A DNA stretch of 30,893 bases from Campylobacterales bacterium (GTDB lineage Archaea > EX4484-52 > GLR71), in NCBI GenBank assembly GCA_048635405.1, contig JAIVYO010000001.1:1-30893 (forward strand), written 5' to 3'. The position numbers and the translations under genes were made by a program. The notes under the pieces were generated by a model. The model made no database searches and was not told the origin of the DNA. It saw nothing but the letters and a program-made list of their open reading frames with translations. Shown here in pieces: positions 1 through 30,893 of the stretch (position 1 is the first letter of the stretch; every line of letters begins with the position of its first letter).

Positions 1-2
1 AG

Positions 3-443
3 GCTGCGATCGCTTCTCTTTTGCTTGCTAAGCACCCAGTTTTCAGTATTAACGGAAATGTTGCCGCATTAGTTCCAGAATCTATTGTTGAATTAGCAGA
101 GATTCTAGAAGCAGATATTGAAATAAATATTTTTTATCAAGCTCCTGGAAGAATTGAAGCAATTACTTCTATTTTGAAGAAGGCAGGAGCAAAAAAAATA
201 TTAGGTTTAGGAGATGTACAACCAAAAGCCTTATCCAATATAAGTTCTAATAGAAGAATAGTTGATCCTCGAGGAATCTTTTCGGCTGATGTTGTTCTTG
301 TACCATTGGAAGATGGTGATAGAACTGAAGCTCTAATCCAAAATAATAAAAAAGTTATAGCTATAGATTTAAATCCGCTTAGTCGAACTGCTCAAAAAGC
401 CGATATTACAATTGTTGATAATATTATTAGAACTATCCATTGA
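3..443 (+). CDS. Archaeal phosphopantothenate synthetase (4-phosphopantoate--beta-alanine ligase); 5'-partial and apparently 3'-truncated
   Basis: Frame is open from base 3 (AAIASLLLAKHP...). Family motifs seen: SINGNVAAL, DVVLVPLEDGDRTEAL, VIAIDLNPLSRTAQKADITIVDNIIR. It stops at TIH*, whereas family members normally continue about 40-55 aa. Confidence 0.85.
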   Translation, partial: AAIASLLLAKHPVFSINGNVAALVPESIVELAEILEADIEINIFYQAPGRIEAITSILKKAGAKKILGLGDVQPKALSNISSNRRIVDPRGIFSADVVLVPLEDGDRTEALIQNNKKVIAIDLNPLSRTAQKADITIVDNIIRTIH

Positions 444-943
444 CCTTTATTGATTCGTTCTTTAGAAAGGGTAGATGTAAGATTTCTGTTCTCTTCTATT
501 TCTTTTAAGATGTCTATAATCTTTTCACAGATGACCGGATTTTTATTTTTAAGACTTATTAGTTCATCCCATATTTTTATGAAATAGGGATTTGTCTTTT
601 TATATGTACTGCTGGCATCTTTCAATTCTATGTCATAATTGATTATGTTGTAATTGTCTAAATATTCTTTTATCTTGTTTGAGAATTCTTTACCCTGTAT
701 TTGAGATGTCTTATAAAGAGTTAGCATAAGTGAGTCTGTTCTTCCTTCACTATTTCTTATTTCATTGAACCGGGACATAGATTTTGCGATGAAAAAACCT
801 GCGAGGATTGCGAATAGGAAAGTGCTTACAGTTAAAATAAGCGTGATTTCTTCTGAAAGGCCATGACCTTTTATATTTATAGAAATGATTGCGAAAAATA
901 TCACGCTTATAAATCCACCGTTTAGTGAGGTCAGGTATTTCAT
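392..943 (-). CDS. Membrane protein, possibly DUF4239-like; probably 3'-truncated
   Basis: Two N-terminal hydrophobic helices (FLFAILAGFFI), a helical soluble region, then a W-initiated hydrophobic segment that overlaps the antisense of the previous gene by 52 bp. The family call is a tentative resemblance only. Confidence 0.5.
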   Translation of the reverse strand: MKYLTSLNGGFISVIFFAIISINIKGHGLSEEITLILTVSTFLFAILAGFFIAKSMSRFNEIRNSEGRTDSLMLTLYKTSQIQGKEFSNKIKEYLDNYNIINYDIELKDASSTYKKTNPYFIKIWDELISLKNKNPVICEKIIDILKEIEENRNLTSTLSKERINKGQWIVLIILSTIVISAF

Positions 944-986
944 AATAATATTTTATTCTGGTCGTATATATTGATTTCCTTTTTTC

Positions 987-1070
987 TCATGTCTCAAATT
1001 CTTTTGAGATTTCTCCCTCTATCTCATCTCTTCTGCCTTCAAGATGCAGGTCAAAGCTCTTGTTTATGTG
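987..1070 (-). pseudogene. Orphan 3' tail of an ATPase subunit E gene, with no start codon
   Basis: Translates HINKSFDLHLEGRRDEIEGEISKEFET*, versus HINKSCDLHLENKRDGIERKIAEILEVNQ* at the end of 1841..2398 (16/27 identical). There is an in-frame stop upstream at 1089-1091. Confidence 0.85.
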
Positions 1071-1071
1071 A
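1011..1071. repeat. Degenerate direct repeat, copy 1 (pairs with 1871..1931)
   Basis: 53/61 identical at an offset of 860 bp; the core 1038-1071 matches 1898-1931 at 33/34. Confidence 0.9.
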
Positions 1072-1092
1072 TTTTCTCTCTTTAAAGGCTAT

Positions 1093-1833
1093 TTGTTTGC
1101 TTCATGTGATATATTTAAAAATATTAGTATGCTTTATTATCTTAGAGGAGTAATAATTGAGATTCGAAGACTTTGTCAGAAATTTGGTGTTATTATGGAA
1201 GACGAAATAAAAATAGAAGCAGCATCTCCTGAACTGCTTGAAGAGGCAATAAAGACATTGCCGTTTAAGCCTGTATATTTTGTAATTTCTATGCTGGCAG
1301 GCGGGATTTCTGATCCGGGATATAAAGAGAAGGGCGGGGAAGAAAGATATCTCTCTGAGTGTTCTATAAATAATGTTATCCCCAATTCGCAAGTATCTTT
1401 TGTATATAATTCCAAGGCGGGATTGTTTGTCCCAAGAAGTTCAGGCAACAGTATGATAAGATTTTATGAATCTTCATCAGATGATATGATTGATGCGACT
1501 GTTCAGAAATTATTGAAAGGCGGAAGGATACATAAGATTGAGGTTAAAGCAGAAGAGATTCCATCTCCTGTATTCCCAAATTTTAGAGATACATTTTTAC
1601 CTATGTTATTGGAGTGCGGTTACCAGTTGAGGGAGGGTGACCTATGGCTGGATGCCGGATATTCAAGACAGGAGTATTCTGTTGGAGGCTATTATAGGAA
1701 TGGTGGCCTGGCTTTTGGGATTTATAGGGGTGCTGGAAAAGGTCTGGAACTGCAGTTGCATTCGAAAGTTTCCGATGACTGCAGAGAAATATTAACTGAT
1801 TGGTTCAGTAATCTTGAAAACGAATTTAAATAA
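1093..1833 (+). CDS. Hypothetical protein (likely start ATG 1195)
   Basis: Long ORF with no motif recognised; it lies between the two repeat copies. Confidence 0.7.
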   Translation: MFASCDIFKNISMLYYLRGVIIEIRRLCQKFGVIMEDEIKIEAASPELLEEAIKTLPFKPVYFVISMLAGGISDPGYKEKGGEERYLSECSINNVIPNSQVSFVYNSKAGLFVPRSSGNSMIRFYESSSDDMIDATVQKLLKGGRIHKIEVKAEEIPSPVFPNFRDTFLPMLLECGYQLREGDLWLDAGYSRQEYSVGGYYRNGGLAFGIYRGAGKGLELQLHSKVSDDCREILTDWFSNLENEFK

Positions 1834-1840
1834 GAATGTT

Positions 1841-2398
1841 TCATTGATTTACTTCAAGAATCTCTGCGATTTTTCTCTCTATCCCATCTCTTTTATTTTC
1901 AAGATGCAGGTCACAGCTCTTGTTTATGTGAATCTTTTTGTCTGTGATTATGAATCCGCCTGTGATATTTGCATGTGATGGCTTTATCTTCTTTTCCTTT
2001 AAGATTTTTTCAGCTTTTTTGTCGCCTTTTTTTATTGATGTTGACATGCCTTTTTTGTATGTGTTCCTGAATGAGCTTTCTAAGAACTTTTCATAATCTT
2101 TTGATGTAAGAAACTTCTTCACGCCTGAATCAATCAGTCTGTCAATAAGCTCTTTTTTTCTTTCCATAAGCTTCAGTTTCTGGGAAAGCCTTGCCCTGCC
2201 TATCATCTGTGTCTCTGTGCGCCTTATGTCTTCTTCTGCCTCTTCTGTTATCCTGTTCTCTTCTTCTGATTTTTTGATTTCAAGCTCAAGCCTTATCTTA
2301 TTCAGGTCTTCTGTGCATTTCTGGCTTATATGATACTTCTTATCTTCTGCTTCCCTCTCTATCTCTTTCAGTATGTCTTCTGCCTGCATGTGTTCCAC
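1841..2398 (-). CDS. atpE: A/V-type ATP synthase subunit E
   Basis: Charged N-terminal coiled coil, C-terminal ITGGFII...INKSCD motif, about 185 aa, and collinear with subunits H, I and K. Confidence 0.8.
   Translation of the reverse strand: MEHMQAEDILKEIEREAEDKKYHISQKCTEDLNKIRLELEIKKSEEENRITEEAEEDIRRTETQMIGRARLSQKLKLMERKKELIDRLIDSGVKKFLTSKDYEKFLESSFRNTYKKGMSTSIKKGDKKAEKILKEKKIKPSHANITGGFIITDKKIHINKSCDLHLENKRDGIERKIAEILEVNQ
1871..1931. repeat. Degenerate direct repeat, copy 2 (inside the 3' end of atpE)
   Basis: See copy 1 at 1011..1071. Confidence 0.9.
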
Positions 2399-2528
2399 TA
2401 GATTTAGTTTGGATATCTTTGCTTATATAGGTTTGAATATGGATGTCATCTGAAAACATATATAGGAAAAGTATAATAATAAATAGTAAGGAAAAGTAAT
2501 GAATAAAATATATTTTTGAGGTGCTAAG

Positions 2529-3572
2529 ATGAAAAAGATGAAAAACAATGTTCTTCTCGCATCAGCAATGCTGTTAATATTTATATTATCTATGCAGCCT
2601 GTTATGGCAGAAGAGCCAGGATCTACAGAGCCTGTCCTTGACACGACAAGACTTTGGGTGAACTATAATTACGCTCTTGTCCCGACAGAGAAGATTAAGG
2701 TGTCTATGGATGCTTTGATAACTTATGTCGGTGATTTGGGAGAAGACACGACGCAGCTTGAGGCGTACAAAGCTGACTTTGTGGCGAAGCAGGATGATAT
2801 GCTTGCGGTTGCTGAGAATAATGAGCCTTTGGGTCAGGTAATATCTGAGATGAGGGCTGTTGTCAAGAGTTTTAGGGATGAGGTCGCTTCTTTGGTGGGT
2901 GAGAATAAGACAGATGCAAGAGAAGCTGTGCGTGTGGCTCTTGAAGAGAATGAGGACACTTTCCATGAGATGATAGCTGAAGCAAGAACTCTGCACAAAG
3001 CGCATAATCTTGAGGCTTTTGATCATATGATCGATAAGGCGCAGGAAAGGATAGATGATGGTGCGGAAAAAGGTCTTAATGCTACAGAAGTCCAGGAAGC
3101 GCTTGATGAGATAAAGGCAAGGAGGGATCAATGGGTTACTACTATGGATGATGCCATAGAGTCATGCACTGTAAAGCCTGTAATTCACTGCAATACGACA
3201 GAGACTGATGAGTACAGGGCTCTTAAGGTAGAGATAAGGCAGGATTTCAAGGATATTCGGGAACTTGCAAAGAATGTAGGTAAGCAGCAGAGGATAGCGG
3301 TAGCGATTGCACAGGCAAGAGATGTTGTCGTCAAGACTCAGGAAAGGTTGAACAATGCAAATGTTGATGTCTCTGAGTTTCAGGAGTCGCTTGATGATAT
3401 ATCAGGCATGATTGACAGCGCGGAGGAGAATAATAATGCGAAAGGTTATGACGGTGCTATAGAAAACCTTAATGCAGCAAGAGAGATGTTTCGTCAAATG
3501 CGCCAATCTTCTATAACAAAAAGGAACTCTGCAATGTCTTTAAATGTAAGATCAGGAGTAGGAGCTGAGTGA
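2529..3572 (+). CDS. Secreted all-helical/coiled-coil hypothetical protein
   Basis: Basic N-terminus, hydrophobic core and VMA cleavage site; repeated amphipathic helices; one Cys pair (CTVKPVIHC). Confidence 0.75.
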   Translation: MKKMKNNVLLASAMLLIFILSMQPVMAEEPGSTEPVLDTTRLWVNYNYALVPTEKIKVSMDALITYVGDLGEDTTQLEAYKADFVAKQDDMLAVAENNEPLGQVISEMRAVVKSFRDEVASLVGENKTDAREAVRVALEENEDTFHEMIAEARTLHKAHNLEAFDHMIDKAQERIDDGAEKGLNATEVQEALDEIKARRDQWVTTMDDAIESCTVKPVIHCNTTETDEYRALKVEIRQDFKDIRELAKNVGKQQRIAVAIAQARDVVVKTQERLNNANVDVSEFQESLDDISGMIDSAEENNNAKGYDGAIENLNAAREMFRQMRQSSITKRNSAMSLNVRSGVGAE

Positions 3573-3811
3573 TTATGAGAAAGACATTTTTAGTGATGGC
3601 AGTATTTCTTATCCTTGCCGTATTGGTGAGCGGGTGCACTGGCAAGATTGCAACAGAATTACAGGAGATACAGCCTCCAACATCGAGCGTTCCAGGTGTT
3701 GATGTTGTCGGGACTGATGATATACCTGAAGTTTTAGATTCTGAAGGTATAGTTATTGAAGATTTTGTGCAGGATGCTGATACGGAAGTCGATTTGGGCT
3801 CTTTGATCTGA
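3569..3811 (+). CDS. Small predicted lipoprotein with an acidic tail
   Basis: LVSGC lipobox-like motif after a hydrophobic stretch; the start overlaps the previous stop (GTGA). Confidence 0.7.
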   Translation: MIMRKTFLVMAVFLILAVLVSGCTGKIATELQEIQPPTSSVPGVDVVGTDDIPEVLDSEGIVIEDFVQDADTEVDLGSLI

Positions 3812-3820
3812 GAGCTTCTC

Positions 3821-3843
3821 TTTTTCTTTTTCTTTGTTTTTCC
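3821..3843 (+). terminator. T-rich archaeal terminator candidate
   Basis: Run tttttctttttctttgtttttcc directly after the stop at 3811. Confidence 0.45.
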
Positions 3844-3897
3844 TGTTATTATCGCTTAAGAAAGGTTTTTAAAGTTTGATTCTGTTTATATCTTGTT

Positions 3898-4785
3898 ATG
3901 TTAGATTTTGGTGAAAATTTTGCAAAAGAATTGACTGAATGGGTTACTGGTCTTACAAATTCATTTAATCCTATGGGTATAAGCAGGAAGATTTCTGATT
4001 ATCTTGAAGAAAATCCGGTGCCTGAGACATTTTATGACGCTGAAATACGTTTTTTTTATGATTTTAAAAGTATGGAGCATGAATTTATAATTACTAAATT
4101 TATACCAATGCAGGATATGGATTTAAATATTATTGGTAAATTGCTAGGATTTTCTATATCATCTGACTTTGGAGAAACTCGGAATTTAAATATATCAGAT
4201 GTTAATGATGTTATTCAAGAGAAATTAAATGATCTTGAATCTTTATTTGATTCTGATGGGGTAAGTGAGAAAATTTCTGATTATCTGGAAAAAAATCCTA
4301 TGCCTAAAAATCTTTTTGCTGGCATTTATTATCATCATAATTTAAGTACACTTAAGGGTGGAATTAGTTTAATTAAAGATAAATCAGTGGGTGGAGTGGA
4401 ATCCAATTCTGCCTGTATGTTGGAGAAAAGCAAAGGCATCACACTTCCCGATTTTAAGAAAAGCCTTTATTTTCTTATGGATGAGTATGATCTTACCGCG
4501 ACAATGATTGTTGCTGATGATTTAGATACTTTAGAGTCGCTTTATGTTCGAAGTGTTAAGGGAGAAGACTCTTTTTCTGATTCTTATAGCAGCTCTGACC
4601 TAGGAAAAGTTCTTGATAGGAATTCTTCTTATTTTGATAAAAATTATACAGGTTTCCGTCTGTATGATTCAGGAAAAAATGATATTTTTGTGGTATTCAG
4701 AAAGCTGGAACCTGAAGCTGTTCTTGTAAATACATCTTTGAGAAAATCTCAACTTAGCGCTAAAAAGATCTTATCTTATTTCTAA
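3898..4785 (+). CDS. Hypothetical protein with an internal duplication
   Basis: AT-rich ORF; GISRKISDYLEENPVP and GVSEKISDYLEKNPMP are repeated. Confidence 0.7.
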   Translation: MLDFGENFAKELTEWVTGLTNSFNPMGISRKISDYLEENPVPETFYDAEIRFFYDFKSMEHEFIITKFIPMQDMDLNIIGKLLGFSISSDFGETRNLNISDVNDVIQEKLNDLESLFDSDGVSEKISDYLEKNPMPKNLFAGIYYHHNLSTLKGGISLIKDKSVGGVESNSACMLEKSKGITLPDFKKSLYFLMDEYDLTATMIVADDLDTLESLYVRSVKGEDSFSDSYSSSDLGKVLDRNSSYFDKNYTGFRLYDSGKNDIFVVFRKLEPEAVLVNTSLRKSQLSAKKILSYF

Positions 4786-4787
4786 AT

Positions 4788-5027
4788 TCAGACAGTAATC
4801 AACCCAAACCCGAATGCTATCAAAATTATCGCTATTGCAAAACCGTACAGTGCCTGGGTCTCTGTAAGGACTGCCATTGCAATGGATTTTCCGAAAAGCT
4901 TCTCGTTCTCTGCTGTTGCGCCTATCGCCGCTGCCACTGCTTTCCCCTGGCCTATGCCTGACCCTGCTGCTGCGAAGCCTACTGCTATCCCTGCTCCGAT
5001 TGCTATAAGACCGACCTGTTCAAGCAT
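4788..5027 (-). CDS. atpK: A/V-type ATP synthase subunit K (c), single hairpin, carrying the ion-binding Glu
   Basis: AAAGSGIGQG...VLTETQALYG. ATG at 5027 is preceded by an AGGTGA ribosome-binding site; the ORF track starts at GTG 5036. Confidence 0.92.
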   Translation of the reverse strand: MLEQVGLIAIGAGIAVGFAAAGSGIGQGKAVAAAIGATAENEKLFGKSIAMAVLTETQALYGFAIAIILIAFGFGLITV

Positions 5028-5036
5028 ATTTTTCAC

Positions 5037-5291
5037 CTATATTACTACCAATCCGAACCCGAAGGCGATAAGTATGAAGGCGACTGCAAAGCCGTAAAGT
5101 GCCTGCGTCTGGACAAGGACTGACATCGCAAGCAGCTTTCCGAAAGCGTTCTGCTTTCTTGCTGTCCTCTCAATTGCTTCCCTTGTGGTCTTCCCCTGAC
5201 CGATTCCTGAACCTGCTGATGCGATGCCTACAGCAATCGCGGCTCCGAGCGCTATCATTCCGATGCCTGCAAGCTGAGATTCTGCAATCAC
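5037..5291 (-). CDS. atpK: A/V-type ATP synthase subunit K (c) paralog, single hairpin, with Glu replaced by Gln
   Basis: ASAGSGIGQG...VLVQTQALYG. Confidence 0.9.
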   Translation of the reverse strand: MIAESQLAGIGMIALGAAIAVGIASAGSGIGQGKTTREAIERTARKQNAFGKLLAMSVLVQTQALYGFAVAFILIAFGFGLVVI

Positions 5292-5391
5292 CAGATATCA
5301 CTGGTTAATCTTTTGGTTCTCTTTGTATAAATAGATTTTTTGATTGATCTATACGAAAATACTTTTAACCCATGAGACCCTATATTAGATT

Positions 5392-6456
5392 ATGTCTGTC
5401 AAGAAATCTGTTGTCATTGCTGAAGGCACGCTAAGGATAAGGGCAAAGGATCTTAAGGTCTGCGAGAGGATAAAGAAGTCTTGGGAAATATCATCACGAG
5501 AGTTCCCCGAAGCTATTCATGTGGTGCAGCTCTTTAAGGCGCATGATAATCTTGATTATCTTGTTGACAAGAAAAATCCGGAGTTTCTTAAGGGGCAGCT
5601 GTCTTCTGAAGGCAAGACGCAGGGTGCAAGGATAAATATACTTCCAGATGGGAGGAAGCTGGACAAGGCATTTTCGCTTTTTGCTGAAGGTCTTACAATA
5701 CATGATGAGACGTCAAACAGCCATTGGGATGTTATCTACAAAAATCAGGGAGGCACTTATTCTTATGTATACACTCTTGAGAAGAAGAAGAAGTCTACAC
5801 GAAAGAAATACAGAGAAGTTGAAGAATTTGAGAAGCATTATTCTTTATTGAACAGGCGGGTCCTGTCAGCTCTTAAGGACGAGACAGACATAATTGCTGT
5901 ACCTCTTTATACATTGCTCAAGACCTATATGCGTGTGGGAAATGAGATATATTACAAAGCTCACGGGCACAAGGGGCTTACGACACTGAAGAAGGAAGAT
6001 ATCTCTATTGACGGCAACCAGGTGACATTTAATTATCTTGCAAAAGACGGCGTCCCTATGAAGATTACAGAGAAATTTCCGGAAGTATATATATCCAGAC
6101 TCAAAAAAATGCTCCAGCCGCTACGGGACTCTTCTTTTGTATTTGTCAATGCTATGACAGGTCACCCGCTTACGGATGTGCATTTCAAGGAGGCCTTTAG
6201 GAGATATTGCGGCGAAGAGTTTTATCCGCATATAGTGCGGTCTTTCTATGCGACTGAAAAGGCGAAGGAATTTCTTAAGCAACACAGCTCTGCGACAAAG
6301 AATGAACTTAAGGCATTCTTTCTTTCTGTAGCCGACAAGCTGGGGCATAAGAGGTTTGTGAAGAAAGAGCATGCATGGAAAGATAATTATACTGTGACTG
6401 TAAACCATTATATTCAGCCGGAAATTGTTGAGAGGATCAATTCGCTTGTGAAGTGA
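5392..6456 (+). CDS. Short type IB topoisomerase-fold protein (TopIB/tyrosine recombinase superfamily)
   Basis: TopIB-like motifs MRVGNEIY, GLTTL and FNYLAKDG. Candidate catalytic residues are R181, K218, H280xxR283, H319 (LGH) and Y340. Confidence 0.75.
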   Translation: MSVKKSVVIAEGTLRIRAKDLKVCERIKKSWEISSREFPEAIHVVQLFKAHDNLDYLVDKKNPEFLKGQLSSEGKTQGARINILPDGRKLDKAFSLFAEGLTIHDETSNSHWDVIYKNQGGTYSYVYTLEKKKKSTRKKYREVEEFEKHYSLLNRRVLSALKDETDIIAVPLYTLLKTYMRVGNEIYYKAHGHKGLTTLKKEDISIDGNQVTFNYLAKDGVPMKITEKFPEVYISRLKKMLQPLRDSSFVFVNAMTGHPLTDVHFKEAFRRYCGEEFYPHIVRSFYATEKAKEFLKQHSSATKNELKAFFLSVADKLGHKRFVKKEHAWKDNYTVTVNHYIQPEIVERINSLVK

Positions 6457-6513
6457 TTTTTTTAGGTTGATGCGGCTGAAAAAGATTTAAGATTATGCTG
6501 TGAAGTAATACTT

Positions 6514-7194
6514 ATGAAAGTTGCTGTTGTCGGTAAAGATGTTGATTCTTTTGAGAAGGCTATTATATCACATGGTCTTGAGATAGACAGGAAAAACCCG
6601 GAATTCGTGTTTTCTAACGGCGGTGACGGTGCCATACTTTTTTCTGAGAGGCTTTATCCCGGTGTGCCTAAGGTGACTGTCCGGTGCAGCTCTAAATGCA
6701 ACAGGTGCGAGTTTGATCCTGATGATATTGAAGATGTTGCCGAGAGGCTGAAGAGCGGCAGGTATGAAATTAAAGAGTATATGAAGATTGAGGCAGGCTT
6801 CAACGGCAAGATTGCTGTTGGGCTGAATGAGGTGCAGATACGAAATAAGCTGTTCACCAAGGCTGTGAGGTTCAATGTGTATGTTGATGACAAGATTCTG
6901 TGTAAGAATGTTATCGGCGACGGGGTGGTGATATCCACGCCTTTCGGGTCTACTGCGTATTATACTTCTGTCGGCGGGGAAAAGTTTGATTCCGGCATCG
7001 GTATCGCTCTTAACAACCCGCATGAGAGGGTCAAGCCTGTTATTGTCAGTGAGTCGTCTGCTGTCGAGATTGAGATTCTGCGTGAGGATGCATGCCTTGT
7101 GCATGACAATGATGAGGATGGTAAGGTTCTTCTGAAGAAGGGTGACAGGATTGCTGTCAGGAAGCATGACGGTGTTGCGAAGTTTGTTGTTTGA
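6514..7194 (+). CDS. nadK: NAD(+) kinase
   Basis: GGDG, LNEV and GDGVVISTPFGSTAY motifs. Confidence 0.92.
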   Translation: MKVAVVGKDVDSFEKAIISHGLEIDRKNPEFVFSNGGDGAILFSERLYPGVPKVTVRCSSKCNRCEFDPDDIEDVAERLKSGRYEIKEYMKIEAGFNGKIAVGLNEVQIRNKLFTKAVRFNVYVDDKILCKNVIGDGVVISTPFGSTAYYTSVGGEKFDSGIGIALNNPHERVKPVIVSESSAVEIEILREDACLVHDNDEDGKVLLKKGDRIAVRKHDGVAKFVV

Positions 7195-7210
7195 TGGTTT
7201 ATTAATCAAA

Positions 7211-7702
7211 CTATATCTTTTTTTCCATTATGATTGAAGAGCCGCAGTCTTTTATCTTTTTATATCCGAGCCTTTCGTAAAGCTTTATTGCCGGGTTTTC
7301 TTTGAATGTTCCAAGCCGTATTTTCGTTAATTTCCTGTCTTTTGATTCCTTTTCTATCAGGTTCATTAAAAGTGTGCCCAAACCTTTTTTTCTGAATTGT
7401 CTTGATATCTGGATGTTATTTATATAAGAATGGTCTTTTTTGAATTCAAAGACGTATAGCCCTATTCTTCTGTTCCTGTATTCTACAATCCTGACATTTC
7501 CTTTGCTGAAATATTCCCTGAATATTTTCGGGTTCCAGCCACCCCAGTACTTGTCTATATAGGGCGACATGCTCCTTTTGCTTATGTTGTAGCAGAACCG
7601 GTAGTCGTTGCCTGTGCATTTTCGGATGTTGAATTCAAGTCTGCCTATATGGATTATCATATGTATTGATAGTTTTTTGAAAGATATATGTGTTTTTTTC
7701 AA
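7211..7702 (-). CDS. GNAT family acetyltransferase (start may be downstream, at MIIHIG)
   Basis: Acetyl-CoA-binding motif QFRKKGLGTLLM and NPAIKLYERLGY. Confidence 0.85.
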   Translation of the reverse strand: MKKTHISFKKLSIHMIIHIGRLEFNIRKCTGNDYRFCYNISKRSMSPYIDKYWGGWNPKIFREYFSKGNVRIVEYRNRRIGLYVFEFKKDHSYINNIQISRQFRKKGLGTLLMNLIEKESKDRKLTKIRLGTFKENPAIKLYERLGYKKIKDCGSSIIMEKKI

Positions 7703-7728
7703 TCCTGTTTTTGAGTCTGATACTTATT

Positions 7729-8649
7729 TTACTGTATTATTTTATTTTCAAAAACAAGGGCTGCTGCTCCGAGCAAACCTGCAGAATCAGAAATTCTGTG
7801 CCTGACAATTTTCAGGTTCTTTGTCAAGACAGGCAGAGCAAATCTTTTCACTTCTTTTTCCAGTCTTGTGTAAACAGGGGATGGCAGCTGGCTGACTCCG
7901 CCGCCGATGACTATTATATCAGGATTTAATATATTTACCAGGGTTGAAATTCCAATTCCAAGATGATGTATTGCATCTGCGAGAATCTTCTGAGCTGTTT
8001 TCTCTTTTGAATCGTATATCTGCCTTGGATTTGCATCTTTGATCTTTCCTCCGTTTTGTGTGTATATTCTGCTGATGTTTTTGCCTGAAGTCAGCATTTC
8101 AAGGCAGGCATATTGGCCGCAGCCGCATTTTGGTCCTTTGGTTATTGTGGGGTCTATGACTATGTGGCCGAACTCTCCTGCGCCGCCTATGGTGCCGGAG
8201 TATATGTGCCTGTTGATTATAATCCCCCCTCCAATGCCTGTGCCCCATATTATGCCAAAGACTATGCCATATCCTTTTCCTGCACCGTAGACAGCTTCTG
8301 CCAGTGCGAAGCAGTTGGCATCATTCTCTAGAAATACGGGAAGCTTTACCCTTTTTTCAAGCTCTTTTTTCAGATTGACTCCTATCAGTGATGTAAGGGT
8401 TCCTCCCCCGAAAACCATTTTTCCTGAATTGTCAATGAATCCCGGGATTGAGATTCCGACTCCTTTGATATTTCTTCTTGAATTTTCTTTCAGATATTTG
8501 ATCATGTCTGCCAGATTGCTTAGAATCTGCTCTTTTCCTTTTTCTGCTTCTGTCTGGGTTCTCCTGTTGATGTGGATGTTGCCTTTATCATCTATTATGG
8601 AACCTTCTATCTTTGTTCCTCCAATGTCAATGCCTATCGCGTACATCAT
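7729..8649 (-). CDS. ROK family sugar kinase
   Basis: IGIDIGGTKI, ENDANCFALAE, GTGIGGG, EFGH and CGCG...CLE zinc motif. Start placed at MMYAIG rather than the ORF-track start of 8775. Confidence 0.92.
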   Translation of the reverse strand: MMYAIGIDIGGTKIEGSIIDDKGNIHINRRTQTEAEKGKEQILSNLADMIKYLKENSRRNIKGVGISIPGFIDNSGKMVFGGGTLTSLIGVNLKKELEKRVKLPVFLENDANCFALAEAVYGAGKGYGIVFGIIWGTGIGGGIIINRHIYSGTIGGAGEFGHIVIDPTITKGPKCGCGQYACLEMLTSGKNISRIYTQNGGKIKDANPRQIYDSKEKTAQKILADAIHHLGIGISTLVNILNPDIIVIGGGVSQLPSPVYTRLEKEVKRFALPVLTKNLKIVRHRISDSAGLLGAAALVFENKIIQ

Positions 8650-8752
8650 ATATACTGAAATATTGTTGCAGGTCATATTTATGTCTTGAATTAATCTATG
8701 AGCCTGTCCTGTCTTATTCGCAGAGAAAGGATAAGCTTGCGATTCTTTTATC

Positions 8753-10534
8753 TTATCCACTATACTTTTTCTCATTCTTCAGCGGCGTGAATTCCTCGCC
8801 GCCCGACTCGTAGAACTGCTCGAAGAATTCTACATAGTGGAGGCGCATAGAGTGGACAAAGGCACTGACAACATTCAGCGACATGTTGAAGAGATGGCCG
8901 AAGACAAAGACAAGGGCTGCAAGAATTATTGATACTTTCGCTGCCGCTGTGACGCCCATGTTTATGACAAACTGGAGCCATGATGTTGCGACAGCAAGGG
9001 CCATCAGCCTTATGTATGATATCCATGAGCCGAAGAATGACGGGACTGACAGGAAGCCGGTGATGCCGTCTTTTAATCTGTAGATGAAGACCAGTGCGAT
9101 AATGGCATATCCTGCGTATCTTAATGTCTCTGTTCCTGCCATGACTGCTGCGATAATTCCTGCCTCAAACAGGAACCATGACAATGGCTCAAGGACATCT
9201 TTGCTTTTCTCTTTTATCTTTGAGTAAAGGTTCAGGCCAAGCCCGAAGTTTATGTGGACAAGGCCGATGGCGAGAGATATCTTGAGTATTGTTATCGGGT
9301 CTCTCAGCGCGTCAAGGATTGATGTAAAACCCCAGAAGTTTCCGAAGACGCTTCCGAAGATAAGGCCTGCGATGACTGTTGCTGTTGATGATATGATGAG
9401 GATATGCGCAAGAGCTTTCAGGTCTTCATCGCCTGTCTTGAAATATGCAAAGACTGATGCTGTAAGTAGGATGAGGCCGTATGCTACATCGGTGAGCATT
9501 ATGGCAAAAAATATTGGAAAGCCGACTGCGATGAACATAGTCGGGTCTATCTCTCCATACTGAGGCAGGCCGAACCATTTTGTTATCTTCTCAAAAGGCC
9601 TTGCGAAGGATGGGTTGTCAAGTTTTACGGGAGGTTCCGTCTTTGACCTGCCTTCAAACACTGCGATATTTTCTATCGCTTCAAGCTTTCCCAGATTTCC
9701 TGAAGGTATCCAGCCGTTGATGACAAATGTCTTTTCAGTCCTTCCAAGAAGCTTCTCTTTTGACAGGCGCGCCTTTATGTTTTTCCATCTCTCCTCGTAT
9801 GCAAGTATCTTTGCTTTCTCTTTTATTATCTCTTTTGCGCATTCTTCTGTGTAGGTTATCTGTTTTTCGATACCTTCCAGATCTTTCCTGAGGTCTTTTG
9901 CGCATTCTCTTATGCTCTTTTCATCTGTGTCAAATCTGTCTATGATATGGCATATCTTTTTCCAGTCATCTTTTTTTGATATGAATATAATGTATGTTTT
10001 CTCTTCAGTCTCGTCAGCAATCCTGTAGTCGCATAAGCTTTCTATCTTTTTTAGGTTGTCTCTGCTGATAATTCCCAGGCCGCTGACAAATTTTTTGCTA
10101 TCTGATATTGACTCAGGCCTTATGTCTGCATCTCTAAAATGGTCAAGAAGGTCAAGCTTTTTTTCTGCAGCCTTTCTTTTGTCTTCAAATTCTTTTTCGC
10201 TTTTGAGTATGTCTTTTGCGCTATTGTGGATCCTGCCTATGTATCTTTTCGACACTGCTGCAAAGGCGGCGTCTCCTGTCTCGTCGATTTTTACTTTCTC
10301 TGCTTTTTCTCCGAAGACGCTTCTTTTATTCCTGAACAGTTTTCTTATCTCTCTTATCTGTTCCAGGCTCTGCACTGCATCGTGTATGAGTTCGGATGGG
10401 GTTTCGTTCAGGTTTGATATGTCTGATTTCTTCAGGTGTATGGTGCCTAATTGCTGTATATTTTTTAGTATATCTTCCCTGTCTTTCCTTAGCCCAAGAA
10501 CATAGACCTCACGCATCTTTTCGGGCCTGAACAT
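8753..10534 (-). CDS. atpI: A/V-type ATP synthase subunit I (a)
   Basis: MFRPEKM start with a GTGAT ribosome-binding site; PQYGEIDPT; SYIRLMAL with the essential Arg; RLHYVEFF...GG..F.P. Confidence 0.95.
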   Translation of the reverse strand: MFRPEKMREVYVLGLRKDREDILKNIQQLGTIHLKKSDISNLNETPSELIHDAVQSLEQIREIRKLFRNKRSVFGEKAEKVKIDETGDAAFAAVSKRYIGRIHNSAKDILKSEKEFEDKRKAAEKKLDLLDHFRDADIRPESISDSKKFVSGLGIISRDNLKKIESLCDYRIADETEEKTYIIFISKKDDWKKICHIIDRFDTDEKSIRECAKDLRKDLEGIEKQITYTEECAKEIIKEKAKILAYEERWKNIKARLSKEKLLGRTEKTFVINGWIPSGNLGKLEAIENIAVFEGRSKTEPPVKLDNPSFARPFEKITKWFGLPQYGEIDPTMFIAVGFPIFFAIMLTDVAYGLILLTASVFAYFKTGDEDLKALAHILIISSTATVIAGLIFGSVFGNFWGFTSILDALRDPITILKISLAIGLVHINFGLGLNLYSKIKEKSKDVLEPLSWFLFEAGIIAAVMAGTETLRYAGYAIIALVFIYRLKDGITGFLSVPSFFGSWISYIRLMALAVATSWLQFVINMGVTAAAKVSIILAALVFVFGHLFNMSLNVVSAFVHSMRLHYVEFFEQFYESGGEEFTPLKNEKKYSG

Positions 10535-10547
10535 AGTATCACTTCTA

Positions 10548-10859
10548 TCAGCTTTTAAGGCTTTTTGCAATCATCTCAAAAATATCATCTTTTTTTTCAG
10601 AGCAGGCACTTTCCATATCTTTCAGATGCCTTTCAGTATCTTTTTCCATTTTCCTTATCTCTTTATTTACTATGTGCATATTTTTTTCTTTCCTTATTTC
10701 CATTCTCTTCGCTATATCTTTCCTGTAATCTTTCAGTCTCCTGATGTTCATCGCTTTTTCTGCCCTGAGTTTTAAGTTCCATCTTTTATCCAGATGCTCA
10801 AGGTCTTTCTCTGTCTTTTTTTCGGTCTCTGTGATTTTTTCTATAGTCCTCTCTATCAT
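10548..10859 (-). CDS. atpH: A/V-type ATP synthase subunit H (peripheral stalk)
   Basis: 103 aa charged coiled coil immediately upstream of atpI, which is the canonical position. Confidence 0.65.
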   Translation of the reverse strand: MIERTIEKITETEKKTEKDLEHLDKRWNLKLRAEKAMNIRRLKDYRKDIAKRMEIRKEKNMHIVNKEIRKMEKDTERHLKDMESACSEKKDDIFEMIAKSLKS

Positions 10860-10983
10860 GGCTATTATTTGGAGGGGGTGATATATATTGGTGTATTTAT
10901 GGATTTTGGGAAGTGAACCTGTCTGAAATAGAATATTACAGAAATGAGACTGACTATATCATTTTTTTAAGAAATGAAAGAAT

Positions 10984-11154
10984 TCATTTCTTTATGCAGT
11001 TTGCCGGGCAGACATCTATGCAGTCGCCGCAGCCTGTGCATTTCTTCGCATCTACCACAGGACCTTTGTCAGTCTCTTTGAGAGCGTCGTGTCCGCAAGT
11101 GTTTACGCATGCCATGCATTTCATGCACTCATCAAGATTTATCTTTACAGCCAT
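10984..11154 (-). CDS. 2x[4Fe-4S] ferredoxin, 56 aa (absent from the ORF track)
   Basis: Manual translation MAVKINLDECMKCMACVNTCGHDALKETDKGPVVDAKKCTGCGDCIDVCPANCIKK*, with two CxxCxxCxxxC motifs and a GTGAT ribosome-binding site. Confidence 0.93.
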   Translation of the reverse strand: MAVKINLDECMKCMACVNTCGHDALKETDKGPVVDAKKCTGCGDCIDVCPANCIKK

Positions 11155-11387
11155 AACAATCACTTCATTATCTTTTGGAAGGGGTGTTTATATATTTTTT
11201 GCTATCATTTGCATCTTTAAAAATAATAGATATATGCTTTTTTATTGTATATAAACTACTATCCAATGACCGCGTTAGCCCATACTTTTATATTCATTTC
11301 GCAAAACATATCTTATTCAATCAATATACTTTTTAAGCTTTCGTTACAAATATCTTTTACTTTTTTGGAAAGGAAAAATTGCAGGCG

Positions 11388-11397
11388 CAATATATTG
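11388..11397. promoter_or_regulatory. Palindrome CAATATATTG, NrdR-box-like or a TATA element, upstream of nrdD
   Basis: Perfect 10-bp palindrome 25 bp before the nrdD ATG; it fits the CwATATATwG core of the bacterial NrdR box. Confidence 0.35.
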
Positions 11398-11422
11398 AAT
11401 CTTTTTAGATCTGGTGGATTGA

Positions 11423-13432
11423 ATGGCAGTCAAGAATAAAAAAAATGATATGGATTCTGAGGACAGGACTCTCTTTGTAAGGACAAGCGATGATGACATA
11501 AGGTCCTGGGACAAGATGTTTATCGTGAAGTCACTTGTCAATGAAGTGAATATGCCTGAGGCTGATGCGCTGAAGGTCGCCACAGAGGTTGAGGGCTTTA
11601 TAAAATATTCCAGCCTTAAATTTGTATCGGCACCTCTTGTCCGTGAGATAACGAACACGAAGCTTCTTGAGCACGGATATGAAGAGTACAGGAAAAAGTA
11701 CACGCGACTTGGGCTGCCTCTCTATGATATGACCGGCCTTTTCTTCAACAGCAACAAGGAAAACTCTAATGTCCACCATTCCTCTGAAGCTATAAACCTT
11801 ACGATTTCCGGCATTGCCAAGAAAGAGTATGCGCTTTTGAATGTATTTTCGGATGATATCGCGACAGCTCACCAGAACGGGACAATACATATGCATGATC
11901 TTGACTATATAGACAGGCCTTACTGTTCCGGCAATTCCATAGAGTTCCTGAAGAAGTACGGGCTTGTGATGGACGGCAGGGGCAACCTGACTGTGGCGAA
12001 ACCTGCAAAGCATGCTGAGGTTCTCATACTTCATCTGACAAAGTTTGCGGCCGCTCTCCAGGGACAGTTTGCCGGCGCAATCGGCTGGGATGCGGTCAAC
12101 CTTTTCATAGCGCCATATCTTAAAGGCTTGGATTACGCTAGGATAAAGCAGCTTGCACAGATGATGATATATGAGTTTGCCCAGCAGGCTGTGTCAAGAG
12201 GCGGGCAGGTGACTTTCACAGACACCAATTATTTCTGGGAAGTCCCCAAGCATTTTATGGATGTGCCTGCCATAGGGCCGGGCGGCAAGTTTACAGGAAA
12301 CAATTATTCTGATTATTCAGAGGAAGCTCAGATGTTTGCGAAGGCCGCATTTGAGGTATATCTAAAAGGAGATGCTTATGGCAGGCCTTTCTTTTTTCCC
12401 AAGCCAGACCTTCATATAACTGACAAGTTCTTCAAGACAGACGGAAATGAGGAGTTTATGGATCTTGCAACTGAGGTTGCCGCAAAGATGGGAAACACAT
12501 ATTTCATCTTTGACCGCGGAGATGATGTAAAGATATCTGAGTGCTGCCGTCTCCAGTTCAAGCTGAATGATAGTGATCTTCTTGACGCCAAAAGCCCGTG
12601 GAAGATGAGATATTCCGCTATGCAGAACATTACTATCAACCTGCCGAGGGCTGCCTACTGCGCACGCGGAGATGAGACAATACTTTTAGAGAAGATTGAT
12701 CATGCTATGGAACTTGCGACAAAGGCGCATGTTCAGAAAAAGGATTTTATAAGAAGGATACTTGCCCTTGGCTCTGCAAGCTCTCTTCCGATACTTACCA
12801 TGAACCTTGACGGTGAACCGTATTACAGGTTTGACAAGGCGTCTTTCCTTCTTGGCATGCTTGGGCTTAATGAGCTTGTGCAGTATGTGACCGGTGAGGA
12901 GATGCATGAATCTGTGAGTGCCTACAAGTTCGGGCTCAAGACAATAGCCTATATGAGAAAGAAAGCTGAGGAACTTGGAAACAAGTATGATATACACATG
13001 CCTCTGGAGCAGACGCCGGCAGAGTCAACCGCATACAGGATGGCAAAGCTTGACATGGAGCATTATCCCAAGGCTGCTGAAAAAGTTGTCAAGGGCACGG
13101 TGGGCACGCCGTACATATACTATACGAACTCAACATATTTCAATATAGGTGCTCCTATGTCGCCTATGGAAAGGGTTACCAGGGAGGGCAGCTTCCATCC
13201 CCTTATAGATGCGGGTGCGATGACGCATGTCTGGCTTGGAGAGTCGCAGCCGGAACCACGGTCCCTTACCAACTTTGTCATGAAGACTTTCAAGAACACG
13301 CAGAATACGCAGATAGCTTTCTCTCCGGAGATGACATTATGCAAGACATGCCATAACAAGATGGTTGGCCTGAAAGATAAATGCGACAGATGCGGAGATA
13401 TCAAAGTAGAGGGCATAACAAGATGCAGTTGA
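11423..13432 (+). CDS. nrdD: Class III anaerobic ribonucleotide reductase with an N-terminal ATP cone; lacks the C-terminal glycyl-radical segment
   Basis: HMHDLDY..RPYCSG, ARGGQ-like SRGGQVTFT, SECCR finger loop, EQTPAEST, YYTNST and the CxxC...CxxC zinc site. It ends EGITRCS* with no RxxGY. Confidence 0.95.
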   Translation: MAVKNKKNDMDSEDRTLFVRTSDDDIRSWDKMFIVKSLVNEVNMPEADALKVATEVEGFIKYSSLKFVSAPLVREITNTKLLEHGYEEYRKKYTRLGLPLYDMTGLFFNSNKENSNVHHSSEAINLTISGIAKKEYALLNVFSDDIATAHQNGTIHMHDLDYIDRPYCSGNSIEFLKKYGLVMDGRGNLTVAKPAKHAEVLILHLTKFAAALQGQFAGAIGWDAVNLFIAPYLKGLDYARIKQLAQMMIYEFAQQAVSRGGQVTFTDTNYFWEVPKHFMDVPAIGPGGKFTGNNYSDYSEEAQMFAKAAFEVYLKGDAYGRPFFFPKPDLHITDKFFKTDGNEEFMDLATEVAAKMGNTYFIFDRGDDVKISECCRLQFKLNDSDLLDAKSPWKMRYSAMQNITINLPRAAYCARGDETILLEKIDHAMELATKAHVQKKDFIRRILALGSASSLPILTMNLDGEPYYRFDKASFLLGMLGLNELVQYVTGEEMHESVSAYKFGLKTIAYMRKKAEELGNKYDIHMPLEQTPAESTAYRMAKLDMEHYPKAAEKVVKGTVGTPYIYYTNSTYFNIGAPMSPMERVTREGSFHPLIDAGAMTHVWLGESQPEPRSLTNFVMKTFKNTQNTQIAFSPEMTLCKTCHNKMVGLKDKCDRCGDIKVEGITRCS

Positions 13433-13573
13433 GTATATGGCTGTAAAACCGATAGATACAAAACAAAGACTCCAATATATATTATCCAAGACCGTAAAAT
13501 CTTTTTAAGGCAGAAGACTTATAGAATAATACAAAAGATTTGCAGCGTCTCTTTTTATATAGGTGGTAATGGT

Positions 13574-13834
13574 ATGGAAGTGAAGATATTCTGGCAGGAC
13601 AATTGTCCTAACTGCTCCCCGGCAAAGCTGGTTGTACATGATGTTATGGAGGATATGGGACTTAAGGTCAAAGAGTTCAATGTCAATGATGTTGAAGGCA
13701 TGAGCGAAGCTGCTTTCCATGCTGTTATGGGCACTCCTACTACGATTGTTGTGGACTCTGATGATTCTGAGATAATTTCATGGAGATCGCAGATACCTTC
13801 AAGAGAGGAGCTTATAGATGCAATCAAAAACTGA
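13574..13834 (+). CDS. Thioredoxin/glutaredoxin-like protein (NrdH-like)
   Basis: CPNC active site and the MGTPT cis-Pro motif; located between nrdD and nrdG. Confidence 0.88.
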   Translation: MEVKIFWQDNCPNCSPAKLVVHDVMEDMGLKVKEFNVNDVEGMSEAAFHAVMGTPTTIVVDSDDSEIISWRSQIPSREELIDAIKN

Positions 13835-14549
13835 AGCTAATCTTAAAATTTTTGGTTTTATAGAGAATTCTTTTGTAGATTGGGACGGGATGATTACATC
13901 TGTCATATTTCTTCCCGGATGTAATTTTAGGTGTCCTTTCTGCCATAACCATGAGCTTATTTCCGGCTGGGAAAAGCTTGAGGACAGGAAGATTGATCCG
14001 TCTCATGTACTTAGAATTCTTTCTGACAATACGAAATGGATTGACGGCCTTACTGTGACCGGTGGTGAGCCCACGCTTCAGATTGGCGCTCTTGTGCCTT
14101 TCCTTGAGAAGGTCAAGAAGATAGGGTTAAAGGTGAAGCTTGATACTAATGGCACAGACCCTTCTGTACTCAGGACGCTTGTTGATATGAAGCTTGTGGA
14201 TCATATCGCTATGGATATTAAGGCAAGGCTTGAGGCTGGTGCCTATAGCAAAGCATCAGGTGTTGATGTTGATGTCGGCAAGATAAAAGAGAGCATAAGA
14301 TTTGTCATATCTTGTGGGATTGACCATGAGTTCCGGACGACTGTTGTTCCCGGTCTTGTTTCAGAGTCTGATGTCGTTGATATTGCAAAAGATCTGAAAG
14401 GATGTATGCTGTATGCTCTTCAGAAATATCATAAAGAGAATGCGTGGAAGGAGCTGTACAGAAAGACTGAGCCTTACAGTGATGATGAGATGAGGGGCAT
14501 GGAGAAATCCGCTTCTGAACATGTGGCTGTTAAGCTGCGTCTTAGATAG
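13818..14549 (+). CDS. nrdG: Anaerobic RNR activating enzyme (radical SAM)
   Basis: GCNFRCPFCHN, TGGEPTLQ, KLDTNG and EFRTTVVP motifs. Confidence 0.92.
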   Translation: MQSKTEANLKIFGFIENSFVDWDGMITSVIFLPGCNFRCPFCHNHELISGWEKLEDRKIDPSHVLRILSDNTKWIDGLTVTGGEPTLQIGALVPFLEKVKKIGLKVKLDTNGTDPSVLRTLVDMKLVDHIAMDIKARLEAGAYSKASGVDVDVGKIKESIRFVISCGIDHEFRTTVVPGLVSESDVVDIAKDLKGCMLYALQKYHKENAWKELYRKTEPYSDDEMRGMEKSASEHVAVKLRLR

Positions 14550-14603
14550 ATTTGCGAATCTTATATAAGGTCTGGATATATAAATTATATCAGGAATTCA
14601 AAT

Positions 14604-15170
14604 ATGTCGTGTTTGCCTATGCTTCAGCAATACCTGTCATCTTTTGCAGCTTTTCTTTCAAGTCCAGAGTTATCTGCACTGATTGCACAGATATATTCTT
14701 TAGTATCTGCACCTCTCTCAAATCCTGACCTTTTGTGGGCAGTGTTTCCTCTTATCATTACGACTGTCATAGTTGAGCTTTATTTCGGTGCCCACAAGGA
14801 AGAGAGGCTGGGGTGGAACAGCGCTACTGCTAACGGGCTTGTGCTTGTATGGGTCGGGGTGAATACGGTAAGGGCTGTGATGTCTTCCGGAGGGTTTGAC
14901 TTAAACCTATTGACATCGCAGGTGGCGGCAGCTATAGTCGCTGTCGGCGCATTGCTGGTTTTTATCAGTTTTTTCCATATACTGCCTAAGGATATCGCAT
15001 TTTTTGTATCTTCTGCTATTGTGGTTCATTTCCTTGCTTATCTCGGATTAATTTTCGTGTATACAGACATTGTCTTCACAGGCCTTACCTTTTATGCAGC
15101 ATTTTTGATATTTATTGCTCTTGTTGTCTTTTTTTCTCTGGTGAAGAAGCTGGAGCCTGATCTGTATTGA
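14604..15170 (+). CDS. Polytopic membrane protein of unknown function
   Basis: About five hydrophobic segments and a loop motif YFGAHKEERLGWNSATAN. Confidence 0.75.
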   Translation: MSCLPMLQQYLSSFAAFLSSPELSALIAQIYSLVSAPLSNPDLLWAVFPLIITTVIVELYFGAHKEERLGWNSATANGLVLVWVGVNTVRAVMSSGGFDLNLLTSQVAAAIVAVGALLVFISFFHILPKDIAFFVSSAIVVHFLAYLGLIFVYTDIVFTGLTFYAAFLIFIALVVFFSLVKKLEPDLY

Positions 15171-15194
15171 GAATTCTTATAAGAAGTAGGATAT

Positions 15195-15283
15195 TGGCGT
15201 GGGGGGTGAGATTTGAACTCACGTGAGCCGAAGGCTCAGTAACTTAGCAGGCTACCGCCATGGCCGGGCTAGGCGACCCCCAC
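15195..15283 (-). tRNA. tRNA-Ser(GCT), CCA encoded, no intron
   Basis: Acceptor stem GTGGGGG/CCCCCAC, G discriminator plus CCA, anticodon arm GTAGC-CTGCTAA-GTTAC, long variable arm TGAGCCTTCGGCTCA, T-loop TTCAAAT. Confidence 0.95.
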
Positions 15284-15442
15284 ACGAATATTTTTCATTT
15301 TTTTCCGCGTATTTCTGTTTTTGCGGCAAAACTTTAAATTCTTGTTTGACTGAATAATGTATTAAGTGAATTGATAAAACTTAATAAAGATTTATATACA
15401 AGAATCTATTAAGCAGAATTATAATAGTTATCCGGTGATAAG

Positions 15443-15727
15443 ATGGTTGTAAATGAAAGAGAAATCAATAGTATCGTAGGTCTTGATGCTTTTACAGACA
15501 AAGGCTTCTTTTGCGGAAAAGTTTCAGATGTTGAGCTTGACCTTTCAAAGTTCAGGCTAAGGACTGTAATCATTGATGCTGCTAAAGGCTCTTATCTCGC
15601 AAATGTTGTAGGCGATAAGAAAGGCGTGAAAGTTCCGTTTCCTATGGTGCAGGCTGTAAATGATATTCTTATAATAAAACATATCAAGCATTCGGTGCCT
15701 GATGACATACCTGATGATGAAGAATAG
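15443..15727 (+). CDS. PRC-barrel domain protein (CdpB-like)
   Basis: G..VFTD.G...GKV.DV..D pattern and VPFPMVQAVNDILII. Confidence 0.8.
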   Translation: MVVNEREINSIVGLDAFTDKGFFCGKVSDVELDLSKFRLRTVIIDAAKGSYLANVVGDKKGVKVPFPMVQAVNDILIIKHIKHSVPDDIPDDEE

Positions 15728-15771
15728 ATCTTACTAATCTATTTTCTTGATTTTGCTCTTATTTTTATAAT

Positions 15772-16212
15772 CTATATCCTATCTATGATGCTTAAATAGA
15801 ATTCCTTGTCTTTCGGATGAGTCAGCATATCTGCGACATCGTCTTTTTTAACCCATCTGGCTTCCGGATTGTCGGGGTCTGTCGGCTTTAGGTCTTCTTC
15901 TTCTGTGCTGAAAAGGAACATGTGCATTGTCTTGAGCTCTGTCCTGTCCTCTTCTTTCGGGTCTTTTCCTATCTTGTGCCTGCTGTAGCTTCCGAGATTG
16001 TCTATGAGAGTCAGGTCTGTGACTCCTGTCTCTTCGGCTATCTCTCTTTTTGCGGCTGCGTGTGCGTCTTCGCCGTCTTCTATATGGCCTTTCGGCAGAG
16101 ACCATGAGCGGCCTTTCTGGTTTACGACTATTACCCTGCCATCTTTTACTATAACTCCACCTGCGCTGTGCGTTACAATCATATTATTCATCCCTGCGTG
16201 ATTTTTAGCCAA
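15772..16212 (-). CDS. Nudix hydrolase (likely ATG start at 16191 or 16182)
   Basis: Nudix box GHIEDGEDAHAAAKREIAEETGV; SAGGVI and WSLPKG. Confidence 0.92.
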   Translation of the reverse strand: MAKNHAGMNNMIVTHSAGGVIVKDGRVIVVNQKGRSWSLPKGHIEDGEDAHAAAKREIAEETGVTDLTLIDNLGSYSRHKIGKDPKEEDRTELKTMHMFLFSTEEEDLKPTDPDNPEARWVKKDDVADMLTHPKDKEFYLSIIDRI

Positions 16213-17218
16213 TCCTATATCTTAAGAAACAGATGATGCCGCCCAGGCCTATAAGTTTGTCCCCGGCCTCATGTGTTGACCCTATGACCTCTACTTTTCC
16301 TGATGAGTTTTCTACAGTTTTCAGAATTTCCTGTACATCTTCTTTTTTCACTATGCTGTCTGAGACAAGGATTTTCTCTACAGCGCCTGCTTTCGCCGCC
16401 TTTGCAACTTCTCCTATACCATATGTTACAAGATCTGATTCTTTCCCGAGTGCTTCCATGAATTTCTCAATCTCTTTTGTCTCTCTTGATATTTCTGAAG
16501 TTTTTATGATCTGGTCTATAAAGCCGCGCTTTATGACTTCATATACGCCAGTCTCGCCTGTGACTGATGAGATGCCTGTGACGCATTTTCCTTTCATGTC
16601 AGTGTTTTTTCCTATAATCCTCATGATGTTCTCTTTTGCGAATCCGGGTCCTGCGATTATTATCCTGTCGTATCTTTTAGCGTATCCTTCAAGCGACCTG
16701 ATTATGTCTTTATAATAGCTTTTGCCTTCAGGTGTACCGAACATTTTTCCCTGGTTCTCTGCCTTTATGGTGCCTAACATATTGACCTTGCTGTTCATAA
16801 CCTCCCCAAAATCGGCTTTCCTCTCATCAAGCACCATGACAAGTATTTTTATCTTGACAGCCTTTACGCTTTTTTCAAGGCGCTCTATCTCATATCTTTT
16901 CCATTGCTTGGTTATGGATATGATGTCATTTGGGGTTATGCGAAAGCTGTGGTATCCAAAGCTTATGTCATCCGGGCCTTCAAGTATTTTGCCTTTCAGC
17001 CGCAGGGATTCTGTGACATCGTCAAATTCAACAGTCTCTACAGATATCTTGAGATACATTGGACGCTTCTCTTTCTTGTCTGATGTCTCAATAGTCCTTA
17101 AAGTCTTTGCCCCGACTATGTCACCTGCTGTTATCAGAAGTGACAGGTTCCACAGGTCATCTATGGTCTCCGGCTTTATTTTTGTCTCTTTTCTGAGATC
17201 TTTGGCGATTATCCTCAT
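16205..17218 (-). CDS. pelA: Pelota/Dom34 mRNA surveillance protein
   Basis: DDLWNL, GDIVGAKTLR, GYHSF, IIIAGPGFAK, YGIGEV and LGGIICFLRY. Confidence 0.93.
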   Translation of the reverse strand: MRIIAKDLRKETKIKPETIDDLWNLSLLITAGDIVGAKTLRTIETSDKKEKRPMYLKISVETVEFDDVTESLRLKGKILEGPDDISFGYHSFRITPNDIISITKQWKRYEIERLEKSVKAVKIKILVMVLDERKADFGEVMNSKVNMLGTIKAENQGKMFGTPEGKSYYKDIIRSLEGYAKRYDRIIIAGPGFAKENIMRIIGKNTDMKGKCVTGISSVTGETGVYEVIKRGFIDQIIKTSEISRETKEIEKFMEALGKESDLVTYGIGEVAKAAKAGAVEKILVSDSIVKKEDVQEILKTVENSSGKVEVIGSTHEAGDKLIGLGGIICFLRYRIG

Positions 17219-17307
17219 AATACATACCTTTTTTTCGCAAAAATTTAAAAACAGATGACGACAAATAATATATAGTGCTATATGTATTTATTATATAGGT
17301 AATATAA

Positions 17308-18504
17308 ATGGAAATTATCAAGCCCGTTCCGACAGAGCCTTTCACTTATGTGTTTGCGGCAGCGGTGATAATATTCTTTACCCTGTTCCTTATGTTCGGG
17401 CAGGAGCCTCTATATGATGAGGATATACCATCTGATATTGATATCTCAGAAAAAGGCGAGATCATATTTTCAGCAACATCGGCAAGTCTCCTGTCAAATA
17501 AGACACAGACGGCAAGGACAATTGATTTCGGTGATTTTGATGTGGGCTATACATCGCATGAGCGGACTATACAGGAGATGGATTCGCTCCTGATAGAGAA
17601 AGGTGTATTCAGGTCATCGTCAAAAGAGTTCAGCTTTGACGGTTCAGGGATGGAGGGTGCAGTGCTTAAGTTTCAGGCAGGTGATTCTAATTATTACGGG
17701 AACCTGAGGATATATCTTAATGATGAGCTTATATTTGATGATATAACTTCTGCCGGTGCCAAGTATGCTATTGAATTCAACAATCCTCTTGATTATAATG
17801 TTGTCCGTATAGAGGCGCAGTCAAGCGGTGTGAAATTCTGGGCACCGACAACATACATGCTTTCTAATGTAAGGCTGTCTGCCACTTCTTTTGATAATAT
17901 AGACAAGATGTTTTCATTTACGGTCTATGAGTATGAGATGAGAGGTTTTGATGCAGCATTGAGCTATGAGGTCGGTTCAGGATCCATAAGGCAGGGTGAC
18001 CTGCACATAGAGATAAATGGCAATGATGTGAATGACGAGAAAAAACCGATGTTTGGCAGGATATATAAAGAGACATTTGACAGGGCTGACGGTGTCATAG
18101 CGGCAAAGCCGGACACCAACTACATCCAGTTCAGCGCCGACAAGGACTCAAAATATGAGATACAGGATGCCCAGCTGACAATAACATATTTTGACACTGA
18201 CAGGGCAGCAGTCGCTGAATACACTCTTATGATTGATGAAGATACATATGATGACATGTATAATGAGACTATTGTTCTTGAGTTCTATGCAGATAAGATA
18301 TCTGAGGATACATCTCTTGACATATATCTCAATGATGCCCTTTTTGAGCATGACACTGAGCTTTACGAGAACCTGATTGTTCTGTCGCAGGATGATTTCA
18401 GGCGGGGTAAGACTAATGTTCTCAAATTCTCTACATATGGTATCTATAAGCTTTCAGACATTGACATAAGGATTGTTGAAGATGATGGCTTTTTCCTTTT
18501 CTAG
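17308..18504 (+). CDS. Membrane-anchored beta-rich extracellular hypothetical protein
   Basis: One N-terminal TM helix followed by an acidic domain with repeated IYLND/IEING motifs. Confidence 0.75.
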   Translation: MEIIKPVPTEPFTYVFAAAVIIFFTLFLMFGQEPLYDEDIPSDIDISEKGEIIFSATSASLLSNKTQTARTIDFGDFDVGYTSHERTIQEMDSLLIEKGVFRSSSKEFSFDGSGMEGAVLKFQAGDSNYYGNLRIYLNDELIFDDITSAGAKYAIEFNNPLDYNVVRIEAQSSGVKFWAPTTYMLSNVRLSATSFDNIDKMFSFTVYEYEMRGFDAALSYEVGSGSIRQGDLHIEINGNDVNDEKKPMFGRIYKETFDRADGVIAAKPDTNYIQFSADKDSKYEIQDAQLTITYFDTDRAAVAEYTLMIDEDTYDDMYNETIVLEFYADKISEDTSLDIYLNDALFEHDTELYENLIVLSQDDFRRGKTNVLKFSTYGIYKLSDIDIRIVEDDGFFLF

Positions 18505-18591
18505 GGGCTTTTTGGTTAAGATATATTAACTTGGCGTGACAATTATCTTTTGTCAGCTTTACTGCTGTCTTTTGATTAAAGGTTTTTTTGT

Positions 18592-19458
18592 ATGGTTGTG
18601 ACGAATGTTAATATAGAAGATCTTAAGAGACGAAGATACTGTATGATTAATGAGAAAAAAGTTCTTGAACGAAATATTAATGGCCTTAAAGCTACGATGA
18701 GCCAGAAAAGGGCTCAGATAAAGACTTTTGAGAGATATTATCCTAGCAATACTGTTTCTATTAATGCAGCAAAAAAGCAATTGAATCTCATGAATGAACA
18801 GCTTAATCTAAAGAGTTACAGTTACAGGCTTAACAATAAGACAATAGGCGATATAGATCGTCAGATCTCTACTGAGATTCATAATTGTGAAAATCAGCAG
18901 AAAGAATTATCCAAAGCGATGGCAGATGCTCAAAAAGGAGATTTAAGCGAGGCGAAATCAGAGAAGAAGTTTGTTAAGCAGTTCAGGAAAATTAAAGGGC
19001 ATGCAGGAAAATTGCACGGGCGTATGAAATCACTTAATTGGCTTATGATTCTTCTTTTCATCTCTGCGATTGTTATTGATTATTATGGCTTTACCGGGAA
19101 GACATTCGGTGAATTGTCAACACCTTTTATTCTGGTGCCTTATATCTTTATAATACAATTCATATTTATCTTCTGGTTTTTTTTGGATTCAGAACATAAT
19201 ATGGGCACAATACTTCTTGTCCTTGCCTTTCTTTTCAATGTATATACCCCTTTCAGTATTTTTTTGTTTGGCTCATATTTTCCTCTGATGCTTTTGCTTG
19301 CCGTCATGAGGTATAATATGGGAGAAGAAATAAGTTTTGGGAATATTTGGACTATAGTGATTCTTCTCATATTCTTTGCCTTTGTTTATTCGGCTGTTCC
19401 GTTTTTGACCACTACTTTGCCTTCTATATTAGGTATCGATAACTCCTTTTTCACTTGA
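18592..19458 (+). CDS. Hypothetical protein: N-terminal coiled coil plus about five TM helices
   Basis: Charged helical first 145 aa and a hydrophobic C-terminal half; AT-rich. Confidence 0.7.
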   Translation: MVVTNVNIEDLKRRRYCMINEKKVLERNINGLKATMSQKRAQIKTFERYYPSNTVSINAAKKQLNLMNEQLNLKSYSYRLNNKTIGDIDRQISTEIHNCENQQKELSKAMADAQKGDLSEAKSEKKFVKQFRKIKGHAGKLHGRMKSLNWLMILLFISAIVIDYYGFTGKTFGELSTPFILVPYIFIIQFIFIFWFFLDSEHNMGTILLVLAFLFNVYTPFSIFLFGSYFPLMLLLAVMRYNMGEEISFGNIWTIVILLIFFAFVYSAVPFLTTTLPSILGIDNSFFT

Positions 19459-19540
19459 TTACTTTTCACGAAGCCAGGATGATGCAATTGATTCTGACGG
19501 GATATCAGATTTAGATATGGATTCAAGCTCTTTATTGATT

Positions 19541-19612
19541 GATTATATATATTTGTATAACGGCATGTTTACCCTTTTTACCTTTAACAATGCAACTTAT
19601 AGTCTCTGTTGA
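19541..19612 (+). pseudogene. Orphan 3' tail of a paralog of the 19655..20875 lipoprotein gene
   Basis: DYIYLYNGMFTLFTFNNATYSLC* versus EYTYVYNGMFTLSTINDTDYSAC* (14/23 aa, 53/72 nt). Confidence 0.85.
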
Positions 19613-19711
19613 TTTTTCTAAACAATATAAATAAAGAAGTCACAATATGTATGTATGGATAAATATATAGCAGCATTTATCTTTCTTGTTCTTGTCATTA
19701 GCGGCTGCACT
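19541..19711. repeat. Direct repeat copy 1: gene tail, 42-bp spacer and signal peptide (pairs with 20804..20974)
   Basis: Offset 1263 bp; both spacers are 42 bp and share tctaaacaatataaa; the signal peptides are 15/19 identical. Confidence 0.88.
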
Positions 19712-20875
19712 GTCGTTGACTCCGGCACTGGCGAAACATCAGATTCTACATCTGATGACGGCTCTTTGGATTCAGATGCATCCACTTCATCTTCTTCATC
19801 AAGCTCTTCATCTTTAGCATATTCGAGTTTAATTTGCTTTTTATATCCTCCTTCATGTCTTGCTTCTGTAGATACGACTGATGGCAGTGATACACCGACA
19901 CTTATATCTGACGGGACAGTTAATACGGTGGAGTATGCGCTTGCAAGGCCTACGATAAAACAGTCTGCTTTAAATCAGGATCCCGGTTATGATATAACTA
20001 CAAGATGGGTAGTTAAGAATGATGGCGATGAAACTATCTATACAGCGTTGTTTCTTATCAATGGCTCTCAGATTGATGGAAATCAAAGCGGGAAAATCTA
20101 TCTTGACAGAAACTATAATTCATTTTCTGAAATGGTTGATTATCCCGGTGTTTCAATATCTAATGACTTTTTTTATCATCAATATGTGCCAGTATCCAGA
20201 AGCATGACCCGGACCGCAAAAGTTGTGTTTGATATACCCCAATGTTCTCTCGGGCAATTTAATGCACCTGTTTTTGTTTTATATAAACATGATATTGGAT
20301 CCAGTATCATGCTGACCCTGGCTGATTTCGATTGGTGGGAAGAATTGAATAATCAAGAACAGGACTCAAAAATAATGCCTCAGAAATCATTATCTATATT
20401 CGGCCCTTTTTCATTATCTATATATCCTGATAATAATTTCCAGCCAATCATAATCAGTGATGGCGAGAAATTCGGAATCAATTTTAAATTATCAAACAAT
20501 GATAATGGTCGTGCATCGATAAATAAGTTTGATATTTATATATCAGATAAATTAATTCCTCAGGATATGGGGACTTCTAGATGTGATCTTGAAGCAAATC
20601 TATCAGCAACACCTCCCAGCGGCATGAATGCTTATACTTTGAAGCAAACGCTGCTTGATGAGATGAACTCTGTTGACATCTCTTATGATGACGGTTTTAA
20701 GGGAAGCCAGGAATATGATTGCTCTTTTATATACGATCCGGTTTATTTTGAGACTGATTTTGATAAAGGTGGTTCTGTCCAGAGGTACATAAGCTTATAT
20801 GTTGAGTATACATATGTCTATAACGGCATGTTTACTCTTTCCACAATAAATGATACTGATTATAGTGCTTGTTGA
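19655..20875 (+). CDS. Predicted lipoprotein, paralog 1, with a Ser-rich linker
   Basis: VISGC lipobox-like motif, poly-Ser tract, GPF motif and C-terminal EYTY. Confidence 0.8.
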   Translation: MDKYIAAFIFLVLVISGCTVVDSGTGETSDSTSDDGSLDSDASTSSSSSSSSSLAYSSLICFLYPPSCLASVDTTDGSDTPTLISDGTVNTVEYALARPTIKQSALNQDPGYDITTRWVVKNDGDETIYTALFLINGSQIDGNQSGKIYLDRNYNSFSEMVDYPGVSISNDFFYHQYVPVSRSMTRTAKVVFDIPQCSLGQFNAPVFVLYKHDIGSSIMLTLADFDWWEELNNQEQDSKIMPQKSLSIFGPFSLSIYPDNNFQPIIISDGEKFGINFKLSNNDNGRASINKFDIYISDKLIPQDMGTSRCDLEANLSATPPSGMNAYTLKQTLLDEMNSVDISYDDGFKGSQEYDCSFIYDPVYFETDFDKGGSVQRYISLYVEYTYVYNGMFTLSTINDTDYSAC

Positions 20876-20974
20876 TTTCATCTAAACAATATAAACAAAG
20901 CATATACAATATATGTTATGGATAAGTGTATTGCAGCATTCATCTTTCTTGTTTTTATCATCGGTGGCTGCACC
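20804..20974. repeat. Direct repeat copy 2
   Basis: See copy 1 at 19541..19711. Confidence 0.88.
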
Positions 20975-21868
20975 GGCGATGATTCTGGCACCAGTGGAAC
21001 GACTGTTACCGGGAACAAGGAGACTCAGATTGTCGCATCTGATATTCTTTCAATAAACTTCTTCGGAGTGATACCTTCAAATCAGCTTTCTACAGACAGG
21101 CCTTTCATAGTCCATCTTGAGGTAGAAAATGTCGGCAACAATCCTGTGACATTGCAGGTTGACAGTTCCGGAAGCTATGACGGCGATATGGTGATTTATG
21201 ACTACTGCTCTGATATTTTTGAGATTGATTCATTCAAGATGAGTCCTTCGCATCCAGGAGATCCAGATGAGATTGAGATAAAGCCCAGGACCCTGCAGTT
21301 CTTTGAGTGGAAGAGCAGAACACCGGACAGTGATATAGTGTCTGGTGCAGGTGTGACATGCAATCTTTATATGCAGCTGTCATATGATGCTGTAGCATCG
21401 ACAAATACCTATGTATATTTTGCTACACCTTTTGAGATACTTCGAAGTTTCTATACGCGCAAAAACATGTATCTTTTAGGAAGCAATCTTGCTACAGATG
21501 GCCCTTTGAAAATCAATATAATATCTGATTCACAACAGCCGATAGCTATGGACAACAATGCCTGGACAGTATCGATAAATATAGAGAATGTTGGCGACGG
21601 CCTTGTGGATGTGAAGAATCTTAAGCTTGTGCTTCCTGATGAGATAGAGACTGCAGGCAGTACGACAGTTGATGGAGAAGACATCTGCAATCTTGAGAAG
21701 GCAGAGAATCTTGAGATCTATAAGAAGAGTTCTAAGGTGATAACATGCATGTTCACACCGCCTGATGAAAAAGTCCTTATAGCGACAGCATATAAGATAA
21801 AAGCAGTTGCAGAGTATACATATACTATAAAAGACAGTGTTCAGCTTTCTGTAAAGCCGTTGGTTTGA
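20918..21868 (+). CDS. Predicted lipoprotein, paralog 2
   Basis: IIGGC, GPL, IENVGDG and AEYTY. Confidence 0.8.
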   Translation: MDKCIAAFIFLVFIIGGCTGDDSGTSGTTVTGNKETQIVASDILSINFFGVIPSNQLSTDRPFIVHLEVENVGNNPVTLQVDSSGSYDGDMVIYDYCSDIFEIDSFKMSPSHPGDPDEIEIKPRTLQFFEWKSRTPDSDIVSGAGVTCNLYMQLSYDAVASTNTYVYFATPFEILRSFYTRKNMYLLGSNLATDGPLKINIISDSQQPIAMDNNAWTVSINIENVGDGLVDVKNLKLVLPDEIETAGSTTVDGEDICNLEKAENLEIYKKSSKVITCMFTPPDEKVLIATAYKIKAVAEYTYTIKDSVQLSVKPLV

Positions 21869-21929
21869 AATTTATAACCAAAAACTATATATATACACTC
21901 CGTTTAATTATTGTTAATCGGTGATATTT

Positions 21930-22910
21930 ATGTCTATTAAATCTAAAAGCAGATTTGTCGCTTATGCGATGGTCTTAATGACTGTTCTTGTGCTGGGATG
22001 CACAACTGATGGGACCCCAAGTTTTGCGGCATCAGACAAAGGTGTTGTCATCTCAGAATTCCAGTTTGACACTCCTGCGGTGTATCATAAGGAAGATGTC
22101 AACTTAAGGCTTGTACTTGAGAATCAGGGTCAGAAGCAGGTAACAGGTCCAACTTCTGTATTCGTATATGGTCAGACTGTATCATCAACAAATACCAAGC
22201 ATTGGGAGCAGATAGGTTCTGTCGCTGTATCGCCCGGCACAATGGGTGACATAACTACAGTATGGACAATACCTAATACTGATTTCCTTCCACCTCAGCC
22301 TGAGATGGGCGTTCCTGGCGGTGTAGCTACATTTGAAGCTCTTCTTAAGGCACCAGAACTTGAAGAAGGTGAATCAACTCCATATACATTCTTTACAAGG
22401 GTATGTTATCCTTACAAGACCAGCATGCTTGCTACAGTGACTTCATCTTCAAGAGATGAGATGAAGGTACAGCAAGATACAAGCGCGATTGAGAATGTAA
22501 ACACGGCAGGTCCTGTGCATGTAACGCTTGGAGGGCAGTCAAACATTATTGCAAGAGGTTCGACAATTCCGGTCATCTTCAAGATAGAGAATGTCGGCGG
22601 AGGATTTTCCACAGATGTTGCAACAGCTTGCGCTGCTACGCCAGCCAGCACAGACAGGGACAAGGTTAAGGTCAGCATTGAAGTGGAGGGATTCCTTCTT
22701 GACGGCACAGCTCACACAATGTATGGCAATACTATAACTACAGACTGCACGCGAACAGTGAAACTGATAGGCGGAGAAGCTGAATTGAGATGCTCAATAC
22801 CTATAGACCCAAATACACCTTCAAGGGAATACCACATAAGAGCTACCGCAGAGTATAGGTATTATGTAGGCTCTGATGCACCGATAAATGTTGATTACAT
22901 AATTGAGTGA
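21930..22910 (+). CDS. Predicted lipoprotein, paralog 3
   Basis: VLGC, VCYPY, AGPV, IENVGGG and AEYRY; ATG 21930 follows a GGTGAT ribosome-binding site. Confidence 0.8.
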   Translation: MSIKSKSRFVAYAMVLMTVLVLGCTTDGTPSFAASDKGVVISEFQFDTPAVYHKEDVNLRLVLENQGQKQVTGPTSVFVYGQTVSSTNTKHWEQIGSVAVSPGTMGDITTVWTIPNTDFLPPQPEMGVPGGVATFEALLKAPELEEGESTPYTFFTRVCYPYKTSMLATVTSSSRDEMKVQQDTSAIENVNTAGPVHVTLGGQSNIIARGSTIPVIFKIENVGGGFSTDVATACAATPASTDRDKVKVSIEVEGFLLDGTAHTMYGNTITTDCTRTVKLIGGEAELRCSIPIDPNTPSREYHIRATAEYRYYVGSDAPINVDYIIE

Positions 22911-22920
22911 TCAGCTCTTA

Positions 22921-22950
22921 TCTTATTCTCTTTTTTCTTCTATTTTTTTT
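22921..22950 (+). terminator. T-rich terminator candidate
   Basis: Poly-T runs following the stop at 22910. Confidence 0.45.
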
Positions 22951-22985
22951 AAAACATATTTAAACGCACAGAGATAAGGATATTT

Positions 22986-23981
22986 ATGGATTCCAGCCAT
23001 TCTTTTAAAGCCTGTATCATTGTCGCATCCATCCTTCTATTATCAGGCTGCGTCGGTTTATTTCCTCCCGCTACAGGAACTTTTGGCTTTTCAGGATACG
23101 GCACTGGCATAAAAGTACATTCTTTTGATTTCTCTTCAGACAAAGTCTACAGCGGGCAGCCGTCCCTGCTCACTCTTGAGATGCAGAACCGTGGAGCGAT
23201 AGGTGTTGAAGATGACATATATGTATACCTTTACGGCCTCAGCAGAGGAGAAAATGAGTGGTTTGATGACCTTTCAGATATAAGCTTAAGCGGAGCCAGG
23301 ATGGCAGCCGGCGACCCGCGAGTGCTTATTGTTGACAGCCTTATGGCACCGATCAAAAGCCTTGATGCCGGTGGTGAGTATGCCCAGATAACATGGGTTC
23401 TTGATGCCCCGAATGATCTGCCTGAAGAACAGGTATTCAAGTATTCTGCAGGCACCCGTGTATGCTATCCTTACTCTACAACATCAATAGCCAAGATTGA
23501 GGTGCTTGATGAAGAAGAATACCTTTACCGTGACAGGGAAGGGACGCTGAAGAGGCATGCTATTACGATTGATACCACAGCAGGCCCTTTGGATGTGGTG
23601 ATGACGACAGACCAGCCGGTGATGCTGAGCGATACTGACGAGCTTACCTTAAGGGTCAAGATTGTGGATCGCGGCGGCGGGACAATAACAGCAGAGGACT
23701 GTTCTGATGCTTTTGACTGGGAAGACAAAGCGCTTGACCTTTTTACTCTCCATGATAAGGTAAGCGTCACTCTTGGTAACAGGGAATGTGATCTTGGGCT
23801 TCGCGACCTTTATTTCAGAGTTTCAGGCTCCGGCTCTCCGACAGCGGATTTCCCCGTGACATGCAATATACCTTCGCTTGATGTCCCAATGCGCATACTT
23901 GACCTTAAGATGAGGTTTGAGTACAACTATTTCATTGACGAAAGCGCAGTCATCAGCGTTGAAGGTCTTTGGGAAGAATGA
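22986..23981 (+). CDS. Predicted lipoprotein, paralog 4
   Basis: LLSGC, VCYPY, AGPL, VDRGGG and FEYNY. Confidence 0.8.
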   Translation: MDSSHSFKACIIVASILLLSGCVGLFPPATGTFGFSGYGTGIKVHSFDFSSDKVYSGQPSLLTLEMQNRGAIGVEDDIYVYLYGLSRGENEWFDDLSDISLSGARMAAGDPRVLIVDSLMAPIKSLDAGGEYAQITWVLDAPNDLPEEQVFKYSAGTRVCYPYSTTSIAKIEVLDEEEYLYRDREGTLKRHAITIDTTAGPLDVVMTTDQPVMLSDTDELTLRVKIVDRGGGTITAEDCSDAFDWEDKALDLFTLHDKVSVTLGNRECDLGLRDLYFRVSGSGSPTADFPVTCNIPSLDVPMRILDLKMRFEYNYFIDESAVISVEGLWEE

Positions 23982-24045
23982 GTTAATAGAAATGTTATAA
24001 AAATAAAGTGGTAGATAAAAAAATAAAAGAAGAGGAAAAATACCT

Positions 24046-26112
24046 CTAAATGTTGTCAAGAATCTGCTTTATGTCGTCTTTCCTGTCTTCCCTGACCTTG
24101 TCTTTCTTCTTTGCGGGCACGGCTTTCTTTTTAGGAGCAGGTGTTACTTTTTTAGGTGCAGGCTTTGCTTTGGCAGGGGTTATTTTAGGCTTTTCTGCCT
24201 CTTTCTTCACTTCAGCCTTCTTCTCCGCGACAGGTTTAGGTTTTTCAGCTTCTTTTTTCGGTTCCTCTTTTTTCTCAGCAGTTTTTGGCTTCTCAGCGGC
24301 CTTTTTCTCCTCTTTAGCCTCTTCCTTTACTTCTTTTTCTTCCTTCTCATCATCTTTCAGAAGTTCAGGACCGAATATTATGAGGATTATTATTATTATG
24401 CCGATTATTATTGCTGTCAATATGTCTGTCGGGAACTTTTTTTCGTCCTCTTTCTCATCTATCTTATCGTCTACAGGCTGTTCATCAGCGATAACATCAC
24501 CTGTTATCGGAGCCACTATATCTTCAGATTTGAAAGAAAATTTCAGCTCTTTTTCTTCCGTATTGCCTGCATCTGACTCTATTGTCACCTTTATCGTGTA
24601 TGTGCCTTCAGCTGTAGTGTATTCTGGAGATGCATAGACAAAGATATCTGCTGTCTCTCCTGCCTTGACAGATACAGTTTCCGGGTTTACAGTGACCCAT
24701 CTTGGACCATCGACTGATGCTGTGTACTCTGCGTCGAACTCGCCGTCATTTTTTACAGTCAGCGTGTAGAGATAACCTTTGAAGTCTTCTGCGAATATCG
24801 TGTCTGAATCGCTTGATACGCTGATGCCGTAGCATGAGTTGAAATCTTGCATAGATACAGTGATATCCTCAGATGCCTCTGCACTTTCAGATTCTGCTGT
24901 TACGGTCATGACCATGTCTTCTGTGTCGCCCTGTTCTGTATTGACCAGAAGCAATACCTTTTCGCTCTCACCAGCATTCAGGGTCACACTTGTCTCTGAA
25001 AGAGAACCGTCGCTTGCAGATATCGTGTATGTGTCGGATTTCTTTCCGGTATTTGCGACATTTATCTTAAATGCTGCAGCCGCGCCCGGGCAGACATCTG
25101 CTTTATCTTTGTCTGCTGATAATTCAATATCATAGCATTGCTCAATGATTATCTTTCCGTATGCTTTGTCCTGAGCATCTGCGGACCTTATGGTTATGCT
25201 GTATTCTATCTCTCCTATCTCAGCATCGTCTGTGGATATCTCAAGATATGTCTCTGCAACCTCTTTGGATTCAAGCTCAATCTCATCATTCTTGAAATAT
25301 GCGTCTTTTGCATCTGTTGAAAGCTCAAAAGTGCCTGTCTTGTATCCTGTGTTCTTTGATGTTATGACAATCCTTGCAGTGTCGCCCTTGCATATGCCTA
25401 CTTCAGGCGGTATGTTGATAACAGCAATGCCGTAGCATGCCCCTTCTGAAACGACTTCTATCTCTGCGCTGCCGGATGCATATGATGTTGCTGACTGTGC
25501 CGTTATCGTGACAGTGTCTTCTCTTGAGGCGACAGGCACTGAAAGTTCTGCTGTCTTTTCTGCACCTGATGCTATTGTTATCCTGCTTACATCAAACTTT
25601 CCTGCTGATGCTGTCAGTATGAATGTCTCTTCTGTCTTTCCTGTGTTTGATAATGTGACTTCTACAGTCTCTGTGTCGCCTATGCATGATTCAACAAGAC
25701 CTGTCTCTGTTGTGATCTCTATTCCATGGCATTTCATGACAACAAAATCTATGCTGTCCTGATACTTGCCGGAATCTGATTCTGCTGTGATTGTTATTGA
25801 ATATTCCCCTGCTTCTGCGTCAATTCCCGGCTTTATCCAGATTGCGAATGTCTTGGTCTCGCCGCCTTCAAGCGTTATCACATCGTTTCCGATAGTAACC
25901 CAGCCGCTGTCAGAAGTAATGGTATATGTATCTGTATCAGAACCGAGATTTTTCAGCGTAGCTGTTATCATTGTGTCCTCTACAGGACATGATGCTACCG
26001 ATTGCGTGCTCAGCTGAAAATCAGCATTATATGACGCAGCCATAGCAGGCTGTGCCATGCTCAGCATTAATATCATGCTTAATGCGAAAATGACGTATTT
26101 TATTGTTTTCAT
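24046..26112 (-). CDS. Type I membrane surface protein with five Ig-like repeats and a Lys/Glu/Pro/Ala-rich cytoplasmic tail
   Basis: Signal peptide; about 95 aa repeats with N.G....TY.I/F.L motifs; Ile-rich TM; ATG 26112 follows GGTGGTGA. Confidence 0.82.
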   Translation of the reverse strand: MKTIKYVIFALSMILMLSMAQPAMAASYNADFQLSTQSVASCPVEDTMITATLKNLGSDTDTYTITSDSGWVTIGNDVITLEGGETKTFAIWIKPGIDAEAGEYSITITAESDSGKYQDSIDFVVMKCHGIEITTETGLVESCIGDTETVEVTLSNTGKTEETFILTASAGKFDVSRITIASGAEKTAELSVPVASREDTVTITAQSATSYASGSAEIEVVSEGACYGIAVINIPPEVGICKGDTARIVITSKNTGYKTGTFELSTDAKDAYFKNDEIELESKEVAETYLEISTDDAEIGEIEYSITIRSADAQDKAYGKIIIEQCYDIELSADKDKADVCPGAAAAFKINVANTGKKSDTYTISASDGSLSETSVTLNAGESEKVLLLVNTEQGDTEDMVMTVTAESESAEASEDITVSMQDFNSCYGISVSSDSDTIFAEDFKGYLYTLTVKNDGEFDAEYTASVDGPRWVTVNPETVSVKAGETADIFVYASPEYTTAEGTYTIKVTIESDAGNTEEKELKFSFKSEDIVAPITGDVIADEQPVDDKIDEKEDEKKFPTDILTAIIIGIIIIILIIFGPELLKDDEKEEKEVKEEAKEEKKAAEKPKTAEKKEEPKKEAEKPKPVAEKKAEVKKEAEKPKITPAKAKPAPKKVTPAPKKKAVPAKKKDKVREDRKDDIKQILDNI

Positions 26113-26189
26113 ATATTTCACCACCGAATAGAGTTAAAATGTATTTAATGTTTATAATTTTATAAATATTACTATTTTTTTTCATATTT

Positions 26190-27515
26190 TCAGACCACAA
26201 TATTGCTCCATGGCACAATATAGGCCGTTTCAGGCACTGTCTTTGCCACTTTCCCTAAGTTTCCTGTATCATGAACCCTTTTAAGCAGTGATGCTGTCGG
26301 CTTTTCCATATCTGAAAGCTCAAGAGGCCTTACAGTCTTTCTTGTTATCCTGTGCGCCATGCCCATCATAAGCACAATAGCAAATATGGCGAGCAACAGC
26401 ATTAACATGTCTGATGTAACAGGACTGAAAAACGGCTGTGCGGCAGTTTCTTTAAGCTGATCGTTCTCGCTGACAAAGACTGTTAGCGGTATCTCGCTTA
26501 TGATCCTTTCCTCATTCCTGACATAGATTATCCCATAGTATCTGCCCGGTTTTTCATCAACGCTGAAATACAGCGGCAGTATCTTTGTCTGCTCCGGCTT
26601 TATGATTTCCGGCTGAGGTATGAACACCATATCATTATCAAAATCAGTATCTACAGAAAACAGATGGCTTCTGTCCTCGTGGTTTGTTATGGTGACTCTC
26701 ACTATATTGCTCTCATACTGGTTCACATCTATCTCCTTGTTGCTTGCCTCGACAGTTATGTAGTTGATCTTCTCCTCTTCAGCTATCTCTTTGTCTTCTT
26801 CTGCCTCTATTATTGTAATTACAATATCTTTTTCAGGCTCTTGAGGCATTGTTTCAACAGGCTCCGGCACTTCTGCGATGTTGACTATCCTATGCTTCTT
26901 TGAGTCGCCGATTGATACTGTTATAACATGGTCTCCGGTCTTCTCTATCTTCACAAATGTTGAGTAGTATCCGTTGATGTCGGGGACGGTCGTCTTTTTC
27001 GCGATGCCGTCTATAAATATGCTTATTACCTCGTCAGTTGGATCCACATATCCGAATATCTGGATGTTTTCGTTCACTGTAGCGTCTTTAGGATATACAT
27101 TCATCGTTATGTCTATAACAGGCGTCTTTTCCTCTATATCAAACTTTTTTGTCATGCTGTCTTCTGCCTTTATAAGGCTTGTTCCCCTGTATATCCTTGC
27201 GACAATCTCTACTGTGTGCGTCCCTATATCCATGTCTTCAGTGTCATGGCTATATGTGTATGAATGTGTTCTTTCAGAATAATACCTTGTGATTTTCCTT
27301 TCAAGATAGCCGTCTATATAGAAACTTAAAGTGACCTTTGACTCGTCCTCAGGTGTCTCCACGTCAAAATCCACAGTCACCTGTGCAGTTTCACCTTCAT
27401 ATATCGTTTTGGGCGTTATGTCAATGTCTGATATGGATATGTCAGTGGCTGCATATGCTGTTCCTGATATGAGTGCCAGGAAGATTATTGCACTGATAAT
27501 GATTTTTCTTATCAT
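26190..27515 (-). CDS. Secreted, C-terminally anchored beta-rich (Ig/CARDB-like) protein
   Basis: Signal peptide ending AYA; SDIDITPKTIYEGETAQVTV; a C-terminal TM followed by a basic tail. Confidence 0.78.
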   Translation of the reverse strand: MIRKIIISAIIFLALISGTAYAATDISISDIDITPKTIYEGETAQVTVDFDVETPEDESKVTLSFYIDGYLERKITRYYSERTHSYTYSHDTEDMDIGTHTVEIVARIYRGTSLIKAEDSMTKKFDIEEKTPVIDITMNVYPKDATVNENIQIFGYVDPTDEVISIFIDGIAKKTTVPDINGYYSTFVKIEKTGDHVITVSIGDSKKHRIVNIAEVPEPVETMPQEPEKDIVITIIEAEEDKEIAEEEKINYITVEASNKEIDVNQYESNIVRVTITNHEDRSHLFSVDTDFDNDMVFIPQPEIIKPEQTKILPLYFSVDEKPGRYYGIIYVRNEERIISEIPLTVFVSENDQLKETAAQPFFSPVTSDMLMLLLAIFAIVLMMGMAHRITRKTVRPLELSDMEKPTASLLKRVHDTGNLGKVAKTVPETAYIVPWSNIVV

Positions 27516-27614
27516 TTTCACCACTTGTGAACTATATATAAGCTCTTAATTTTATAAAGCTTTCTATTTGTTATAACTTATTGATAACAATTAAATACGA
27601 ATATATCCGGGCAG

Positions 27615-30600
27615 TTATTTTGCCCTGTATCTTATAACAGTTGCCCTGATCGCTTCTTTCCTGAGATATACAGCTATTATTATCAATAGTATCAGGAAGT
27701 AAACTATCATATTGAAGCTTCCTTCTACCCATGTAAGAAGGCCTGTAGGACCCTGTACCGGTTCAGGCTCTCCCTTGTCTTCAATGTCTGCAATATATTC
27801 TCTGCTTATACTGTATTCGTATACAAGAACATCTTTTGAATATAATGTCTCGTCTCCCTGGACTATTGCGAAATTGTGCTTGCCTTCTTCAAGATCTACC
27901 TTGTATTCTATCAGGAAGCAGCCGTTCCCGTCAAGAGTCAGTGATTCTACAATACCAAAATCTATCATAAAGTCTATCGTGTCTGATTCAGGGTCTATGA
28001 GGCATCCTTTTATCGTGATTGTCTGGCCTATGTATGCAGTGTCAGGAAGGTCTATCTTTGATACATATATTGTTCCGTTGCCTAATGCATCGTCTGTCTC
28101 GTTCTCTATGATTGTGATTTCTACAGGTGGTGTGCCTCCACCGCCTCTGCTACTGCTTGTGCTGCCTCCGCAGTTGATATGGCATGTAGGGTCGTTTATG
28201 TCAAGAGGATTGGTGTTGTTTTCTATCTCCCAGCCGTCTGTGTACCCGTCCCCGTCCGTGTCCGGGTTGTTAGGGTCTGTGCCGTGAAGATATTCGTCTG
28301 CATTTGAAAGCCCGTCACTGTCAGCGTCAAGAGCGCCGTCTTTCGGGTCTGTAGGGTTAAGGCCGTTGTCAACTTCCCAGCCGTCAGGCATTGTGTCGTT
28401 GTCTGTGTCATTGCTGTTCGGGTCTGTCCCAAGCATGTATTCCTCATAGTTGTTCAGGCTGTCGCTGTCAGGGTCTTCAAGGTCGTCTGTTATGCTGTCA
28501 TTGTCAGAATCGTTGTTGTCCGGGTCAAGAAGGTTGCCTGTCTGGTTATAATGGTTTTCCCAGTCTGTAGGCAGCCTGTCGCCGTCAGGGTCGTTAGATT
28601 CTCCGTCCATGAGTGTTGTCGCACTTGCCTCTTCGCTTGCGTTGCCTTCATTGTATACATTGTCTACTGATTTCATGACAAAATAGTATGTCGTGTTTTC
28701 TGCAAGGCCTGTGATGTTTATCATGTTTGTGTCCGGCTCTGCTGCAACTGCCGGGCTGCCGAAATCATATACACCTTCAATTTCGCTTGAATATATGCTG
28801 TAGTATTTTACATCGTCCGATGCTGAAGATATCCAGCTCAGCCTTATAGTGTCGTCTGAAAGGGCTATGGCGACAATGCCTGTCGGCGGTTCCGGTGCTG
28901 TCTCATCATCAATGACTGTGTATTGCGCGCCCGTGTCTGTCGCTGTATTGCCTGAAAGGTCGCGTGCGATGACAGTCAGATTATGCGTGCCTAAAGTCTG
29001 GTTAGGTGATATGTCTCCTTCCCAGATATTTTCTGCTGTGTTTATAAGCTGAATTTCATCAGCGTAAATCTCGAGGATTCCTGAGTTGTCAGTCGCGTTG
29101 ACTGTGACATGTATCAACTGGGTCTTCTTGAATATGTCGTTGTTCAGGGTGACACTGTTGATGACAGGATCTTCCGTATCTGCTATGACATGCACATCAA
29201 AGCTTCCGCTTCCTATAATAAGACCTTCTGTGTCATAAGCATGTATAGATACGATGTAACCGCCTACTGTAATCGCTGTCACATTCCATCCTAATGTTTT
29301 TGTTTCATTGATTCCGAAGTCTCCCGGCGCCGTGTCATAAGCTATGTCAATGCCTGAAGAATAGACAAGCTTGATTTCCGGGCTTATCGCTGCAAGATCG
29401 CCCGTGTTTGTGATAGTGACTGTGCCTGTTGCTGTCTGGCCAATCAGGAGCGTCATATCATCTATCTCAAATGTGAGCTGGGGGCTGTGCGTCTCAGGTA
29501 CGTCAAGTATGTTGACATAGGCTGTGTCTGAAGCGTTGTTTGACTCGTTGTCCTCGACGAAGAGCGTGATTGCGTGAAGGCCCGGCATTGTGCCGTTTAC
29601 ATACCATGTAAGGTTCAATGGCTGTGTCCCGTTCACTGTAGGAGCTATTGAAGGTATGTTTTCTGTAATATCCCTTATTTCCGGATTACCTGTGAAGTTA
29701 AGGCCGTCTTCAAGAGTGATTGTCACATCTACATCATTGCTTGTCTCGTTGCCTGTGTTGTAGATTATTGCCCTTACTTCAAATGACCTGTAAAGTGAAA
29801 TCTCTGTAGGCGCTATGGCTGAGACGCTCAGGTCTATGCGTATCGGTGTTGAACGAATCTCTATCTCTTTTGTCTTTGTGATGCCGTTAACAGTCACGCT
29901 TATGATTCCTGTGCCTGCGCTTGTTCCTGTTATGGTGAATGTCTGCCATACAGCGTCCTGCTCTGTCGTGTTTGCCTCGATAAAGACATCGCTGACCGTA
30001 GTGTCACCTATTATATCTATGTATCCGTCTCCTGATATTGAGATGTCTGTTGATCCGTTCTCAGCTCCTGTGTTGTAGATGCCAACAAGGACATCTGTCG
30101 TGTCGCCTATGGTAAGGCTGTCCGGTGCAGCTATCCTGAAGTCGAATATAGGAGCTTTGTGGACTGTGATATCTACTGTTGCGTTCGCTGTCTTTGTGCC
30201 GTTGTAGAGCGTGTCTAATCCAATCTGGTAGTTGCCCCACATCGCAGCCTCAATATCCCATGTGAAAGTCTGCTCTGAAAGCGCAGGGATGTCTATGTTC
30301 TGTGTAAATGTGCCGTCGGGCTCAAGGCCTTCAGGAACTGAAATTGTAAGTGTGCCTATCGCGCTGCTTCCGCCGCTGTTCCTTAATGTGGCTGTTACTG
30401 TGAAATTGTTTCCCTGATCAAGCTCTATAGCTGATGTGGCTTCTATTGAAAGTATAGGGTTCGGGTTTATAGTTATGTTCGCTGTTGTTGTGTCGTATGA
30501 GGTCGCGCCCTGGTTGTCTGTTGCCGAGAAGATGACAGTGTATGTGCCGGTCTGTGTGTAAATATATGTCGGGTTCTGCTCTATGCTGTCTATTGCGCCG

Positions 30601-30893
30601 TCGTTGTCAAAATCCCAGGTGTAAGACTCTACTGTTCCGTCAACATCTGTCGCTGTTCCCAGGAACTGGACAGTCTCATTGACATATCCTGTGTAAGGCC
30701 CGTTCGCGTCTGCTGTGGGTGCATCATTTATTGAGATGACTGTGATTATGACTGTTGCAGTGTTGCTGTCAACTGTTCCGTCGCTGGCTTTGAATGTGAA
30801 TGAGTCAAGACCATTGAAGTTCATGTCAGGCGTGTATGTTGCGATGTTATTGCTTATGATAACAGTGCCGTCTGATGGGTCTGAAACTATGTA
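27615..30893 (-). CDS. Large surface/adhesin-like protein, 5'-partial (frame open to the window end)
   Basis: Cadherin/Big-like repeat (TYTPDMNFNGLDSFTF...NDAP), PKD (PTADANGPY...YTWDFDND), CARDB-like domains, FN3 (APEPPT...LSW), acidic Ca-binding repeats and a C-terminal TM. Confidence 0.88.
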   Translation of the reverse strand, partial: YIVSDPSDGTVIISNNIATYTPDMNFNGLDSFTFKASDGTVDSNTATVIITVISINDAPTADANGPYTGYVNETVQFLGTATDVDGTVESYTWDFDNDGAIDSIEQNPTYIYTQTGTYTVIFSATDNQGATSYDTTTANITINPNPILSIEATSAIELDQGNNFTVTATLRNSGGSSAIGTLTISVPEGLEPDGTFTQNIDIPALSEQTFTWDIEAAMWGNYQIGLDTLYNGTKTANATVDITVHKAPIFDFRIAAPDSLTIGDTTDVLVGIYNTGAENGSTDISISGDGYIDIIGDTTVSDVFIEANTTEQDAVWQTFTITGTSAGTGIISVTVNGITKTKEIEIRSTPIRIDLSVSAIAPTEISLYRSFEVRAIIYNTGNETSNDVDVTITLEDGLNFTGNPEIRDITENIPSIAPTVNGTQPLNLTWYVNGTMPGLHAITLFVEDNESNNASDTAYVNILDVPETHSPQLTFEIDDMTLLIGQTATGTVTITNTGDLAAISPEIKLVYSSGIDIAYDTAPGDFGINETKTLGWNVTAITVGGYIVSIHAYDTEGLIIGSGSFDVHVIADTEDPVINSVTLNNDIFKKTQLIHVTVNATDNSGILEIYADEIQLINTAENIWEGDISPNQTLGTHNLTVIARDLSGNTATDTGAQYTVIDDETAPEPPTGIVAIALSDDTIRLSWISSASDDVKYYSIYSSEIEGVYDFGSPAVAAEPDTNMINITGLAENTTYYFVMKSVDNVYNEGNASEEASATTLMDGESNDPDGDRLPTDWENHYNQTGNLLDPDNNDSDNDSITDDLEDPDSDSLNNYEEYMLGTDPNSNDTDNDTMPDGWEVDNGLNPTDPKDGALDADSDGLSNADEYLHGTDPNNPDTDGDGYTDGWEIENNTNPLDINDPTCHINCGGSTSSSRGGGGTPPVEITIIENETDDALGNGTIYVSKIDLPDTAYIGQTITIKGCLIDPESDTIDFMIDFGIVESLTLDGNGCFLIEYKVDLEEGKHNFAIVQGDETLYSKDVLVYEYSISREYIADIEDKGEPEPVQGPTGLLTWVEGSFNMIVYFLILLIIIAVYLRKEAIRATVIRYRAK
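28200..28600 (-). repeat. Thrombospondin-type-3-like Asp-rich calcium-binding repeats within the adhesin
   Basis: DSDSLNNYEEYMLGTDPNSNDTDND, DSDGLSNADEYLHGTDPNNPDTDGD and two D.WE...G/T.NP.D units. Boundaries are approximate. Confidence 0.75.

What the first reader, a model, noticed from the sequence alone, without database searches (positions are those of the whole stretch)
5392..6456. TopIB-like enzyme with a tyrosine-recombinase HxxR motif and an insertion before the catalytic Tyr
The scaffold motifs are those of short bacterial or poxviral TopIB (RVGNE.Y, GLTTL, F.Y..K.G). TopIB has KxxR at the next motif (vaccinia K220/R223), but this protein has YPHIVRSFYAT, the HxxR of tyrosine recombinases, followed by LGH. 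The His-to-Tyr spacing is 21 residues (H319 to Y340) versus about 9 in vaccinia TopIB and most integrases, and there is an unrecognised ~90-aa N-terminal region. Archaeal TopIB is best known as the long eukaryote-like form, so this may be a distinct clade between topoisomerase, recombinase and telomere resolvase. The activity is unknown.
Basis: partly seen in the sequence, partly recalled or inferred. Interest (0 to 1): 0.7.

Follow-up and report, generated by a model that had tools for sequence, protein, structure and literature searches.

The report
Compact DPANN-type topoisomerase IB gene
This gene encodes a genuine, probably active DNA-untwisting enzyme (type IB topoisomerase) of a compact, little-known family. 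The family is scattered through tiny DPANN archaea and one group of bacteria, and it carries a recombinase-style histidine and a small extra hairpin, but it is not a recombinase.

Summary

It is a type IB topoisomerase by three lines of evidence:
- Pfam PF01028 scores 60.8 bits.
- The AlphaFold model has pLDDT 95.
- Structural Z is 18-22 to human, variola, Deinococcus and Caldiarchaeum TopIB, against at most 13.5 to tyrosine recombinases.

It belongs to a tight, monophyletic family of about 350-aa proteins. In 190 distinct members:
- The catalytic residues are fixed or nearly so: R181, K218 and R283 in all 190, H319 in 189, Y340 in 188.
- The residue before the second Arg is His in 184, Gln in 5, and never Lys. 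Among other TopIBs it is Lys in 71 of 79.
- The His-to-Tyr spacing is 21 in 187 members. It is 9 in 66 of 79 other TopIBs. The extra 12 residues fold as a basic beta-hairpin.

The "hybrid between topoisomerase, recombinase and resolvase" reading is not supported. The gene is accessory:
- It occurs in 5-21% of genomes in three DPANN phyla and is a single-gene indel within its own genus.
- It coexists with Topo IA, Topo VI and a XerA-like recombinase.
- It is under purifying selection (dN/dS about 0.12).

New here: one subclade sits in real bacterial genomes labelled Omnitrophota or Planctomycetota. This scan had already described the same family on two other genomes. The topoisomerase reviews I read do not mention it.

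The parts
5392..6456 (+). Complete gene for a 354-aa compact type IB topoisomerase (stop codon included)
   Evidence: ORF. PF01028 60.8 bits, E 1.6e-16. AlphaFold pLDDT 95.2, pTM 0.86. TopIB structures Z 18-22. dN/dS 0.11-0.13 against same-genus orthologues.
5392..5631 (+). Residues 1-80: family-specific N-terminal module (three short strands, helix 39-50, further strands). Conserved across the family: D59, K67, G68, G78, R80.
   Evidence: Alignments. Folded alone at pLDDT 91.7. No PDB match above Z 3.1 for residues 8-79. No Pfam N-terminal TopIB domain hit in 75 aligned rows.
5632..5775 (+). Residues 81-128: beta-sheet core of the TopIB N-terminal (cap) domain, with the conserved GTYSYVY strand (Y125, Y127)
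   Evidence: The whole model aligns to human TOP1 338-737 from residue 80-82 and to variola TopIB 5-289 from residue 39-40. Alone, residues 83-137 give variola 30-82 (Z 3.4) and Deinococcus 41-84 (Z 3.2) as the top two of 48,161 chains. Matching Y125/Y127 to the pox Y70/Y72 DNA-contact tyrosines is an inference from that register.
5776..6453 (+). Residues 129-354: catalytic domain
   Evidence: Pfam PF01028 covers residues 132-328. Deinococcus TopIB Z 19.3 over residues 137-353. Family profile against PDB: Caldiarchaeum TOP1 E 4.6e-22, Deinococcus TopIB E 4.5e-21.
5932..5934 (+). R181, first catalytic Arg (RVGNE motif)
   Evidence: Aligns with Deinococcus R137. Arg in 190 of 190 family members and 79 of 79 other TopIBs. 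Codon checked.
6043..6045 (+). K218, catalytic Lys (YLAKDG motif)
   Evidence: Aligns with Deinococcus K174. Lys in 190 of 190 and 79 of 79. Codon checked.
6229..6240 (+). H280-I-V-R283: the HxxR motif. R283 is the second catalytic Arg. H280 takes the place of the usual TopIB Lys.
   Evidence: Translates to HIVR. Aligns with Deinococcus K236-D-F-R239 and Caldiarchaeum K-V-F-R. H280 is 184 His / 5 Gln / 1 Gly / 0 Lys in the family. Other TopIBs: 71 Lys, 5 His, 2 Arg.
6346..6348 (+). H319, catalytic His (LGHKR motif)
   Evidence: Aligns with Caldiarchaeum LNHKR. His in 189 of 190. Other TopIBs have Asn in 46 and His in 29.
6349..6384 (+). Residues 320-331 (KRFVKKEHAWKD): basic beta-hairpin inserted between the catalytic His and the Tyr helix, a 'mini-linker' with invariant W329
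   Evidence: Strands 320-323 and 328-331 in the model, with block pLDDT of at least 96. The spacing of 21 against 9 shows a 12-residue insertion. Sequence confirmed. It has the same topological position as the eukaryotic/archaeal linker (spacing 76-103 in four long forms).
6409..6411 (+). Y340, the catalytic (nucleophilic) tyrosine
   Evidence: Tyr in 188 of 190 members, whereas Y333 varies (Y 150, F 18, S 10, P 5 and others). 'HYIQPE' aligns with 'NYIDPR' of Caldiarchaeum TOP1. Tyr in 74 of 79 other TopIBs in the same column.
5292..5391 (.). Upstream intergenic region, shared with the divergently transcribed ATPase c/K-subunit genes (4788-5291, - strand)
   Evidence: Sequence. Its first ~30 nt are conserved in kin genome G030, where the NAD kinase gene follows directly and no TopIB is present.
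6457..6513 (.). Downstream spacer before the NAD kinase gene (6514-7194, +)
   Evidence: No direct or inverted repeats flank the gene.

Best explanation
The gene encodes an active, monomeric type IB DNA topoisomerase (a 'swivelase'). The N-terminal cap domain and the C-terminal catalytic domain clamp duplex DNA. Tyr340 attacks one strand and forms a 3'-phosphotyrosyl link. R181, K218, R283 and H319 stabilise the transition state and protonate the leaving 5'-oxygen. H280 supplies the extra phosphate contact that Lys supplies in other TopIBs. The broken strand rotates, releasing positive or negative supercoils without ATP or Mg, and is then resealed. The basic hairpin 320-331 lies where eukaryotic TOP1 has its linker and probably touches the rotating downstream duplex. 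The gene is an accessory, chromosomal, stand-alone gene. It adds a second way to remove positive supercoils beside Topo VI, and it does not replace Topo IA. What is shown: family membership, fold, conservation of the catalytic residues, distribution and purifying selection. What is inferred: the enzymatic activity, the roles of H280 and the hairpin, and the physiological role.
For: Pfam Topoisom_I scores 60.8 bits against a cut-off of 23.7, and it is the only family reported at E up to 1. The model has pLDDT 95.2 and pTM 0.86. VIA-align gives human TOP1 Z 21.9 (260 aa, 2.9 A), Deinococcus TopIB Z 19.3, variola TopIB Z 18.7 and Caldiarchaeum TOP1 Z 18.0-18.4, with the best recombinase (XerH) at Z 13.5. 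Foldseek gives TopIBs E ~1e-12 and recombinases E >= 7e-5. The catalytic pentad is invariant or nearly so in 190 members and aligns residue for residue with solved TopIBs. dN/dS is 0.11-0.13 against two same-genus orthologues. The gene is intact and single-copy in the genome. Neighbours in 80 related loci are varied housekeeping genes with no conserved partner and no mobile-element genes. No family member turned up in IMG/VR, phage or plasmid collections. Topo IA is present in 39 of 42 genomes of the window's phylum, including TopIB-positive kin, and in 13 of 14 short-TopIB genomes of a second phylum. Topo VI A is present in the own genome. A separate XerA-like recombinase is also present there.
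Against: No biochemical data exist for any member. The usual Lys of the KxxR motif is absent in all 190 members, so catalysis may differ in detail. The first ~80 residues have no known structural counterpart, so an added function such as partner or site recognition cannot be excluded. The patchy distribution (9 of 42, 14 of 301 and 29 of 301 genomes) shows the enzyme is dispensable, so its cellular role is unknown.
Confidence: 0.85

Rival explanations
1. It is a tyrosine-recombinase-like or resolvase-like enzyme. In this reading the TopIB scaffold is re-tooled by the HxxR histidine to exchange strands between two duplexes or to make hairpin ends, acting in integration, dimer resolution or telomere resolution.
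For: The active-site signature reads R-K-H-x-x-R-H-Y, the full tyrosine-recombinase hexad. Of 75 aligned rows, 25 give borderline Phage_integrase hits, best 28.1 bits against a cut-off of 27.1, and NCBI names at least one member 'tyrosine-type recombinase'. The gene is a single-gene presence/absence difference within its genus.
Against: The TopIB profile scores about twice as high in the same proteins. Five of 55 ordinary TopIBs give the same integrase cross-hit. Structure favours TopIB by Z 18-22 against at most 13.5, and TelA appears only at Foldseek E 7e-3. The N-terminal domain core is the TopIB cap. Only 14 residues follow the Tyr, so there is no C-terminal segment for the helix swap that assembles recombinase synapses; this is read from the sequence and from general knowledge of Cre and Xer. 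H280 is Gln in 5 members. No repeats or attachment-like sites flank the gene. Contexts are housekeeping. The genome already has a XerA-like recombinase, E 1e-41.
Confidence: 0.05
2. It is a true TopIB catalytically but serves a specialised job rather than general supercoil relief. Examples would be sequence-specific nicking like poxvirus TopIB, a repair or replication-restart function, or a role tied to episymbiotic life. The family-specific N-terminal module would direct it.
For: It is dispensable and patchy even within one genus. The extra, strongly conserved 80-residue N-terminal module has no structural match. It coexists with a full set of other topoisomerases. A bacterial subclade kept the gene after transfer.
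Against: There is no conserved gene neighbour that would point to a pathway. Nothing in the sequence indicates a site preference. Accessory TopIBs with general relaxing activity are the rule in bacteria (general knowledge of Deinococcus and Pseudomonas TopIB, not tested here).
Confidence: 0.1

Closest known systems
Archaeal/eukaryotic long TOP1 (Caldiarchaeum subterraneum CsTOP1, PDB 6Z01/6Z03; human TOP1, PDB 1A36/1K4T)
   Same: It shares the catalytic fold and the pentad. CsTOP1 is the best family-profile hit in the PDB (E 4.6e-22), and human TOP1 is the best structural match (Z 21.9 over 260 residues). Both have a G/N-H-K-R motif at the catalytic His, and both carry extra sequence between His and Tyr at the same topological spot. 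One quick ML tree places the family next to the long forms.
   Different: It has no Pfam Topoisom_I_N or Topo_C_assoc domains. Instead of a 57-77-residue coiled-coil linker it has a 12-residue hairpin. His replaces the Lys of the AKVFR motif. It is about 170-400 residues shorter. The tree placement is not robust (AU test).
Bacterial short TopIB (Deinococcus radiodurans TopIB, PDB 2F4Q/3M4A; Pfam Top1B_N_bact + Topoisom_I)
   Same: Similar size (346 against 354 aa) and the same two-domain plan. Profile E 4.5e-21. Z 19.3 and 26% identity over the catalytic domain. It is likewise an accessory gene.
   Different: No family member matches Top1B_N_bact (0 of 75 aligned rows, against 35 of 55 other TopIBs). 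Bacterial forms have KxxR, mostly Asn instead of the catalytic His, and a spacing of 9. The family is a separate long-stemmed clade.
Poxvirus TopIB (vaccinia/variola, PDB 1A41, 2H7F, 3IGC)
   Same: A short two-domain TopIB with a catalytic His. The whole-protein structural alignment covers both domains (Z 18.7, model 39-354 against 5-289). There is a pair of conserved tyrosines at the end of the N-terminal domain.
   Different: Only 14-17% identity. Pox enzymes have K220xxR223 and a spacing of 9 (H265 to Y274), and they lack the first ~80-residue module and the hairpin.
Tyrosine recombinases (XerH, XerA, Cre, lambda Int; Pfam Phage_integrase)
   Same: They share the ancestral catalytic fold and the R-K-H-x-x-R-H/W-Y signature, including the HxxR histidine and the LGH motif. 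Some family members give borderline Pfam cross-hits.
   Different: Structural Z is at most 13.5, and only over the catalytic domain. The N-terminal domain is different, and there is no C-terminal exchange segment. The window protein itself gives no PF00589 hit at E up to 1.

Membership tests
Type IB DNA topoisomerase (Pfam PF01028 superfamily) | Match to the Topoisom_I catalytic-core profile above the curated cut-off | tested here: met
   60.8 bits against 23.7. All 75 rows of alignment A2 match.
Type IB DNA topoisomerase (Pfam PF01028 superfamily) | Catalytic pentad Arg-Lys-Arg-His/Asn-Tyr in register with solved enzymes | tested here: met
   R181, K218, R283, H319 and Y340 align with Deinococcus R137/K174/R239 and with the Caldiarchaeum tetrad plus Tyr. 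They are invariant or nearly so in 190 members.
Type IB DNA topoisomerase (Pfam PF01028 superfamily) | Two-domain clamp fold (cap domain plus catalytic domain) | tested here: met
   Model pLDDT 95.2. Z 18-22 to four different TopIB structures, covering both domains for human and variola.
Type IB DNA topoisomerase (Pfam PF01028 superfamily) | Lys three residues before the second catalytic Arg (vaccinia K220, Deinococcus K236); typical of the family rather than strictly defining | tested here: not met
   His280 here. The family has 184 His, 5 Gln, 1 Gly and 0 Lys. Other TopIBs have Lys in 71 of 79.
Type IB DNA topoisomerase (Pfam PF01028 superfamily) | ATP- and Mg-independent relaxation through a 3'-phosphotyrosyl intermediate | not testable with these tools
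   This needs the purified protein.
Bacterial short TopIB subfamily | N-terminal domain matching Pfam Top1B_N_bact (PF21338) | tested here: not met
   0 of 75 aligned rows, against 35 of 55 other TopIBs.
Bacterial short TopIB subfamily | Nine residues from the catalytic Asn/His to the Tyr | tested here: not met
   21 here and in 187 of 190 members. The spacing is 9 in 66 of 79 other TopIBs.
Eukaryote-like long TOP1 | Topoisom_I_N (PF02919) and Topo_C_assoc (PF14370) domains, with a coiled-coil linker | tested here: not met
   Neither domain is found. The same search does find both in long DPANN TopIBs and in P0257.
Tyrosine recombinase / phage integrase (PF00589) | Match to the Phage_integrase profile above the cut-off | tested here: not met
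   The window protein has no hit at E up to 1. Relatives score 25-28 bits against a cut-off of 27.1, always below their TopIB score.
Tyrosine recombinase / phage integrase (PF00589) | R-K-H-x-x-R-H/W-Y active-site signature | tested here: met
   R181, K218, H280, R283, H319 and Y340. Apart from the HxxR His, this signature is shared with TopIBs.
Tyrosine recombinase / phage integrase (PF00589) | Recombinase-type N-terminal core-binding domain and whole-protein fold | tested here: inconclusive
   Recombinases align only over residues ~135-354, at Z up to 13.5. For the N-terminal part, the best though weak matches are TopIB cap domains.
Telomere resolvase (protelomerase: TelA, TelK, ResT) | Overall fold similarity to solved protelomerases | tested here: inconclusive
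   TelA appears only at Foldseek E 7e-3 to 2e-2 and TM 0.29-0.30, far below the TopIBs, and is not among the top 50 by VIA-align.

The most novel reading that the evidence does not exclude
The family would be a third structural class of TopIB, beside the short bacterial/viral forms and the long eukaryote-like forms. It would have arisen in DPANN archaea, possibly by shrinking the archaeal/eukaryotic long TOP1, with the linker reduced to a hairpin and the cap rebuilt. It would use a recombinase-style His in place of the Lys, and it crossed domains once into Omnitrophota-like bacteria. Long eukaryote-like TOP1 genes also occur in other DPANN genomes. Together these would mean TopIB is far from confined to Thaumarchaeota and their relatives, which weakens its use as a marker for rooting the archaeal tree.
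Probability: 0.25. Interest if true: 0.6.

Novelty: new variant of a known kind. Interest (0 to 1): 0.45.

Why it matters
Reviews and a 2025 analysis state that archaeal TopIB is essentially limited to Bathy-, Aig- and Thaumarchaeota, with a few Asgard exceptions, and they use this as a phylogenetic argument (PMC8185306, PMC4824112, PMC12395588). These data disagree. A compact TopIB occurs in at least 177 species-level genomes, mostly DPANN. A full-length eukaryote-like TOP1 occurs in others. So the known distribution of TopIB in archaea is incomplete.

The family is also a natural experiment in active-site chemistry. It has the recombinase His in place of the TopIB Lys, and a 12-residue hairpin where eukaryotes have the linker that governs rotation and camptothecin sensitivity. 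It is small, predicted with very high confidence, and easy to express.

There is a practical point for annotation. NCBIfam has no model for it, most records call it hypothetical, and at least one calls it a tyrosine recombinase.

Tried and rejected
1. TopIB replacing Topo IA in reduced genomes. The own genome shows no Topo IA, but it is only 78% complete. Topo IA is found in 39 of 42 genomes of the phylum, including all TopIB-positive kin of the genus, and in 13 of 14 short-TopIB genomes of a second phylum. The idea is rejected. The one exception is the 742-kb Aenigmatarchaeota-labelled chromosome CP070804 (G043), which has the TopIB and no Topo IA match. I did not follow this up.

2. Mobile-element cargo.
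- No flanking direct or inverted repeats.
- No integrase, transposase or viral genes among the neighbours in 80 loci.
- No relative in IMG/VR by pattern scan.
- No match in the phage collection.
- Only distant alphaproteobacterial TopIBs, 22-25% identical, in the plasmid collection.

3. I found nothing at this locus that bears on it.

4. Expression. No RNA holder was listed for the stretch. DNA holders are cold-seep metagenomes.

5. Deep placement of the family. One quick tree puts it beside the long forms. Holding it together with P0212 and P0245 (spacing 23 and 20) gives a likelihood 4.5 units higher, AU p 0.6. The placement is unresolved.

6. Mutual exclusion of short and long TopIB. No genome among 301 has both (14 short, about 25 long). 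Chance predicts only about 1.2 co-occurrences, so this is not evidence.

7. Names for the nearest non-family relatives. The listing of cluster members returned no taxon.

8. Complex prediction and the ESM Atlas searches were not used, because nothing in the report depends on them.
Full report
**What is there.** The window holds an intact ORF at 5392-6456 (+), 354 aa, starting with ATG. The gene lies between two divergently oriented A/V-type ATPase c/K-subunit genes (4788-5291, - strand) and an NAD kinase gene (6514-7194, +). The genome is a 0.92-Mb, 78%-complete, 144-contig assembly of a small-genome archaeon. It has Topo VI A and no GyrA. Its DNA recurs in cold-seep metagenomes.

**It is a type IB topoisomerase.**
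- *Profile searches.* Pfam reports only Topoisom_I (PF01028, 60.8 bits, residues 132-328) at E up to 1, and NCBIfam reports nothing.
- *Sequence matches to solved structures.* phmmer against the PDB finds Deinococcus radiodurans TopIB (2F4Q), Caldiarchaeum TOP1 (6Z01) and pox TopIBs. A family profile raises these to E 4.6e-22 for Caldiarchaeum and E 4.5e-21 for Deinococcus.
- *Catalytic residues.* Those alignments put R181, K218, R283, H319 and Y340 on the catalytic Arg-Lys-Arg-His-Tyr of the solved enzymes. H280 falls on the Lys of their K-x-x-R.
- *Structure.* An AlphaFold model built on 75 sequences has pLDDT 95.2 and pTM 0.86. Foldseek ranks TopIBs first at E ~1e-12, with tyrosine recombinases from E 7e-5 and TelA at 7e-3. 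VIA-align gives human TOP1 Z 21.9 (260 residues, 2.9 A), Deinococcus 19.3, variola 18.7 and Caldiarchaeum 18.0-18.4. The best recombinase, XerH, scores 13.5 and only over the catalytic domain.

**The family.**
- *Size and spread.* A word-indexed search returned 665 proteins; the best 120 are 50-88% identical and 323-406 aa long. An exhaustive HMMER search of 1.84 billion representatives shows a gap. Full-length family members reach E 2e-48 or better, and the next full-length TopIBs start at E ~1e-11.
- *Conservation.* In 190 distinct members R181, K218 and R283 are invariant, H319 is His in 189 and Y340 is Tyr in 188. H280 is His in 184, Gln in 5, Gly in 1 and never Lys. Y333 varies. The His-to-Tyr spacing is 21 in 187.
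- *Comparison with other TopIBs.* In 79 representatives aligned together, the H280 column is Lys in 71, His in 5 and Arg in 2. The spacing is 9 in 66, 76-103 in four long eukaryote-like forms, and 23 and 20 in P0212 and P0245.
- *The inserted hairpin.* The extra 12 residues fold as a basic beta-hairpin (strands 320-323 and 328-331, with invariant W329). It lies where long TOP1s carry their linker.

**N-terminal region.**
- *No Pfam N-domain.* No family member matches Pfam Top1B_N_bact or Topoisom_I_N, whereas 35 of 55 other TopIBs match the former.
- *Cap core.* In the whole-protein alignments the model aligns with human core subdomain I from residue ~80 and with variola from residue ~40. Folded alone (pLDDT 91.7), residues 83-137 give the variola and Deinococcus N-terminal domains as the two top hits of 48,161 chains, though only at Z 3.4 and 3.2.
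- *Unmatched module.* Residues 8-79 match nothing above Z 3.1.
- *Reading.* The cap core is TopIB-like and is preceded by a conserved, family-specific module of about 80 residues.

**How recombinase-like is it?**
- *For a resemblance.* With His at 280 the protein reads R-K-H-x-x-R-H-Y, the full tyrosine-recombinase signature. Of 75 aligned rows, 25 give borderline Phage_integrase hits, at most 28.1 bits against a cut-off of 27.1. One member is named a tyrosine recombinase at NCBI.
- *Against a recombinase role.* Five of 55 ordinary TopIBs give the same cross-hit. The TopIB score is always about double. Fold and N-terminal domain are TopIB-like, and only 14 residues follow the Tyr. The His is Gln in five members. 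No repeats flank the gene. The genome has its own XerA-like recombinase, E 1e-41.
- *Reading.* I read the His as a variant phosphate ligand, not a change of reaction type.

**Phylogeny.** The family is monophyletic (SH-aLRT 100) on a stem of 1.4-1.6 substitutions per site. It is not nested inside the bacterial or pox-like short forms. A quick ML tree that includes six DPANN long forms places it next to the long forms. Forcing it together with P0212 and P0245 gives a slightly better likelihood (AU p 0.6). Its deep position is therefore unresolved, and long-branch effects are likely.

**Distribution and dynamics.**
- *Taxonomic spread.* A scan of one genome per GTDB species found 177 genomes with a relative. 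The 80 best are labelled Aenigmat-, Woese-, Pace-, Nano-, Iain- and 'Nanohal'-archaeota, plus some bacterial labels.
- *Prevalence.* It is 9 of 42 genomes in the window's phylum, including 3 of 8 in its genus. It is 14 of 301 in the phylum of CP070804 and 29 of 301 in the phylum of a Woesearchaeota-labelled chromosome.
- *Single-gene indel.* In kin genome G030 the ATPase c-subunit genes abut the NAD kinase gene with about 40 bp between them. G026 also lacks the TopIB, though there about 0.7 kb of unmatched sequence separates the two genes. G025 and G027 carry the TopIB at the same place at 86-89% nucleotide identity. This is a clean single-gene gain or loss.
- *Selection.* dN/dS against those two orthologues is 0.11-0.13.
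- *Context.* Neighbours across 80 loci are unrelated housekeeping genes, such as a DEAD-box helicase, seryl-tRNA synthetase, ribosomal protein L15e and PPDK.
- *Mobile elements.* No member was found in viral, phage or plasmid collections.
- *Other topoisomerases.* Topo IA coexists with the gene almost everywhere. The idea that TopIB replaces Topo IA is rejected, and its absence from the window's genome is best explained by incompleteness.

**Not DPANN-only.** Seven loci labelled Omnitrophota, Planctomycetota or Ratteibacteria form one clade (SH-aLRT 99) nested among archaeal sequences. The five genomes I checked, covering five of those seven loci (1.4-2.0 Mb), each have 4-7 sigma-70 genes and no Topo VI A. 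In L066 an ECF sigma factor and its anti-sigma factor lie 4.4 kb from the TopIB on the same 110-kb contig. This looks like one archaea-to-bacteria transfer.

**Relation to what is known.** The papers I could read state that archaeal TopIB is the long eukaryote-like form of Thaumarchaeota and relatives, with few exceptions (PMC4824112, PMC8185306, PMC12395588). None mentions a short DPANN TopIB. The sequences are in public databases, mostly as 'hypothetical protein', and IMG sometimes names them 'DNA topoisomerase IB'. Two earlier follow-ups of this scan (e1-5221766, e1-1117210) reached the same identification on other genomes.

**Verdict.** This is a new, uncharacterised structural variant of a known enzyme family. 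It is of moderate interest for topoisomerase evolution and mechanism, and it is not a new kind of system.

Noticed in passing
L091:1051-2625, L094:1216-2763, L096:1162-2910, L095:1741-3972 (genomes G066, G129, G115, G199): About 25 of 301 sampled genomes (0.4-1.2 Mb) in the phylum of the Aenigmatarchaeota-labelled chromosome CP070804 encode a full eukaryote-like TOP1 with Topoisom_I_N, Topoisom_I and Topo_C_assoc domains. The four proteins scanned are 515-742 aa. The papers I read limit this form to Bathy-, Aig- and Thaumarchaeota and a few Asgard archaea.
   Followed up: partly
L066:5956-7041 with L066:11403-12510; also L021, L024, L035, L038, L041, L049: A monophyletic subclade of the compact TopIB family sits in genuine bacterial genomes labelled Omnitrophota, Planctomycetota or Ratteibacteria. 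An ECF sigma/anti-sigma pair lies on the same contig. This implies an archaea-to-bacteria transfer.
   Followed up: yes
L022 (CP070804.1, 742,425-bp chromosome, genome G043): This apparently closed Aenigmatarchaeota-labelled chromosome carries the compact TopIB but gives no Topo IA (PF01131) match. It is the only one of 14 short-TopIB genomes in its phylum sample without one. If the chromosome is truly complete, it would be an archaeon without any type IA topoisomerase.
   Followed up: no
window 3898-4785: The 295-aa ORF upstream of the ATPase c genes has no Pfam match. It contains an internal repeat of about 36 nt, with four copies at 3984, 4266, 4614 and 4739 and a repeated 'ISDYLE.NP.P' peptide.
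   Followed up: no
window 4788-5291: Two tandem single-hairpin ATPase c/K-subunit genes (82 and 84 aa, 71% identical over 117 nt) abut without a gap on the - strand.
   Followed up: no
G026:C16:59378-60093 (kin genome, between the c-subunit genes and the NAD kinase gene): In G030 the two flanking genes are about 40 bp apart. In G026 about 0.7 kb lies at the spot where the window has the TopIB, and it does not match the window. I did not look at what it holds.
   Followed up: no
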